Virus record (IMG/VR): IMGVR_UViG_642918914_000001
Span: 167,256 to 231,255 of that record
Reading direction: 5' to 3' (one strand)
DNA: 64,000 nt
From: a virus
Lineage: Duplodnaviria > Caudoviricetes
Part shown: positions 1 through 64,000 of the stretch, in pieces
Numbering within the stretch: position 1 is the stretch's first letter
Layout: every line of letters starts with the position of its first letter
Notes under the pieces: generated by a model
Told to the model about the DNA's origin: nothing
What the model saw: the letters and a program-made list of their open reading frames with translations, nothing else
Database searches by the model: none
Position numbers and translations under genes: made by a program

Positions 1-495
1 GATGCGATTCCACTTGATGGTCTTAACCGCCTTCTTGTCCATACCGAAGACGAAGCCCAGATGGAAATTCTCCTTGATACCGCCTTTGGGTGCGAACGCC
101 TTGGTGCCGAAACCAACGCAGCGATAGTCACAGCACAGCTTGGGCAGCGTCTTGGTCCAGAAGCGGTAGGTGGCGTCGCGTGCGGTGCTGGCCACGACAT
201 GCTTCTGCTGTTCTGGGTCGAACGCATACAGATACAGGTCGTCGTCCATCATGAAGGTGAAGCGATGCGGCGACTGCAGCATGATCCACTCGCGCTTGGC
301 GCCCAACGTCTTGATGTTGTTGGGCTGTGCCAGCACGTTGACTCGCGGATAGTTCTTGCGCAGGGCTTTCACCTCGTCCGCGGGACACACTAGGGTCACG
401 TGCTGATGCATGCCCTTTGGCAACCGCTCCACCGTCAACTGATTGTCGACCCGGCCGCGTGTTGGTATGTACAGATGATAGTCGATCTTAGACAT
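1..495 (-). CDS. GT-A fold glycosyltransferase, TET-associated (TAGT) / phage DNA-glycosylating type; partial, runs off the window start
   Basis: Not in the ORF track. Manual translation from ATG at 495: MSKIDYHLYIPTRGRVDNQLTVERLP...LGAKREWIM...FTFMMDDDLY (IPTxxR and DDD motifs). Clear paralog of 2647-3546. Confidence 0.7.
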   Translation of the reverse strand, partial: MSKIDYHLYIPTRGRVDNQLTVERLPKGMHQHVTLVCPADEVKALRKNYPRVNVLAQPNNIKTLGAKREWIMLQSPHRFTFMMDDDLYLYAFDPEQQKHVVASTARDATYRFWTKTLPKLCCDYRCVGFGTKAFAPKGGIKENFHLGFVFGMDKKAVKTIKWNRI

Positions 496-1210
496 GATCG
501 GTCTTCAGATAGGCTTCCAGTTCTTCGGGAGTGCCAAGGCAATGGAACGAGTCACGCGGCACCGGCACATTCAGCACAAGATTGTTGGTCACAATCAAGT
601 GGTTGAGCAAGTCGCTCATGTAGATTTCTTTGGCGATCGACTTGCGAAGCAGATGGCTTGCGGCCTCTGCCGCCGCGTATCCAGAAGAGAACCAGTAGAC
701 GCCGCATCCGCTGTACGTGGGAGTCGGTGCCGTGATGGTCCGTTCGTGGATATGCGTGACGAAGTAGCCATCGGTGTGCACTGCGCTGAAGTGGCGTGCA
801 GGCTCTTCGTTCAGGAACGTGAGCATTGCGGCGGTGGCCTTGGATTCAGCCGCAGGACGCAGGTACGCCAGAAGATCGATCTTGGCAAACGAATCACAGT
901 CCAAGAACAGGACGGGCGCTGCCAGATCAATAGTCGGCATCTTCACCAGAGCGTGCAACGCCGAATGCGCAGGGCCGCGCAGCGTTTGGCACGTGCTGAG
1001 GAAGCGCAGGCCGGAAGTTCCACGCGGCAGATGACGAACAGCTTCACCGCTGAAGATGAAGTTCACGTCCTCGGTCTTCAGTCCGTATTCGGCCAGCACA
1101 TGCTCGTACATTGGGACGCCGTGTACCGGGATCATTGGCTTGGCTTGACGGTAGCCAGCAGCCGTGAAGCGGGAACCAAGTCCCGCAGCCAACATGATGA
1201 TTTGGGTCAT
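488..1210 (-). CDS. Sugar-phosphate nucleotidyltransferase (NTP_transferase-like)
   Basis: MLAAGLGSRF...KPMIPV signature, LDCD, C-terminal LGTPEEL; start set at MTQII. Confidence 0.8.
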   Translation of the reverse strand: MTQIIMLAAGLGSRFTAAGYRQAKPMIPVHGVPMYEHVLAEYGLKTEDVNFIFSGEAVRHLPRGTSGLRFLSTCQTLRGPAHSALHALVKMPTIDLAAPVLFLDCDSFAKIDLLAYLRPAAESKATAAMLTFLNEEPARHFSAVHTDGYFVTHIHERTITAPTPTYSGCGVYWFSSGYAAAEAASHLLRKSIAKEIYMSDLLNHLIVTNNLVLNVPVPRDSFHCLGTPEELEAYLKTDHV

Positions 1211-1212
1211 TT

Positions 1213-2646
1213 CTATTGGATCTGGTTCAGAACTTTGCGGGCCAGTTCGACGAATCGCAACTGGCGCTGTTTGTCGTCGCTGTGGAGCGGAAGCATGCTG
1301 ATGAACAACAGTCCCGTCACCGCCCACAACTCGTTGGACGAAATGCCGAAGCGCTGAGCGCCGTAACGCAAGATGGGGTCTGCCAAACCCTCCCATTCAG
1401 TGGGCAGTGGCTGCTTTGCGACTGCGTGGTCGTAGCCGATCACGGAGTGCAGAAGCTTTGCCAGCTCATAGCGAACGTCGCCATACAGCGAGGGGCGGTC
1501 CTTAGCGTCCAGCCCCCGTGGATCGAACACCAAGACACGATCCGTACGCTGGTCCAACATGATGTTGGAGAAGCACAGGTCACCATGCATGATGGTTCGA
1601 TGGTGTACCTTTGGATTCACGTTCATCGCGAACAACTGAGCCATGCCATGAAGGTCGGCCAACGGCAGATGTACGTTGCCCTCCTCTAACAGATCCAGGC
1701 GGCCCCACGTCTTCGTGACCGCAAGCTGATAGAAGTCGTTGACATGCGCCCCCTGACACGCTTGATGCGCGTCTTCCACCCAGCACAGCGTCTGATGAAG
1801 AACGTGGGTCCACGCACGGTCGTCCAACTTGCCATACACATAGAGCTCAGCCAGCGTTGGCAGCGGCAGATACTCCATGGTGTACTCGCCGTCGTCATAG
1901 TGGACGATGCGCGGCACGTAGGTGGACAGCTTGCGTGGCAAACCCAGGAACCACTCGCGCTCTGCGTTCACCTTCTTCGTGTTGGCGCTGCGCTTGGTCA
2001 GCAGGTGGCCATCGTTGGTCAACCCGTTGAAGTGACGAGTGGTGCGGGACAGGAACTCGCGCTTGGAACTGAAGTACGTAGACAGATGCCCAAAGTCCAG
2101 CCAGTGCTCGTCGATCGAAACGTTGGGAAGGCATCCCGCCATGTGACGCACAGCCGATTTCACCGTCTCGTAACTGTCGAGCGTGAACGTCAGCTCACTC
2201 AGGCGACACGCAAAGTACCCGGCGAACACGCTGTCCTTGTCCAGGAACTGCCAGTGGGCAGACGTACCCAAGGGATGAGAAACTACGCCCACCGACGGTT
2301 CTTTCAACCACTTGGTGACCAGCGTATCGCCCCACAGAACATGCACACAGACGTCCGGCGCGTTCTCTTGAGCACCGATCAGGCGCAGCGCGCGACGCAA
2401 CTGATAGGGCAGCGACTGATCTTCCGCCGACGGGAAGAAGTAGACGTTGCCTCCCACGTATGGAACAGACGACATCTCGGGCCACGTCACGTAGATGTGG
2501 TGGAAGTTGTCGCCTGCTGCGTCCAACTGCAGGTCGAGCAGCGTGCGCCCGCCCACCGGCACACGGGCTGCAGGAATGGCCCCGAACAGGAACTGAAGCT
2601 CCTGATTGCATGGAGCCGATGACATGATGAGCAGGACGTTGCGCAT
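1213..2646 (-). CDS. Nucleotidyltransferase-like N-terminal domain fused to an APH/choline-kinase-like phosphotransferase (sugar kinase; capsule-biosynthesis-type protein)
   Basis: N-terminal QELQFLFGAIP..VPVG, WGDTL, WLDFGH; C-terminal HGDLCFSNI and FDPRG kinase motifs. Confidence 0.7.
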   Translation of the reverse strand: MRNVLLIMSSAPCNQELQFLFGAIPAARVPVGGRTLLDLQLDAAGDNFHHIYVTWPEMSSVPYVGGNVYFFPSAEDQSLPYQLRRALRLIGAQENAPDVCVHVLWGDTLVTKWLKEPSVGVVSHPLGTSAHWQFLDKDSVFAGYFACRLSELTFTLDSYETVKSAVRHMAGCLPNVSIDEHWLDFGHLSTYFSSKREFLSRTTRHFNGLTNDGHLLTKRSANTKKVNAEREWFLGLPRKLSTYVPRIVHYDDGEYTMEYLPLPTLAELYVYGKLDDRAWTHVLHQTLCWVEDAHQACQGAHVNDFYQLAVTKTWGRLDLLEEGNVHLPLADLHGMAQLFAMNVNPKVHHRTIMHGDLCFSNIMLDQRTDRVLVFDPRGLDAKDRPSLYGDVRYELAKLLHSVIGYDHAVAKQPLPTEWEGLADPILRYGAQRFGISSNELWAVTGLLFISMLPLHSDDKQRQLRFVELARKVLNQIQ

Positions 2647-3546
2647 TTACTTTGCCTTCTTCTGTTTCTGACTACTGGCGAATGCCTTCTCCCAGTAGAC
2701 GATCACTTCCTTGCGGTTGATGGACCCCTTGTACTCCTTGTCCACCACCTTGACGAACGGGTCGTGGATGGACGCCAGCTTGACCGCGGCACGGTCTGAT
2801 CCCTTTACCGTACGCTCTTCGCTACAGCCGCCGTCCGAGCCGTAGTCGAGTGGATTCACAACGAAGTTGGTGAGGATCAGATTGGGGTAGCCCAGTCGCA
2901 GCAGGTGCAGCGTCACGTTGAAGTCCTCGCGGAATTTCACTTCGTCGAATCGGATGCCGTGCTTGAGCAGTGTGCGCCGATTGTGGCCGATTGCGTGCAT
3001 GGCGCGTCCCACCATCTTGAAGTCGCCGCGCACATAGTTGTTCATCAGGCGGCTGGCGATGCACGTGTGGACTACGCCCTTGTTCACCATCTGATCCTTG
3101 ATGAAGTCCCAGCGACGCATCTTCTGCACGTCAGGGAACGGCTCCTTGAACAGGAAGGTGATGCCCTTGGCCTTTGCCGCGTCCGTCTGCACCCACTTGC
3201 CGCTCTTGGCACCCTGCCATTCGCGGTGCTCTTTGTTGCAGCGGCGGAAGAAGTACATGTCGTCGTCCAACTGGAAGACGTTGTCGGCGCGAACGTTCTC
3301 GATGATCCACTGGCGCTTCTTTGCGATACAGTCGACCGTGGGATCGTCCACCGCCCACACCAGCTCGTGCTTGTGCTTCTTGCGCAGGGCCTTCGCTTCA
3401 TCCCAATCGCTGGCCAGCAACAGCGTTCGCTCGCGCAGTTCGGCAGGCAGCTCACGCAGCGTAACCTGACGATCGACGCGCCGATGCGTTGGGATAACCA
3501 CTTGGAAGTCTTTGTCCGCCACCGGCGGGCGTCGATGTTGTGCCAT
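2647..3546 (-). CDS. GT-A fold glycosyltransferase, TAGT / beta-glucosyl-HMC-alpha-glucosyltransferase-like
   Basis: VIPTHRR, IAKKRQWI, FQLDDD, EDFNVTLHLLRLGYPN, GGCSEERT motifs. Confidence 0.72.
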   Translation of the reverse strand: MAQHRRPPVADKDFQVVIPTHRRVDRQVTLRELPAELRERTLLLASDWDEAKALRKKHKHELVWAVDDPTVDCIAKKRQWIIENVRADNVFQLDDDMYFFRRCNKEHREWQGAKSGKWVQTDAAKAKGITFLFKEPFPDVQKMRRWDFIKDQMVNKGVVHTCIASRLMNNYVRGDFKMVGRAMHAIGHNRRTLLKHGIRFDEVKFREDFNVTLHLLRLGYPNLILTNFVVNPLDYGSDGGCSEERTVKGSDRAAVKLASIHDPFVKVVDKEYKGSINRKEVIVYWEKAFASSQKQKKAK

Positions 3547-3547
3547 G

Positions 3548-4243
3548 TCAGTAGGTGAGTGTGAAGATGGAACGACCGTCGGCATCGGTAGTGAACGCCG
3601 AGTAGCCACGGACCAAAACGTTAAACTTGGTCACGTTATGCTCGATGGTGGTGCCCGGCGTCATGTGCCCGCGCAGATCGAAGTGATCGACCAGCACTTC
3701 GTTCATGGTGCCAGCTTCGATGATACGCCACATATTGGTCAGGCCATCGCTGTGCGTGTTGTAGCGGATGTAGTACGACTGATGGCCAGCCGTCACCTGA
3801 TTGACGATGTCCTGCGCCACACGCTCGAAGTCTTCGGGCGTTTGCAGATATTCGTCCACCGAGTACTGGAAGGCACCAACACCCGGCTTCTGGTAGAGCT
3901 TGTTGGTGTCCGCGAATCGGCCTTCCTGGATGGTGTTCATCCACACACTGAACACGTCGCTCACTTCCTTGAACTGGGTGAAGAATGCGCCGCGTGTTGT
4001 GCGCGTCGGACACACGAAGTCCACGATCACCCACGAGCCCTGCTCCATGACACAGCGTGCCAGTCGGCCCAGCGTCTTGGCCTGGATCACACGATCCTTC
4101 TCTTCGAACGACAAATGCGTCGTGATGTTGGCGCGCGCCCAGTCCGCGTTGAAGTGAATGGCGCTCAGACGCTTCTGAATGGCGAGGGCCAGCGTGGTCT
4201 TGCCACTGCCGGGCAAGCCTTGAATCATGATGGTCTTGGACAT
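3548..4243 (-). CDS. P-loop kinase, adenylylsulfate kinase (CysC)-like, with C-terminal extension
   Basis: GLPGSGKTTLA, FNADWAR, FEEKDRVIQA, VDFVCPT. Confidence 0.7.
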   Translation of the reverse strand: MSKTIMIQGLPGSGKTTLALAIQKRLSAIHFNADWARANITTHLSFEEKDRVIQAKTLGRLARCVMEQGSWVIVDFVCPTRTTRGAFFTQFKEVSDVFSVWMNTIQEGRFADTNKLYQKPGVGAFQYSVDEYLQTPEDFERVAQDIVNQVTAGHQSYYIRYNTHSDGLTNMWRIIEAGTMNEVLVDHFDLRGHMTPGTTIEHNVTKFNVLVRGYSAFTTDADGRSIFTLTY

Positions 4244-4396
4244 GTCTGTTCCTTGTGCTTTATGATAGTCAGACTATTTACTGCGGAGTTATGAAGGCGA
4301 GGACAGCGAGTGCGATAAAAATGAAGACGCACGTCCAGCGTGGAAACACACGCGCCGCGAAGATGGAAGCACTCAGGCTGTAGTAGTCGTGACGAT

Positions 4397-5128
4397 TCAT
4401 GATTTGATTTGGATTTCGAGATGGTCGAAGGTCAGGGTGTCCGGCAGATACAGGAGGCGTTGAATGTTGAGCGCATGGGCAGCCACACCACCCTCCAATT
4501 GAACGCCCAGGCGACCGCGGACTGGACGATCAAAGGTCAACGTAACAGGAGCAGCATACGTGGGTGCGGTGATCTCAAATTGATGGCCGTACGGCACTGT
4601 CTCACCCTCGTGCTTCAACGGCTTGCTGCGCGGTATCCACAAAAGGCGCTCGTTTACCATCGTGTACAGTGCTGCGCTGAAGTGGGCGGCCACCGCGTCG
4701 GATTGACGCTCTGGTTTCACGGTCTGCGACACCTGCTCAGCAATCTGGTCCAAGATCTTCAGCATCAACATCAGAGTCACGGCGTCAATCAGACGCACAC
4801 TTTGGCCGTTGTACAACGTCACCTGATCGTCGAAGATGACGACACCGATACCAGCGAGCATCCCCACATAGTTGTAGCCATCTTGGAACAGCTGATCACG
4901 AACCGACTCCGATTCAGCAGGGCGCCACTTCAGCTGCGACATGAACTGAGGGAACTTCATGCCTGCCACTCGATTGCCACTCATGATGTTGTGCAGCGCG
5001 CTGTACCATTCACTGTGGAATGGGACTTCCTCAGAGTTGAAGTAGTACACGAGCCCCGGCAGCAGGTCAGTGCGCGGGCTACGCTTGTTGGTGAGGACGA
5101 ATGCGTTGGGTATCACTTGCTCTAGCAT
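4397..5128 (-). CDS. Hypothetical protein
   Basis: ORF with upstream AGGAAGAG purine-rich RBS, in the minus-strand gene run. Confidence 0.55.
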   Translation of the reverse strand: MLEQVIPNAFVLTNKRSPRTDLLPGLVYYFNSEEVPFHSEWYSALHNIMSGNRVAGMKFPQFMSQLKWRPAESESVRDQLFQDGYNYVGMLAGIGVVIFDDQVTLYNGQSVRLIDAVTLMLMLKILDQIAEQVSQTVKPERQSDAVAAHFSAALYTMVNERLLWIPRSKPLKHEGETVPYGHQFEITAPTYAAPVTLTFDRPVRGRLGVQLEGGVAAHALNIQRLLYLPDTLTFDHLEIQIKS

Positions 5129-5130
5129 GT

Positions 5131-5535
5131 CTATCTCTTCCTTCCGCTCATTTTGTGCCGTGCGCGCTGTTGCTGCTCGAAGCGCTTCCGGTCCTGCTGC
5201 TGTTGCCACTTGGTGTGGCGTCGTTCGTCCTCGTCCGACATGTCAGAAGCAGGGGGCTGACAGGGTTCAGCGTGGTCGATGAATCCAAAGCCACCGCCTG
5301 CAGTCAGCGTTGGGTCAATACGGAATATGTTGGAATGCTCCTCAGACACTGGAGTGCTGGTGGTCAACACCACTTCCCCAGTACGCGCAAAGATGCGACG
5401 GGCCTCGTCATCACTGATGTCAGGAATCATAACCAACTCCGTCTGATTGTCTTGCAGCGCTTCCTTGATCTGCTCGGTGATGTGCGCTGACAGGTCACCA
5501 AGCACTAGCACACGGCGGGGACGGTCTTCGCTCAT
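5131..5535 (-). CDS. Hypothetical protein
   Basis: ORF tightly packed with neighbours. Confidence 0.5.
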   Translation of the reverse strand: MSEDRPRRVLVLGDLSAHITEQIKEALQDNQTELVMIPDISDDEARRIFARTGEVVLTTSTPVSEEHSNIFRIDPTLTAGGGFGFIDHAEPCQPPASDMSDEDERRHTKWQQQQDRKRFEQQQRARHKMSGRKR

Positions 5536-5537
5536 AA

Positions 5538-5954
5538 TCAGCCTCTTCCGGAGATGCTCAACAGTGCACCATTGCCGTTCAGTAGGTCTTGAACTTCGGC
5601 GATTTGTGCTTGAGTAAAGGTGTCCGGGACATAGGCCGTAACTTCAATCTCGGTGTTGCCCCACTGGATCACGTTGTTCTTGTCCACGCCCACTGTCACT
5701 CGACCGGGTCTCCAGTCAGTCTTTAGCGCGCCCTCGGTCACTCGAATGTACGTAGGCTTGAGGGTAGACACTACGGCCAGCGCCGTTTCATCCCACTTGC
5801 GACCGAGCAGCGACTTGGGGAAGGGAACGCACATGCGGACTTCCTTTAACGGAGCAGTCTTGTACGCATGTGACAGGGCGATGATGTCGCTGGTCAACGG
5901 ATCTTCCGCTATCGGCTCAAACCACACGCCTGAAGTGCTTCGATAGTCACGCAT
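5538..5954 (-). CDS. Hypothetical protein, weak resemblance to the I78/potato-inhibitor-like motif
   Basis: IRVTEGALKTDWRPGRVTVGVDKNNVI. Confidence 0.4.
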   Translation of the reverse strand: MRDYRSTSGVWFEPIAEDPLTSDIIALSHAYKTAPLKEVRMCVPFPKSLLGRKWDETALAVVSTLKPTYIRVTEGALKTDWRPGRVTVGVDKNNVIQWGNTEIEVTAYVPDTFTQAQIAEVQDLLNGNGALLSISGRG

Positions 5955-5955
5955 G

Positions 5956-6348
5956 TTATGCTCCTGAATGCTCCGTGTAGTAGTCGATGGTTGTCAGCCA
6001 CACGTTATCACCCTTGTTTTCAGTCGGAAGCAGATTGTAAAGGGTGTAAGAACGACCTTCAAAGTCAAGCGTCACCTCCGGCCAACGCATTCGACGGCGA
6101 TCGTGCAAGTACCAATCGAACTCTACGGCGAGCTCCGTTTCGTAGTCGATAAGCACCTGAGGGATTTGGACGCGACCAGCGAACGCCATGCCGTACACCT
6201 CAGGTCTCTCTTCTTCACGGACACGGAACAAAGGACCAATGCCGAGCAGGCCAAGCGGATTGAAGCGAACGGCTACCGACTTCTCTGCCGGGCGATGCCC
6301 AACCCTCTCTAGGGGCTGCTTGACGCTAGGTGCACTAAGGAGTTTCAT
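5956..6348 (-). CDS. Hypothetical protein
   Basis: ORF abutting neighbours. Confidence 0.5.
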   Translation of the reverse strand: MKLLSAPSVKQPLERVGHRPAEKSVAVRFNPLGLLGIGPLFRVREEERPEVYGMAFAGRVQIPQVLIDYETELAVEFDWYLHDRRRMRWPEVTLDFEGRSYTLYNLLPTENKGDNVWLTTIDYYTEHSGA

Positions 6349-6737
6349 CGCTTGTTCCTCGCAGGCTTAACTCGCTTCTTGCGACGGTGAACGGCCTTGG
6401 TCACACCGCGCTTGGATGGCGGCACAGGCTGTGCATACCAAGGAAGGGGCGGAGGCGGAGGGCGGTACAGATCATTTATGTGGACGACCCCTTCCATGCG
6501 CCCAATCTCCCCTGACATCAATGGAGCTTCTGGGTCCAGGGCCGCGTCTTCTGGATCTGGAGGCAGTGGTTCTGCGTCCGTCAGTTCAACCACGGGGTCC
6601 GGCGAAAGCAGACCGCTAAACGTTGTGACCTGCGGGTCAGCTGCTCCTTGCTCAAAGAGCCCCGCGTCGTCAATTGCACTCCATGACCTAAGACCACCAC
6701 GTATCGGCTTCATCGCTTGGTCTCCGATACGCGGCAC
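6345..6737 (-). CDS. Hypothetical Pro-rich protein with basic C-terminus
   Basis: ORF with ATGA overlap to the next gene; start uncertain. Confidence 0.45.
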   Translation of the reverse strand: MPRIGDQAMKPIRGGLRSWSAIDDAGLFEQGAADPQVTTFSGLLSPDPVVELTDAEPLPPDPEDAALDPEAPLMSGEIGRMEGVVHINDLYRPPPPPLPWYAQPVPPSKRGVTKAVHRRKKRVKPARNKR

Positions 6738-7038
6738 GTGAGCAGCAACGTGTCAGGAACGACCACTGAATGCAGATGAACTTTGATCAGACACAGCGGC
6801 TTGAATCCTTCTTCTACACGATCGCCGATGCGTAGCGCCATAAAATGAAGCTGCGTCATGAACTCGTGGCGATTGTCCACCGTGTAGTACAGCATGGTCG
6901 GTGCCGTGCTGTCTGCCTGCTCGGCACCTACGAAGGCGAAGTTGGAACCTGCCACGCGCATGAAGGGTGCACGATTCAGGCGGTCGACGAGCAGCGGAAA
7001 GGATTGGAACGACGTATAGTTCACGTTCATGTACTGGA

Positions 7039-7428
7039 TCATCTTTGGTCCTCCGTCCAGATACGTCCGCAATGCGGGCAGCAGCACTGCACCCAGTAAC
7101 GGTCCAGCGACCGATCATAATTGCCTGTGTCCGCCATGTACGTGCGCTGATGATTGGTGTGCGGACAGTTGTTGCGCAGCACTTCGAGTTGACGATTGGC
7201 GTCGCTGATCACGTTCTGCAAGTAACGATGCCGCGCCGCCACGTAGTCCAGCGACAGTGCTGGGTCCGGTTTCTTGATCGTGTGCCGTTCCCACTTCACG
7301 CCGTCGGGCAGCGACACTCGACGGTGCAAGCGCGGGCAGATGTCGCCAGCCTTCTGCTCCGCCATCATACAACGCATCGCCAATTCCGACATGGCCGGCG
7401 ACAAGCAGTCGTCAGTACTAGAAGTCAT
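7039..7428 (-). CDS. Hypothetical protein with CPH...CxxC zinc-binding motifs
   Basis: NCPHT...CCCPHCGRIW. Confidence 0.45.
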   Translation of the reverse strand: MTSSTDDCLSPAMSELAMRCMMAEQKAGDICPRLHRRVSLPDGVKWERHTIKKPDPALSLDYVAARHRYLQNVISDANRQLEVLRNNCPHTNHQRTYMADTGNYDRSLDRYWVQCCCPHCGRIWTEDQR

Positions 7429-7589
7429 GATTAAGAACTCCAACGTTAAGGCCGCCAAGTGGCGCACCCAGTGGAATGACGTAGACTGCGACCAGCCCTT
7501 CGCCGTCAGGTATGCCAGCGACTGGCGGCGTACCGTATTGGACCCAGGACCCATGCTGGTCGCCGCACAGCCATGCGAGCGCCGTTCGA

Positions 7590-8618
7590 TCAGCCTGGAG
7601 CGTGTTGTTTGCGTGCATAGGACAAGCTCCGTTCGAGCAACGCTTCCACTGCCTTGGGCAGCTTCTTGCCGGTGAGCTTGAAGGCCATAGATTCGGCGAT
7701 CAGCTCCTTGTAGTTCTTGCAGGCGTACTCGCTGACCAGTGGCTCCAGATCCTTCTTCTGAACGCCACGCGCAGGCCACACGCCCTTCAGCTCGTCACGG
7801 TACCCAGCCTCGAACAGCAGGTCCAGTTCCTTGACCGAGACGTTGTGCTGTTGGCCGATATACTTGAGGATCAAGCGATACAGCTCGGTGTCCTCTTCCG
7901 ACAGGTTGGCGGTGTACGCCGACGGAGGATCTTCCTGCGCCAGCAGGCCGTCCAGCAGCCGTTGACTGTCTTCCTTCTTCACCGACTTCACGCTGATCGT
8001 GGTGTTGAACAGCTTCACCCATTCGGCGTTCAGCTTGCGACTGGTGAGGAATTCGTAATGCAGGTGATGGCCAGCCAGCTCGTGGAAGATCACGTAGAGC
8101 CAGTCGGTCTGCGGCATGGTCTCCGGCTTGATCTGCAGTCGGTGTGGGCTGCGGTCCGGCGTCTTGCTGCGTTTGTACATCCCGCTATACTTCTCGCCGT
8201 TGGCGGGCAACACTTCCCACACGCAGATATCTGGCTGGATGATGAAGTCCAAGCGATTGGCCTTCAGCACTTTGTAGGCGCGGTCGAATGCACTGACCAT
8301 GGCCTTGCCGTTTTCCGGCGTGATGTCGTAGAAGAAGTGGATGGCGCCAAACTGGTCGTGCCACTTCTTGCCGCGATACAGCGAATGCAGGTCCCACCCA
8401 TGCACCTTACCAGGATGTGGATTGGGGCCAGCGTTGAGAATCACCTTCTTGACCGGGCATTCGAAGACCGAACGCTTCTGCTTCAGGTGTGGGTCCTTCT
8501 CGATGATGCCGGAAACGATGCCGTTACTGATGGACGACACCTTGAACAGCACAGGTTTCTTGGCTTTGGAGTCGGCTTCTTGTCCGAAGACATAGTCGCC
8601 CTTCTGGATTTGGATCAT
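7590..8618 (-). CDS. Zincin-like metallopeptidase-domain protein
   Basis: IFHELAGHHLH plus downstream VSEYACKNYKELIAES (third-ligand Glu motif). Confidence 0.55.
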   Translation of the reverse strand: MIQIQKGDYVFGQEADSKAKKPVLFKVSSISNGIVSGIIEKDPHLKQKRSVFECPVKKVILNAGPNPHPGKVHGWDLHSLYRGKKWHDQFGAIHFFYDITPENGKAMVSAFDRAYKVLKANRLDFIIQPDICVWEVLPANGEKYSGMYKRSKTPDRSPHRLQIKPETMPQTDWLYVIFHELAGHHLHYEFLTSRKLNAEWVKLFNTTISVKSVKKEDSQRLLDGLLAQEDPPSAYTANLSEEDTELYRLILKYIGQQHNVSVKELDLLFEAGYRDELKGVWPARGVQKKDLEPLVSEYACKNYKELIAESMAFKLTGKKLPKAVEALLERSLSYARKQHAPG

Positions 8619-8641
8619 AAGCGGAAGACGTTGGTTGAATG

Positions 8642-8669
8642 CAAAAAGAGCCGACCATGTGGTCGGCTC
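8642..8669 (-). terminator. Intrinsic terminator
   Basis: Minus strand GAGCCGACC-ACAT-GGTCGGCTC-TTTTTG after 8682-9779. Confidence 0.75.
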
Positions 8670-8681
8670 CTTGAACTGCTA

Positions 8682-9779
8682 TCAGGACTGCGCCACGGGC
8701 GGCGGCACTTCGGTCTGCGGCTGGTCAACCTGCAGGTTGGTGTCTGCGGACGTTTGCGCGGTATCCAGCGTCAGCTCAATCACGTCGACCTTCACTTCCT
8801 GCGGCTGCGGCGTAACCAGATCGTCAGTCACCACTTCAGTGGCCTTGGCATCGTCGATCACCTGTTCCAGCTCCAGCGGAGTGAGCAGGGACGCGGTGGT
8901 TGCGCCGTCGCTTTCACCGCCGTGATGCGTGTGCTCTTCGATCTCGTCGGCGTCGGCACCCAGATCATTGGTGCCGACCAGCACGCTCGCGTACACGGCG
9001 CCATGCACAACTTCCGGGTACACGCCCATGAACTCGGTCCAGATCACGGTGTCGCTGTAGTACGGAGTGCTGATGGTGAACGCGTCCACCGTCGAAGAGT
9101 CTTCGCTCGGAATGAACGCCGACTGCAGCGCGTTGAGCGAAATGCCGTTGCCCAGCGAGAACAGCAAGCGATGCTGGGTCAGCGTCAGGTTCTTGTTCGG
9201 CTCCTGGCTGTACATCACGAGCGCGTTCTTCAGCTGCTCTGCAGTAAGGCGCGTGTTTTCGCCGGCCGACATGATGAAGTCGATGCCCAGTTCGCCGGGC
9301 TTGTTCTCGTCCGATGCGTCAGCTTCCAGCAGTTGCTCTTCCAACTGCTCGGCCAGCGTCTTGGTGCGACGGCCGATGATCTCGTTGGATTCGACCAGCG
9401 CACGCTTGGTCGTGGCGTTGGGTTCGGCTTCCGGCTTGGTCAGCGCCAGCGGTGCGCTGTCGTCGCTGGACGTGGCCACCACTTCTTCGTCTTCGTCATC
9501 TTCATCGTCGTCCGAGAACTGGAGCAGATTGTCCAGGCGCTGTTCGAGCTCGGGGTCGATGTTGTGGAAGGCGTAGCGGCTGAAGAAGTCGACGAGGCCC
9601 GAGTTGTAAACGGCGCCCGTGTCGTCAGCGTAGATGACCTGCGGCGGATGTTGCTTCTGCACACGTTCCGGCAGAGCAGTGTTGGTGATGTGCAGCACTT
9701 TCGACAGACGGCCGTTGGCGTTCTTCTTCCAAACGCTGCCCGGAGTCAGCAGGTCAAGTTGGTCTTGGAATTGTTCCAT
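8682..9779 (-). CDS. Acidic hypothetical protein
   Basis: 365-aa ORF with strong codon bias, flanked by a GTAAATA motif and a terminator. Confidence 0.7.
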   Translation of the reverse strand: MEQFQDQLDLLTPGSVWKKNANGRLSKVLHITNTALPERVQKQHPPQVIYADDTGAVYNSGLVDFFSRYAFHNIDPELEQRLDNLLQFSDDDEDDEDEEVVATSSDDSAPLALTKPEAEPNATTKRALVESNEIIGRRTKTLAEQLEEQLLEADASDENKPGELGIDFIMSAGENTRLTAEQLKNALVMYSQEPNKNLTLTQHRLLFSLGNGISLNALQSAFIPSEDSSTVDAFTISTPYYSDTVIWTEFMGVYPEVVHGAVYASVLVGTNDLGADADEIEEHTHHGGESDGATTASLLTPLELEQVIDDAKATEVVTDDLVTPQPQEVKVDVIELTLDTAQTSADTNLQVDQPQTEVPPPVAQS

Positions 9780-9829
9780 TTGAGGTTGAACCTTTCGCGA
9801 ATAGGTTGAGTGTCAGTTGGTGACCCGCT

Positions 9830-10159
9830 TTATTTACTGGCGGGAACCGGGTCCAGGTTAAATGCCTGCCGCACAATACGCGCCAGTCGCCGGTGAGTAG
9901 CGGCGCACGTGTCATGCGTTGTGGCCCACGCACCAAGCAATTCCAACACCTGTTCCTTGTTGTAGGTGCGGAGTTCGGGACGCGGCAGCGGCTTGCAGTC
10001 TTCGAGCAGTCGCTCGTCGATATCCACGCTCGTCTTAACTTGGACCGTGGGCGTGGGCGGAGTGGGCACAACCGGCGCCGGAGCACAACCAGCCAGCAGC
10101 ACGATGAGCAAACTCACCAGCAGTGCAGTGAGTACGAACTTGAGATTGCCACGTTTCAT
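9830..10159 (-). CDS. o-spanin (Rz1-like lipoprotein)
   Basis: Signal peptide with lipobox LLAG-C, Pro-rich linker, further Cys residues; directly follows the i-spanin. Confidence 0.65.
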   Translation of the reverse strand: MKRGNLKFVLTALLVSLLIVLLAGCAPAPVVPTPPTPTVQVKTSVDIDERLLEDCKPLPRPELRTYNKEQVLELLGAWATTHDTCAATHRRLARIVRQAFNLDPVPASK

Positions 10160-10235
10160 GTTGGCGGTCGGGTAAAAGAATTGATGAAGCTGATACACGC
10201 AGAACGCGATCAGTGCCAGTACGCCAGCGCCAAGC

Positions 10236-10703
10236 CTAATGAGGTCCCGGTCCATTTCCATTTGCTGTCCCCTGATTGAGTGGAGGTGCCTGCGGGCCAA
10301 ACACAGGGCTGGCGTCCAGCAGTTGATTGATGGCGTCGGCCATCGACGTATCGAATCCGCAGCTTGCAGCAGACTGCTTGTTCTGCGTGACGTACTTAGT
10401 GATCACCGTCTGTCGCTGCGCGGTGACGCGCTGCGTAAGATCCTGAATGGTGGCTGCATCCAGATGCGACTGCCGTTCCAGGTCGGCGATGCGCTTGTTG
10501 GTGGCTTGATGCTCGGCGTTCTGCTGATCGATCATCTGATTGATGGTCGTCTGCTGCGTGTTCCACGCTTCCTTGTGTCCAACGTCGTAGCCTTTGGCAT
10601 AGCCGCGACTGTTGCCAACAGAGTAGGCACCGACCACAGCGGTCACGAGGATGATGAGCATCGCGCCATACTTGGCCGCGTAACTAGCGAGAAATGGGGG
10701 CAT
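10236..10703 (-). CDS. i-spanin (Rz-like)
   Basis: N-terminal TM helix, coiled coil, C-terminal Cys (SCGFD). Confidence 0.65.
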   Translation of the reverse strand: MPPFLASYAAKYGAMLIILVTAVVGAYSVGNSRGYAKGYDVGHKEAWNTQQTTINQMIDQQNAEHQATNKRIADLERQSHLDAATIQDLTQRVTAQRQTVITKYVTQNKQSAASCGFDTSMADAINQLLDASPVFGPQAPPLNQGTANGNGPGPH

Positions 10704-11001
10704 TGACAGCTCCTCGTTGATGGCTGAATTCCGGCAGCGGGTCACTGAATTGGTGACCATGCGCCACATAGTTTGCGCGGTAGTAGTTAAGGCACGCATC
10801 AGGGCCAAGCGCAGCGCACTCACGGAACTGAGTGCGGTGATCGCCGCGAAGGATGTAGAAGCGTTCCATGTTGCCGATTACCAGCGACGTCGTAACATCA
10901 CCGTACACTTCGGTGTCGGTGTCGTTGTAGCTGATGTAGAAGCCGTCGCCCTCCAGGATTAGGTTGGGGGCGCCCGGTGCACAAACCCATTCGAAGTTCA
11001 T
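10684..11001 (-). CDS. Hypothetical protein
   Basis: ORF with GAGGAG RBS. Confidence 0.55.
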   Translation of the reverse strand: MNFEWVCAPGAPNLILEGDGFYISYNDTDTEVYGDVTTSLVIGNMERFYILRGDHRTQFRECAALGPDACLNYYRANYVAHGHQFSDPLPEFSHQRGAVNAPISR

Positions 11002-11010
11002 AGAATCTCC

Positions 11011-12048
11011 TCAAAAGAACTTGCTCTTCAATCGATCGATGATGTGCTGCGGGCAGTTGCCTGGATCCCACAACGCGACGCCAGCAGCCTTCGCTGCCTT
11101 AGACGGCGAAGGCTGGTCTTTGAACTTGAGCCAAGGACTGCCCTTCATTTCCCAGAGGCGAAGAGCGCGATACTGCATAAGCTGGCTTCGCTCGAATGAT
11201 TCGGTGATGCGATCGGTGGCAGCCAAACCCGCACAGTCGCCGTCCATGAACGTGATGCATCGGTCGACGCCACGTGCCTCGAGAATCTTGATCTTATCCA
11301 CACTCCAACTCTGCGTTCCGAAGATGCAGACTGCTGGAATACGGTTGGACAGCAGGCGCAGCGCATCACGTTGCCCTTCCACGAGCACGATGCTGGTAGA
11401 ACCCAGCTCTTCCATAAGTTGGATGCTGTAGTTCAATGGCCATAGACCGTGAGTCTTAGACCATGTGCTGGCCGCTGATTTAGCCAGAAGATAGCTGGGT
11501 TTGTCCTCTTCCTTCTTCAATCGTGCCAGGAAGTAACCTACCTGCTGATCACCAATCTGCACCGGGAAGTGGATGAACTTCTTACCATAGCAGTGATAGT
11601 CCTCCAGCCACTTGCGAGCCAGACGCCCTCCCAACTTGATGAGCAGGTCCGTGGAGATGCCGCGCCACTTCTTGCCAGCGGGCAGCGGGCTGAACTTGAA
11701 CTCATCCCTCACGAACTTGTCGCTCGACATGAGTAGATTCATGCCCTTGTCTATCTGCAAGTCCTGGGCCATGCGTACGCTGGGGGCCTGTCGGGTGAAT
11801 GGCTCCAATCCAAGTAGAGGCGCCACCTTATCCCACGTATGGCCTTTCTCGCATGCGAAGCAGTAGAAGGATCCAGGACTGTACTTGCCATCCCCAACCG
11901 TGACGAACGCGCTAGGCGTGTTCTCGCTGTGGAACGGACACAGAATCATCATCCGGTGTCCGGTCTCCTTCTTCACTCCGCTGTAGCGCGCCATCTGCTG
12001 GCGCACAAACTGCAACTTCTCTTGTCTAGTTAGCGGATCCATACCCAA
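11011..12048 (-). CDS. DNA primase (Zn finger + TOPRIM)
   Basis: CPFH...CFAC zinc finger; VLVEGQRDAL and MDGD TOPRIM motifs. Confidence 0.88.
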   Translation of the reverse strand: MGMDPLTRQEKLQFVRQQMARYSGVKKETGHRMMILCPFHSENTPSAFVTVGDGKYSPGSFYCFACEKGHTWDKVAPLLGLEPFTRQAPSVRMAQDLQIDKGMNLLMSSDKFVRDEFKFSPLPAGKKWRGISTDLLIKLGGRLARKWLEDYHCYGKKFIHFPVQIGDQQVGYFLARLKKEEDKPSYLLAKSAASTWSKTHGLWPLNYSIQLMEELGSTSIVLVEGQRDALRLLSNRIPAVCIFGTQSWSVDKIKILEARGVDRCITFMDGDCAGLAATDRITESFERSQLMQYRALRLWEMKGSPWLKFKDQPSPSKAAKAAGVALWDPGNCPQHIIDRLKSKFF

Positions 12049-12053
12049 TCACA

Positions 12054-12746
12054 CTACGTCAGTTCTCGGGTCAACGTGGGCACTTCGGGGTCTTTGAACA
12101 GGTAATGCTCAAGGCTGTTGAAGCATTTGAGGACGCCGTCCACTCCCGTATGCGTTTGACTCCACTTCCACCACTTGCCGCACAGTGCTTGGCTGTATAG
12201 GAAGAGGGGCCGATCGTTCAGGTCAGGGAAGCGGTAATACACGTAACGAGGGAAGTCGTGCTGCCGAGTGTCCTGCACGAACCACTGATCCGTGGTCAGC
12301 ACCAAGCGCACGCCGTTGTTCACGGTGTCGTACACGCCAATCACGTACACAGTGCGCCCTCGCGTCATGACTGCTAGATGCCCATGCTGCCCGCTGTTCA
12401 CCATGAACGAGGTGAACAGCCAGCTATGCAGAAGAATCTGCTGCTGGATGCGATGCAGCTTGTACAACTGGCGGCTGGACTCGAACTCGGCTTCCATCAA
12501 CGGAAGCCGCTCCTCCAGCACACTATTTACTGCTTCGGGCGTGGATCCAACCGTGAACACCGAGAACGACTTGGCACGCTGGGGCACGTGAATAGCGACA
12601 GGCGGCACTTGTGCGGCTTGCACCTGACACTCGCCACGATAGCGGTGAGGGGTGTGGTTCCACGTGTGTGGGTCTTCAAACTGGGGGAAATTAGACTGCG
12701 GTCCGTTGGCGGACAGCACAAGGCTTGCGTATAACTGGCGAGCCAT
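12054..12746 (-). CDS. Hypothetical protein
   Basis: ORF between the polymerase region and primase. Confidence 0.55.
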   Translation of the reverse strand: MARQLYASLVLSANGPQSNFPQFEDPHTWNHTPHRYRGECQVQAAQVPPVAIHVPQRAKSFSVFTVGSTPEAVNSVLEERLPLMEAEFESSRQLYKLHRIQQQILLHSWLFTSFMVNSGQHGHLAVMTRGRTVYVIGVYDTVNNGVRLVLTTDQWFVQDTRQHDFPRYVYYRFPDLNDRPLFLYSQALCGKWWKWSQTHTGVDGVLKCFNSLEHYLFKDPEVPTLTRELT

Positions 12747-12755
12747 AGAAACCTC

Positions 12756-13139
12756 TCAGTGGGTCGTGGCGCGCACCTGAAAGTCAGGAAGCGGGTCGTT
12801 GTTGATGAGCCCTCCAAACTGAAGGGCCAGTTCCTCTGGATCAGCGATATCCAGTGTCGTGATGTAGGACACTATCCAATTGGTCGCCCGTTCGATGTCG
12901 CGAGTGAAGAGCAGGTTGCTCCACACCTCGCGCACGAAGATCGAATAGTAGTAAGAAGACGCCGGGGACAGTTCAACTATCAAGATCTGGTAGTTGGCCC
13001 ACCCCGTGTCCACTTGTCGAGCCATCACCGCGTAGGTTGCATACGGATGTTGCTCCAAGTCGCTTATCACGTACTCCAATTCGCCAACCCGATTCACTGC
13101 ATACCGTTCGCTGACGGCATCGGTATCGGTCATTGTCAC
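12756..13139 (-). CDS. Hypothetical protein
   Basis: GTGA overlap with the polymerase stop. Confidence 0.5.
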   Translation of the reverse strand: MTMTDTDAVSERYAVNRVGELEYVISDLEQHPYATYAVMARQVDTGWANYQILIVELSPASSYYYSIFVREVWSNLLFTRDIERATNWIVSYITTLDIADPEELALQFGGLINNDPLPDFQVRATTH

Positions 13140-16100
13140 TCCATGAACTCTGCAACAGCTTCGGAGATCTGGCGATCAAGGTCTGTGACCCCCAGCAGCG
13201 GATAGCTCTTCTGCAGAGCACGGCGTACCTTCGGATCAGTCCACGGCCGGAACACGCGGCGCAGCACGTCTTCCTTCTTGCCCTCCAGCACACCCAGCTT
13301 CTCGGCGTCGTCAACAGCCGCCTTCAAGTGAGCGACCAGCTCCTTCACGTCCCACGACCACTTGCGGCTCTTGTCGTCGGACACACCGATTTCGCACTCG
13401 ATCTCAGGAGCAATCGTCCACTTGAAGTTGAACGCCTTCTCGTAGGCAGCTTGCACGCCGTACGTTGCTTGATACTGCAAGATGTGGATGAAGGGGATCA
13501 CCATATCGTAGGGAACCATCTTGTACAACGCATCGTGCACTGCGCGTTGACTGAACACCCGCAGCTCCCAATCCGAACGATCGATGCCCAGCATTTTCTT
13601 GAGCTTCGGTAGCCGCTTGTAGTACTCCGTGATGATCAAGCGATCTGCCTTGTTGCCGATCTCGCTGGCCACCCCTTGGATTGGCGCGTTGGTGCCACGC
13701 CGCACCTGCTTGCTGATGATTCGCTTGTCACCGGTCATGGCGGCGTACAGGTGACGAACGCGGCCATTGAACGAGTAGACGTAGAACTTCTCTTCAGCCA
13801 TCTTGGACATGCGCTGAATCCAGCGGTGACCCGCCTTAAATTCACCGAACATCTTGTCGACGATGCCTTGCGCGTATTCCGAGCGATCTTCGTTGAACAG
13901 GGCGGTCAGCTTGTCGTCCAGCTCTTCCAGCATCTCGTTGATGCGCGCCAGCCGCTTCGCGTCCTTGCACGTCAAGCTCTCGTCGTACAGCTTGGCAACC
14001 TCAGCGCGCAGACTGGAGATGTCGCCTTCCTTGGTATCCTCGCCCAGTGTCTCAGCGCCCTTGCCATAAATCACGCCGAACACAACCTTCTTAACAGCGT
14101 CACGCAGTGGGTGATCCTTGTCCACCAGCTTCTTGAAGAAGCGCTGCACGTTGAGAATGTGGAAGTCACCCTTCTCCTTCAGCGCCTTCTTGTTGGCGTC
14201 CGACGGATCTTGAATGAATGCCTGACGCAGCTCAAGGCCAGTGCGGAACGCGGCGGCGATCACCTTGTCGCCGGACGCCACACTCCAGATACGAACTTCA
14301 TGTGCCGAATAGTCGAAGCGCACCAGCAGGTAGCCGGGGCGCGCAACGAACAGCGTCTTCAACAGTTTGGACAGCGGCCCGCGACTTGGGATCTGCTGGA
14401 GGTTAGGGTCCTTGGAACCCAAACGACCAGTATCCACAAGGAAGTAGTCAGCGCGCAGGCTGTCGTCAGTGGACTCGTCAAGCGCGGTGTTCAACCGACG
14501 CGACCATGCCTTGACGTAGGTGGAGATCACCTTGGTCAGCGCCTGATACTCGCCATACAGCGCCACCACCTTGTTCTTGTCCTTGTAGTGCTTGATGAAC
14601 TCCTTGTCGATCTGCGGCTTGCCCGTGATCTTGGACATGGACAGCGGTTCCAAGCCCAGCACGTCGAAGAACAGCTTGGCCTTGTGGTCAGGCTTCGTGG
14701 GTTGGAAGATCCACTTGTCGCTAACGCCACCAAACAACGACTTGGCCTTGAACCCAGAGTCGCTCAGCAGTTCTTTGTTGGCTTTGCGCACTTCGTTCAT
14801 GAGACGCAACTGGTCTAGGGTCTTCGCCATCATCTCGCGCAGTGGGCTCTTCGGCCCCATCAGATGCTTGAGCGCCGGGCGCGACAGACTGCTGCCGTCG
14901 TTGCGCATGTGTGACAGCGCGTGCGCCGTATCGCTCATCTGCTGCTCCATGTGACGAACGAAGTACGGCGCGAAGCTCTGGCCATCGATCTCCATGTACG
15001 AAGCACGCTTGATCTGCATCTGACGGATGTGCGCAATCGACACGGTGTCGGTCGACGCATACTCCAGGAAGTCAGGGTTGTCTGGCTTCACCTGTCCACT
15101 AGTGCTACGCTGCGCCTTGGAGAAGGCCGCAGTGTAGTAGTGGTCGTTGCCGTAGCTGGTAAAGATCGGAGCCAAACCACCATACGTCGCTTTCTTCCCG
15201 TCAGGGTTCACGGCATTGGACGCCGCGTTCAGTAGGCTGGCGTTCTCGTCAAGGCTGTGCTCCGCGAACATGATTTCCCACACCGGCAACCACATGATGG
15301 GAATGCGCAGAATCTGGCGGATCACGCGCAAGTCAAACATGTGGCCGTTGAAGGTGATGAGCAAGGGACCGGTCTTGGCCGCGAACCGCTGGCGCAGCTC
15401 ACGCTTGATGTACTGACGTTCTTCCTTCGACCAGTGAGTAAGCGGATGGTCGATAGCCAACACATAACCCGCGTTGGGATTGTGATTGGTGGTGAACTGC
15501 ATCGTGTAGATGCGGTTGTGCAAGCTGCTCAGGTTCTTGGTTTCGGTATCCAGTGCGCAGTATTCGGCAGTGTCAAACCGCTTCATCAGCTTGTCGAACT
15601 GGTCGATAGTCTTGATGAAGCGAGGCTCTGCCTTGACATGCGCCAGCGAGAACGGATGATGCTCGATCAGCAACTGCGCAAGGTGACGCGTCCAGAAGCC
15701 GAGCAAGTTGGCCAGTGCCCCATTCTTATCCAGCAGCCGGGCAAAGTCCAGGGTGGACGCGGCCTTGAACGAGAAGTCATCTTCCTTCAGCGTATGAATC
15801 CAACCCCGCTTGTAATGACCGTACGCAATCTGCGGATAGGTGACGGACAGCGCCTCGTCACCTGAGAACAGAACGTGCGTGGGGCGAAGCTTGCGAATCA
15901 TCTGGCGCAGACGGTCAGCGAATACCAGTTCCGCGTCGTGGCGCCCACGTGACGACATGTGCAGATGGCGTGCCGCGTTGAAATTGGCCACGGCCAAAGC
16001 ATATTCAGGTACCGTCTTGTCGGTACCGCGTAGGTAGGTCTGCGCCGTTTTGCGCGCATACTTGTATGCGTTGCGGAATGCAGTGAACGTGCCAACGTCG

Positions 16101-16288
16101 CCCAGCAATTCGCCTTCCTTGCCCGTACGTTCAGACGGCAGATCGCGACTGTCCACTGATTGGAACACGATGAGCAACCTGCGCTTGGACTGCTTCCAGT
16201 CACTGTCCATCTTCAGCAGCAGGTTGTAGGGAGCATTCCGCTTGAAGAACTCGTTCTGAATCTCGAAGCGAAACTGTTTGTCAAGCAT
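13136..16288 (-). CDS. Family A DNA polymerase with 3'-5' exonuclease and N-terminal UDG-like domain
   Basis: ExoI ALDTET; TGRLGSKDPNLQQIP; motif A FDYSAHEVR; motif B RDAVKKVVFGVIYG; NAPIQG; motif C VHDA. Confidence 0.93.
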   Translation of the reverse strand: MLDKQFRFEIQNEFFKRNAPYNLLLKMDSDWKQSKRRLLIVFQSVDSRDLPSERTGKEGELLGDVGTFTAFRNAYKYARKTAQTYLRGTDKTVPEYALAVANFNAARHLHMSSRGRHDAELVFADRLRQMIRKLRPTHVLFSGDEALSVTYPQIAYGHYKRGWIHTLKEDDFSFKAASTLDFARLLDKNGALANLLGFWTRHLAQLLIEHHPFSLAHVKAEPRFIKTIDQFDKLMKRFDTAEYCALDTETKNLSSLHNRIYTMQFTTNHNPNAGYVLAIDHPLTHWSKEERQYIKRELRQRFAAKTGPLLITFNGHMFDLRVIRQILRIPIMWLPVWEIMFAEHSLDENASLLNAASNAVNPDGKKATYGGLAPIFTSYGNDHYYTAAFSKAQRSTSGQVKPDNPDFLEYASTDTVSIAHIRQMQIKRASYMEIDGQSFAPYFVRHMEQQMSDTAHALSHMRNDGSSLSRPALKHLMGPKSPLREMMAKTLDQLRLMNEVRKANKELLSDSGFKAKSLFGGVSDKWIFQPTKPDHKAKLFFDVLGLEPLSMSKITGKPQIDKEFIKHYKDKNKVVALYGEYQALTKVISTYVKAWSRRLNTALDESTDDSLRADYFLVDTGRLGSKDPNLQQIPSRGPLSKLLKTLFVARPGYLLVRFDYSAHEVRIWSVASGDKVIAAAFRTGLELRQAFIQDPSDANKKALKEKGDFHILNVQRFFKKLVDKDHPLRDAVKKVVFGVIYGKGAETLGEDTKEGDISSLRAEVAKLYDESLTCKDAKRLARINEMLEELDDKLTALFNEDRSEYAQGIVDKMFGEFKAGHRWIQRMSKMAEEKFYVYSFNGRVRHLYAAMTGDKRIISKQVRRGTNAPIQGVASEIGNKADRLIITEYYKRLPKLKKMLGIDRSDWELRVFSQRAVHDALYKMVPYDMVIPFIHILQYQATYGVQAAYEKAFNFKWTIAPEIECEIGVSDDKSRKWSWDVKELVAHLKAAVDDAEKLGVLEGKKEDVLRRVFRPWTDPKVRRALQKSYPLLGVTDLDRQISEAVAEFME

Positions 16289-16313
16289 TTGAACCTCGTG
16301 GGCTGTGTGTTAC

Positions 16314-16658
16314 TTAGTGGGTGTCCTTGGTGTCCAGCACCAGACGCCCCGAATTCTTGCGTACCTGAATGGCCTTGTCGTCAAAGATCTGCACGCAGTG
16401 CCGATCCTTGATGCAGGTAATGGGCAACACCTGACCGAGGTGTTCGTGGCACCATGCCTCGATGGCCCTCACCTTTTCGGGCGACGATTCAGCAACTCGC
16501 GCAGTGAAGATGCGAACGTCACGGCCTTCCGTCAGCCAGCGCTGAACGCGCTTCACCATGATGAGAATGGGCTTTCCAATGTGCGTGGGGCCACGGTACT
16601 TGTCGTAATACGCCAAGGTACCATCAAGGTCCACGCCAATCCAACCGCGTTCGCTCAT
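16314..16658 (-). CDS. Small HAD-superfamily phosphatase
   Basis: IGVDLDGTLA, IFTAR, FDDKA. Confidence 0.75.
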   Translation of the reverse strand: MSERGWIGVDLDGTLAYYDKYRGPTHIGKPILIMVKRVQRWLTEGRDVRIFTARVAESSPEKVRAIEAWCHEHLGQVLPITCIKDRHCVQIFDDKAIQVRKNSGRLVLDTKDTH

Positions 16659-16670
16659 GATCCATTCTCC

Positions 16671-16706
16671 AAAATGAAAAAGCCCAGTAGCAGGGCCACT
16701 GGGCTT
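16671..16706 (-). terminator. Intrinsic terminator
   Basis: Minus strand AGCCCAGT-N9-ACTGGGCT-TTTTCATTTT. Confidence 0.65.
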
Positions 16707-16716
16707 ATTTACCGCC

Positions 16717-17808
16717 TTACTTGTGATGTGCGAGAAACGACAGCCAATCGCGCTCCGATCGCTTGTCGTAGCCGCGCAACCCCATGGCGTTGAGGTTCAG
16801 TCGCGGGAAGCGTCGCTTCATACACAGCGCACGATCCATGACCGCGGCAATGCTGTCAGACGACGTGGGATCCGCTTGGTACAGCATGTTGAGCCACGTG
16901 ATCTCGCGGCTGCCGATCGTAGGCACGCCCAACACCACGGCGTCGGCCGCTACGATGTTGAACGTTTCCGAGAACGACACCTGCGTCACCAAGTCCATGG
17001 ACGCCACAAGCTCTTTGAACTTGGCGTGCACCATCCACGGATGTTCGACCAGCTCGTGTTGCGGGTAGTGCTTGAACATCAGGCGCAGATTCTTGAGGAT
17101 CTGATCGCCGTTCATCTCGATGCGACCGCCGTTGATGTGGAAGCGCAGGCGACGATTGAGCCGGGCTGCCAGCTTCAGCGCGCCAATCGCCTGTTCCATG
17201 TGGTTCTTCAACGGACGTACGGCACCAAAGCACCCGATGTCCAGCGTGTCGCAGTGGTCCGGCTTCATCTCTCCGTCAACGAGATGCGTTGTCGGATAGT
17301 AGTTGGGCAGGTATGCGACCTTGGAGGCGATGTGTTCTGGCGTCCACGAGGGGTTCGCCATCTGCACTAGATGCAGGGTTTCCTCGTACATGCGCGGGCT
17401 ATTGGCCGACATGACGACATTGGGACGCTGCACGTACTTCAGCATCCAGTCGAAGGCGATCCCTTCCTGGGCTAGGAATGGAGTCTCCGAGTGATTGCGG
17501 ATCACATACTTGATCTTGGGGTTGACCGACAGCAGCTCGTCGAATTTCTCCGGCACAACCCAGAAGGCTTCAACGATCACTACCTCAGCCTGGAAGGCCA
17601 TCGCTTCCCGGTAGATCGTCGAATTGTCTTGCACGTGAACCAGCTTCACTGGCACGCCGTGTTGCATCAGCATGTCGACAACCATGCGAGCGCTATTGAA
17701 CAGGCCGCTGCTCAGCGGCTTCTTGCCGTCGCTGTAGCACCAGCTATTGATGTCGTTGTAGTCGCTATCGCGATACTTGAGGACGAAGAGGGTGCGTGGG
17801 TACGTCAT
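16717..17808 (-). CDS. GT-B fold glycosyltransferase (GT4-like)
   Basis: FGAVRPLKNH; QVSFSETFNIVAADAVVLGVP. Confidence 0.78.
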   Translation of the reverse strand: MTYPRTLFVLKYRDSDYNDINSWCYSDGKKPLSSGLFNSARMVVDMLMQHGVPVKLVHVQDNSTIYREAMAFQAEVVIVEAFWVVPEKFDELLSVNPKIKYVIRNHSETPFLAQEGIAFDWMLKYVQRPNVVMSANSPRMYEETLHLVQMANPSWTPEHIASKVAYLPNYYPTTHLVDGEMKPDHCDTLDIGCFGAVRPLKNHMEQAIGALKLAARLNRRLRFHINGGRIEMNGDQILKNLRLMFKHYPQHELVEHPWMVHAKFKELVASMDLVTQVSFSETFNIVAADAVVLGVPTIGSREITWLNMLYQADPTSSDSIAAVMDRALCMKRRFPRLNLNAMGLRGYDKRSERDWLSFLAHHK

Positions 17809-17873
17809 GAACTACTCCAAATGTTGGGACCATCAGGGAACTCCTTGCATCTTGTTCTTGTGCTACATCAAAT

Positions 17874-18608
17874 TCAGGGGTGGTAGTTGAGGAGCGACCA
17901 ATAGTCGGCAGCATTGCCAATGTCCAGCACCACCTTGTTGGAGTAGCGAGTAACGTCGGCACCCAGACACTTGAGCGCGGGTCCGCCGCTGTACAACACG
18001 AGAGGCGCGTCCAATCCGATGATGTGTTCCACGGCCTCGTCCAGCTGACGCCAGTTGTTGAGCTCGAAGTAGTGCACACGCACGCCCAGCACATCACGGC
18101 AGCGAATCTGGAGTGCGTCGGCCAAGCCGCGTGACGCGTGCAGGAAGATGAGGGACCCCGCCGTCTTGTACAGTTCGGCCTGCGCCTGCTGCGTCCACAC
18201 GTTGACGAAGAAGTTGTCAACGTACTGCTCGCGCGGACGGAACAGGTCATGAACGCTGTAGTACGGCTGCGTGATGCCCGAGATGTTGGGCGCGAAATAG
18301 TCGCTGTCGTTACCAGCGGACAACAGGCGGCGATGGAGTTCGCCGTAGGTGATGCCTTCGATGCCCATGCGCTTGCGCCACGCTTCGTCGTAGTCAGAGA
18401 CCATGGAGTCTGCGGCACGCCACCGTTTAGAGGCATCGGCACAGGATTCCATCAACTGACGTTCACCATCGCCCATGCGAGCGACGCTCAGTGATCGGTT
18501 GTTGATCAGCGCGTCACCCACCAGATAGTAGAAGGCCCATGCACTCATGGTGCGATTGGCAATGTCGACGGCACGTTCAGACAGCGAGGATAGGACCATT
18601 CCGGACAT
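17874..18608 (-). CDS. GT-D fold (DUF1792)-like protein
   Basis: LSVARMGDGE; C-terminal GGPALK...VVLDIGN. Confidence 0.6.
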   Translation of the reverse strand: MSGMVLSSLSERAVDIANRTMSAWAFYYLVGDALINNRSLSVARMGDGERQLMESCADASKRWRAADSMVSDYDEAWRKRMGIEGITYGELHRRLLSAGNDSDYFAPNISGITQPYYSVHDLFRPREQYVDNFFVNVWTQQAQAELYKTAGSLIFLHASRGLADALQIRCRDVLGVRVHYFELNNWRQLDEAVEHIIGLDAPLVLYSGGPALKCLGADVTRYSNKVVLDIGNAADYWSLLNYHP

Positions 18609-18624
18609 GTTGATGCTCCTTAGT

Positions 18625-18657
18625 CAAAAAGAAAGGGGACCCAATGAGGGTCCCCTG
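18625..18657 (-). terminator. Intrinsic terminator
   Basis: Minus strand AGGGGACCC-TCATT-GGGTCCCCT-TTCTTTTTG. Confidence 0.75.
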
Positions 18658-18903
18658 TTATGCGCGTGACTGCAGTTCGAGGACAGTGTCGTCGTCTGCA
18701 AACTGATCGAAGTAATGGTACTCAGGGCACCGAAGTGAGTAATGCCCGCCGCAGGAATCACACGCGGCTTCGCAGATGCGCCAGTCTTCCACAGGGTGGA
18801 ACTTGTCGCATTCTGGACATTTCAGATCGTGCTCGGTGAGTGTCGGTGGACCATCCAGTAATGGACCGTGATCCTGAATGAAATCGTACACGGTAATGGT
18901 CAT
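18658..18903 (-). CDS. Small zinc-finger protein
   Basis: CPEC...CDSC..H...CP; GAGGTG RBS. Confidence 0.55.
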   Translation of the reverse strand: MTITVYDFIQDHGPLLDGPPTLTEHDLKCPECDKFHPVEDWRICEAACDSCGGHYSLRCPEYHYFDQFADDDTVLELQSRA

Positions 18904-18919
18904 AGACACCTCGGTGTTA

Positions 18920-19038
18920 TGGAGTCGCGCCCCGAATCGAACGGGATGGGATGTAGCTGAATTCAACCAGACCAACGTGCGGCCGCACGCCTACACCTCT
19001 TATGTATTCATACCAGCAGCCTACTGGACTCACGCGAC
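18920..19038 (-). ncRNA. tRNA-like RNA (119 nt) with encoded CCA and remodelled D and anticodon domains
   Basis: Acceptor GTCGCG/CGCGAC-T-CCA, T arm CCCG-TTCGATT-CGGG; central GGTGTAG/CTACATC stem encloses extra hairpins instead of a 7-nt loop. Confidence 0.6.
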
Positions 19039-19045
19039 AAAGACT

Positions 19046-19121
19046 TGGAGCGGGCGACGAGACTCGAACTCGCGACATCTTGCTTGGAAGGCAAGAACTC
19101 TACCAACTGAGCTACGCCCGC
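19046..19121 (-). tRNA. tRNA-Gly (TCC)
   Basis: 76-nt cloverleaf GCGGGCG...CTTGC-CTTCCAA-GCAAG...GTTCGAGT...CGCCCGC-T-CCA. Confidence 0.93.
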
Positions 19122-19132
19122 AGAAACTGAAA

Positions 19133-19207
19133 CAACTCCCTTAGTGGGTTCGAACCACTGCCTGCCCCCGTCGGGACCGCTCTACCACTCTAAGCTAAAG
19201 GGAATTG
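19133..19207 (-). ncRNA. tRNA-like element with truncated (about 4-nt) anticodon loop and no CCA
   Basis: D arm GCTT-AGAGTGGTA-GAGC, T arm AGTGG-TTCGAAC-CCACT, extended acceptor CAATTCCCTT/AAGGGAGTTG. Confidence 0.55.
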
Positions 19208-19273
19208 AGTTTGCTCACCAGCATGGAGAAGGTGCGCACAGTGCACCCCCTTGGTCCATACACGGCTTGCAGA

Positions 19274-19351
19274 TGGTCCGAGTGAGAGGATTCGAACCTC
19301 CGACCCCCTGATCCCAAATCAGGTGCGCTAACCAGACTGCGCTACACTCGG
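19274..19351 (-). tRNA. tRNA-Pro (TGG)
   Basis: Cloverleaf CCGAGTG...CCTGA-TTTGGGA-TCAGG...GTTCGAAT...CACTCGG-A-CCA. Confidence 0.92.
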
Positions 19352-19358
19352 TAAACAG

Positions 19359-19745
19359 TTAGACCGCCAACGACGATCTATGAAAAGCGATGTGCCTGAA
19401 CACTGGCAACTCTAGCGTCGGCGGGTTGATGGGTAGTCCCCAAGCTTCCAGCAGTGGATGAAACGTTGAGTCGATCCAGCCTTCGGCAACCACAGAATCG
19501 GAATTTGTGGACAGCGTAGGTAGCGGGCGCGCAGTTCGTCTGTAGTAGACAGACTTATCGACAGCGCCACGCTCATGGGGCAAGCGTTCAACCAAGTTGA
19601 GTTCTACGCCTAGTCGCAGCGCCAAACGCACTTGGTACACGTTGGACCCAAGCATGGACACTAGGTCCAATGCCGCGACCTTTTCAAATTGCTCAGCCGC
19701 CTTCAGAATCTCGATCTGCTGGCGAGTCAGGGTAATCTCTGGCAT
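19359..19745 (-). CDS. Hypothetical protein, possible winged HTH
   Basis: LTRQQIEILKA...LVSMLG...VRLALR...LVER pattern. Confidence 0.4.
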   Translation of the reverse strand: MPEITLTRQQIEILKAAEQFEKVAALDLVSMLGSNVYQVRLALRLGVELNLVERLPHERGAVDKSVYYRRTARPLPTLSTNSDSVVAEGWIDSTFHPLLEAWGLPINPPTLELPVFRHIAFHRSSLAV

Positions 19746-20091
19746 GGAAGTCCACGTCCTCTACGTCAGTGTTGCTAGGGGCCGCTAGTCGCGGCCGGGG
19801 TTGGGGCAATGCCAGCGCCGTTCGGTCAACACGTGGAGGCGCTTGATACACTTCAAGCGACGGGATGACGAATGTTCTTTCATCTCGCCACACACTGCTC
19901 TTTACCGGTGCCACGCACACATACCACTTCTCGTTGTCGTGTGCGAAGCAGAACGGTTCTTTGGGGCGCAGTTGCGACAGATAGGTGGTGACCACCTGAC
20001 CGTCGCGGTACACTTCGATCTCGCGATCATTCGGCCCTTGCTGCTGGCTTACGTCGCGCTGTGCTACGTACGGCACCAGTTCCATCTTCAC
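19693..20091 (-). CDS. Hypothetical protein
   Basis: ORF with AGGAGG RBS. Confidence 0.5.
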   Translation of the reverse strand: MKMELVPYVAQRDVSQQQGPNDREIEVYRDGQVVTTYLSQLRPKEPFCFAHDNEKWYVCVAPVKSSVWRDERTFVIPSLEVYQAPPRVDRTALALPQPRPRLAAPSNTDVEDVDFHARDYPDSPADRDSEGG

Positions 20092-20425
20092 CTCCTAACG
20101 CAGACAACATCTTCTGGAGCTTGAGGATGCGCGACTGAAGCTGGACCTTACGGCGCTCAACGATTTCTTTCAGCGCGCCAGCATCTGGGCCGTAGAGCTT
20201 CGCCACCCACTGAAGCTTGGTGACGACCACCACTTCAACGTTGTTGGCGCCTGCGTCAAGCTGCACCAGCGCGTCATCACCGTAGAAGTCGATCTTCTCG
20301 TCGATGATGGCGCGCAACTGAGCGAGCGACCCGCAGAAATCACTGAGCGAGTCGATATAGACAGCGCCCGGCACAGTGATGAGTCGCGTAGTCTTCAGCT
20401 CTTCACGAAAATCTTCAAGACTCAT
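20027..20425 (-). CDS. Hypothetical protein
   Basis: ORF with GAGG RBS; 3' end possibly frameshifted. Confidence 0.5.
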   Translation of the reverse strand: MSLEDFREELKTTRLITVPGAVYIDSLSDFCGSLAQLRAIIDEKIDFYGDDALVQLDAGANNVEVVVVTKLQWVAKLYGPDAGALKEIVERRKVQLQSRILKLQKMLSALGGEDGTGAVRSTARRKPAARAE

Positions 20426-20440
20426 AGGAACCTCTAAGGG

Positions 20441-20830
20441 TTAGTCAAGAAATACGGCGTGGCCGTCTTGAATCCAGCCATGCCACAGACCACCAGCCGA
20501 ACCGTCGATCGACGGATGGACGGTGATGTTGTCGAATGTGGCTGCGTCAGGATCAGGACTGCACAACCACGTGATGTTGGAATACGCGTCGCCTGTAACG
20601 CCTTGGACTCGCGTCCAGCCGTGTTCAGGATTCTTACCCTCGGCGATCTGCAAATCGGCCAACGCCGCAGTGAACAGCGCGTGCTGCTCACGCCAGCCAA
20701 CAGACTGGAACATGCACGACTGATAGAAGCTCTTGTCGGGCATCGGGCAGCGGAAGATGAAGCCAACGCGCTGTCCGTCGGCCACCAGCCAACGAGGGTC
20801 AAGCGTGTTGAGTGGGATTCGCGTTGGCAT
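20441..20830 (-). CDS. Hypothetical protein (DUF6527-like motif pattern)
   Basis: GFIFRCP...ITVHPSID...WHGWIQDG. Confidence 0.45.
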   Translation of the reverse strand: MPTRIPLNTLDPRWLVADGQRVGFIFRCPMPDKSFYQSCMFQSVGWREQHALFTAALADLQIAEGKNPEHGWTRVQGVTGDAYSNITWLCSPDPDAATFDNITVHPSIDGSAGGLWHGWIQDGHAVFLD

Positions 20831-21163
20831 TAGCCGTCTGCTCCTCGAAGATTTCCATGCGCGCCAGCACATAGCGGATGTCGTCGATGCTGTAGTACTC
20901 ACCGAACAGCTGAACGAACGGACGACCACCGTACATGTACGGGGGATTGGTGTCCACCTCCTTCACGAGGTCGCGCTGTGCGCGGCGCAGTGCCGATTCA
21001 CGTTCTTGGGGCGTCATATACGTACAGGTCAGGTTTGGTTCCGAGACGAGCGGCAACACCGGCAGACGTCAGCAGCAAGTCCTTGTATCGGCCAAGCGGA
21101 ATCTGGTCGATGTACTCGATCACCGGCTTCTGCCCGAAGTGGACATTGAAATCCATCGCCGCC

Positions 21164-21511
21164 TCACTTACAGTCAGAAGCTGTGATGAACAGCGACCAT
21201 TCGGGGTCGTTCTTGATGGTCGGATTTGCGAAGAATTGAATCGGCTGATCCACGCCCTGCTCCTTCATGAGAGCAGCGTATTCCTGACACAGGACCAACT
21301 TGTTCTCACCGTTGAGAGCGGGATAGTAGGTGGGTCGCGCGCACACCGTGATCAGCTGCACGAGCTCGATGTCGGAGTTCTGAGACTTGATCTGGTTGAA
21401 AGCTTCACGCAGCTTGGGAATCGCGTCGTTGGCTTCCTGCATAGTCTGCAAATTTCCAAGGACATTCTTCATTGCCGCAGTAACGGTCTGAGCGTGCTTG
21501 GATTGATTCAT
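21164..21511 (-). CDS. Hypothetical protein
   Basis: ORF with GAGG RBS. Confidence 0.55.
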   Translation of the reverse strand: MNQSKHAQTVTAAMKNVLGNLQTMQEANDAIPKLREAFNQIKSQNSDIELVQLITVCARPTYYPALNGENKLVLCQEYAALMKEQGVDQPIQFFANPTIKNDPEWSLFITASDCK

Positions 21512-21543
21512 GTGAACCTCGAGGGTTAAACAGATTTGCTTTC

Positions 21544-21669
21544 TGGGCGACCGGAAGGAATCGAACCTCCGTCTGCAGGTACCAATCTCAGCATTCGATC
21601 CGGCCTGTTAAGGTTCCCGCGTGTCTAGCGCCGAGATGCACTGCAATTCTGCCACTGAACTACGATCGC
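21544..21669 (-). ncRNA. tRNA-like RNA with a 62-nt structured insert replacing the anticodon loop
   Basis: Acceptor GCGATCG/CGGTCGC then CCA; D arm GTTC-AGTGGCA-GAAT; stem TGCAG/CTGCA; T arm GGAGG-TTCGATT-CCTTC; insert contains an ATCTCGGC/GCTGAGAT stem. Confidence 0.72.
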
Positions 21670-21706
21670 GTTGATGCTTTCTGGGCAGCCCTCGGCAGAA
21701 GGCGTC

Positions 21707-21952
21707 CTAGAAAGTTGTTACTTCGTACTTGCGTCCGTGAAACTGGGCGATCCAAATCTCCTGGTCCTGATGCGTGCAGAAGATCTGGTCACCAAGATCT
21801 TCGCGACGCACGAATATTGTGCATTTGATCTTGGCAAACTTCTCGTCAGCATGAAGCACTTGGTAGGTATTCCACTGGCCTTTGAGCTCGACCAAAGAGC
21901 CTTTCGTTAGCAGTTGCATGTCGAAGAACGGTTGAAAGTCCAGGGATTTCAT
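21707..21952 (-). CDS. Hypothetical protein
   Basis: ORF with GGAGGAG RBS. Confidence 0.55.
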   Translation of the reverse strand: MKSLDFQPFFDMQLLTKGSLVELKGQWNTYQVLHADEKFAKIKCTIFVRREDLGDQIFCTHQDQEIWIAQFHGRKYEVTTF

Positions 21953-21969
21953 CGTAGCTGATCTCCTCC

Positions 21970-22388
21970 CTGGACTTCGGGCACTAACCCCAATCTAACT
22001 GTTCGTTACATCCACCCTAGTTACGATAATGAGAAAACCCGACCCTCTACCGCTGAGGTACCGCCGTCCTTAATCAACTCGTGAGAATTGACTAAGGCAC
22101 GGCGGACGGGATTCGAACCCGCGTCTTTCAGGCTTAACCATGGCTTCTTAGAGTAATCGCCATGGCAGGGTGCCGAACTACTGAACTTAGATTGCTTACA
22201 GGTCACACGTTAGAGGTAATACGCGAACGATAATCGAACTCGACGCCTGATTAGGGCGTTGCGTCTACCAGTTTCGCCACTCCTACATCAAACACGCTGC
22301 AAGCAACACGCTTGATGCAGGAGGTTGGATTCGAACCAACAGTGAGTTCCGTATAACGCTAACGACTACGCTAACGCTTCCTCTATGC
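21970..22388 (-). ncRNA. Structured RNA with two circularly permuted tRNA-like domains (YrlA-like topology)
   Basis: In each domain the T arm precedes the D arm and the acceptor stem is closed by a long hairpin (cores at 22236-22349 and 22035-22135); closing helices 22211-22216/22380-22385 and 21976-21984/22170-22177; GCAGTAAATA motif directly upstream. Confidence 0.8.
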
Positions 22389-22401
22389 TTTATTTACTGC
22401 T

Positions 22402-22429
22402 GGGACTACCGCCGAGTGTTGGTAGTCCC
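22402..22429. other. 9-bp hairpin between the 22437-23234 stop and the permuted-tRNA RNA
   Basis: GGGACTACC-N10-GGTAGTCCC; no U-tract. Confidence 0.6.
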
Positions 22430-22436
22430 GAAATCC

Positions 22437-23234
22437 TTACACCTGATTGCTGGCCGGCGACGTGCGCAGCGGTCCCAGGATCAGGTCGGCGAGACGCTGG
22501 CCGATGTTGTCAACCGTTTCCACCTGCACGCTGTTGGCGCGAGTACGAGCGGCCTTGGTCTCGACGATCAGTTCATCGATGATGGCCAGCGCCTGCGCCT
22601 TCTGCAGTGCAGTAGTGGCGCCACTCACCGTGTTGATGGTGAAGGTGCCGACCACCTTGTCGGTCGTCACTTCCTTGACTTGTGCCGGATGCTTGTCGGT
22701 TGCTTCGTACAGCACGACCGGGGTCATCACCTTCTCGGTCTTCGTGGCGACTTGCGGCTGCGTGGCGCGCCACGTGCCGGGTTGCGCAGCGCTTGCGTCC
22801 GGCGCCCAGCCCTTCGACGCGTCGAGCGTCGGAATCTGGGTGAACAGCTTGCGGAGTTCGTTGAGGCGGACTTCCAGCCCCATGAGCTCGTCCACCGGCA
22901 CGTTGGTGGCAATTGCCTGACCGTTGTACATCAGATCGGCGACAGCCTTGGTGTTGGTCACGTTCTTCGTGAAGAGCGTCTGCTCGGCCTTGGCCCAATA
23001 GGTGAGATAGTAGTCGAGCGTGGCGAGCACCGTCGTCGGCAGTTCCTTGTCCTGACGCGCCGCCGCTTCGATCTTGGCATTCGACGGATCGTCGGTCAGC
23101 AGTTCGAGGGTCTTCGTGAAGCCGGTGAAATACTGATCGCCCTTGGCGAACTTGTTCTGCGTGTCAGCGGTCAGCTGATCACGTGCGTTGATCACAGTCT
23201 TTTCAGCTGCGAGAATTTCGTGGAGTTGTGCCAT
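22437..23234 (-). CDS. Conserved uncharacterised protein (recalled as DUF7873-like; needs verification), candidate partner of the downstream RNA
   Basis: MAQLHEILAAEK, NVPVDELMGLE, IPTLD, KTEK...VLYEATDKHPAQV, SGA, KAARTRAN; strong codon bias; own GTAAATA motif. Confidence 0.75.
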   Translation of the reverse strand: MAQLHEILAAEKTVINARDQLTADTQNKFAKGDQYFTGFTKTLELLTDDPSNAKIEAAARQDKELPTTVLATLDYYLTYWAKAEQTLFTKNVTNTKAVADLMYNGQAIATNVPVDELMGLEVRLNELRKLFTQIPTLDASKGWAPDASAAQPGTWRATQPQVATKTEKVMTPVVLYEATDKHPAQVKEVTTDKVVGTFTINTVSGATTALQKAQALAIIDELIVETKAARTRANSVQVETVDNIGQRLADLILGPLRTSPASNQV

Positions 23235-23292
23235 GATGAGAATGAAGATGGTTAGGTTGGTGGCGCATAGTGGCACCGCCTACTATTTACTG

Positions 23293-23634
23293 CTACAGAA
23301 GGGAGCCTACGGCATCGGTGTTCTGCTCAACAACCAACACCTGCTTCTCGATCCAGTACCCAACGTGGCTCCGGCACCATTTCAGACCACGATCTTTCTT
23401 GATGCCGAGGTCGCCGTGTCCACCGTGGATGCGGCAATGCTCTTCGTAGTCGGCCAGCAGCTTGATGCGCATTGCGCGGTACGCTCCAGCTTTCGTTGTG
23501 TGGTGTGATACAGGATACGCAGCGCTTTCGTAGATGCACGGATTGTGCATGAACGTGAAGCACGGCAGGTGGATGTGAGCTTCCAAGAACTTAGGCGCGC
23601 TGAAGCCTACGAGCGTGATCTGATCTTCGCGCAT
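23293..23634 (-). CDS. Hypothetical protein
   Basis: ORF in gene run. Confidence 0.45.
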   Translation of the reverse strand: MREDQITLVGFSAPKFLEAHIHLPCFTFMHNPCIYESAAYPVSHHTTKAGAYRAMRIKLLADYEEHCRIHGGHGDLGIKKDRGLKWCRSHVGYWIEKQVLVVEQNTDAVGSLL

Positions 23635-23637
23635 GGC

Positions 23638-24093
23638 CTATCCGAGGATGATGACTTGTTGGTCGGCATCCCGGATCAGATACGAGTACATGGCCATCAG
23701 ATCAGCGGGCGTTATGAACAGTCCCTCTTCCATCCAGATTCGCGGATGCGGAGTGCTCAGATACTTGCCATTCAGCACCGTCTCCACATTCGTCACCGCG
23801 ACATGGTGCTTGCCCAACTTCTGCAGCGTACGCCGCAGGTGCTCAACAGAGCGCTGGTCCCGCGTCGTTACATACAGGTCTCCAGGCTCTGCCATATTAA
23901 GAGCAGCGGTGGTCTTTCCGGTGCGCATGCCGGTACCCAATCGGATCGTACGCATGTCACGCACCCAATGCTGAGTTGCGGCGGGCCCCCGACGCATGTG
24001 GGGCAGAAGGCCCTGTGAATTCTCTCGCAAGCCTTCGTTGATATCGAGGGCCAAGCGCACAAGCTCAGCGAAACGAAATTGATTGGGGTTCAT
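23638..24093 (-). CDS. Small P-loop-like protein
   Basis: GMRTGKTT Walker A-like; IWMEE Walker B-like. Confidence 0.45.
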   Translation of the reverse strand: MNPNQFRFAELVRLALDINEGLRENSQGLLPHMRRGPAATQHWVRDMRTIRLGTGMRTGKTTAALNMAEPGDLYVTTRDQRSVEHLRRTLQKLGKHHVAVTNVETVLNGKYLSTPHPRIWMEEGLFITPADLMAMYSYLIRDADQQVIILG

Positions 24094-24614
24094 ACGATAA
24101 CTCCAGTTGCAGTGAAGTACCGAATGGGAGCAACCGGGGTGAAGAACATGTCCACCGGTTGCTGCCAGTTCCGAGACAAATGGAGGCGATAGTTCTGGCG
24201 GATACGTCGACGCGATTTGTTGAGGAGGCGAGTGGGTCCACGCTGTGCGTACTTGCGCGGCGTGTGCCACTCGAACCAATTAGGGCGTTCGCCCTTTGGG
24301 TCTTTCATCTCGTGCAGTTCGTGGATCCGACCCTTACGGTCCATGATCCACTTCACTACGCGATACTGAGGGCCAAGCTCCACCTTGAATCCAGGGACAA
24401 TGGCGCCCGATCCGCGCAATTGCTCAAGGTATGACTGGATACCAATCAGGATCTGCTGACGAGTGTACTCGTTACCGCAGTCTTTGTCGTCAAACAGTTC
24501 TTTCGGCACAAGGAACGCATCCTGCAGCGACTGCTTGATGATTTCTTGCACACGGCGCACGTCTTCAGACAGTGGATTGGCGTTGGGTAAGGTCCCGTGT
24601 TCAATCAGTGACAC
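24090..24614 (-). CDS. Hypothetical protein, weak tail-sheath C-terminal-like segments
   Basis: IQSYLEQLRGSGAI..GFKV and VDMFFTPVAPIRYF. Confidence 0.35.
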   Translation of the reverse strand: MSLIEHGTLPNANPLSEDVRRVQEIIKQSLQDAFLVPKELFDDKDCGNEYTRQQILIGIQSYLEQLRGSGAIVPGFKVELGPQYRVVKWIMDRKGRIHELHEMKDPKGERPNWFEWHTPRKYAQRGPTRLLNKSRRRIRQNYRLHLSRNWQQPVDMFFTPVAPIRYFTATGVIV

Positions 24615-25272
24615 GATCAGCTCCCAAAGACTGCGTCAGATAGTGACGCACAGCGTCCGCCATCTGGTCACGGATAGCGAGCGGCATATTGTTGTACGCG
24701 AGTACGAACAGCGCGTATTCCGGCTCTTCCCTGCGATGCGTACCGCACAACATCTCGGCGAGGAGCTGGCCAACCGACACCTTGACTGTGTCCTGCACCG
24801 CTTCAGGCAGCGGACTGTGATTGGGCTTCGACGCTTGCTTGGCACGGATCTTCTCGATCTTGGTCCAGATGCGCGTGAGTTCGGTTTCGCCGTCCTGATG
24901 CATGTCGCGACCCTGCGCCAAGCACAGCGCGGCCAGCGTAACCATGACCCCACCTACTTCCTGATACACTTCGCCAACTGGACGGCCGAACACGTAGTCC
25001 ACAAGCTGATGCGCTTCGCTGGCGGTGCAGCCACACGCTTGCACCAGCTCCAGGGCTTCTTCAAGGAAGCGATGGTTGCGTTCCACAACGTCCGCGGACA
25101 CTGCGGGGCCGAAGCATTCCATCATCCAGGGCTGGACTCGTGCCTGGAACGAGGGCTGGCTGGCCTTGGCACTGACGAATTGCTCCAGCTCGTGATAGCC
25201 GCTGTTGCGCAGTACGCGGCGCGCGTTTTCAGCGCTAACTTCGTACGAAGGACCATCATCATCGAACGTCAT
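24601..25272 (-). CDS. MazG-like nucleotide pyrophosphohydrolase-fold protein
   Basis: RFLEEALELVQA...QEVGGVMVTLAALC. Confidence 0.55.
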   Translation of the reverse strand: MTFDDDGPSYEVSAENARRVLRNSGYHELEQFVSAKASQPSFQARVQPWMMECFGPAVSADVVERNHRFLEEALELVQACGCTASEAHQLVDYVFGRPVGEVYQEVGGVMVTLAALCLAQGRDMHQDGETELTRIWTKIEKIRAKQASKPNHSPLPEAVQDTVKVSVGQLLAEMLCGTHRREEPEYALFVLAYNNMPLAIRDQMADAVRHYLTQSLGADRVTD

Positions 25273-25273
25273 C

Positions 25274-25816
25274 TTAGCCCTCTCTTGGGGTACGTTGGAC
25301 TGTTGTCGTATGCGAGCCGCGCAATTGGCTCTGCAGCTTCTCGATGTGAAGCTCCATCTCGTGGACCAGTCCCTTGGGTTCACTCACCGAGTAGAAGTCC
25401 ATAAGCTGCTTCCACTCCTCTGGATACACTGGATCCTGCGGCACCATGTAGTAGATGCTGTCGACCGCCACGATCCCGTCTCCGGAGTAGTGCGGGTCCC
25501 ACACCATCTTGCTCTTGGACCACACGGTCGCATGGCTGATAGACAGATCGCGGGGCGAACGCCCGACTGCGATGTAGAACTCAGGCACTTCGCCGTTGTC
25601 CCAAGGATGACCCTGTTCCCAGAGATAATCCATCTTGTGGGCTGTGGACAGCCATTCCACGACGCGAGCCGTGTGGTCGTTGCGCCCGAACATGTCTTCG
25701 AACGGCGGCACCATCCACAGAGGGAGTTCGAGAATCGACGCCAAGCACGCGGCAAGACAGTTGCCGTTATGGATTGCGTTCTTGGCGTACAGCTTTGACT
25801 GGAGAACAGGTTTCAT
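25274..25816 (-). CDS. Papain/C39-like fold hypothetical protein
   Basis: GNCLAACLASIL...HATV...VWDP (Cys-His-Asp). Confidence 0.5.
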   Translation of the reverse strand: MKPVLQSKLYAKNAIHNGNCLAACLASILELPLWMVPPFEDMFGRNDHTARVVEWLSTAHKMDYLWEQGHPWDNGEVPEFYIAVGRSPRDLSISHATVWSKSKMVWDPHYSGDGIVAVDSIYYMVPQDPVYPEEWKQLMDFYSVSEPKGLVHEMELHIEKLQSQLRGSHTTTVQRTPREG

Positions 25817-26272
25817 GTTGGATCTGCGATAGTTTTGAGAAGGACGCCAAACCACTTAACACGCGGCATCACCCAGTAGATGAAGAACGCGAAGTTCTCG
25901 ACATCCACCTCCACAGCGTCTCGCAGTGGATAGATAGCAACCAGCGTCACTCCAGGAAACGATTCGAGATGCTTTATGTTTGCCTGCATGTCCATCGGTG
26001 GTCCACGATGATACAGCTTGAAGCGCGCGACGCTCATGATCTACGCTCTTATTGGTTGGATGGCGCTGGCCGACAGTCACAGTGAGGGGCAACTCGCACA
26101 TCAGGTCGCTTGTCAGCCTGATCGATGTACGAACGATTCCAGAAGATGAGGAAGGCTAGTGCCAGCAGGCCAAGCATTACAACGCCTGCTCCGTCGTATG
26201 GACTGGCATTCCACCACGTCCACACCACAAAAAGCACAACTACCACGGTCACTACGATATGAAAGATGGCGG

Positions 26273-26776
26273 TCATAAACGTCGCTCCAAAAGGCGCCGC
26301 ATGAAGCCCTTGCGGTTTACAGTCTGGTGCAGGACTGCAGCCATTGCTTCACCGGCTTTCTTATGTTGCTCAGCAATGTAGGCTGCTCGTTGGTCTGGCG
26401 TCATGGTCGCGAGCAATGCTTCGCGCGCTTTGGCCTCGCGCGTGTACTGCTGAATGCGTTCCCACTCGTCGTAGTCTGGGGTCCACGCAACACCTGAGCG
26501 CCACACAGCGATCAGTGAACCATCCAGGAATTGAGCCGCCCATTCGGTACGATCGTAGAAGTGCAGGATGCCGTGGAAGTTCTGATCACCGACCAAACGC
26601 AGTTCGCCGTAGTATTCAGGCGTGTACCGCAGGAGGCGCCCTTCACGCGTGATCTCGTACACATCCATGTCGCAGCCTAAGTCCTTCGTCTGGAAGGGGC
26701 CGTCCTGTTGACCATGGAAGTTGTTGGGGTCGTTCTTCGGCAACCAATCACAGAGCACGTAGTCAAAGCACGACAT
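26273..26776 (-). CDS. Hypothetical protein
   Basis: MSCFDYV...FQTKDLGC conserved phage-type motif. Confidence 0.55.
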   Translation of the reverse strand: MSCFDYVLCDWLPKNDPNNFHGQQDGPFQTKDLGCDMDVYEITREGRLLRYTPEYYGELRLVGDQNFHGILHFYDRTEWAAQFLDGSLIAVWRSGVAWTPDYDEWERIQQYTREAKAREALLATMTPDQRAAYIAEQHKKAGEAMAAVLHQTVNRKGFMRRLLERRL

Positions 26777-26955
26777 CTAGGAATCCTCCTTCAGCAATCG
26801 CTGCTTCGTTTGTTCGAATTCAGACTCCAGCGCAGGAAAGTCATACGACTGTTCGCTACTGAGGAGGCAGTTGGAACACAAGAAGCGCGGATAGCGGCGC
26901 ACCGCCTTGTGTCCACTGGGACTTACGCAGAAGTGCGCCGCTATTACTTCGTCCG

Positions 26956-27456
26956 TCACGGCAGGTTCGCGGACTGGCCGGGGATCGTTGGGCCGGCGAT
27001 ACCAGCGTCCGGAGAGTAGCCGTCGGTGATCAGGGTCGTTCGCTGCTCGCTTCCACCGCCATTCGGACTGCCGACGAAGGATTGCACTCCGTTGCGAACG
27101 GTGTTCGGGGCGAAGACGATGCGCATGGCCTGCTCGAAGGTCGAGGCACGAGCCTGCGACACTGCCGCAGCCTTTTCCAGGTCCGTGACCTTGGCTTCGC
27201 GTTCGGCCACGGCCTTTTCGCGGTCAGCGATCTTGGTCAGTTGTTCGCTCTGCGTACGATTCCGCGCCTCAAGCTGCGACACTTGAGTCTTCAGATCGTC
27301 GATGCGATTCAGGCGCGTGCTGAGTTCGCGCTCCGCTTCTTCCAGCCGTTGCTTGATGCCGTTGAGTGCAGTGACGCCGTCCAGCGAAAGGAGGCGCTGG
27401 CTGACCATGTTTTCGAGAACGGTCTCGAGTTCTTTCTTCAGATCGGTAGTGGACAT
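26956..27456 (-). CDS. Coiled-coil hypothetical protein
   Basis: Heptad-rich ORF. Confidence 0.6.
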   Translation of the reverse strand: MSTTDLKKELETVLENMVSQRLLSLDGVTALNGIKQRLEEAERELSTRLNRIDDLKTQVSQLEARNRTQSEQLTKIADREKAVAEREAKVTDLEKAAAVSQARASTFEQAMRIVFAPNTVRNGVQSFVGSPNGGGSEQRTTLITDGYSPDAGIAGPTIPGQSANLP

Positions 27457-27482
27457 GATGTGGTTAGATTGTTGTGGTACGT

Positions 27483-28187
27483 TTAGACTTCAAGGAACAG
27501 CGAAGGAGCGGGAACGCCCAGCACATTCGCGCTGCTATGCAGGCACGCCATGAGACTGCCCCATGCGCTACGATGCTTGTCACGGATCCAATAGCCGGTG
27601 GCCTTGTCCGTGATGATTGCGGCCAGAGTCTGCCCACGGATAACCATGGGCACGACCGCCGTGTTGGCATGCACGTAGTTCACCTCGAACAACTGAGGAT
27701 CGTTGATGCCCAGCTCTTCGACCTTCGCATCAAAGGTCGATGGGCTGTACTCGCCAATGATCACCATGATGGTGGCCTTGGGCAAACACTGATGAACTCG
27801 GACCAGCGCCGATCGCAACGCAGCCGGGTTCAGGAAATCGTGTTGCTGCGCGCTGGTCGGGTACGCGGCTTGCGTCTGCTGTTCGTGCAGTCGCTGCTGC
27901 AACAGGTAGCCTTCCAGTTCCCAGATCTTCTCGACGGCGTTGGCTCGCGAGATTTTGCGGCCTTGCTCTTCGCGGAAGTTGGCGGGCGAAACCACGGCCG
28001 ATTCGCCGCGCACCGAGAAGCCGTTCTTCAACAGCAGCTCGCACACCATGACCTTGCCGCTGGGCAGAACGGTATAGGTCTCGCTAACGATCAGGCTATG
28101 CACGTACTCCGGTTCCAGTCGCGGAGCGTTGAGTCCTGCTTCTTTCAGACTCTGCTCCAATTCACGTTCTGCTTGGGTAATGGTCAT
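27483..28187 (-). CDS. N4 Gp49/Sf6 gp66-family domain protein with C-terminal extension
   Basis: APRLEPEYV...VCELLLKNGFSVRGESAVVSPANFREEQGRKISRANAVEKIWELEGYLL. Confidence 0.75.
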   Translation of the reverse strand: MTITQAERELEQSLKEAGLNAPRLEPEYVHSLIVSETYTVLPSGKVMVCELLLKNGFSVRGESAVVSPANFREEQGRKISRANAVEKIWELEGYLLQQRLHEQQTQAAYPTSAQQHDFLNPAALRSALVRVHQCLPKATIMVIIGEYSPSTFDAKVEELGINDPQLFEVNYVHANTAVVPMVIRGQTLAAIITDKATGYWIRDKHRSAWGSLMACLHSSANVLGVPAPSLFLEV

Positions 28188-28226
28188 GATGAGGTGGGTG
28201 TTGGTTGCTGTGTAGGGTATTTACCC

Positions 28227-28571
28227 CTACGCAAAGTCGGTGAACAACGCCATGGGCATGTCGTCCACCCAGATGCTGGGATTGAGGCCGCGGTCTTGGC
28301 AATACTTGAGCTTGGCGGCGCGCGACGTGGGCACAATCCACGCGCAGGCCTCAAGCACGCTTGGGTGCATGCTGCGCACTTCATGCGGGGCACGCATGGT
28401 GACGATCACGACGAAGTACCCGGCGTCCGCTGCAGAGCGGATGAACTGAAGCCAGAAGGGGAAGTTGGTGGTGATCGTGCCGTCGTAGTCCAGCGCTATG
28501 ATCTTGCGCTCACCGGCACGCTGCAACAGAAATTCAAAGTAGAGCCGTTCGTTGTCTTCGAGACGTTCCAT
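28227..28571 (-). CDS. Small HAD-superfamily protein
   Basis: IALDYDGTIT, IVTMR, IWVDDMP. Confidence 0.7.
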   Translation of the reverse strand: MERLEDNERLYFEFLLQRAGERKIIALDYDGTITTNFPFWLQFIRSAADAGYFVVIVTMRAPHEVRSMHPSVLEACAWIVPTSRAAKLKYCQDRGLNPSIWVDDMPMALFTDFA

Positions 28572-28575
28572 GTTC

Positions 28576-28962
28576 TTAGTCCTGAAAGAGTATGGGGCGT
28601 GCGGGCACTTCGCTTAAGATCTTGACACGTGGCAGCAGCCATTGAAGGCCCATGAAGTTGCCCGACTGCAGCGTACGGTCCAAGATCTGCATGGTCTCCT
28701 GCTCGAGCCGTGGGTGCCACTGGTCCAACTCTTCGGACGAGTCATACGTCAGCACGTACACCATAGACGGAGCTGGCTTGCGAATAGCGCAACGCTTTCG
28801 ATGATACGCAGCACCGGCACCCACGTACGACAGTACGACGCTTACGTAGTCCACCGCGTGTGCCATCTCGTCGATCTGGCGAGCGGTCAGCCAGTGAAGA
28901 TTGGTGAGGCCCCACGCGCGAAGCTGCTCCAGCTCGTCTGGATGCATGAAGTTGAAGTGCAT
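28576..28962 (-). CDS. Hypothetical protein
   Basis: ORF in gene run with GGAG RBS. Confidence 0.5.
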   Translation of the reverse strand: MHFNFMHPDELEQLRAWGLTNLHWLTARQIDEMAHAVDYVSVVLSYVGAGAAYHRKRCAIRKPAPSMVYVLTYDSSEELDQWHPRLEQETMQILDRTLQSGNFMGLQWLLPRVKILSEVPARPILFQD

Positions 28963-28964
28963 GA

Positions 28965-29561
28965 TCAGTCTCCGGTCAGTCGTTTGATCAGCTCTTCGGT
29001 GTTGACGATGTACTTGCGTTGTGCCTCGTCCAGCGGGCGGATCATGTCCTGCCGCTTCATACGGATCGCATCGTTGGCGCGCAGCGACACGGTGCCCGTT
29101 TCCATATGGCAGATGCGCATCTGCAGGCTGGTGACGATTGCGTTCTTCTCGTCACGGGACAGTTCGACGGTAGACGTTTGGTTCTTGGGCATGATGGTGT
29201 AGATGGGCGAGGAATAGTTGCCGCTCAACGACACAACCAGATGGTTGCGCATCAACGTTCGCGGCTGATTCAACCGGCAGAAAGCAACCAACTGATCGCA
29301 CTTCGAGTAGAAGGCAATCTCGTTGTACTGAACGGCGGGTACTGTGTCTTGCACCGGACCAAACGTGATGATCAGCGGATCGGTCGACGCCTTGGGACGT
29401 GACAACACCTTCATCGGCACATGGGCCACTTGTTCGAATTGGTAGCGAGCAGCAAGGCGGGAGGTACGTGGCACAATCAGGATCTTAGCGTGGTCGATGA
29501 ACTGATCGTCGATCCCCATACGCATGCGTGCAAGCCCCGCTTGAGTTATGGTGGAGTTCAT
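28965..29561 (-). CDS. Hypothetical protein (N-terminus weakly tail-collar-like)
   Basis: ITQAGLAR...YNEIAFY...LVAFCRL. Confidence 0.4.
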   Translation of the reverse strand: MNSTITQAGLARMRMGIDDQFIDHAKILIVPRTSRLAARYQFEQVAHVPMKVLSRPKASTDPLIITFGPVQDTVPAVQYNEIAFYSKCDQLVAFCRLNQPRTLMRNHLVVSLSGNYSSPIYTIMPKNQTSTVELSRDEKNAIVTSLQMRICHMETGTVSLRANDAIRMKRQDMIRPLDEAQRKYIVNTEELIKRLTGD

Positions 29562-30232
29562 TTGATGTGCGCTTGGTAGGTGACGACTATGGTTTCGTCG
29601 TCGTAGGCGAAGGACAGCCAGCGTGCATAAACCGGAGACTCGTGCAGATGGCCAATGATCTCACGCAGAGGGCGATCGTCAACCGGCACACGCGGGGCTG
29701 GCTTGAAAAGAGGTCCGGCGAATTCAGGCTTGCTTAGGATGTGTTGCGCAAGAAAGCCCGACACATCGATTCGGACAGGGTTCGTAGCATAAGCCGTCAG
29801 ATTCTGCTGCTCATGCGCACTCATCAACGACAAGACCTGCGAATGGAATTGCTGATGATTAGGACCCAGGTCCACCGGCCCACTACATGTGCTATCAACG
29901 ATCGCGTGGAAAATGCCGCGGTCTTCGTCGAAGTAGCCCATCATGTCCGTGTTGTTCAGCCCAACGAGCTTCCACCAGTTGAGGAACGCGGGGCTTGGGT
30001 GCACCTTCTTCCCCTTCCACTCGAATTCGATTGTGCAGGGATCCAGCGCGTTGAACGCCTTACGAATTTCCTGCAGCTTCAGCAGGTCTTCGATACGGTA
30101 GAAGGGGGTAGGGTTGGCAGGCATCATCTGGTCAAGCGTCGTCATCTTCAGACTCCGGGTGAATAGGGACCCACTGACCATCCCGCCAAAAGTGCGTGGC
30201 GCACATGGTGACCGTGGAATACAGAGGATCAT
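29558..30232 (-). CDS. Hypothetical protein (true start probably MTTLDQ near 30145)
   Basis: ORF; GGAG upstream of the internal Met. Confidence 0.5.
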   Translation of the reverse strand: MILCIPRSPCAPRTFGGMVSGSLFTRSLKMTTLDQMMPANPTPFYRIEDLLKLQEIRKAFNALDPCTIEFEWKGKKVHPSPAFLNWWKLVGLNNTDMMGYFDEDRGIFHAIVDSTCSGPVDLGPNHQQFHSQVLSLMSAHEQQNLTAYATNPVRIDVSGFLAQHILSKPEFAGPLFKPAPRVPVDDRPLREIIGHLHESPVYARWLSFAYDDETIVVTYQAHIK

Positions 30233-31023
30233 GCGGACTGGCTATTACCTGTTGGCCATCCTCACGCACGTACATGAGAGTGCTCGGTGGATAATCCATG
30301 ATCAGTATCGGCTGTAGAGAGCGGCACTCACATCACCTGCCATGGACGGCTCCATGCTATGAGTGCGGATGCCCACAGATGCCCCACAAAATTGAGCCCT
30401 CTGCAGTTCTTCGTACAGAGGGCTGCTTGTGTCCAGCTTGGGAATGTAGTACGTATGCGTGCGTCGAAGATCACTTACCGTGACTCGTTCCCACACAGTT
30501 CCCGGGTTGTCCGAGGTCACGTGAACGATTTGACGCGTAACCTTCATGGACCGCGACTCGAGATTCACCTCGATGTTGGTGATTTGGTCGGAAGCGCACA
30601 CTCCCACCAGATTGGGATTCGGTTGTGGGCCACGGTCCCCGATCACATAGCGATCGTAGACTCCGCACTTACGACCGAAAGTGATTTCAGATGGCGCGGC
30701 CGATTGCATGCCCGCCAGCGTAGGATACTGCCTGCGGTACTCATCCTCAATCGAGTCGGGTATCGGGTTGCTGAGCACGGCACGCCTCCAGGAATTCGGG
30801 CTTGTCCAGCAACGACAAGCTGATGTTGGTGAATTGCTTGAGGACCCGAATGTCATCCGCGTTGATGATGCCACGCTGCACGTCGTGCATGATGCGCGGC
30901 ACTTCCTTACGATAGAAGGTAACAGGGTCGGTTTGCTGGTGGCGAATAAGAGCTTCGTGCGCAGCAGCCAGCGAACGGCGGAGAACTTTCGGGTCCATGA
31001 TCAGTGAGGCTAGATGGTTGATG

Positions 31024-31341
31024 TTACAGAGCGACGCGCTCGATCAGGTGCTCGATGCGCGCGCAGGCGCCATTCACCGACCACGTGTGCGTACGGATTG
31101 CCGTACCTACGGCGGTGAGACGTGCTTCGGCAGAAGACTTGCCTTCTGCGCAATCCTGCTCCACATGCAGCACCGGGTCCAGCTTCTTTTCGAGGCTGTT
31201 CAGTAGCTGATGCAGACGGCTGGTCGCCAGATCCAGCATCGAAAGCTGCTCGTGGATTTCGCCATGCGGTTCCTGGCCGTCACCGACAGGGGACGTGTTA
31301 GCGAGGGACGCATTGGTAGACTTCTTCAGATGGTCGTTCAT
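31024..31341 (-). CDS. Hypothetical protein
   Basis: ORF with AGGAG RBS. Confidence 0.55.
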   Translation of the reverse strand: MNDHLKKSTNASLANTSPVGDGQEPHGEIHEQLSMLDLATSRLHQLLNSLEKKLDPVLHVEQDCAEGKSSAEARLTAVGTAIRTHTWSVNGACARIEHLIERVAL

Positions 31342-31350
31342 GACTGCTCC

Positions 31351-32709
31351 TTACTGTTGGTTGACGTAGTTGGCATCCGGATTGGAGCCGTCGTTGGCCG
31401 TGGATTGCACAGCGGGCTTCGCCTGCTTGAACGCCTGGAACTGCTTGAAGGCTTCATAGTAGGTGACCGGGTCTTCGCCAGCTTCGATCGCACACTGGCG
31501 GATGTACGGAGGCACGTCGTCCGCGGTCTGTTCAGCAACCGGTTGTTCGGCAGCCGTCTGTTCAGCAGCCGTCTGTTCAGCAGCCGTCTGTTCAGCAGCC
31601 GTCTGTTCAGCAGCCGCTTGCTCCGGAGCCGTCTGTTCAGCGGTGGGCTGCGCCGCATTCAGCGACACCGGCGTCCACTGCTGGACGTTGTCCACAATCG
31701 GACCAGGAGTCACAAGCGCTGTGTCGATCGCATACTGCGGCACAGGACCCGCCAGATAGTTGACGTAGGCATCGGTTCGCGCCAGCAGGTATTGGTCCTT
31801 GTTCGTCTGTTGACGGAAGACGACGCCCGACATGAGGTTGGCGAACGGGATGTCCTGCCATGAGCGGTCTTCGGCTACCGGGCCGCCGTTCCACACCTGG
31901 ATGGGGATCAGATTCGTGGTCTGCGGCTTCGGCAGATAGCCCTTCATGGACTGCACCACGGCGATGAACAGGGAGTCCTTGGTACGGTGTTCTTCAGTCA
32001 GGTCCGAGAAGTCCACCAGCAGCGGATGGGTCTTGGCTTCCACGTCCTTCTTCGCGCCGTACACCCAGCCTTCTGCACGCTTCGACTCGCACCATGCTTC
32101 ATGCTGCTGTTGGGCGGTGTAGCCGTAGCGCAGTTGCTGCTGGATGCCGAAGTACAGCGAGTTCTTGGTCTGCTCGCTGACTTCGTTCCACGGCTTCTTG
32201 TCTTCGTCCGACAGCGACATGTACGCGGTGTTCACGGCGCGGGCCACCTGTGCGATGTCGTCAACGGTGATGCAGCCGCGCACCACGATGCCGCTCAGGT
32301 CCAGGTACTCGACCTGGGACGTGACCAAATTGCTGGTCACCACGTTGGCGTCTTCGGCCGTGCGCGAGGCGAACGACTGAGCGACTTGTTGCAGTTGGTC
32401 AAGCGTGGGGTTGCCCGCCACTTGAATGTGGGCGATGCGACGCGGCACGCCGTTCGTCTGCTGATTGGTTTCGGGTTGTGCTTCGATCTGCGGTTGTTCC
32501 ATGGACGGGTCCGAGGTTGGTTTGAGGTGGGAGAGCTTGCCGACCAAGCCCAAGTCGCTGGTCGACACAATGTCGAGGTCATACCCATCAGTGAAGTACA
32601 GTGTCCAGGTGTTGCCACAGACGCTGACTCCCTGAATGGTCTTTCCAACGATCTGCTTCAAGTCATCGAGAGTTTCGACGTACTCCAAATGCAAGTTGTT
32701 GACTGTCAT
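31351..32709 (-). CDS. RyR-domain-containing protein with AAEQT repeats
   Basis: QHEAWCESKRAEGWVYGAKKDVEAKTHPLLVDFSDLTEEHRTKD is the RyR repeat signature. Confidence 0.75.
   Translation of the reverse strand: MTVNNLHLEYVETLDDLKQIVGKTIQGVSVCGNTWTLYFTDGYDLDIVSTSDLGLVGKLSHLKPTSDPSMEQPQIEAQPETNQQTNGVPRRIAHIQVAGNPTLDQLQQVAQSFASRTAEDANVVTSNLVTSQVEYLDLSGIVVRGCITVDDIAQVARAVNTAYMSLSDEDKKPWNEVSEQTKNSLYFGIQQQLRYGYTAQQQHEAWCESKRAEGWVYGAKKDVEAKTHPLLVDFSDLTEEHRTKDSLFIAVVQSMKGYLPKPQTTNLIPIQVWNGGPVAEDRSWQDIPFANLMSGVVFRQQTNKDQYLLARTDAYVNYLAGPVPQYAIDTALVTPGPIVDNVQQWTPVSLNAAQPTAEQTAPEQAAAEQTAAEQTAAEQTAAEQTAAEQPVAEQTADDVPPYIRQCAIEAGEDPVTYYEAFKQFQAFKQAKPAVQSTANDGSNPDANYVNQQ
31522..31641. repeat. 15-bp coding tandem repeat (GCAGCCGTCTGTTCA; AAEQT), 4 perfect copies plus degenerate ones
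   Basis: Perfect copies at 31550-31609. Confidence 0.9.
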
Positions 32710-32729
32710 GTACTGCTCCTATTTACGTG

Positions 32730-33983
32730 TTAGCCCAGTCGCAGCAGAAGGCTGTTGCTGGCCCGAGTGAGTGCTGTGTACAGATGATGACGGCGGTATT
32801 CGCGGAACACACGGCTTTCGTCATACACCACAAGGTTCTCCCACTCACTACCCTGGGCCACGTGCACAGACAGGCACCAGCCGAAGTCGAACTCCTCGGT
32901 TGATGCTATGTCCTTCCACTGCGGTTCAGGCAGCGACTGGTTGAAGAGATGGCAGCTAGTCTGAATCTGATCGACGACCAGCGGCTTGCCGGTTGCATCC
33001 AAGATGTCGTGCGACTTGACCTTGAAGTGCAGACCACGGACCTCAGTGTTACGCCACACAGGCGGCGCGCCATTGCGCACGTCACGCCAGTTGTCCAGTG
33101 CCTTGACCGGGGCTTCCACCGGCTGGCTGCACTTCCACAGCGTGCCGTTCAGCAGGCCACGTGTCTTGTTGTTGCGGCGGCAGACCAGACGTTCACCACG
33201 CACTGGATACTGTGGATGGATCTGGGCCATACCGTTCAACTTTCGGATCTTGCGATTCAGCGAGTGGCGCGTGGCGTTGGTACCGCAAAGCACTTGGTCG
33301 GCACCCAACAGCCACTGATCCGGGAGGTCTTGGTCTGTATCCAGCACCAAGCACGAGCCATAGCGACCGGGTTTGATCTCTTCACCAAGACGGGCCTTGG
33401 TCGCCAGCATGAGAATGGGGCTGTCGGCTGCCGTGCGATGCACCTCTGTCAGCATGAAGTCGGCCGTTGCCTGCACGAAGAAGCCGGTGCCCAACACTGG
33501 AGGCAGTTGACCAGGGTCACCCAGCACAAGGATAGGAACGCCAAACGACAGCAGGTCGTTACCCTGATCTTCGTTCACCATCGACACCTCATCCACGATC
33601 AGTAGGTTGGTGTGCCGAAGGATGGATTCAGGGTTTAGCACGTAGTCCACCACGCGCCCCGTCTGCGGGTCGGTCACCGCCTTGTAGATCAGGCTGTGAA
33701 TGGTGGACGCACCACGACAGCCCTTCTTGATGAGCTCGGACGCGGCCTTGCCGGTGAACGCGGCGAATTGCACGGTGCCACCAATGTCCGCCACGCGCGC
33801 CGCAATCTCTTGCGCCAGCGTGCTCTTGCCGGTACCTGCGTACCCAAACAGGCGGAAGATCTGCTTGTGCGTGTCGAACGTTGGACGATGGCGCACATGC
33901 TTGAAGATCCACTGCGTGATCAGGTCTAGTGCTTCTGCTTGCTGTTTGCCCCATGCACGGGGTCTACTTGAGTGGTCAGACAT
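32730..33983 (-). CDS. SF1B DNA helicase (Dda/RecD2-like)
   Basis: GYAGTGKST, AFTGKAA, STIHSLIY, IVDEVSMV, GDPGQLPPV, SVHVAQGSEW, LYTALTRA. Confidence 0.9.
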   Translation of the reverse strand: MSDHSSRPRAWGKQQAEALDLITQWIFKHVRHRPTFDTHKQIFRLFGYAGTGKSTLAQEIAARVADIGGTVQFAAFTGKAASELIKKGCRGASTIHSLIYKAVTDPQTGRVVDYVLNPESILRHTNLLIVDEVSMVNEDQGNDLLSFGVPILVLGDPGQLPPVLGTGFFVQATADFMLTEVHRTAADSPILMLATKARLGEEIKPGRYGSCLVLDTDQDLPDQWLLGADQVLCGTNATRHSLNRKIRKLNGMAQIHPQYPVRGERLVCRRNNKTRGLLNGTLWKCSQPVEAPVKALDNWRDVRNGAPPVWRNTEVRGLHFKVKSHDILDATGKPLVVDQIQTSCHLFNQSLPEPQWKDIASTEEFDFGWCLSVHVAQGSEWENLVVYDESRVFREYRRHHLYTALTRASNSLLLRLG

Positions 33984-34209
33984 GTCAGGATTCCCTTGGC
34001 ATGGAGCTGTAGAATAAGTGAGGCTAGGGCGTTTCGATGGCCGTGTGACGTTGAACCTTACCAGTAGAAGCAGAGGGCGCCGCGTCCGTAGTACAGACGG
34101 AAGCCGGACCAGCGACTACCGGCCGAAGACACGGTGTCGTAATTCTGCCAGCGAATGCCAACCCACTTGCGCCAATGAATGAGTTGGACGTACACCTTGC
34201 CGATTCTAA

Positions 34210-34704
34210 TCATACGGCCTCCTTGGCCTTCATCTCGTCCTGTGCAAACAGGAACATGGCATCCACGAACCTCAGCCAATCATTACGCGAAAAGACGATG
34301 GGGCCGGGAATCTGCCGCTTTTCATCAGTCCAGAGGCTGGAGGTGCGAAGCTCGATATCGCTGTGCACCCACCACGAACCTCGAATAGAAGTGCCCGACT
34401 CGGTCTTGTCCTTGAAGAATTCCATGTTCAGCATGAGCAGGAAGTCGAGATAGTGCCGTCGACTCTTCTCGATGAGCTGGTACGTGGATCTGGAGGTGAT
34501 GGCGTGGCATGCGCGAAGCGCCAGAACTGCAAACTCCTCGTCCACATCACCGTCGTCGGTATCGAATTCAAAGATGCCTCTGCCCAAGAACTCGAGACGC
34601 GACTGCTCGCGTGACGACAGACCAAGCTCCGCTTCAGTCTTCATGCTGGATTCGAGCAGCGCCACGTAGTCGGCGACCGTGTGTTCAGTCATAAGAGTTG
34701 CCAT
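34210..34704 (-). CDS. Hypothetical protein
   Basis: ORF with GTSIRGSWW motif. Confidence 0.55.
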   Translation of the reverse strand: MATLMTEHTVADYVALLESSMKTEAELGLSSREQSRLEFLGRGIFEFDTDDGDVDEEFAVLALRACHAITSRSTYQLIEKSRRHYLDFLLMLNMEFFKDKTESGTSIRGSWWVHSDIELRTSSLWTDEKRQIPGPIVFSRNDWLRFVDAMFLFAQDEMKAKEAV

Positions 34705-34705
34705 G

Positions 34706-35245
34706 TCACATCCCTAGAATGTCCTTCATCAACGCAGTCTGCGTAAGCTTCGGGTCCTGTAGGCGGCGCGCACGCAGTCGGATGGCGCGCACCACGTGAG
34801 GCCGTGGAACGAAGTTGCGAATGAAGGGAAAGCCGTGAGTGCTGAACGCAATCTGCATCCAGTCGTGCACCAACGGATTGGGGCCGGTTACATCGTCGCG
34901 TAGGTTGCGACGCAGGTCTACACCCATGCCCAAAGGCAGTACCTGAAACACGATGTATTTACTGGTCACCTGCAGTCGGAACTTGGCGACGGGCGACTGC
35001 CCTTGCGCCACTCGCACTTCCTCTGGCACGTCGTCCAACGTCAAGTCCATGGTAGGGCACTTGAAGTTGTTGGGTGTGCGAAGCGCCAAGCTGATGATGG
35101 GCATACGCGGCCAGTCGCCGTTCCAGATAGTGGGTTCCGGCGTCCAGCGCAGACCGCCGTCCACCATCTTCTGATGGCGCACCTTGTCCAACAACACGCC
35201 GTCCACCAACGGGATCAAGTCATAGTGCTTGGAGAGATTCTTCAT
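34706..35245 (-). CDS. Hypothetical protein
   Basis: ORF with GAGG RBS. Confidence 0.55.
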   Translation of the reverse strand: MKNLSKHYDLIPLVDGVLLDKVRHQKMVDGGLRWTPEPTIWNGDWPRMPIISLALRTPNNFKCPTMDLTLDDVPEEVRVAQGQSPVAKFRLQVTSKYIVFQVLPLGMGVDLRRNLRDDVTGPNPLVHDWMQIAFSTHGFPFIRNFVPRPHVVRAIRLRARRLQDPKLTQTALMKDILGM

Positions 35246-35363
35246 TTCACTTTCCTCTTTGCCAGTTCGACGAGTTGCTTCTCGTCGCGATCGGGATATT
35301 TGGCCTTCAACTGTTTGAGTGTGTCGCGCTCCTTTTCCAGCAACGCAAGGCGAACACTGGCTT

Positions 35364-37178
35364 CTACTTCCCCTTCGGTGAATCGAATCGTCGCCGGGTC
35401 TTGGTCAGCATGCTGTTGAGACTAGCCATGCGCGAAGCGTAGGGACTGGACGCGCGCTTCGCTCGCTGCTTGACAATCCGTTCCTTCTGCTTCTTCTTGG
35501 AAGCCTCAGCCCGGCGGACGTTTCGCAAGCGGGCCACCTCTTCGGGTGGGTACAGATTTTCTAGCTGCCGTGTGATGGACGTCTTGAAGCCCAGCCGCGT
35601 CACATAGCTGGTGTCTATGGTTGCTCGGTTGAACAGCTTCTCGTTCAGGAGGCGTGCGATACTATGGTCGGGCACCACAACCAACACTGACTCCGTGGAC
35701 TTCACGTCGCGAAGACTAAGGCGACACACGCTCTGATTGCACACATCGGCCACATGGTCCTTTGCAAAGTCGTAGTTCGGCAATCGCTCGCGGTAGAATT
35801 GGATGAGCTGTGGCGCAGGGTTGATGGCAGCCAAAAATGCGAGGACGTTACGCTCCTTATACGTGTTGAGCCCGTGACTCATGAAGGGCAGGAGTTCGGC
35901 CTCGGGACAGCCGCTGTCGTCGCTCAGCATTTCGGCATAGTGCTCGTCCTTGGCGAACTTGTCGTTGAGCACCATCAACGGCAAACCAAAGGACTTGTGA
36001 GTGCGACGCCAGTGGCGGATCACACGCTTCGCTGACTGTATGTACCACGCAAGCGGGTCGAACTCCACACCCTTCACTGTGCGAAGGTAGTCGATCTTGG
36101 CTTGGATCTTCTTGTTCAGTTCGTAGGCGGTGCTCACTGTTTGCTTTCGCATGGCCTTGCGCACGCCACCAACCGACGACACTCGCTCCAGAATCTTGTC
36201 GAGCTTGGAGGACGGTGCCAGCATGCCGTAGAGAAGCTGCGTTTTTGACAGGGCCATGTATTGCGGAGTGAGCAGGGCGATCGTCAGTTGATTGTAGCGA
36301 TTGAGAAGCGCGATGCGGCGCTTGGAAATGGTGTTGCCCAGCGCCAAACCCACGTCCCGCAGCTTAACGCCAGACGCTTCCTTCAGCAGGTGGTACATCT
36401 GCGAGTCTTCGAAGTGCGCGGCCAGCACGGTGACTCGCTTGAACCCGTCGAAGATGTGGGACGGCAGCACGATCTCGTAGAACTCATGCTGCTTCATAAG
36501 GAAGGACTGGCCCGAGTCGATGATCTCGTCGGCCTCCAACGGTATGTCAAGGAACACCTCGTACCGTGAGTTGGTTGCCTTGTCGAACAGCTTCTCGATG
36601 CGCTTGTACTGCTTGACGAACTGCGGAGTGTCGGAGAACGCCTTGGATTCGCGTAGAATCTTGGCGGCGCCGGGGCGGCAAGTCACCTGCCGAAACATAG
36701 ACTGGCCGACTCGCGGTTCAATCACAAACAGTCGAGCGAACAGGTCCTGTGCCCCAACATCGTTGAGAAGGATCTGCGCGCCCTGCGTTACGACCTTGCG
36801 CGCTTCGTCGAAGTAGACGGTGACCTGTTGGAATTCGGGAGCGCGGCGCAGCTTCAGAAACGAATCGTGAGTGGTGAGAACGATCCGTCCCTTGGCGGCA
36901 AGCGGGTCCAGCAGCGACAGCACAACTGCCTGCGGAACGTTCTTGGTGTTCTTGTGATGATGCATGAACACCTTCTTGAAGTCTTCGGGCGGTAGTCGTC
37001 GACTGAGATCGTTGCGTACCTGTTCCAGCAGTTTGATGGTGGGTGCCAGATACAGGGATTTCTGACGAGCGGGTAGCCCTCGCATCATATCCTCAATCGC
37101 CCAGTGAGTCTTACCCAGTCCGGGGATGGCAGAGATGTAGTCGATAACGGTGGTGGATGGCATGGGTTTATGTACCAA
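35364..37178 (-). CDS. SF2-like helicase / possible origin-binding protein; C-terminus probably extends to about 35242 across a frameshift
   Basis: AIPGLGKTH Walker A, LYLAPTIKLLEQ, LTTHDSF, YFDEAR. Confidence 0.65.
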   Translation of the reverse strand: MVHKPMPSTTVIDYISAIPGLGKTHWAIEDMMRGLPARQKSLYLAPTIKLLEQVRNDLSRRLPPEDFKKVFMHHHKNTKNVPQAVVLSLLDPLAAKGRIVLTTHDSFLKLRRAPEFQQVTVYFDEARKVVTQGAQILLNDVGAQDLFARLFVIEPRVGQSMFRQVTCRPGAAKILRESKAFSDTPQFVKQYKRIEKLFDKATNSRYEVFLDIPLEADEIIDSGQSFLMKQHEFYEIVLPSHIFDGFKRVTVLAAHFEDSQMYHLLKEASGVKLRDVGLALGNTISKRRIALLNRYNQLTIALLTPQYMALSKTQLLYGMLAPSSKLDKILERVSSVGGVRKAMRKQTVSTAYELNKKIQAKIDYLRTVKGVEFDPLAWYIQSAKRVIRHWRRTHKSFGLPLMVLNDKFAKDEHYAEMLSDDSGCPEAELLPFMSHGLNTYKERNVLAFLAAINPAPQLIQFYRERLPNYDFAKDHVADVCNQSVCRLSLRDVKSTESVLVVVPDHSIARLLNEKLFNRATIDTSYVTRLGFKTSITRQLENLYPPEEVARLRNVRRAEASKKKQKERIVKQRAKRASSPYASRMASLNSMLTKTRRRFDSPKGK

Positions 37179-37714
37179 GGGGCCTGCGAGCCATTTATTT
37201 ACTGCTGGACTTTTGCCAAAAGTCGTGCACTAAACTCCGCTCGCAGTGGAGCTGGCACACTGGCCCCTGCTGCTTTCGGTTTATGTACCATGCTCCCTTA
37301 TACAATCATATCTTAAAGGGAGGTGGGTACATAAACCCGCCCGGTACGGGCAAAACAGCAAAAGTGGATGGCACGAGTAGTCAAGCACGTTATGAGGGGT
37401 GGCGGGGGTCCCCTCAGGGGGTGCCGCGCCGAGTAGTGCTTGCTACGAGTGTTCATGGGCGAGCGCAGCGAAGCCCATCACTAGAACAGGCAACAACCCC
37501 GAAGCTGATCAGTGTTTGGCTTGTGGCCTTTGTCTGTCAAGCGCGCTTCGCGCGCGAGGCCGCCATAGCTCACTTGCCCTTGCCGTGCTGCGCACGGACA
37601 TCGGGCTTGCATGCTCACTATGGACGGCGATCTACTGTTCCGAGTCTGTCCCATCCACTGCGAGTTACGCTGTGACCGTAAATACACGCGTCAGCAACTA
37701 AACGCAAAATCAAC
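37179..37714. promoter_or_regulatory. Divergent intergenic region with back-to-back GTAAATA motifs; candidate replication origin
   Basis: Coding-strand switch; TATTTACTGC at 37196 and GTAAATA at 37678; AT-rich patch at about 37297-37318; several inverted repeats. Confidence 0.5.
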
Positions 37715-38728
37715 ATGGAAGCAGTAGGCATCGGTGACCTGCATCTCACAGGGCAGAACGGCAAAGGTGCGCTGTCTCAGTACATCGAGAATCCAGACCA
37801 GATGGTGATGAACGAAGTACAGAAAGCGCAAGACTGGGCACGCGCCCGTGGTGTGCGTCGCATCTTCTACTACGGCGACGTGTGTGACACGCCTCGCATG
37901 TCGTACGACGCGGTCATGGCGCTCACTGCCAATCTAGACCGCAACGATGACCTGCTCCACACCTTCATCCTGGGCAATCATGACATGTTCGGCATGCAGC
38001 CCGAACTCGGTCATAGCCTCGAACTGTTGTCGCTGCTCAAGCGCCCTCACGTCAAGATCTACACGCATCAACGCCGCGTGAAGGTGGAAGGGGCATATGT
38101 CAACTTCATGCCGTACCCGTGCGACAAGTTCGACGTCGACTCGTTGAACGTGTTCCACCTTGAAGTGCGCGGTGCGAAGAACGATGCGGGTCGTGTGTTC
38201 GACGATGAGAAGTTGCCGCGGTCCAAGGCCGTGGCCGTTGGTGGCCATCTGCATACGGCGCATCGCGTGCGCAACACCTACTTCAGCGGCAATCTGTATC
38301 AGACGAACTTCGGCGAGCAGCTGCCGAAGTACTTCCACCACATTCAGTTCAACTCGCCGCAAGACTACGAGATTCGCAGCGTGAAGCACAGCCCGACGTA
38401 CACGCTGCACAACGTGGTGCTGCAGTCGCGGAAGGACCTGGAGCTCATCCCTCGCGAGAAGACGTCGCTGGTCAAGCTCATCGTGGAAGACGGGGCCGAT
38501 GTGTCGGCTGCCGACTACGCCTTCGACAACATCGTCCAGATCAAGAACTGGAAGACGAAGGCCGATCTGGCTGCGGTGTTGACCGAAGACCTGTCGCAGG
38601 GACAGGCGGTCACCATCAACCTGGAACTGTTCTTCAGTGAGTGGGTGGCAGGCTACGATGTGGACGAGTCGATGCGTGATGCGATCCGCGAAGTGCGGCG
38701 TCGCGTGTTGAACGGCGCCCGTAAATAG
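37715..38728 (+). CDS. Mre11/SbcD-like metallophosphoesterase nuclease
   Basis: GDLH, YGDVCD, GNHD, GHLH, G.LYQTNFGE. Confidence 0.85.
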   Translation: MEAVGIGDLHLTGQNGKGALSQYIENPDQMVMNEVQKAQDWARARGVRRIFYYGDVCDTPRMSYDAVMALTANLDRNDDLLHTFILGNHDMFGMQPELGHSLELLSLLKRPHVKIYTHQRRVKVEGAYVNFMPYPCDKFDVDSLNVFHLEVRGAKNDAGRVFDDEKLPRSKAVAVGGHLHTAHRVRNTYFSGNLYQTNFGEQLPKYFHHIQFNSPQDYEIRSVKHSPTYTLHNVVLQSRKDLELIPREKTSLVKLIVEDGADVSAADYAFDNIVQIKNWKTKADLAAVLTEDLSQGQAVTINLELFFSEWVAGYDVDESMRDAIREVRRRVLNGARK

Positions 38729-38753
38729 AACGGTCCCTGTCTTAGGAGCGCTC

Positions 38754-38987
38754 ATGGCCTTCTGTGGTGTTATCAATCAAGAGATCGCGACCGCCGTGTG
38801 TCCGCTGTCCAAGGGCGCGTGCATGTGGCAGCATCGCACGTCGCATCTCTGCAAGTTCCAAGATCACGAGTTGGACGCCGAGCAGTACGCGAAGCTAGTG
38901 GGTTTGCCTCCGGCCGATCCAAACGTGATCCAAATCCTCAAGAGTACCCTGTTGCACCGCGTGCGCGCGGAACTGGAGACCAAATGA
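38754..38987 (+). CDS. Small Cys-rich protein
   Basis: AGGAG RBS; FC...CP...CMW...C. Confidence 0.55.
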   Translation: MAFCGVINQEIATAVCPLSKGACMWQHRTSHLCKFQDHELDAEQYAKLVGLPPADPNVIQILKSTLLHRVRAELETK

Positions 38988-39529
38988 TCAAGCGTATCAA
39001 GCAGTGGATTGGTGAGTGGCGCAATCCCTACATCAAGGACCTGGAAACGCTGGCGGTCCCCGTCCTCTTACACAAGAACCGATTCTGGATTGTGAACACC
39101 AGTCACCTGACGGACACGCCCGGTGAAGTCGTGCTGCGCCTGGACCACTCGAACATGAGCAAAGTGTTCGTCGTTCCTGAGACATGGTTGCCGATCGATG
39201 CTTCGGTCTACTCTCGCGAGCTTCTTACTCACGCATTCTTGTGGCAGGCCGTGGACAAGAAACTGGTGGCCGTGGTCAAGCCGCGTGTCGCCCGTCGCCT
39301 GCTTGAGTCTTTGGAAGCCGAGATCGAGCGCCGTCGGCTGGCTGCATACAACCCGGTCCCTTGCTCGTTCTCTGATCCCATCTTCGTCCAACGTCGTCGT
39401 GCCATTCTTGCGGCACGCGCTGGTGAAGGGGCGATGCCGTGCTACACCAAGAAGCCTCGTCTCTCTCGTTGGTGGCATCCCATCACCGACCGCGTGCGCA
39501 ACGTGTGGCGTGCGCTGCTTGGCAAGTAG
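38984..39529 (+). CDS. Hypothetical protein, paralog of 39713-40429
   Basis: Shared W..NT...GE...VPE.WLP.DA motif. Confidence 0.6.
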   Translation: MIKRIKQWIGEWRNPYIKDLETLAVPVLLHKNRFWIVNTSHLTDTPGEVVLRLDHSNMSKVFVVPETWLPIDASVYSRELLTHAFLWQAVDKKLVAVVKPRVARRLLESLEAEIERRRLAAYNPVPCSFSDPIFVQRRRAILAARAGEGAMPCYTKKPRLSRWWHPITDRVRNVWRALLGK

Positions 39530-39712
39530 TGCAGAACTGCCTATGGTCCCCAAATCCCAATTTGAATGTCAGCCACTGCAGTCGCACACCGGCGCGGTAG
39601 GCGCAACTCTTCCTACGTTGGGCATAGTGCATCTAACCAAAACGCACGACCCAACCAATCCTGACATCCAAATGACTAGCCCCGTAGGGGTGGAACAAAC
39701 GAGGATCATATC

Positions 39713-40429
39713 ATGGGTATCAATCGCATCTCGATGACGGACCTGGAAGCCAGTGGCGAACGCGGCAGTGTGTGGGTGTTGAACACCGCGCAGGAATCGC
39801 AGTACGAACTGAAGGGCGAGATCATCATCAACGTACCGAACGCTCAGGGCAAGGGTGAGCCGCTGCGCGTCCCAGAGTCGTGGTTGCCATTCGACGCAAC
39901 GTCGCGCTTTCCGAAGACCCGACTGCTGGACAGCACGGACTTCCGCAGCGCGGTGGTCAACGGCCTGATCGCGGTGATCGACGAGAAGTCGGCGACCAGC
40001 ATTCTCAACGAGCCGGGTGCACGCGAAGAACGCCAACGTCTGCAACAGTTCGACAAGCACGTGCGTGAAGCGTCGGGCGCCAAGCCCATCAACGAAAAGC
40101 TGGTGTCCATCACCAACCCGAACCGCGACAACCAGAGCAACACGACGCCTGTGGAACTGGTCGGCGGTCGCGAGGAAACGGTCGCTGCGCTGGCCAAGGC
40201 CGGAGCCAAGGCCACCAACGGCATGAAGCCGCAGTTCATGGCCTTCTTCGAGAAGACCAAGATGCAGGCCGACACAGAGGCGCTGAACAGCATCCGCAAT
40301 CGCGGCAAGATGAGCCGCAAGGAACTGCGCTACCTGCGCGACAACCTGCCGGACCATCACGTCAAGACCAAGAAGGCAGTGAAGGGTCGTCTCAGCGCGC
40401 TGCGCGCAGCAGGTGCCACCACGGAGTAA
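39713..40429 (+). CDS. Hypothetical protein
   Basis: GAGGA RBS, strong codon bias. Confidence 0.7.
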   Translation: MGINRISMTDLEASGERGSVWVLNTAQESQYELKGEIIINVPNAQGKGEPLRVPESWLPFDATSRFPKTRLLDSTDFRSAVVNGLIAVIDEKSATSILNEPGAREERQRLQQFDKHVREASGAKPINEKLVSITNPNRDNQSNTTPVELVGGREETVAALAKAGAKATNGMKPQFMAFFEKTKMQADTEALNSIRNRGKMSRKELRYLRDNLPDHHVKTKKAVKGRLSALRAAGATTE

Positions 40430-40461
40430 CGCCCGCCTGTTTAGGCCACCTGTAGTGCCCC

Positions 40462-40495
40462 AAGCCCCTGTTGTGAATTCACAACAGGGGCTTTT
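40462..40495 (+). terminator. Intrinsic terminator
   Basis: AAGCCCCTGTTGTG-AATT-CACAACAGGGGC-TTTT. Confidence 0.75.
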
Positions 40496-40502
40496 GACAT
40501 GG

Positions 40503-40531
40503 TTGCGCGCCGTGCGAAAACCGTGCATAAT
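40503..40531 (+). promoter_or_regulatory. Sigma70-type (early) promoter
   Basis: TTGCGC-N17-CATAAT; same architecture at 46829 and 60431. Confidence 0.75.
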
Positions 40532-40558
40532 ACGTCACATAGCAGTACACGTTACCGC

Positions 40559-40576
40559 CTCCCATCGAAACGGAGC
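40559..40576 (+). promoter_or_regulatory. CTCCCATCGAAA(C/A)GGAG leader/RBS hairpin, copy 1 of 7
   Basis: Other copies at 46919, 47387, 47654, 60512, 60755, 61136; each 6-7 nt before an ATG. Confidence 0.85.
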
Positions 40577-40581
40577 ACAGC

Positions 40582-40899
40582 ATGTCCCTACACCAATCGC
40601 ACCCGCACCTGAACTACGCTCTTGAGGTGTACATCTCAAAGCATCAGTACATCGCATCGCCTCTGCAAGTCGTGAGCTACCTCACTGCGCCGACTTTCAA
40701 GGCGGATCTCGACGAAATGGGCGTAGATCCGGCACAAGCCGGTGCGCAAGCCGACACGTGGCTCAGTGCACCACTGAACATGGCCCTCTTCCTGAAAGAA
40801 GTGATCGAGGAAAACGAGCCGTCGGTACTCGGCGCTGAACATCACACTGGAGCCGAGGCGCTGGCCGCTCTGCTCTGGGTCGCAGACAATCTCGCGTAA
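40582..40899 (+). CDS. Hypothetical early protein
   Basis: First gene after the promoter and leader motif. Confidence 0.65.
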   Translation: MSLHQSHPHLNYALEVYISKHQYIASPLQVVSYLTAPTFKADLDEMGVDPAQAGAQADTWLSAPLNMALFLKEVIEENEPSVLGAEHHTGAEALAALLWVADNLA

Positions 40900-40909
40900 G
40901 GGGTTCAAC

Positions 40910-41608
40910 ATGTCCAACGTCTACACCGCAGACTTCGGCGCAACCAAGTTCCAGACCACGCGTCGTGGGGTCAACGCCACGTCGCCCATCCTCAAGAATG
41001 GCGTCAAGGTCGCCACGCTCCACGATGTGGCCGAGCGCATCTCCACCGACGTGGTGTTCGTCAACACCCAGGAGCGCTTTGCCTTCTTGGAGGCCGCTCA
41101 GTCGCACGGGTTCACGGGGTCCGAGCACTTCGCCATCTCCGAGTTCGCTCGCCATCTGCTGGATAAGGCGTCCAACGCTTTCCTGGAGGCTGTCGAGCCA
41201 TCCAAGCCCAAGCGCAAGGCCAAGCCGTTGCCCGCTCCTACGCCCGAGCCACAACGCACAGTTCCAGAAGCGGGCGCGGACTTCATCCGCGAAGCGTTCG
41301 GCATCGAAACGCAGTTCGAGCGGCAAGCGTACCAACCCAAGCGCAAGCGCCTGCTCTTCTCGTCGTCGGGCAAGGTTCCATCGTTTCCTGAGTTGGAACG
41401 CATCTGTCGCCAGTTCACTGCGCAGCGCTGCCAAAACGTCAACACGTCGGTCTTCATCAGCGAAACGCCAGTGTTCCACTCCAGTACGTGGAGCATTCGC
41501 GAGCTGACTGTATCGTTCGATGGGCACCGAGTAGTGTTCACCAAGTACCACAACGCTACTGACCTGCACATCGAGCTCATCGATCGCAGCGCTGTCTACG
41601 AGGAGTAA
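40910..41608 (+). CDS. Hypothetical protein
   Basis: ORF in operon. Confidence 0.6.
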   Translation: MSNVYTADFGATKFQTTRRGVNATSPILKNGVKVATLHDVAERISTDVVFVNTQERFAFLEAAQSHGFTGSEHFAISEFARHLLDKASNAFLEAVEPSKPKRKAKPLPAPTPEPQRTVPEAGADFIREAFGIETQFERQAYQPKRKRLLFSSSGKVPSFPELERICRQFTAQRCQNVNTSVFISETPVFHSSTWSIRELTVSFDGHRVVFTKYHNATDLHIELIDRSAVYEE

Positions 41609-41611
41609 ATC

Positions 41612-42040
41612 ATGGAAAAGTTCTTCGCAGAGACAGTCGTTACCCATGAAGGATTCGGGCGTGGGGTTGTTCTCGCAGAGACGGCGCCCGACGTGTACGA
41701 GGTGCGATTCGATCGGGTCATCGACCCTTTCGTCACCGATTACGAATGCTCTCGTACTCATACGGTGAGCGCCGAGCATCTAGAGCGTGTGGTCCTCACG
41801 TTGGCCGACTTTAAGCCCGGCGACAAGCTGGAATTCACCCAGCGCTTCCGTGTCGGCGACAAGACCGTGACCGAGGTGCGGACCGCTGTTGTCACCCTCA
41901 TCAACTGGGAAGGTAACGGCCTCGTGTCGTACACAGGTCGCGTTCAAGAAGGCATGATGCGGACGGGCTCCGGCGCGTTCGACCCGGCAGCGGTGGGCAC
42001 CAAGCCGTTCGGTTTCCACTGCGCAGTGCGTAAGGTCTAA
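41612..42040 (+). CDS. Hypothetical protein
   Basis: GAGGAG RBS. Confidence 0.6.
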   Translation: MEKFFAETVVTHEGFGRGVVLAETAPDVYEVRFDRVIDPFVTDYECSRTHTVSAEHLERVVLTLADFKPGDKLEFTQRFRVGDKTVTEVRTAVVTLINWEGNGLVSYTGRVQEGMMRTGSGAFDPAAVGTKPFGFHCAVRKV

Positions 42041-42050
42041 GGAGTGGGTC

Positions 42051-42380
42051 ATGAAGTTCGTCAACAGCAAGAAGGTCAAGGACCATGCGTACGACCTGTA
42101 TCTGGTCCGTCAGCAGAAGCGTGAGCTCGCTGAGAAGATGCGCGAGTTGGAAGCGCAAGAGCAGGCGTTGTCCGCGTTTCTGCGCGCAAAGCGCGCCGAC
42201 GAGGACTTCCAGTTTGCAGATCCCGAAGGCTATCTGATGGAAACGGATTTCGTGCCGGGGTCGCGTATGGATGTGAACGACGCGCAGGTCCGCCGAGACT
42301 ACGCCAAGATGGGTAAGAAGGTGCCCATGAAGAAGAGCGAGTGGGTCACGGTCAAAGTCCGCTACATCCTGGAGAAGTAA
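42051..42380 (+). CDS. Hypothetical protein
   Basis: AAGGAG RBS. Confidence 0.65.
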   Translation: MKFVNSKKVKDHAYDLYLVRQQKRELAEKMRELEAQEQALSAFLRAKRADEDFQFADPEGYLMETDFVPGSRMDVNDAQVRRDYAKMGKKVPMKKSEWVTVKVRYILEK

Positions 42381-42803
42381 TGACCACATTCCAAGCCATC
42401 GTGGTGGCACTCGTGCAGTACGCAGTAGTCATCGGCCCGATCGTGTTCGTGCTTGAGCGCCGCCGTCGGGCCTATCTCAAATCTCCGGGAGATTCCAAAT
42501 GAGCCCCTTCCGTCTGTGGGTCAAGATCAGTGGTAGAACCCTGTTGTGCATGCAAGCGATCAATCTGTACACTCTGTATCGGCATGAGGGGCGCTTCGAG
42601 GTATTCGCCATCGTGGTGGTCCTCACGCTTCTGCTGTCAGTGCTCATCGGTCTGGCAGTAGTCCTCTTGCAACAAGAACGGCGTGCGGCTGTCTTGCGCC
42701 CCGCCACCATCGAACCCAGCACGCAGACCGAGTGGGAATGGGCCGAGCACTGCCCGCGTCAAGCTGAGTTTCAACGTCGCATGAACGAACTGGCCACTTC
42801 CAA

Positions 42804-43517
42804 ATGAACAAGGTCTCTCTCCGTGAGCGCGCTCTGCGCCTGTTGTCGTTGTCCATGTACGAGAACGCTGATATCGGGGACTCGTTGAAACAAGCATCGT
42901 TCTGCGAGCTTCAGCCGCCGAGCGACCAGTACATTCTGCGAATGATGGTGAAGGGGCCATCCACCCACGGATGGGCGATTCCACCGGCGCTGGATTGGTT
43001 GCGTTCCACCATTATCAGTCTGGACGAGTATCAGCGCGCAGTCATGCAGGTGGAGCATCCGTACGTCTACGTGACCGTGCGATCGGGCGTTGTGCGGTCC
43101 ATGACCGACGACGAGTGGCATGTGGATGGCTTCTCCATGCGCAAGCCGCACGCGCCGGAGCAGAACTACATCTGGTCGAGCCACACGGGCACCGAGGTCG
43201 CAGTGCAGAATTTCCGCATTCTTGACACCTTCGATCCCAAGCGGCACAACATCCATCAGTACTTCCAGCGGCGCGTGGATCCGCGTACCGTGGAGCGGCT
43301 GTTGCCCGGTCATCTGTACCTGATCGATCCGTACGTCGTGCATCGCCGTCCTGCGGTGGCACCCGGCACCCAACGCGCATTTGTTCGCATCTCGTTTGTG
43401 CCGATCGAAATCGAAGACGACACGTGCACTCCCAATCCGCTGCTGCCTGCCAAGCACTACGGCCGGACAGACATTCGCACGCATCTCATTGACTACGACA
43501 AGGATCCAACGCTATGA
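42804..43517 (+). CDS. 2OG-Fe(II) dioxygenase-like protein
   Basis: WHVDG (HxD), distal VVHR, RAFVRISF. Confidence 0.65.
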   Translation: MNKVSLRERALRLLSLSMYENADIGDSLKQASFCELQPPSDQYILRMMVKGPSTHGWAIPPALDWLRSTIISLDEYQRAVMQVEHPYVYVTVRSGVVRSMTDDEWHVDGFSMRKPHAPEQNYIWSSHTGTEVAVQNFRILDTFDPKRHNIHQYFQRRVDPRTVERLLPGHLYLIDPYVVHRRPAVAPGTQRAFVRISFVPIEIEDDTCTPNPLLPAKHYGRTDIRTHLIDYDKDPTL

Positions 43518-43795
43518 TCACGGCCAAAGAAGCAAGCGCTATGTTCAAACCTCAGTCGCCGAACATACTAGAACCGGAAGTGTGGGCGGCCATGGGTTTG
43601 TTGGATTTGGAAGTGCGTAAGACAGCCGTCTTGCGGCGGTCCTTTACTCGCCGTCTTCTGGTGGATCACGCCACTGCCCAAAGCATCTGCATGCTGTTGA
43701 AGGATCTGGGATTCCAGGCCGACTTCCAGCGTGCTGGCGGAAATTCTGAGGAAGACGAGTTGTCCATCTACCGCTTCCAAGTAAGCTGGGCGTGA
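43514..43795 (+). CDS. Hypothetical protein
   Basis: ATGA overlap. Confidence 0.55.
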   Translation: MITAKEASAMFKPQSPNILEPEVWAAMGLLDLEVRKTAVLRRSFTRRLLVDHATAQSICMLLKDLGFQADFQRAGGNSEEDELSIYRFQVSWA

Positions 43796-43888
43796 TGAGC
43801 GAGTTCCACACTGTAATGCTGGTGATTGGTGGCGAATGCGCGCTTGCCATACTCATCATTCTGCTGCGCGCATACCTGGAGCATCGTC

Positions 43889-44404
43889 ATGCAGTTCAAA
43901 TCGTTGGCCGTTCAACGGCCGGAGTTCAAGACCCAAGCGAAGAAGAGCGTCCGGCGTTGGCTGAAGGCGCTGGGCTACACCAAGATCAAGAAGCGTAACA
44001 TGCTGAACGGGGTGATTCCCGTTCTCGGAGCACCTCTCGCCTCGCGCAAAGACATCGACGTCATAGAGTTTCAGTTGCAGGACACGACGCCCGAACGCTT
44101 CCATACTCTTGTCTTGCACTGGGCACAGCGCAACGGCCTGGATCCACAGACGCAGGGCCTGACTGTAGGCGACGAGTCTTGGTCCGTAGTCTGGTTGCGT
44201 GCGGTGAACGGCTGGATCTTCGTCCCGTTCTGTAAGAAGTACGAGTCCGAAAACAACTGTCCCCCTTGGTTCGAGATGACGGTGGTGCTCGCCGCCAACT
44301 TCCTCGCACTCGAAACTTGGATTCAGTGGTCTACCCTGAAGAGTCCCTTCACGACGCTTCGCCGCCTGGACCAATTCCGTGCAATGAACAAGGATCCGTC
44401 ATGA
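43889..44404 (+). CDS. Hypothetical protein
   Basis: GGAG RBS before MQFKS. Confidence 0.5.
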   Translation: MQFKSLAVQRPEFKTQAKKSVRRWLKALGYTKIKKRNMLNGVIPVLGAPLASRKDIDVIEFQLQDTTPERFHTLVLHWAQRNGLDPQTQGLTVGDESWSVVWLRAVNGWIFVPFCKKYESENNCPPWFEMTVVLAANFLALETWIQWSTLKSPFTTLRRLDQFRAMNKDPS

Positions 44405-44769
44405 TGAACACTGCCCTGCTGCTCGCAATCCTCGCCATCTGTGTGCTGGCATTGGTCCTCCTCTTCCATGTGCATCGACGGCTGCATCCGCGTCCTGATC
44501 CACTGACAGAAGAAGTTCAGTCACTGCGCAGGCGGATCGCTCCGTATGAAGCGCAGTTCGGCGTTCTGGACAGTGTCCAGCTCTGGAAGATCCTGCAGAA
44601 AGCCGACGATGCACCGGCCGTGAGCCCGCCACTCGTGTATCCGCACGACCTGACCGATGACCCGGACGTATCCGTCGATCGGTTCTACGCGCTGGAAGAG
44701 TACCACGATCTGCGGCTGGAGCTCGAATTCCTCGAAGAAGATCTCAAGCTGGCAGAAGAATTCTTCTAA
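44401..44769 (+). CDS. Hypothetical membrane-anchored protein
   Basis: N-terminal hydrophobic helix; ATGA overlap. Confidence 0.5.
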   Translation: MMNTALLLAILAICVLALVLLFHVHRRLHPRPDPLTEEVQSLRRRIAPYEAQFGVLDSVQLWKILQKADDAPAVSPPLVYPHDLTDDPDVSVDRFYALEEYHDLRLELEFLEEDLKLAEEFF

Positions 44770-44786
44770 CCCAAAGAAGGCACATC

Positions 44787-45401
44787 ATGTTGAACACCAT
44801 GGAGTTCGACCACATCGTTGCTGAACTGTCCAAGCATCTGGTGATGGGTCACATCGCTTTCGTGAACGGCGTAAATACGCAGCATGCCCGCCAACTGCAA
44901 CCGATGAAGGACGGGGTCTATGGGCTGTACTTCCGTCTGCAGGTTCACGCTTGGAACGGCGGCTACGAACGCAACGGGCAGGTGCATCATGCGGAGTGGG
45001 AACGACGTTACGACCGCGTGCTGCACGTGATCGTCACCGAACGTCACAACGTGTTCGTGGCACGCACCGATCGCACGCGCAGCACGGAGCTCCCGCCACT
45101 GGACCAGTGGGAGAACACGACGAATCACGACTCTTGCTGGTCGCAGAACGGCTTCGGCCTGCGCGAAGTCGTGAACGAGGCGTACGAAACGTGCTGGGCT
45201 CACATGCCGGAACCCCACAAGCTGCCTCCGGTCATGACGCCGATCATGTGCCAGTTTGAGAACTGGTGCTTCGGTGCACCGCCGTTCACCGCAGTAAAAG
45301 TGAAGGCAGTGGTTGATCCCGAAGACAGCTATCGCAAGGTGCTGCTCGACATCAAGCCGCTGACCTGCCATCTCAACATCATCGACCCGGAGGCTTCTTG
45401 A
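44787..45401 (+). CDS. Hypothetical protein
   Basis: ORF in gene run. Confidence 0.6.
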   Translation: MLNTMEFDHIVAELSKHLVMGHIAFVNGVNTQHARQLQPMKDGVYGLYFRLQVHAWNGGYERNGQVHHAEWERRYDRVLHVIVTERHNVFVARTDRTRSTELPPLDQWENTTNHDSCWSQNGFGLREVVNEAYETCWAHMPEPHKLPPVMTPIMCQFENWCFGAPPFTAVKVKAVVDPEDSYRKVLLDIKPLTCHLNIIDPEAS

Positions 45402-45947
45402 TCGCCGATCTCGTCTGGAATCTGTTTCTCGTCGCGCTGTACGGCGCGTGGTATGGCTGGCACATGACATGGGCTGGCCTTGTGCTGCTCACCATCATCT
45501 GGCTCGCGTCCATCATTCGCCTGATCGCGTCACAGGCCAAGGACATCACCAAGGGCTGGAACCGCCTGGAAGTGGAAGGGCGCTATCGCTCACTCAACAA
45601 CTTCGAGCGACTGCGTCATGTGGTGATCAGCGTGGCGCTGGCGGTCGCTGGTAGCCCGATCACCGCCACCGTCAACCTCGTCTGCTTCTTGATGTGCGAC
45701 GCGCAGTACCGACAAGCATCATGCAAGCGATCCTGCCTGCAGCGTGCTCACCCATACCGGGACGCATCATGACCCTCACGCTTTTGGACAAGAAGTACGA
45801 CGGTGAGTCACTGTACGACGTGGCGCGCGACGTTCACGAGGCGTTCGACAGCCGCTTCACTCCGGCCATGGCGCAGGTACCCAAAGACGAGCACGGGTTT
45901 GCGCAGGGCACCTTCACCATCCATATCACCTGGGAGCCGGATCAATC

Positions 45948-46355
45948 ATGACTGTTGCAACTATCGACGACATCGTACCCGGTGCCCTTCTGTATGAAGC
46001 GGTGACTCCCAACAACATGGAAGGGGCTTGGATCGAGACCTATTGTGTGATCGCCCCGCCGCACACGATGCAGTTGAGCACAGGCCCTGCTCTCTTCTTC
46101 GAGACGTACGTCAAGACATCGGGGAACAGTTGCGACTTGGTTGCGAGGACTTCATATCGCTGAAGCGACGCGGGCATCGAACATGAGGGGCGCCGCGTTC
46201 ACAACATCCACAAGACGTTCACCACGCTGGCCGAAGCCGAAGACACAGTCGCTCGCTGGAAGCGGCGCGAGCTGACCACCCAAGAACTGGAAGTAGTCGG
46301 CCCCCACATCAGCGAAGACGAGGCACCCGACACGCAGTTTGCACTCAAGGCATAA
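45948..46355 (+). CDS. Hypothetical protein, apparently frameshifted near 46160
   Basis: Reading continues in another frame (SDAGIEHEGRRVHNIHKTF...) to TAA at 46355. Confidence 0.45.
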
Positions 46356-46357
46356 TC

Positions 46358-46800
46358 ATGAGCCTCTGCTATCCATTCACACTAGAACCGTACACAAGCC
46401 AACAGTTCGCATGTCGTTCCCTGACCTGCACGATCAAGGCGTCAACATCGCGTCTGAGGCGCGCATCGCCCGGTGTGGTGCCATCTCGTTGATGAGCGTT
46501 CTCCAACGCTATGTAGAGAAACGCTTGCCCATACCGCTCCCCGGCCCCGTGGGCGAAGGTCAGCGTACTATCGCGCTGCCTGCGACCCGTGTGCTGAAAG
46601 TGCATCTCTACAACACGATGCTGGAACGTGGCATGACGAAGGCCGATCTAGCTCGGTTGCTGAAGAAGCAGCCGCCGTCCATCGACCGACTCTTGGACAT
46701 GACTCACAACTCCAGCTCCAGCACGCTGGATGATGCGCTCCACGCTCTGGGGTTAGAAGTGCGACTGGCCGTGGTGCCCCGGCCCCAAAACGTCGTGTTG
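46358..46800 (+). CDS. HicB-like antitoxin with C-terminal HTH (frameshift near 46410; end approximate)
   Basis: YPFTLEP.../SFPDL...LKVHLYNTMLERGMTKADLARLL...IDRLLD...LDDALHALG. Confidence 0.65.
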
Positions 46801-46828
46801 CAGAAAAACAACACTGCAAATAGGGGTG

Positions 46829-46857
46829 TTGCACGGTGTTGGAATTCCAGGCATAAT
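46829..46857 (+). promoter_or_regulatory. Sigma70-type (early) promoter
   Basis: TTGCAC-N17-CATAAT followed by ACTTCACATGGGCAGCACGCAA, identical to the 60431 copy. Confidence 0.78.
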
Positions 46858-46941
46858 ACTTCACATGGGCAGCACGCAAACAAAGCAGTAACCGGCAACG
46901 CGCCCCACTCGTTAACCACTCCCATCGAAACGGAGCACACC

Positions 46942-47361
46942 ATGATCAAGTTCGACAAAGCCACGGCTCGCACCCTGTCCGCAGAATTCATTCAAGAGGT
47001 TGCAGAGCTCGCCAAGCGTCACGGCATCGTAGTCCAGCCGCACGGTGGCACAGTGGGCGACACGTATCTCGATCTCAAGTTCCGTTTCACAAACAAAGCT
47101 GACTGCAGGGCAGGCCGCTCAGCAAAAGCAAGAGGCGCGCGACACCTCGGTTCAAGGAGCTCGCCGCCGCATGGCGCTCCCTACGCTGATGTGTATCGTC
47201 TGCCGCTCAACGGCGTCGGTCGCAAAGTCAATGTGAACGGCGAGCAAATGAGCATCGTCGGGTTCGCGCCCAATCGTCCCAAGTTCCCGGTCGTGGTCAT
47301 GAACGCTCAAGGCAAGACCTTCAAGACCACGGTCGCAACGGTCGCCAGCCAGCTCAAGTAA
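46942..47361 (+). CDS. Hypothetical early protein
   Basis: ATG after the leader hairpin; the middle segment looks out of frame (compensating indels). Confidence 0.6.
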   Translation: MIKFDKATARTLSAEFIQEVAELAKRHGIVVQPHGGTVGDTYLDLKFRFTNKADCRAGRSAKARGARHLGSRSSPPHGAPYADVYRLPLNGVGRKVNVNGEQMSIVGFAPNRPKFPVVVMNAQGKTFKTTVATVASQLK

Positions 47362-47676
47362 AACGGCCGGGGCCGCTGGCCCTCCCCTCCCATCGAAACG
47401 GAGCGCATCATGTACTACGAAATCAACGTCGCTCGCAATGGCGACACTTCTTTGCTACCGCAGAGCGCAGATTCTTGACGCGCAGAAGGCAGCCACTCTG
47501 CTCGGCGGATTTCAAGCGTCGCTTCCCGGTATCCGAAGGGTTCAACGTCACGGTCAGCTATCACGAGCATCGTATCGTCGACGCAACCGAGCTTCTGCTG
47601 CCCCCAGCTTTGCTGCAAAATCCGTAAGTTTCCAATCGCTGTCAGTCACACTACTCCCATCGAAAAGGAGAGCATC

Positions 47677-48108
47677 ATGAAGGTCTTCCCGCATCTGTCC
47701 AACGACGACACCGCCTACGTCTCTGTGTTCTTGAGCGCCGCGCAATACGCCTCGCTGCACAAGTACATGCACATGGAGCCCGGTCAACTGGTCAGCTTCC
47801 CGCATGGCGTCAAGCTGTTCAAGCGTGGCTTCGGCTGGTATCGTCTGGACACGAGCAACAATCATCGTGCTGGCGAGAAGCTGCGTCTGGCAGTCTGCAT
47901 CATCCGTCGCTGGTATCGCGAGCAGCTTGAAGCGCAGCACACCGAGCGCCGCGTCGAGGTCCAGGTTCAGCGCATGACCCAAGCCTCGGGTTCGCGTCAT
48001 CGCCTTATCAGAGCGACACGCACCAGTTCCAAACGCTGCCCGTTGCCTCCGCAGCCTGCGTCTACCGCGCAGCTCAGCGCGCTGGCCGCTCGTTTCGCTC
48101 GCCACTGA
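47677..48108 (+). CDS. Hypothetical early protein
   Basis: ATG after the leader hairpin. Confidence 0.6.
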   Translation: MKVFPHLSNDDTAYVSVFLSAAQYASLHKYMHMEPGQLVSFPHGVKLFKRGFGWYRLDTSNNHRAGEKLRLAVCIIRRWYREQLEAQHTERRVEVQVQRMTQASGSRHRLIRATRTSSKRCPLPPQPASTAQLSALAARFARH

Positions 48109-48140
48109 TTGGCGCCCATCCCCCACTCTAGGAGCTGTTC

Positions 48141-48485
48141 ATGGCAACCACGAAAAAGCTGACCGCGAAGGAAAAGCGTGCTCGCATCATGTCCCACACA
48201 GGACGGGCCCTCGTCGAGACCCCGAAGGAATTGCCGCGTGCCACTGCGCGCTACTCCGACGACGAAAAGCGTCGGATCATCAACGAGGCGTATCACATCA
48301 GTAGTCCAGGTGTGGTGGCCACCTGCAAGAAGTACGGCCTGAGCCCCGCCACCATCTACAAGTGGAAGACGGCGTTGGGCATCACCGCAGAGCGTCCCCG
48401 CTTCGCCCAGCGAAAGCCAAGAAGGGCGTCCCGGTTCCGCTCAAGCTGTGGATGGCTGCTGCTAAGATCGACCCGGACGCGCTGA
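48141..48485 (+). CDS. HTH DNA-binding protein (3' end probably frameshifted)
   Basis: RYSDDEKRRII...VATCKKYGLSPATIYKWK. Confidence 0.6.
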   Translation: MATTKKLTAKEKRARIMSHTGRALVETPKELPRATARYSDDEKRRIINEAYHISSPGVVATCKKYGLSPATIYKWKTALGITAERPRFAQRKPRRASRFRSSCGWLLLRSTRTR

Positions 48486-49397
48486 ACGGCGAGGACAAGG
48501 ACTGCCAAGATGACGTCATGGGAAGCTATGGACGCCATGATCGCTGTTCCTGGGCTTCCACCTTCCACGTTGCCTGAGCTACCCAGCGGAAACGATGCTG
48601 TGTGTCGTGTGGGAAGGACCTGACGCCGGAGCCGCTGTCTTGGGAACGTGGCGTGCAGGCTCTGAGCAATCTGCCCACAAAGGCAGAGGTCCTCAACTAC
48701 ACTCTGGGCTTCCACCTGTACAGCGACGAGCATCACGTGTACATTGCCCGCAGTGTGTCGCGGCGTCTGTCTCATTTGCAGGAAGACGTGCTGGCGATCC
48801 CCAAACAGGCCATCGTCGAGACGCTGTCGCTCCTCAGCTACGAGCATCAGGACGACCGCCGTGCGCGCATCGACGCCTACAAGAAGGCCAGCACGACCCG
48901 GTAAACCACGTCACTCCCTTCACATGTTCCAGGGGGCAGCGCGCCCCTTCTTTCGTTTACCCAGATACCAGGACTCATCATGCTCGAACAAATCCGCGCC
49001 GTTTTCAACCTGAAGCCCAATCACTTCCGCCCGCACCGACAAGCTGGAGTTCGCGATCAAGTACGTCGGCCCCGCACTGGGTGATTCTCATGAAGAACCC
49101 TGGAAGCCAGAAGTGGTCGCCGCTCATGTCCAAGACCAAGACCATTCAGGTGCCGAACTGGTTCGGCGATCGTGTGGAAACCATCTTCGCTGTCGAGTCG
49201 TTCGAGACGCAGGCCGCAGCGCGTACATGGGTGGACCAACAGTTCCCCGGTCAGGACGTCGCATTCTCGTCCGCTGCACATCCGTCCATCGATCAACTGC
49301 TGTCGCGCCTCCGTGAGTCCATCGCTACCCGTGCCATGCATCAGTATCAGCAGTAAATGAAGCAACACTGGTAACACACATCGAACGAGGAATCATC

Positions 49398-49742
49398 ATG
49401 GCTGCTGCCAACGTATTGAAGCTGCCGGAGCTGGAGACGCTGATCCCAATCCGGAAAGAGGATGTCGCTCTGTCCAAGGACGGCCGGACCTACCTGAGTC
49501 GCATCACGTTTGACGACGCTTCCGGCCAGTGGGTGATCGCCTCGCATTTCAACGAAGAACGGAATCACTGGGTGTCCATCGTGCCGTCGCGTCGACTGGG
49601 CATCATCGTGTTTCTGAACGACAAGCCGGAGTCCACAGACACGCACATCAAGATCACGAGCATCAAGCGCAACGGTCGCGGTCTGTGGGCGGACCCGGTG
49701 TGCCCGCCACCCGCGCCTACAACCGACGGGAGCGCGCAATGA
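49398..49742 (+). CDS. Hypothetical protein
   Basis: GAGGA RBS. Confidence 0.6.
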   Translation: MAAANVLKLPELETLIPIRKEDVALSKDGRTYLSRITFDDASGQWVIASHFNEERNHWVSIVPSRRLGIIVFLNDKPESTDTHIKITSIKRNGRGLWADPVCPPPAPTTDGSAQ

Positions 49743-50752
49743 CCACGCCCCTGCGTTACATACGGCATCGGATGCAGAAAGGCAAGATGCTGCATCCAGG
49801 CGACTCGTTCTTCCAGCCGTCCTATGAGCGTGTGCGCAGTCCGAAGGGCGAGCCCGTGTCAGGAGTCACGCTCATCATGGACTATGCGTGCCTTGATCAG
49901 GACCCACATACCCGAGCTCTGTCGGCTGCGGAGACGCGGAAGCAACTAGAGCGCGTCACTGCACTCGTAGGTCGCATTTGCGATCATTTGCAACTGGACC
50001 TGACGCAGATCATCCGTGCCACTGAACTTGAACATGAGTACCACATTTCACTCGACGTATCCTCTGATCCCAGCACACCAGACGGTGGACCTCGGGATGC
50101 TGGCGGAGTTCTACCGACTGCGCGCCCAGATGGAGAAGGCTAGGGCTCAGTATTTCAAGCTCTACCAACAGTTCGTTGACACTGGCCAATCAGTATCTGG
50201 AACAGCTCCCTGAAGCGAAGACCATCATTCGCCTACGACGCGAGATTCGGATGGCAACACGAGGCACACCGGACACTGTTAGGAGCCGACGCGGTGACTG
50301 CAGCCGGATATGTGAGCTTCGGCACTGAGCAGCTATACAAACGCTGAAGCGCACCTCACCAAGAGCGCTTGGCGGAAAGGTGCTGCACTCGTCCATCCAG
50401 ATCGTCACGGCGGCGATCACACGTTGTTCCAACTGTCGCTCGCCGCTTATCGTCTGAACGACCTCACGTTCCTCCAGGAACTGTACATCAATCTCGCGGT
50501 AAATAACCTGTGGTGGAGGTGCTCAAACGCAGCCCACAATTATATGAAGCAGGAGTTGGAGCGTCCTGCCGTCAGTCTGCAACGACTACGCACGCGGCCT
50601 GAATTTCAGAATCGCAATGCTCCATCGCTCTGGGAACGAGGAGCAGGCGCGAATCTTTGCCAGCCAGATGGCACGCGCTCTTGTCCTACGCCTCCAGGCA
50701 GAGTTGCATAGTCTCCTGCTTCGTACACATCAACCTGACCACGAGGAACATC

Positions 50753-51634
50753 ATGTCCACGACCAACACCAAGGCCAGCAAGTCCAAGAAGCTGGCACCG
50801 AACAAGATCAAGCCGGACGCAGCGAAGAAGGGCAAGCCCGCAGCCAAGACCGGTGAGAAGCAACTGACTCCGCTGCAGAAGGCGGCACTCGCTCGCAAGA
50901 ACGGCAAGGCTCCGGCCAAGAAGAAGGCAGCAGCCAAGAAGCTGACGTTCGCCGCTCCGGCTGACTTCAAGCCGTTCTTCCTGGAAGTGGCCATCCGCTC
51001 GGACGCAGACAGCCTCCTGTCCAACGCCATCAAGGCCACGCGCTTCCAAGGTCGCTACGACCCGCAGGCCGAGGACAAGAAGAAGTTCGACCTGTCCGGC
51101 TACGACGTCCCCACGCTGGTCGGCATTCAGGCTCGTCTGTCGGCGGTCCTGGGCAAGCCGGGTCCGCTCAAGGTGTTCCCGGCCGACGTGAAGGAACGCA
51201 ACCTCACGATCAAGGTCAAGAACAAGGAAACGGGCGAAGTCAAGGAGAAGCTGAAGTACACTGGCATGCATCGCCTGCCGAAGAACACCACGCTGATCCT
51301 CGTGCTGCGCGTCGGCCGTCGTGCTGCTGACAACGCGCTGACCGTCGGCCTGAAGGAAGTCCACCAGCTCGTGAAGAACCCGAGCGGCAAGATCGGCCGC
51401 AAGATGCTGGACAAGAAGGATCCGCTGTTCCGCATCCTTGGTCGCACTCGTCAAGGGCTTCCCGCTGCATTCACCAAGGTGCAACTCCCGCCGAAGCGCG
51501 TGCGTGGCGCCAATCGTCCGAAGCGGGGGACGAGGAATAATCGTCCGGCAGTAAACAGACAACTCAACCCTAGGAGGTTCCTGTATGAACAAAGACTACA
51601 AGCTGCGCATCCTTCTGCCGCAGAAGTCGGGTGA
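50753..51634 (+). CDS. Lys-rich basic protein (3' end uncertain)
   Basis: GAGGA RBS, strong codon bias, K/A-rich N-terminus. Confidence 0.65.
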   Translation: MSTTNTKASKSKKLAPNKIKPDAAKKGKPAAKTGEKQLTPLQKAALARKNGKAPAKKKAAAKKLTFAAPADFKPFFLEVAIRSDADSLLSNAIKATRFQGRYDPQAEDKKKFDLSGYDVPTLVGIQARLSAVLGKPGPLKVFPADVKERNLTIKVKNKETGEVKEKLKYTGMHRLPKNTTLILVLRVGRRAADNALTVGLKEVHQLVKNPSGKIGRKMLDKKDPLFRILGRTRQGLPAAFTKVQLPPKRVRGANRPKRGTRNNRPAVNRQLNPRRFLYEQRLQAAHPSAAEVG

Positions 51635-51958
51635 ACACGGCTCCGCGATTCGCCACCATCACCATCCGTCAGCGCAACAATGCAACGACGCGCAGGGGCG
51701 GGTTGGACCGGCCCGGTCGTGTTCTATCAACATCAGGCATGGGTGCTGGAGAAGCCGCAGTCCAGCGCTCGTGTGTTGGGCGACCACATCATCCTGTCCC
51801 GGAACTCGATCACGGCGTCCTGCATCTCGCAGCCTGAAACGGCCAAGGGCCAACGACGGCTTCACCTATCTGCGTCGCGCGTCGCACATAGCGTTCAGCA
51901 CGGTGGAGGTCCCTGTATCTGTTCGGCTTCTACACCACGGCCGAAAAGAAGGGACGTG

Positions 51959-52342
51959 ATGAAGCGCATGGTCGAGATCCGCGACCAGGAAGTGCTGGAG
52001 GGCTATCGCGAAGGATGCGCAGATGCGCATTCCAGGGAATATCTGGACGAGGGCCACCTGACCGTGGACGATCTGAAGGCAGCAGTCGAGCGCAACACTG
52101 GCCTGAAGGTGAGCATGCGGAAACCGTCGGCTCCTCCCAAGTTCACGAGCAAGCTCGTGCACCCGGCGCCCGCCCAGCCCAATCCGGCGAAGGCCGCGCT
52201 CGGCGCCGCCAAGAAGTCGCCAGTGAAGAATGCCAGCAAGAAGCCGATCCCGGCAGTCAAGGCAGATCTGCCGCACCTGAAGTCCGGCGCGACCGCACCG
52301 ACCACCGCGCTTCAGGCCATGAAAACGGCGTTCAAGGTCTGA
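51959..52342 (+). CDS. Hypothetical protein or C-terminal part of a frameshifted gene
   Basis: Codon-biased frame, K/A/P-rich. Confidence 0.45.
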   Translation: MKRMVEIRDQEVLEGYREGCADAHSREYLDEGHLTVDDLKAAVERNTGLKVSMRKPSAPPKFTSKLVHPAPAQPNPAKAALGAAKKSPVKNASKKPIPAVKADLPHLKSGATAPTTALQAMKTAFKV

Positions 52343-52489
52343 TCCTTGCACCCCGGTTTTTAGGTGGGGTACACTGCGCCCCGGCCAGTTCTGCACCCGC
52401 AGTACCCAGCAGTAAATAAGCGGTAACGGGCTGACGTGCACCGTGCAACGTACGTCGTATCCAAACCTTTTCTCTAGAGGAAGACTCAG

Positions 52490-53298
52490 ATGGCAATCCC
52501 ACGCAACAAGGGCAAGACCGCCGCAGGCAAGAAACGCGAAGGTCGCCGCCAAGAAGGCAGCCGCAGCCAAGGGCAACAAGAAGGTGGCTCCGGCCGCGAA
52601 CAAGAAGGCACGCACCGCCAAGCAAGCTCCGGCCGCCAAGAAGGCTCCGGCTCGTCAGCAGAAGCAAGTCAAGCAACAGCCGGAGGACACCAAGAAGGCA
52701 GCAGCTCCGAAGGCCGTCGGTCAGCAAGTCGTCATCAAGGTCACTAGTGACCACTTCGAAAGCCGGTGGCAAGCCGACCGCAGCAGCCTACTTCGGCGCT
52801 GAAGGTCAAGTGATCCCCCGTGCTACGGTCAAGGCCGTTGTCGGCCAGACCATCTACCACGAAGTTCTGATCGCGGTGGGCACCATCACCGAAGCTCTGG
52901 AACAGAAGGGCGTGGTCATCTACAAGACGGAAAACGGCCCGGTCATCGCGCTGGATCCGTCGTACGTGTTCGTCACTGGTTCGGCCCCGGCCGCTGCCGC
53001 TGTTGCCGAGTCCGACGACAACGAAGACGACGAAGACGGCGATGATGATGATGCCGGCGACGAAGACGGCGACGAAGATGCCGACTCCGACGATGAGGAC
53101 GGCGACGACGAAGACGACGAAGACGGTGACGACGATTCCGATTCGGACGACGAAGACGACGAAGACGGCGATGATGATGCCGACGACGAAGACGGCGACG
53201 ATGATGACGAAGACGGCGACGACGAAGACGACGAAGACGGTGACGACGAAGATGACGACGGTGACGACGACGGCGAAGAAGGCGACGACTTCTTCTAA
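52490..53298 (+). CDS. Protein with K/A-rich N-terminus and ~95-aa Asp/Glu tail ending GDDFF; split by apparent frameshifts near 52535 and 52750
   Basis: GAGG RBS before MAIPRNK; successive frames give AAKKAAAAK..., then the 52747-53298 ORF. Confidence 0.6.
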
Positions 53299-53350
53299 GC
53301 TACCAATCGGCCGGCGCACGCACTAGGGCAGGTGTTCTAGTGCACGAGCG

Positions 53351-53380
53351 GGAGCAGGGGCGAATCCTCTGCTCCCCTTT
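53351..53380 (+). terminator. Intrinsic terminator
   Basis: GGAGCAGGGG-CGAAT-CCTCTGCTCC-CCTTTT. Confidence 0.6.
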
Positions 53381-53417
53381 TGTCACATCAGTAGCCCATT
53401 TCTACATCAGGCACACC

Positions 53418-53735
53418 ATGCAACCGGATAAACGAGAACATCTATCGGTGTACAGCAAGCTCTGCAAGTCCTGCGGGCATCTGGACCCGGATGAGCCCAA
53501 GAAGTACAGCAAATGCCACCACTCCAAGGGCAACGAATTCTGTCCGGCGGCGGAAGTGCAGATTGTAGTGGTGGGTCGCGCCCTGAAATACGCGAAGCAG
53601 GTGTTGGCTGCACGTCGTCAGCGCGACGCTAAGGGGGAGGCGAAGATCCTCCAACTGGTAACGCAGCAGAGCGCAGCGTTTGTCGAACGTTTCTACGCAT
53701 ACCTCGAGAACGGAGTTCCCGGTGAAAACCCGTAA
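53418..53735 (+). CDS. Small Cys/His-rich protein
   Basis: CKSCGH...CHH...CP. Confidence 0.55.
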   Translation: MQPDKREHLSVYSKLCKSCGHLDPDEPKKYSKCHHSKGNEFCPAAEVQIVVVGRALKYAKQVLAARRQRDAKGEAKILQLVTQQSAAFVERFYAYLENGVPGENP

Positions 53736-54489
53736 GGCATCGAAAGCCTCGGCCGCTTCCGACAGTGGCCAACAAAAGGTCATCAACCTGACCCGCATCA
53801 AACAGTGGTACATCCCAGCAGACAACGAGGCATATCTCACCCTGAAGAGGCACGGTGTGCCTCTGCTCAAGATCCATCAGAATTTCCTGCCCACGTTGCG
53901 TCTGCTCACGCAGAAGCACAATATCCGTGGGCGAGTCGTCGACTTCACCGACGAGATCCTGGATCCGTTCCTGGAGCGACTGGGCAACACGTGGAACACG
54001 AAATACGGCAAGGCCACCATCACCAACAAGGTCATGGTGTTCCAGGCTAAGGACGACAAGCTGGTCGAAGCGCGCGAGGCGGTACCCAAGTTGGAAGAGC
54101 GCCTGCGCCAATTCTTCGATCGCTGGGGCTTCAAGTTCCAGTGCGAGTTCTCCGAAGTCAAGAGCCGACTCAAGCTGCACGTCGAATACTGGTTCGACAA
54201 CAACAAGTCGCCGGTCATCCTCATGGACGAGCCGGAGGTCGAGCAACCGAAGGTCATGCTGAAGCTGGGCTTCACGCGGCTGGTCTTCGCCTTCGATCAA
54301 CACCAGAACCAGTTCGGCAAGGGTCCCGGCTATGTGCACCTCACCATCGAGGTGAGTCAAGGCGGGCGATGGGCACCGTTGCGCACCAGTCGCTGCACGT
54401 ACACCGAGTTGAGTTCGGTGCTGCCGCTGGTCACCGCACTGATGGACATCCCCAACAAGGACATTCATAATCTCGATAACCCCGCATGA
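53722..54489 (+). CDS. Hypothetical protein
   Basis: GGAG + GTG start, codon-biased ORF. Confidence 0.6.
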   Translation: MKTRKASKASAASDSGQQKVINLTRIKQWYIPADNEAYLTLKRHGVPLLKIHQNFLPTLRLLTQKHNIRGRVVDFTDEILDPFLERLGNTWNTKYGKATITNKVMVFQAKDDKLVEAREAVPKLEERLRQFFDRWGFKFQCEFSEVKSRLKLHVEYWFDNNKSPVILMDEPEVEQPKVMLKLGFTRLVFAFDQHQNQFGKGPGYVHLTIEVSQGGRWAPLRTSRCTYTELSSVLPLVTALMDIPNKDIHNLDNPA

Positions 54490-55028
54490 AAAGGCTCACT
54501 CTTCCATCGCACGAGTATCTATCGCAGTGCTTCTCTTTCACTAAGAGCACGGGTTCTCTGCGATGGAAGAATCGTCCTCCGGAACACTTCCAGTCGGTTA
54601 CCCGCTGCCTCCAAGCGAATACACGTTACGCGGGCAAAGAGGCCGGGTGCCTCATGGTCGATGGACACATAGGTGTGCGTCTAGATGGAAAGCTGTATTA
54701 CGCACATCGCATTATCTGGATGCTCGTAACTGGAGTTGACCCCGGTATCTTGGAAGTCGACCACAAGAACATGGACAAGGCCGACAACCGATGGCGCAAC
54801 CTGCGATTAGCCACCCATGAGCAACAGAGCTATAATGTCCTTCGCCATTCCGGAAACACCTCTGGTGTAAAGGGTGTGAGTTTTAACAAACGCACCAGCA
54901 AGTGGATTGCATTAGTGCAGGGGCGTCGTAGGAAGATACGAAAGGAATTCGCCTTATTTGCTGAGGCCGTAGCTGCGGTTCGTGCCGCACGTAAGCAAGT
55001 TCATAAGCGATTCACCAATCACGGATAA
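54486..55028 (+). CDS. HNH homing endonuclease (HNH + AP2-like domain)
   Basis: YAHRIIW...VDHKNMDKADNRWRNLRLAT...NTSGVKGVSF; lower GC than neighbours. Confidence 0.88.
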   Translation: MKRLTLPSHEYLSQCFSFTKSTGSLRWKNRPPEHFQSVTRCLQANTRYAGKEAGCLMVDGHIGVRLDGKLYYAHRIIWMLVTGVDPGILEVDHKNMDKADNRWRNLRLATHEQQSYNVLRHSGNTSGVKGVSFNKRTSKWIALVQGRRRKIRKEFALFAEAVAAVRAARKQVHKRFTNHG

Positions 55029-55039
55029 CTGAGCCAATC

Positions 55040-57688
55040 GTGACAACCAAGAAACAGACCAAGTACGATAGCACTAGCATCGAGACTCAACGCTTCCCTC
55101 ACAACGTCCGGGCGTCGCCAGCCATGTACATCGGCGGAGTCGATGCCTACGGCCTGTGGACTGTGACCAAGGAACTGCTGGACAACGGCGCCGACGAGTT
55201 CATGGCGCAACGCAACGACGCCGTGTTCCTGCACTTTGACGCTGATGGCAGCTACTGGGTCTGGGATCACGGGCACGGCATCCCACAGGGCGTCAAGACG
55301 TTCAAGCTGAATCTGAACGGCAAGGTGGTCACGCAGAAGATGCCGACCATGCAAGCGGTGTTCGGCGAGCTGCACACGTCGGGCAAATATCGCAGTGAGG
55401 CGTACGCAGTGTCCATCGGCAGTCACGGCGTCGGGTCCAAGGGCACCAACGCGACGGCCGAGTACTTCGATGTCTGGACGCTGTACGAAGGCCGCTGGAG
55501 CAGCATCAAGTTCAAGAAGGGTGAGCTGGCACAGCCGGTGAAGGAATGCTCGGCCCCCAAGCTGCCTACTGGCAAGCCGCTGAAGAAGGGCACGCTCATC
55601 CACTTCAAGCCGGACGCCAGCATCTTCAGCGTCAAGAGCTTCCCGCCGTCGATGGCTGTGGAATGGGCGACGGTCATGTCGTACATGAACCCCGGCCTGT
55701 CGATCCACCTGAGCAGCAAGAAGGGTGCGAAGACGTACCTCAGCAAGAAGGGGCCGCAGGAGTATATCGAGCATCGTCTGGCTGCGCTGAAGACGGAAGG
55801 CGAGCGTCAGATGTTCGTGCATCACGACGACCTGTCGGATGTGGTGTTGGCATTCACCAACTACGACGGTTGCGACATCCGCGGCATGACCAACTCCGTG
55901 ACCAATGGTCAAGGCGGCAAGCACGTGGACAGTGTGACGGGTGCCGTCTATGCTGGCCTCAAGCCGTGGATCAAGACCAAGAAGGTGAAGGAAGACGGCA
56001 AGGTGAAGGTGGTCCCTGCCTTCCGTGAGACCGACCTGAAGGAAGGGCTCGTTGGTCTGGTCAACGCCAAGCTGCACAAGGCCCAGTTCTCGTCGCAGGA
56101 CAAGGCACGACTCACAGACAACCGGCTGGGCAAGGACTACGAAGAGGCGATAACCAAGAAGTTCGTCGCCTTCTTCAAGGAGAACAAGGCGCTGGCCCAG
56201 CGTTTGTGTGATCGTGCCACCAAGCTCAACGAACTGAAGACCAAGTTCACGATGAGCAAGAAGGCAGCAGCTACGTTGAACGCTGTGAAGCGCAATGGGC
56301 TGCCCGCCAAGTACGCAGCGTTCAACTCGGACACGAAGGTTCACGATCGTGAGCTGTTCCTCGTTGAAGGCGACAGCGCAGGTGGTTCGCTGAAGGATGC
56401 GCGCTTGCCCTATCAGGCGGTCCTCCCACTCAAGGGTAAGGTGCTCAACGCACTGAAGGACAACAAGGGCAAGGCGCTGGAGTCGGATGAAATCATCAAC
56501 ATCCTGGCGGCTATCGGCTACGACACGAAGGCCGCTGACCCGCTGTCCAAGCTCACCGTGGGCAAGATCATCTGTCTGGCTGACCCGGACCCGGATGGTC
56601 CGTTCGTCGCAGACACGCAGGTGCGTTTCCGCTACAAGCGCACTGCGAATGACGGCCAGCCGCAACTCGCCACCATTGAATGCTTGGCGGAGATGGCGAA
56701 TACTCCTGGCCAAGAATTCGAGGTTCCGGTCTACGTGAACGGCAAGGAGCAGTGGGCACCGGCCACCGCGCAGTTGGAACGCAACGTGGACACGCTGGTG
56801 AGCATGGAGATCGGCGGTCACAAGTACAAGGTGAGCGAGGACCACAAGTTCCTGGTGATCCGTACGCCGTCCACGCGCAATCGTGAAGGGCTGACGTTCA
56901 GCGAGCATCTGTGCTTCATGCGTGCTGCCGACATGAACATCGGCGACCGTGTGTACGCGCCGCACATGGAGCAGGGGCGCCGCGACTACAACCGTCAGGA
57001 CAAGACGAGTGGCCACGGATTCATGGCTGTGAACAAGCTGCGAGTCCAGAAGCAGAGCGCTCCGGTCCCCGTCTACTGCTTGACGGTGCCGCGCCATCAT
57101 CACTTCCTGCTGCCGTCGGGTGTTGTGTCTAGCAACTGTCACATCAACAGCCTGCTCCTGGGTCTGTTCTACAAGTACCTGCCCGACCTGTTCGACAAGG
57201 GCATGGTGTACGTGAGCGCGGCCCCCGAGTTCTACTCGATCTACAAGGATCAGCTGGTGACCGGCGACACGCTGAGCGCAGTGCAGGTGAAGCTCAAGAA
57301 GCTGAAGGCTCCGACGTCCACCGCCATCCACCACTTGAAGGGGTGGGGCGAGGCCAGCGAGAACCTGATGCGTGTGCTGGCAGCAGACCCGGCAACTCGT
57401 CGCCTCATCAAGATCAAGGCCATCTCTCACGACGACAAGGTGGACTTCGTCAAGGTGATGAACGAGGACGTGGAGTACCGCCGTCGCATGCTAGGCTTGC
57501 CACAGAACGCGAAGGGCGACGAAGATGAGGCGCCGCCCGCCGCGAAGAAGGCACCGGCTAAGAAGGCGGCGCAGCCCAAGGCCATCCAGATGCGAGCCCG
57601 CGACGGACGTCCCCTGCGCGGCAAGATCATCGTGAAGCAGCCGCCCGTAAAGAAAACGGGTACCCGTCAACGTAAGGAGGCAGCATGA
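55040..57688 (+). CDS. Type IIA topoisomerase B subunit (GyrB/ParE-like), intein-containing
   Basis: PAMYIG, ELLDNGADE, DHGHGIP, GSHGVG, LVEGDSAGG, PLKGK, DPDPDG/CHI, KGWGE. Confidence 0.92.
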   Translation: MTTKKQTKYDSTSIETQRFPHNVRASPAMYIGGVDAYGLWTVTKELLDNGADEFMAQRNDAVFLHFDADGSYWVWDHGHGIPQGVKTFKLNLNGKVVTQKMPTMQAVFGELHTSGKYRSEAYAVSIGSHGVGSKGTNATAEYFDVWTLYEGRWSSIKFKKGELAQPVKECSAPKLPTGKPLKKGTLIHFKPDASIFSVKSFPPSMAVEWATVMSYMNPGLSIHLSSKKGAKTYLSKKGPQEYIEHRLAALKTEGERQMFVHHDDLSDVVLAFTNYDGCDIRGMTNSVTNGQGGKHVDSVTGAVYAGLKPWIKTKKVKEDGKVKVVPAFRETDLKEGLVGLVNAKLHKAQFSSQDKARLTDNRLGKDYEEAITKKFVAFFKENKALAQRLCDRATKLNELKTKFTMSKKAAATLNAVKRNGLPAKYAAFNSDTKVHDRELFLVEGDSAGGSLKDARLPYQAVLPLKGKVLNALKDNKGKALESDEIINILAAIGYDTKAADPLSKLTVGKIICLADPDPDGPFVADTQVRFRYKRTANDGQPQLATIECLAEMANTPGQEFEVPVYVNGKEQWAPATAQLERNVDTLVSMEIGGHKYKVSEDHKFLVIRTPSTRNREGLTFSEHLCFMRAADMNIGDRVYAPHMEQGRRDYNRQDKTSGHGFMAVNKLRVQKQSAPVPVYCLTVPRHHHFLLPSGVVSSNCHINSLLLGLFYKYLPDLFDKGMVYVSAAPEFYSIYKDQLVTGDTLSAVQVKLKKLKAPTSTAIHHLKGWGEASENLMRVLAADPATRRLIKIKAISHDDKVDFVKVMNEDVEYRRRMLGLPQNAKGDEDEAPPAAKKAPAKKAAQPKAIQMRARDGRPLRGKIIVKQPPVKKTGTRQRKEAA
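56600..57136 (+). mobile_element. Mini-intein (179 aa), Pro1, class-3-like
   Basis: Interrupts TOPRIM DPDG|CHI; block A PFVADTQV, block B VSEDHKF, block F PVYCLTV, block G GVVSSN/C. Confidence 0.85.
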
Positions 57689-58038
57689 TCGTCATGGAGT
57701 ATTCACCCGTTCTGGGCCAAGCGATCCCGGACGCCGCGCTTCTCAACCACGCGGACGAATTGATCGGCATCCACAACGAAGGGCGGACTGCGACCAGTTC
57801 AGTGTCCACATACCAAGCCATTACCGCACTGCGCCAGCGAGTGGCTGAGGGTCAGGTGTCCTACAGCGACGTGTTCGTGGTGTACGAGGGACGCTGGTTG
57901 CAGCTCAATCAGTTTGCAGGCTGGGCGCAGGATAATCCGGAAGGGTTTGGTGACCTGCACGCACGCATGCTGTCGCGCTTGGTCACCCTTGGAAACGCGC
58001 GCCGTCGCAAACTCAACACGAAGGAGTGTGATGACTAA
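57685..58038 (+). CDS. Hypothetical protein between the topoisomerase subunits
   Basis: AAGGAGG RBS; overlaps both neighbours. Confidence 0.6.
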   Translation: MIVMEYSPVLGQAIPDAALLNHADELIGIHNEGRTATSSVSTYQAITALRQRVAEGQVSYSDVFVVYEGRWLQLNQFAGWAQDNPEGFGDLHARMLSRLVTLGNARRRKLNTKECDD

Positions 58039-59572
58039 GAAGGCTAAGAAGCCTGTCGGCAGTCTGGTACCCGCCGCTGACCGACACGTAGTTGACGAGT
58101 CGTTGAAGGATTTCGGTCGTCGTAACATGACGATCTACGGCACCACGGTGAACTTGGACCGCTCGGTTCCAGATCTGTACGATGGGTTGAAGCCGGTCCA
58201 GCGTCGCATTCTGTGGTCGGCGTCGCAGGTGTGCCGCACGCAGTTCGAGAAGAGCGCACGGCTTACCGGTCACTGCATGGGTGCCTATCACCCGCACGGC
58301 AACAGCGCCATCTACTCGGCTGCTGTCAACATGGTGCAGCATCCGAGTCCAACGCTTCTGGGCAAGGGCAACTTCGGTTCGATGACGGACGGCGCGGCTG
58401 CTGAGCGTTACACCAACGTTCGCCTGTCGCACTACGGCCAGACATTCTTCGACAGCGACTACATCAACGCTGAGACCACGTCGTTCGTTCCCAACTACGA
58501 CGACAAGGATGTGGAACCCGTCACGCTGCCTGCGCAATTGCCGAACGTGTTGCTCAACGGCGGCGAAGGCATCGGCGTTGGCATCACCACCAAGCTGCCG
58601 ACGTTCACACCGGAGTCGGTGCTGGAAGTACTGAACCGCATGTTCAAGGGCGAGAAGCTTCAGGCCGTGGACTTTGCCAAGACGCTGAAGTACCATCACA
58701 AGTGGGGCGGTCAGCTCGTGCGGTCCAAGGAGAACCAAGCGCAGTGGAAGCAGATGTTCGTGGGCAGCATGGCCAACCTCCAGTTCGAGGCAGTGTTGGA
58801 CTTGGATCGTGACCACAAGCGCATGACCATCAGTTCGTGGCCTCCAGGTACAAACCTGGAAACCTTCATGAAGAAGGTGCGGGCAATGCCGGAGTGCCAC
58901 AAGTGCTTCAACTCCAAGGGCACGACCACGTATCAGATCGAGTGCAAGCCGGGCTTCAATTACGACCAGTTCGACAAGTTCGTCGAGAAGGTGCGCAAGG
59001 CCACGATGCAACGGCAGGCGTTCAAGATCAACGTGACGCGGCGTGAAGCAAAGACGGTGGACGGCGTCACCACGTTCAAGACTGAGTTCCTGGCGCTGTC
59101 GGTGCCGGACCTCATCTTGCAGTGGTGCCGCATGCGTGTGGCGCTGGAGCTCAAGTCGCTGGCGTATCGCATCAAGAAGCAGGAAGCGGCGATCGCCTAC
59201 TCCAAGCTGCTGATCTACGCAGTGGACAAGCTGGACCTGATCTTCAAGGCTCTGCGCCAGTCAGACCCAGATGCTTCGCTGCAGAAGCTGCTGAAGATCA
59301 CGGCAGAGCAGGCCAAGCAGATCTTGGACCTGCAAGTGCGCAAGCTGTCGAAGCTCGACCAGTCCAAGCTCAAGGGCACGCTGAAGACGCAGGAGCAGGA
59401 GCTCAAGCAACTCCAGACGTGGCAAGCCAAGCCCAAGGCCCAGGTGCTGCTGGATCTGGCGGCAGTGCAGCAGGCACTGGACAAGGATCGCAACTTCAAG
59501 CTCAAGGAAAGCACGCAGAAGCTGACCGTGTGTGATCTGAAAGGTGGGGCTACGGCCCACCCGCAACCCTAA
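58031..59572 (+). CDS. Type IIA topoisomerase A subunit (GyrA/ParC-like, no pinwheel C-terminal domain)
   Basis: DGLKPVQRRIL, YHPHG, GNFGS, AAAERYT (catalytic Tyr), PNVLLNGGEGIGVG. Confidence 0.92.
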   Translation: MTKKAKKPVGSLVPAADRHVVDESLKDFGRRNMTIYGTTVNLDRSVPDLYDGLKPVQRRILWSASQVCRTQFEKSARLTGHCMGAYHPHGNSAIYSAAVNMVQHPSPTLLGKGNFGSMTDGAAAERYTNVRLSHYGQTFFDSDYINAETTSFVPNYDDKDVEPVTLPAQLPNVLLNGGEGIGVGITTKLPTFTPESVLEVLNRMFKGEKLQAVDFAKTLKYHHKWGGQLVRSKENQAQWKQMFVGSMANLQFEAVLDLDRDHKRMTISSWPPGTNLETFMKKVRAMPECHKCFNSKGTTTYQIECKPGFNYDQFDKFVEKVRKATMQRQAFKINVTRREAKTVDGVTTFKTEFLALSVPDLILQWCRMRVALELKSLAYRIKKQEAAIAYSKLLIYAVDKLDLIFKALRQSDPDASLQKLLKITAEQAKQILDLQVRKLSKLDQSKLKGTLKTQEQELKQLQTWQAKPKAQVLLDLAAVQQALDKDRNFKLKESTQKLTVCDLKGGATAHPQP

Positions 59573-59583
59573 AGGTTCATAAG

Positions 59584-60381
59584 ATGAATCCGATGTTCGC
59601 AGTACAGATCACCGGACGTGACGACCGCGAGTTGCACAAGACGGTGGACGCATTGAAGGCGGCTGGCCTTGACTACGAGACCTTCGGGTGTATCCCGTTC
59701 ACAGACGAGATCACCAACCTCGAAGCGTTCCCATCAGATCGCCGCGTGATACCACTGGCTGGGACCAAGGTTCTCAGCATGTGGCAGCGTGGGTGCCTGC
59801 CTCCAAACTGGCATGTATTCTACGATGCCGGACATCTGGACCAGTACCTCGCGCAGCGCTTCTACGGCACCAACCTGCTGAACTACTGGGCTGAGGTCCG
59901 GCCATTCTCGCAGATGAAGGATCGAGTGTGGGACGTGCCGATGTTCGTCAAGCCCACGGATGACGGCAAGGCGTTTGCCGGTTTGGTCCTTGAAGGTGAG
60001 AGCTTGAGTCAAGCGTTGGAAAAGCAAACGCACCAAGTGATCGCCGATGATCAGCCGATCCTCGTCTCCGACTGCAAGACGCTGGGCCGTGAGTTCCGCC
60101 TGTTCGTTGTGGACGGCTACGTGGTAGACATCTCAGAGTATCGGAATCGTGGCCAGATTCAACACAAGGATGTGGCGCCCCGGTTGAAGGCTGACCTCCG
60201 TGACTACTTCCAGTCCGTATGCCATCCCAGCGCGCCACGCGCTTACGTGATGGATGTTGGTGAAGTGTGGAAGAACGGCGAATGGCGCTGGTGCATCATC
60301 GAGCTGAACTGCTTCAACTGTAGCGGTGCCTACACTGTGGACCGTGCTGCGGTCTACGGTGCGGTCGCCAACGCGATCTAA
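59584..60381 (+). CDS. ATP-grasp domain protein (R2K/DUF4343-like)
   Basis: FVKPTDDGKAFAG, EFRLFVVDG, YVMDVG, IIELNCFNCSG.Y. Confidence 0.75.
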   Translation: MNPMFAVQITGRDDRELHKTVDALKAAGLDYETFGCIPFTDEITNLEAFPSDRRVIPLAGTKVLSMWQRGCLPPNWHVFYDAGHLDQYLAQRFYGTNLLNYWAEVRPFSQMKDRVWDVPMFVKPTDDGKAFAGLVLEGESLSQALEKQTHQVIADDQPILVSDCKTLGREFRLFVVDGYVVDISEYRNRGQIQHKDVAPRLKADLRDYFQSVCHPSAPRAYVMDVGEVWKNGEWRWCIIELNCFNCSGAYTVDRAAVYGAVANAI

Positions 60382-60430
60382 AGCCGGGTTTGTGGGGTGT
60401 TGTAGATTCGCAACACCTCCATTTTGCTCC

Positions 60431-60459
60431 TTGCGCGTGCAGCGAAATTCAGGCATAAT
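60431..60459 (+). promoter_or_regulatory. Sigma70-type (early) promoter
   Basis: TTGCGC-N17-CATAAT. Confidence 0.78.
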
Positions 60460-60534
60460 ACTTCACATGGGCAGCACGCAAGCAACACCGCAGCAGCCCC
60501 CGGGTTACAACCTCCCATCGAAACGGAGCGCAGC

Positions 60535-60741
60535 ATGAAATCCCAAGTCCAGAATTTCACGGTGTACTATCGTGGCGTCACCATCGGTGAACATCGCGCT
60601 CGCACCGCGTTGGAGGCAGTCACCCACAACTGGGGTCCTGCACACAATGGCACGCTCGTTGCGATCCCATCCAACTCGCATCGTCACCTGCACGAGAAGG
60701 CGAGTGTCGAGAGCAAGGTCGTACCGCAGTCCGCAGTCTAA
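60535..60741 (+). CDS. Small hypothetical early protein
   Basis: ATG after the leader hairpin. Confidence 0.6.
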   Translation: MKSQVQNFTVYYRGVTIGEHRARTALEAVTHNWGPAHNGTLVAIPSNSHRHLHEKASVESKVVPQSAV

Positions 60742-60777
60742 GTACACGATTCCACTCCCATCGAAACGGAGCGCATC

Positions 60778-61125
60778 ATGAGTCGCAAGCAGAAAATGAC
60801 GGAGTTCCAGCGTCAGCAGTATCTGGGCATCGCTGCAGTCCTGTGCGAAGTAGACACCGACGTCATCTATCGCGCGTTCATGGAGCAGCGAAAGCACGAT
60901 CGCAAAACGAAGACCTACAGCGCGCAGCAGCGCTACTCGCGCAGCGACACTTCTCGCATGCGGCTGTTCGCTCGCTTCTGCTATCATCGCCTGCAGTCCG
61001 AGCTCAACAAGTGCCGCGATCTGCAACAGGTCCAAGAGTTGAGCGCGTCGCTGAACGCAGCACTCTTGCCTACGAATGCCGAGCAGGGCTACGCGCTGGC
61101 TGAAACGCGCTTCGACCTGCTGTAA
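60778..61125 (+). CDS. Hypothetical early protein
   Basis: ATG after the leader hairpin. Confidence 0.65.
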   Translation: MSRKQKMTEFQRQQYLGIAAVLCEVDTDVIYRAFMEQRKHDRKTKTYSAQQRYSRSDTSRMRLFARFCYHRLQSELNKCRDLQQVQELSASLNAALLPTNAEQGYALAETRFDLL

Positions 61126-61159
61126 ACCGAACACCCTCCCATCGAAAAGGAGCATCATC

Positions 61160-61375
61160 ATGCTGTATATCGCCGTCTTCGCCCATCATGGGGATCAAGG
61201 TCACGTCCTGTGGGATTGCGCCGCGTCCAACGCCAACACCGCAGATTCCAAGTGCCGCACGCTCGAAGCTCTCAATCCGGAGCACGCCTTCAGCGTGATC
61301 ACCGAACGCGAGGCTCGCAATCTGTTCGTGGGCAACGGTCATAACTTCGCTTGCCCGCGCCTCACGCTGCACTGA
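61160..61375 (+). CDS. Small hypothetical early protein
   Basis: ATG after the leader hairpin. Confidence 0.6.
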   Translation: MLYIAVFAHHGDQGHVLWDCAASNANTADSKCRTLEALNPEHAFSVITEREARNLFVGNGHNFACPRLTLH

Positions 61376-61407
61376 GTCCGGCACCGTTCGCTGTCCAAGG
61401 AGCTGTC

Positions 61408-61914
61408 ATGTCAGTCAAGTTCAAGGTAGGGGATCGAGTCACTCACTGCGATTCCCTGTTCCCGGGTCAGGGAACGGTCGTAGCCGTGGAAACCCTCCTC
61501 CATCTGCAGAACGTGAAGGTGGAGTGGGACAAGGATCGCGGCGGCTTCGGCGGTTCGGTGTGGCTGCACGGAGAGCATCTGTCCCTGTCGCTTGCTGAGG
61601 CACTCGTGCCCACTGATTCGCAGCCTGCGCCTCGCGTGTTGATGTGGCGACAGTTTGATGCCGATGGCAACAGTCGTACAAGCTGGGTCGTGTATACAGC
61701 GGCGCACCCGAAGCTGGCGAAGATTACGCAGACGCTGGCGCGTCTTGCCACCAAGAATGATGGCCGGATCGAGGTCACGCTACGCGATCCGCAGTACTTC
61801 ACCTTCGATACGCCCGAATGGCGTCCGACGTTCACGCAGAGTGTGTTCGCAACGATTGAGCAGGCGAAGGCCGCTGTCGAGGAGTGTTGGCACGGTCCAT
61901 TGGAACAGCAGTAA
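61408..61914 (+). CDS. Hypothetical protein with N-terminal SH3/KOW-like domain
   Basis: KFKVGDRV...GQGTVVAV...VKVEWD; AAGGAG RBS. Confidence 0.6.
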   Translation: MSVKFKVGDRVTHCDSLFPGQGTVVAVETLLHLQNVKVEWDKDRGGFGGSVWLHGEHLSLSLAEALVPTDSQPAPRVLMWRQFDADGNSRTSWVVYTAAHPKLAKITQTLARLATKNDGRIEVTLRDPQYFTFDTPEWRPTFTQSVFATIEQAKAAVEECWHGPLEQQ

Positions 61915-61917
61915 ATA
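61908..61917 (+). promoter_or_regulatory. Phage promoter motif GCAGTAAATA (representative copy)
   Basis: About 12 copies just upstream of genes or RNAs, all oriented with transcription. Confidence 0.7.
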
Positions 61918-61933
61918 GAGTGTACAGGTCATC

Positions 61934-62276
61934 GCTCTTGCTCTATGTAGTCCCGCCGGAGGCCTAGCTCCGGAGTTCGGGGACGAGAAGAACTAGACCC
62001 CCTTCTCGCATCATTCGTGCGCCGCCCCCATTGCTAGGCGCGGGTGCGCTGTCCGCTAACAGCAGCCCGGTCGCCGCGTGGAATCGCGTGAAGTAGAGCA
62101 AGAGCACCCGTTTCACCCTGTCACTATGGAGTTCTGCCGTGGGGTTTATCCTTCCCCCGTCAACAGAGACGAGAGGTTTTCGCTATTTTCCCTCATCGTA
62201 TCATTCGTGGGTGAGTGGGCTTGAGTAGAGCGCGCCAACGCTCCTCGTCCAATCTGCCTGTGAAGTAGTGGCAGGG
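61934..62276 (+). ncRNA. Tandem pair of four-way-junction RNA motifs
   Basis: Closing stems 61934-61945/62094-62105 (12 bp) and 62116-62126/62266-62276 (11 bp); shared core CTATG.AGT, GACGAG, TCGYATCATTCGTG, GTGAAGTAG. Confidence 0.75.
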
Positions 62277-62342
62277 TTCCTTTCAAGTTAGAGGCTCGCT
62301 GGCCTCCTCCCTTAACGGCCAGCACATTTCGAGGATCATCTC

Positions 62343-63410
62343 ATGAGCAAGAGCAAGAAGGCAGTCAACACCACGACCAAAGCCGCGAAGAAGGCAGATG
62401 CGGCCAGCAAGAAGTCGGCTGTGAAGGTGGTGGAAGCCAAGGCGCTGGACAAGCGCTTCAAGAAGGGTGCCATCGTGTATCACACTGGTGGTCTGGGTCC
62501 GGTCAAGTTCTACGAACCGCCGAAGGACAGCAGCGAGTATGCAGTGGTGCGAACGCACGCTGGCACCGAGGCTCGCGTTCTGGCCTCGCAATTGCGACTG
62601 GCAACCGGCGCCGAAGTCAAGACCTACACCAAGCGCGTCCGCGAACATCGCAAGTTGGAAAAGGCCAGCGAGCTGCGGCGCATCACTCGCAAGGGTGCGA
62701 TCGTGTTCCACGCCGCGATGGGTCCGGTCAAGATGGTGGGTCCGGCACCGCACGATGGACAGTTCATCGTTCGACTGCCCCGTGGCGAAGAGTCGCCGGT
62801 GCTGTACAGCAATCTGCGTCTGGCCACCCCGTCCGAGGTCAAGGAATACAGCAAGAAGGTGGACGAACGCAAGAAGGCTGCGGCGCAGGACGCCACCAAG
62901 AAATTCGCGTTCCCCACTTCGGCCAGCGTGGAAGCGGCCAAGGCCGAGGAATCCGCCAAGGTTGAACAGCCGACCGAAGCGCGCCTCAACGGTTTCATCA
63001 TCCATGTGGGCGATACCGTGCTGGGCGATGTGGAAGGTACGCTGGCGGCTATCGTGGTCAGTATCCTGCCGAATCGCAATCTGGTGGTTCGCGAGGAGGG
63101 CAGCGACGCCAACCAGATCTGGACCGAGGGCTCGGTTCATGGCGTCCGTCCGGCAGCCGAGGATCGTGATCCGAGTGTCCTGGGCCAGAAGTTCAAGGAA
63201 CTGAAGATCAAGTTCGAAGAAGTGGGGCTGTTCGCTCCGTTCACGTACAAGGGGGTGCACCACGTCAAGGTCTCCAAGTCCAACGCGATCCGCGCCGTGA
63301 TCGAAGGCACGCCGGTCGCTCCGCGCGCCGTCTTGGCAACGGACGATGCTCCGATGAAGGGCTCGCACGTTGTCCGATTCCGCAAGAGCGACAAGGTCAC
63401 CCGCTTCTAA
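62343..63410 (+). CDS. Basic hypothetical protein with internal duplicated module
   Basis: Two KGAIV.H...GPVK...LRLAT..EVK.Y.K repeats; GAGGA RBS. Confidence 0.7.
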   Translation: MSKSKKAVNTTTKAAKKADAASKKSAVKVVEAKALDKRFKKGAIVYHTGGLGPVKFYEPPKDSSEYAVVRTHAGTEARVLASQLRLATGAEVKTYTKRVREHRKLEKASELRRITRKGAIVFHAAMGPVKMVGPAPHDGQFIVRLPRGEESPVLYSNLRLATPSEVKEYSKKVDERKKAAAQDATKKFAFPTSASVEAAKAEESAKVEQPTEARLNGFIIHVGDTVLGDVEGTLAAIVVSILPNRNLVVREEGSDANQIWTEGSVHGVRPAAEDRDPSVLGQKFKELKIKFEEVGLFAPFTYKGVHHVKVSKSNAIRAVIEGTPVAPRAVLATDDAPMKGSHVVRFRKSDKVTRF

Positions 63411-63569
63411 GCCGACTCGCGCAGTTCCCAATTTGACGGAGCGGGTTTGTGGTACACTGTGCCCAGTGACCCGCTCTGTCGATCACAAGTCGTACATCCA
63501 GCAGTAAATAATCCGCGTGCAAGCTGCACGCATCCAACTTTCAACTCTTCCGTTACAAGGAACATCATC

Positions 63570-63980
63570 ATGGCAAAGCAACAAGAAGCATCCGCCGCTC
63601 CGAAGGCAAACCCGATCGTCGCACTGAAGGCCGCCGTCGGTCAGTTCACCAAGCTGTCGCGCGAAGCCGCCAAGAAGGATCGCCTGATCGCGAACAAGGA
63701 CAAGCTGATCGCCGCACTCAAGGCCAAGCTGCAAGGCAAGGCTGCCAACGGCGCCGCCAAGGCCGCTCCGGCCGCGAAGGGCGCGAAGGTCAAGGTTGAG
63801 AAGGCTGCTCCGGCTGCCAAGAAGGCTGCGAAGGGCGCGAAGGCCGCTCCGCAGGGCAAGGGTCCGAAGGCCAAGCCGGCGAAGGCTGGTAAGGTGGCTC
63901 CCGCTGCCAAGAAGGGCGCCAAGGCCAAGGCTGCCAAGCCGGCGAAGGCTGCGAAGGGCGGCGACGACTTCCTGATCTAA
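63570..63980 (+). CDS. Histone H1-like Lys/Ala-rich protein ending GGDDFLI
   Basis: AAPAAKK repeats; AAGGA RBS; upstream GCAGTAAATA. Confidence 0.7.
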   Translation: MAKQQEASAAPKANPIVALKAAVGQFTKLSREAAKKDRLIANKDKLIAALKAKLQGKAANGAAKAAPAAKGAKVKVEKAAPAAKKAAKGAKAAPQGKGPKAKPAKAGKVAPAAKKGAKAKAAKPAKAAKGGDDFLI

Positions 63981-64000
63981 GTCGTCCTCGGTGAGGAGGG

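Follow-up and report, generated by a model that had tools for sequence, protein, structure and literature searches.

The tandem glycine riboswitch consists of two homologous multi-helix domains placed head to tail in a 5' leader, where the core is kept and the helices vary. The tRNA cloverleaf joins its four arms through linkers of 2, 1, 4-5 and 0 nt, and four-way junctions are also found in the natural hairpin and twister-sister ribozymes. In the T4 gene 32 leader and in ribosomal-protein leaders a bound protein sets its own translation, and the T4 species 1 and 2 RNAs are orphan stable phage RNAs. The retron msr-msd is closed by 12-nt repeats that enclose short hairpins and then one long variable hairpin, with a G after the 5' arm. 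Here we describe a tandem pair of RNA domains from a phage genome that shares some feature with each of these systems. Its fold matches no described family; structured phage leaders and orphan phage RNAs, on the other hand, are of an already known kind.

The element lies at the end of a 231,255-bp virus genome that is rated complete (G000). We analysed its bases 167256-231255, a stretch of 64,000 nt that we call the window and whose numbering is used throughout. The first-pass annotation of this DNA had pointed to an ORF-free gap of about 420 nt right after a short motif, and the gap was borne out. The motif, GCAGTAAATA, occupies positions 61908-61917 on the + strand, the upstream ORF stops inside it (TAA at 61912-61914), and the next long ORF begins with the ATG at 62343. 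When all six frames of the whole genome were considered, the longest stretch without any ORF of at least 60 aa was the one at 61919-62282 (364 nt); the next-longest stretches include tRNA regions. The only ORFs listed within the gap are 48-59 aa long, together with the terminal part of an antisense 382-aa frame (62283..63431), which lies opposite the 62343 gene and is taken to be spurious. The neighbouring genes are all on the + strand.

The topoisomerase genes just upstream share 66-67% DNA identity with the Burkholderia phages BcepSaruman, BcepSauron and BCSR5. According to a preprint on phage Matilda, these phages stand well apart from the nucleus-forming phiKZ phages, and their next relative is Ralstonia phage RSL1; the preprint contains nothing on promoters or non-coding RNA (10.64898/2026.10.21.760668). 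The literature searched for the fold, outside the original RSL1 description and its supplements, gave no description of it. Directly after the topoisomerase genes there is also a 265-aa ORF (59584-60381, + strand) with R2K-clade ATP-grasp domains, which matches R2K_2 with E 7.6e-23 and R2K_3 with E 1.3e-20.

The gap holds two four-way junctions on the + strand. Unit 1 (61934..62105, 172 nt) starts 17 nt downstream of GCAGTAAATA and was delimited by folds, a covariance model and RNAalifold. Its P1 pairs 61934-61946 with 62093-62105 and is followed by J1/2 (61947-61949), P2 (about 61950-61984), P3 (about 61984-62008), J3/4 (CAUCA, 62009-62013) and P4 (62014-62092). A 9-nt linker (62106..62114), set by the sequence and the covariance-model match, leads to unit 2 (62115..62277, 163 nt). 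This second unit, located by its match to the unit-1 model and by its minimum-energy fold, has the same layout, with P1 formed by 62115-62128 and 62264-62277 and P4 at 62204-62264.

Both closing stems had been described as fully paired. This is true for unit 1, where GCTCTTGCTCTA and TAGAGCAAGAGC form a 12-nt perfect inverted repeat, but unit 2 is fully paired only with one U.G wobble. One extra stem pair, a U.G on the junction side, is possible in both units, and an A-U pair at the outer end extends unit 2 to 62115-62277. The junction linkers measure 3, 0-1, 5-6 and 0 nt in both units: P1 joins P4 with 0 nt, P2 joins P3 with 0-1 nt, and the crossing strands are of 3 nt (G-K-A) and 5-6 nt ((G)YAUCA). 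Both units carry tandem G.U/U.G pairs at the P4 base.

The four-helix layout proposed from inspection was reproduced by folding. In unit 2 the four-way junction is the structure of minimum free energy (-60.4 kcal/mol), and RNAalifold predicts the same junction for the two units. The junction of unit 1 is co-optimal, since its energy with P4 forced is in an exact tie with the minimum (-78.0 kcal/mol). The pair probabilities at the P4 base were only 0.21-0.29 in unit 1 versus 0.61-0.97 in unit 2. Compared with dinucleotide shuffles, the z-score of the fold was -3.15 in unit 1, -2.54 in unit 2 and -3.08 over the gap as a whole.

The RNA would be read on the + strand. G.U pairs make up 13 of the 108 pair cells, and since they would become A.C mismatches on the complementary strand, the + strand is preferred. 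Unit 2 folds to -60.4 kcal/mol on the + strand and to -52.2 on the - strand, and unit 1 about equally on both (-78.0 on + and -79.4 on -). This equality would suit an element that works as DNA, whether as a cruciform or single-strand origin, as a site of recombination or as a pair of small mobile elements, now decayed, that had terminal inverted repeats, and so would the perfect 12-bp terminal inverted repeats and the direct repeat of GAGCAAGAGC around unit 2 and the tail. However, the G.U cells are strand-specific and unit 2 is better on the + strand by 8 kcal/mol. Moreover, the genome holds two copies only, 61% identical to each other, none was present in 154 bacterial genomes searched, and neither a transposase nor a reverse transcriptase was found. 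We therefore regard a DNA element as very improbable.

Homology of the units was established with R1, a covariance model for which unit 1 was the only input. It found unit 2 with 40.7 bits and E 1.6e-8 in the 64-kb window searched on both strands, and the next match reached 15.0 bits. Together with the common RNAalifold junction, this bears out a tandem duplication with a shared junction core. The two units are identical in 82 of 135 aligned columns (61%), so the earlier view of their peripheral helices as unrelated in sequence was overstated. Identity clusters in CUAUGKAGU, GACGAGA, UCGYAUCAUUCGUG and YGUGAAGUAG.

Compensated pairing is spread over all four helices. Both sides changed with pairing kept in 14 of the 59 model pairs (5 of 13 in P1, 3 in P2, 1 in P3 and 5 in P4). 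Paired cells make up 97.2% of the 108, and 0 of 500 shuffles reached the pairing or the compensation values, figures that are somewhat inflated because the unit alignment was fitted to the unit-1-derived model. When the partners were slid by 1-3 columns, 43-52% paired and 1-2 compensated pairs were left. The compensation in P1 can be read straight from the sequence. The covariation comes from two paralogs aligned by the model, because homologs outside near-identical strains were not found. Judged from the sequences of the two copies, homologous units with a shared core and compensated stems have the look of a selected RNA structure, and what they form is a real, orphan and new RNA fold.

The same comparison bears on whether the gap could be a functionless relic, that is, a GC-rich spacer that was duplicated in tandem long ago and that either pairs by accident or merely stabilises the 5' end of the mRNA through its pairing. 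Such a relic would fit with the confinement to one lineage, the orphan flanking genes in a variable region and the moderate fold z-scores (-2.5 to -3.2). However, 14 compensated pairs at 61% identity imply selection for the four helices in both copies, and long identical junction strings persist amid the diverged helices. We find this explanation quite unlikely.

Next, the element was compared with known families. At gathering scores, a search of the whole window with Rfam 15 (4227 models) returned only three tRNAs, all of them elsewhere. With E up to 10, positions 61800-62450 gave only two chance-level rows of 13-14 bits. No hammerhead, twister, pistol, HDV-like or glycine-riboswitch consensus had been recognised by eye, and these searches agree with that.

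Like the tandem glycine riboswitch, the phage element has two homologous multi-helix domains head to tail in what would be a 5' leader, with the core kept and varying helices. Unlike it, the domains are four-way and not three-way, P1 has 12-13 bp, there is no Rfam match, and the element is found in one lineage. The likeness to the tRNA cloverleaf is in topology only, namely four arms and linkers of 3, 0-1, 5-6 and 0 nt. The phage arms are far longer than those of tRNA or YrlA and have no D-loop or T-loop sequences, CCA end or anticodon, and neither cmscan with the tRNA model (RF00005) nor ARAGORN made a tRNA call within 61915-62342. The Y RNA/YrlA family (RF02553) was rejected, with no match in the gap and the TROVE/Ro protein absent from the genome. 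The element also resembles a retron msr-msd in its closing repeats of the a1/a2 type, which are perfect over 12 nt in unit 1 and span 11-12 nt, one wobble included, in unit 2, in the order of its hairpins and in the G after the 5' arm. A retron was rejected, since a reverse transcriptase is absent nearby and, above the Pfam cut-off, genome-wide; the best match to PF00078 in the genome had 13.9 bits against a cut-off of 29.6, is 168 kb off and contains an internal stop.

Ribozymes, aptamers or protein sponges had been suggested by the first-pass annotation. The homologous core, the compensated stems and the lack of an Rfam match are in line with this suggestion, but nothing in them is specific to any of the three. 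Self-cleaving ribozymes could be considered in view of the four-way junctions of the hairpin and twister-sister classes. No ribozyme family, including these two, matched even at E up to 10. In addition, the conserved bases are at helix ends and in junction strands and not in paired internal loops, and related copies elsewhere were not found. We rate self-cleavage as extremely improbable.

For the search for relatives we used a two-unit covariance model (R2). In G000 it recovered both units and nothing else. None of the 77 related jumbo-phage records that were reached via the topoisomerase gene gave a match at E up to 1 (0/3, 0/47 and 0/27, with the loci L044, L061 and L064 left out). With the filters off, R2 gave only simple hairpins of at most 14.4 bits in 11 syntenic loci. 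Its best E in three Burkholderiales genomes was 0.064, and 151 more genomes of this order gave none at E up to 0.01. A blastn search of the gap against 50,697 phage records returned no match either. Absence of homologs had been named beforehand as a result that would refute function; outside near-identical strains, the covariance model gave none in the 77 phage records or the 151 Burkholderiales genomes, and the pattern scans gave no true hit.

Pattern scans led to the same picture. In viral contigs, ATCATTCGTG-N40-70-GTGAAGTAG occurred in 11 stretches, which were AT-rich, of few repeated types and with surroundings unlike those of the units, and we take them as coding sequence and chance. A stricter 24-position pattern was found in 0 metagenome contigs and 0 genome contigs. 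The pattern GACGAGA-N10-30-TCGYATYATTCGTG was present in 15 genome stretches and one viral stretch; the top model score, 15.9 bits in a Nannocystales MAG, is taken as chance. The genome pattern scans covered 596 Gb.

The flanking genes are orphans. Relatives of the flanking proteins were absent in viral and metagenome contigs, and a search of 5.8 billion proteins with a flanking protein gave a single match, 99% identical. In the related genomes G002 and G001, the interval from the topoisomerase gene to a Lys/Ala-rich gene is shorter and differently filled, and in G002 the homolog of the C-terminal part of the 62343 gene has no long leader. Since no relatives were found and the interval differs in related genomes, the element is lineage-specific and sits in a variable region. 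We also looked through the large ORF-free gaps in G002, G004 and G006 for analogous elements and found one gap of 497 nt, in G004 and at another locus. This ORF-free stretch (G004:C1:126869-127369) comes right after a GTAAATA motif and is syntenic with a tRNA-like cluster of G000. From our reading of its fold, it opens with a domain of about 85 nt that is closed by a stem of some twelve pairs.

Near-identical strains are present in other metagenomes. The stretch, or part of it, was found in seven public runs from five studies, none of which is listed as an RNA run. A 10.4-kb contig of strain X1, which is ~98% identical, spans 61000-63400 with 40 differences and 9 gaps, and just 5 of the 40 differences are inside the 428-nt gap. 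Three of these five are at sites that are unpaired in the model. At 62022 and 62027, both unpaired in the junction model, C is changed to T. The change of G to A at 62219, seen in X1 and also in strain X2, turns a G.U of unit 2 into A-U. The change of G to C at 62042 breaks a predicted inner pair of P4, with no compensating change listed. The fifth, C to T at 62012, is in J3/4 of unit 1. Thus the junction core described as conserved is shared by both units, but its C at 62012 is T in X1. Related strains thus retain the element, with variation at one junction base, and the divergence is too low for a test of the structure.

The motif ahead of unit 1 is a promoter-like phage signal. In G000 the 10-mer GCAGTAAATA has 11 exact copies and GTAAATA has 35, which makes GTAAATA the commonest of 95 seven-mers of equal composition (median count 3); the second and third commonest seven-mers are overlapping frames of the same motif. 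All GTAAATA copies have a same-strand ORF start downstream, mostly at 9-80 nt. Its TAA closes a long frame in only 9 of the 35 copies, so the motif is more than the context of a stop codon. In some copies the Shine-Dalgarno sequence follows the motif immediately and an ATG is only 9-11 nt away, so that the RNA would have to start at or very near the motif end. From its position and enrichment, we infer that GTAAATA is probably a phage promoter or transcript-start signal. It resembles the T4 late promoter, TATAAATA. A literature search on GTAAATA found nothing relevant. Copies in the window are found, for example, at 4275, 12524, 22391, 23284, 37196, 52409, 61908 and 63501, and the relatives G002 and G005-G007 have the motif too. 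GCAGTAAATA is also present ahead of the next gene (63501) and ahead of the homolog of that gene in G002.

Two copies of GTAAATA are outliers in the distance to their gene: the present one, with 425 nt, and the one at 22391 on the - strand, with 438 nt, which leads into a cluster of tRNA-like RNAs. Within this cluster, the region 22014-22391 (-) downstream of the motif contains two circularly permuted tRNA-like modules, neither of which ARAGORN calls. Both align with positions 86-149/151 of the model for the beta-proteobacterial two-piece tmRNA, with 24.9 and 20.5 bits. A YrlA-like match at 22014-22141 has 32 bits against a gathering score of 69, again without an ARAGORN call. At 21546-21669 (-) there is a tRNA match of 41.3 bits with a 62-nt insertion at the place of the anticodon loop, which may be intron-bearing or disrupted. 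Between tRNA-Gly and tRNA-Pro, ARAGORN reports a 'tRNA-???' with a two-base anticodon (19134-19205, -), probably a pseudo-tRNA.

Since GCAGTAAATA is a recurrent pre-gene signal, which the first-pass annotation had missed, the units would make up the 5' portion of the 62343 transcript. Alternatively, they could be one or two stand-alone stable non-coding RNAs, cut from the 62343 message or ending before it and acting in trans as a scaffold, decoy or sponge. The promoter-like signal directly upstream points in this direction, and the sole other long signal-to-gene distance in the genome leads to RNA genes. The closed P1 stems of 12-13 bp resemble the processed ends of stable RNAs, and the P1 of unit 2 is directly followed by UUCCUUUC. 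The T4 species 1 and 2 RNAs would be a parallel, being phage-encoded, tightly folded, without a family and driven by a phage signal; unlike such orphan stable phage RNAs, the present element comes as a tandem pair, at a distance from the tRNA cluster. However, no terminator-like site was found on the + strand from unit 2 to the ATG at 62343, no processing signal, target or partner is known, and there is no conservation beyond the lineage. We consider stand-alone RNAs possible but doubtful.

Between unit 2 and the gene, sequence and folds define a tail with two mutually exclusive hairpins (62291..62323, +). One pairs GAGGC with GCCUC (62291-62306) and the other GCUGGCC with GGCCAGC (62298-62304 with 62317-62323), and a U-run is absent after either of them. 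The translation start region of the 62343 gene follows (62331..62354, +), with the Shine-Dalgarno GAGGA at 62331-62335 and the ATG at 62343. Mutually exclusive hairpins ahead of a Shine-Dalgarno sequence would be in place in a new class of riboswitch, in which tandem aptamers for a small molecule control the 62343 gene. A kept core with variable, compensated helices, in tandem in a 5' leader, is likewise the anatomy of tandem riboswitches. However, neither hairpin overlaps a unit, a P1 of 12-13 bp is unusually long, and no Rfam riboswitch matched at E up to 10. As a rule, riboswitch classes are widespread, and we found this element in 0 of 151 Burkholderiales genomes, in 0 of 77 phage records and nowhere in the pattern scans of 596 Gb. 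A metabolite-binding pair is, in our view, improbable.

The downstream gene (62343..63410, +) encodes 355 aa and was characterised from the ORF list, Pfam and PHROG searches and an AlphaFold model. Its product has a Lys-rich N-terminus followed by two repeats, each predicted to combine a small five-stranded beta-barrel with a long helix, and is an orphan except for its last ~70-115 residues. Pfam and PHROGs gave no family for the flanking proteins, and no relatedness was detectable between the upstream and the downstream protein. The mean pLDDT of the AlphaFold model was 47.7, and the two repeats alone reached about 70-80. A structure search of the Atlas with the product gave TM values of at most 0.33. 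VIA matched the repeats to barrels of the Tudor/KOW/SH3 type (PHF19, NusG, TDRD3, Spt5 and the C-terminal domain of UvrD) with Z 6-7.4, which the tool rates as common. The matches are therefore a lead and not evidence, and the predicted barrels hint only weakly at nucleic-acid or polymerase binding.

The start of this gene also has a sequence relation to unit 1. GAGCAAGAGC at 62345-62354 is the same as the 3' arm of the unit-1 P1 and hence complementary to its 5' arm (61934-61943). This 10-nt perfect complement comprises the G of the ATG and the next nine bases, and the estimated chance of it in a 40-nt start window is ~2e-4, before the post-hoc choice is considered. The two copies of GAGCAAGAGC (62096-62105 and 62345-62354) form a direct repeat that flanks unit 2 and the tail. 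In the equilibrium fold of the leader with the start region, the pairing of the P1 arm with the start did not form; both units were closed and the start paired locally.

We tentatively favour a structured 5' leader of a late 62343 message, whose two units bind a shared factor and act in cis. The gap would encode a pair of paralogous, structured RNA domains on the + strand, each about 165-172 nt long, and transcription from GCAGTAAATA would place them in the first ~420 nt of the late 62343 mRNA. The core was kept twice while the helices drifted with compensation, which suggests that something recognises the core, while the helices merely hold its shape. The junction core would thus be the putative site where one shared factor binds, with a protein more likely than a metabolite. 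Given the linker lengths, P1-P4 and P2-P3 are predicted to stack coaxially, as in tRNA. Both modules may then tune the translation or the stability of the downstream message in cis. In one possible route, the P1 helix of unit 1 would compete with the pairing of its 5' arm to the start-codon region, so that opening of P1 could mask the start site. Since folding thermodynamics alone fails to mask the start, such a route would need a factor.

A cis-acting leader of this kind would be like the T4 gene 32 and ribosomal-protein leaders in the proposed protein binding that sets translation of its own message, with the P1 arm complementary to the start. Unlike them, it has no relation to them in sequence or fold, is much larger and duplicated, and its binding is putative. 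Several observations count against it. With 12-13 pairs, P1 is very stable for a switching helix, the equilibrium fold leaves both units closed, the G002 homolog lacks the long leader, and the P4-base probabilities of unit 1 are 0.2-0.3. In X1, moreover, one change falls in J3/4 and another disrupts an inner P4 pair.

A broader reading is that the element represents a new class of phage RNA module, a tandem four-way junction of tRNA topology placed just behind a late promoter, which would capture or sense a specific factor. Candidates for this factor would be a host or phage protein, the RNA polymerase itself or a nucleotide signal, and late gene expression could be set or a host function disarmed. 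We hold such a class to be unlikely. The orphan is unusually well defined: its copies test each other, its strand is clear, its start signal is likely and the gene downstream is defined. It is also directly accessible to experiment. If the core binds a factor, a little-studied lineage would provide a new RNA fold and, with it, a new level at which late genes are controlled or the host is interfered with. Even if it binds nothing, no other non-coding stretch of the genome is as long, and an annotation as RNA is warranted. Jumbo phages are increasingly found with many structured RNAs of unassigned role.

Both ORFs that flank the RNA gap show further features. The orphan ORF upstream contains a hypervariable patch (61591-61728), where strain X1 differs from the window by ~24 substitutions and several small indels. 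X2 shares the variation of this patch in part; the whole RNA gap has only 5 changes in X1. The two ORFs are joined by a perfect 13-nt inverted repeat (61545-61557 and 62513-62525), for which the rough chance expectation in a 1.4-kb stretch is ~0.015, and there are more long imperfect repeats (61304-61317 with 62567-80, and 62294-62310 with 62657-73). Further downstream, at 63567-63980 (+), a Lys/Ala-rich histone-H1-like protein of 137 aa is encoded behind its own GCAGTAAATA at 63501, and both the gene and the motif are kept in G002.
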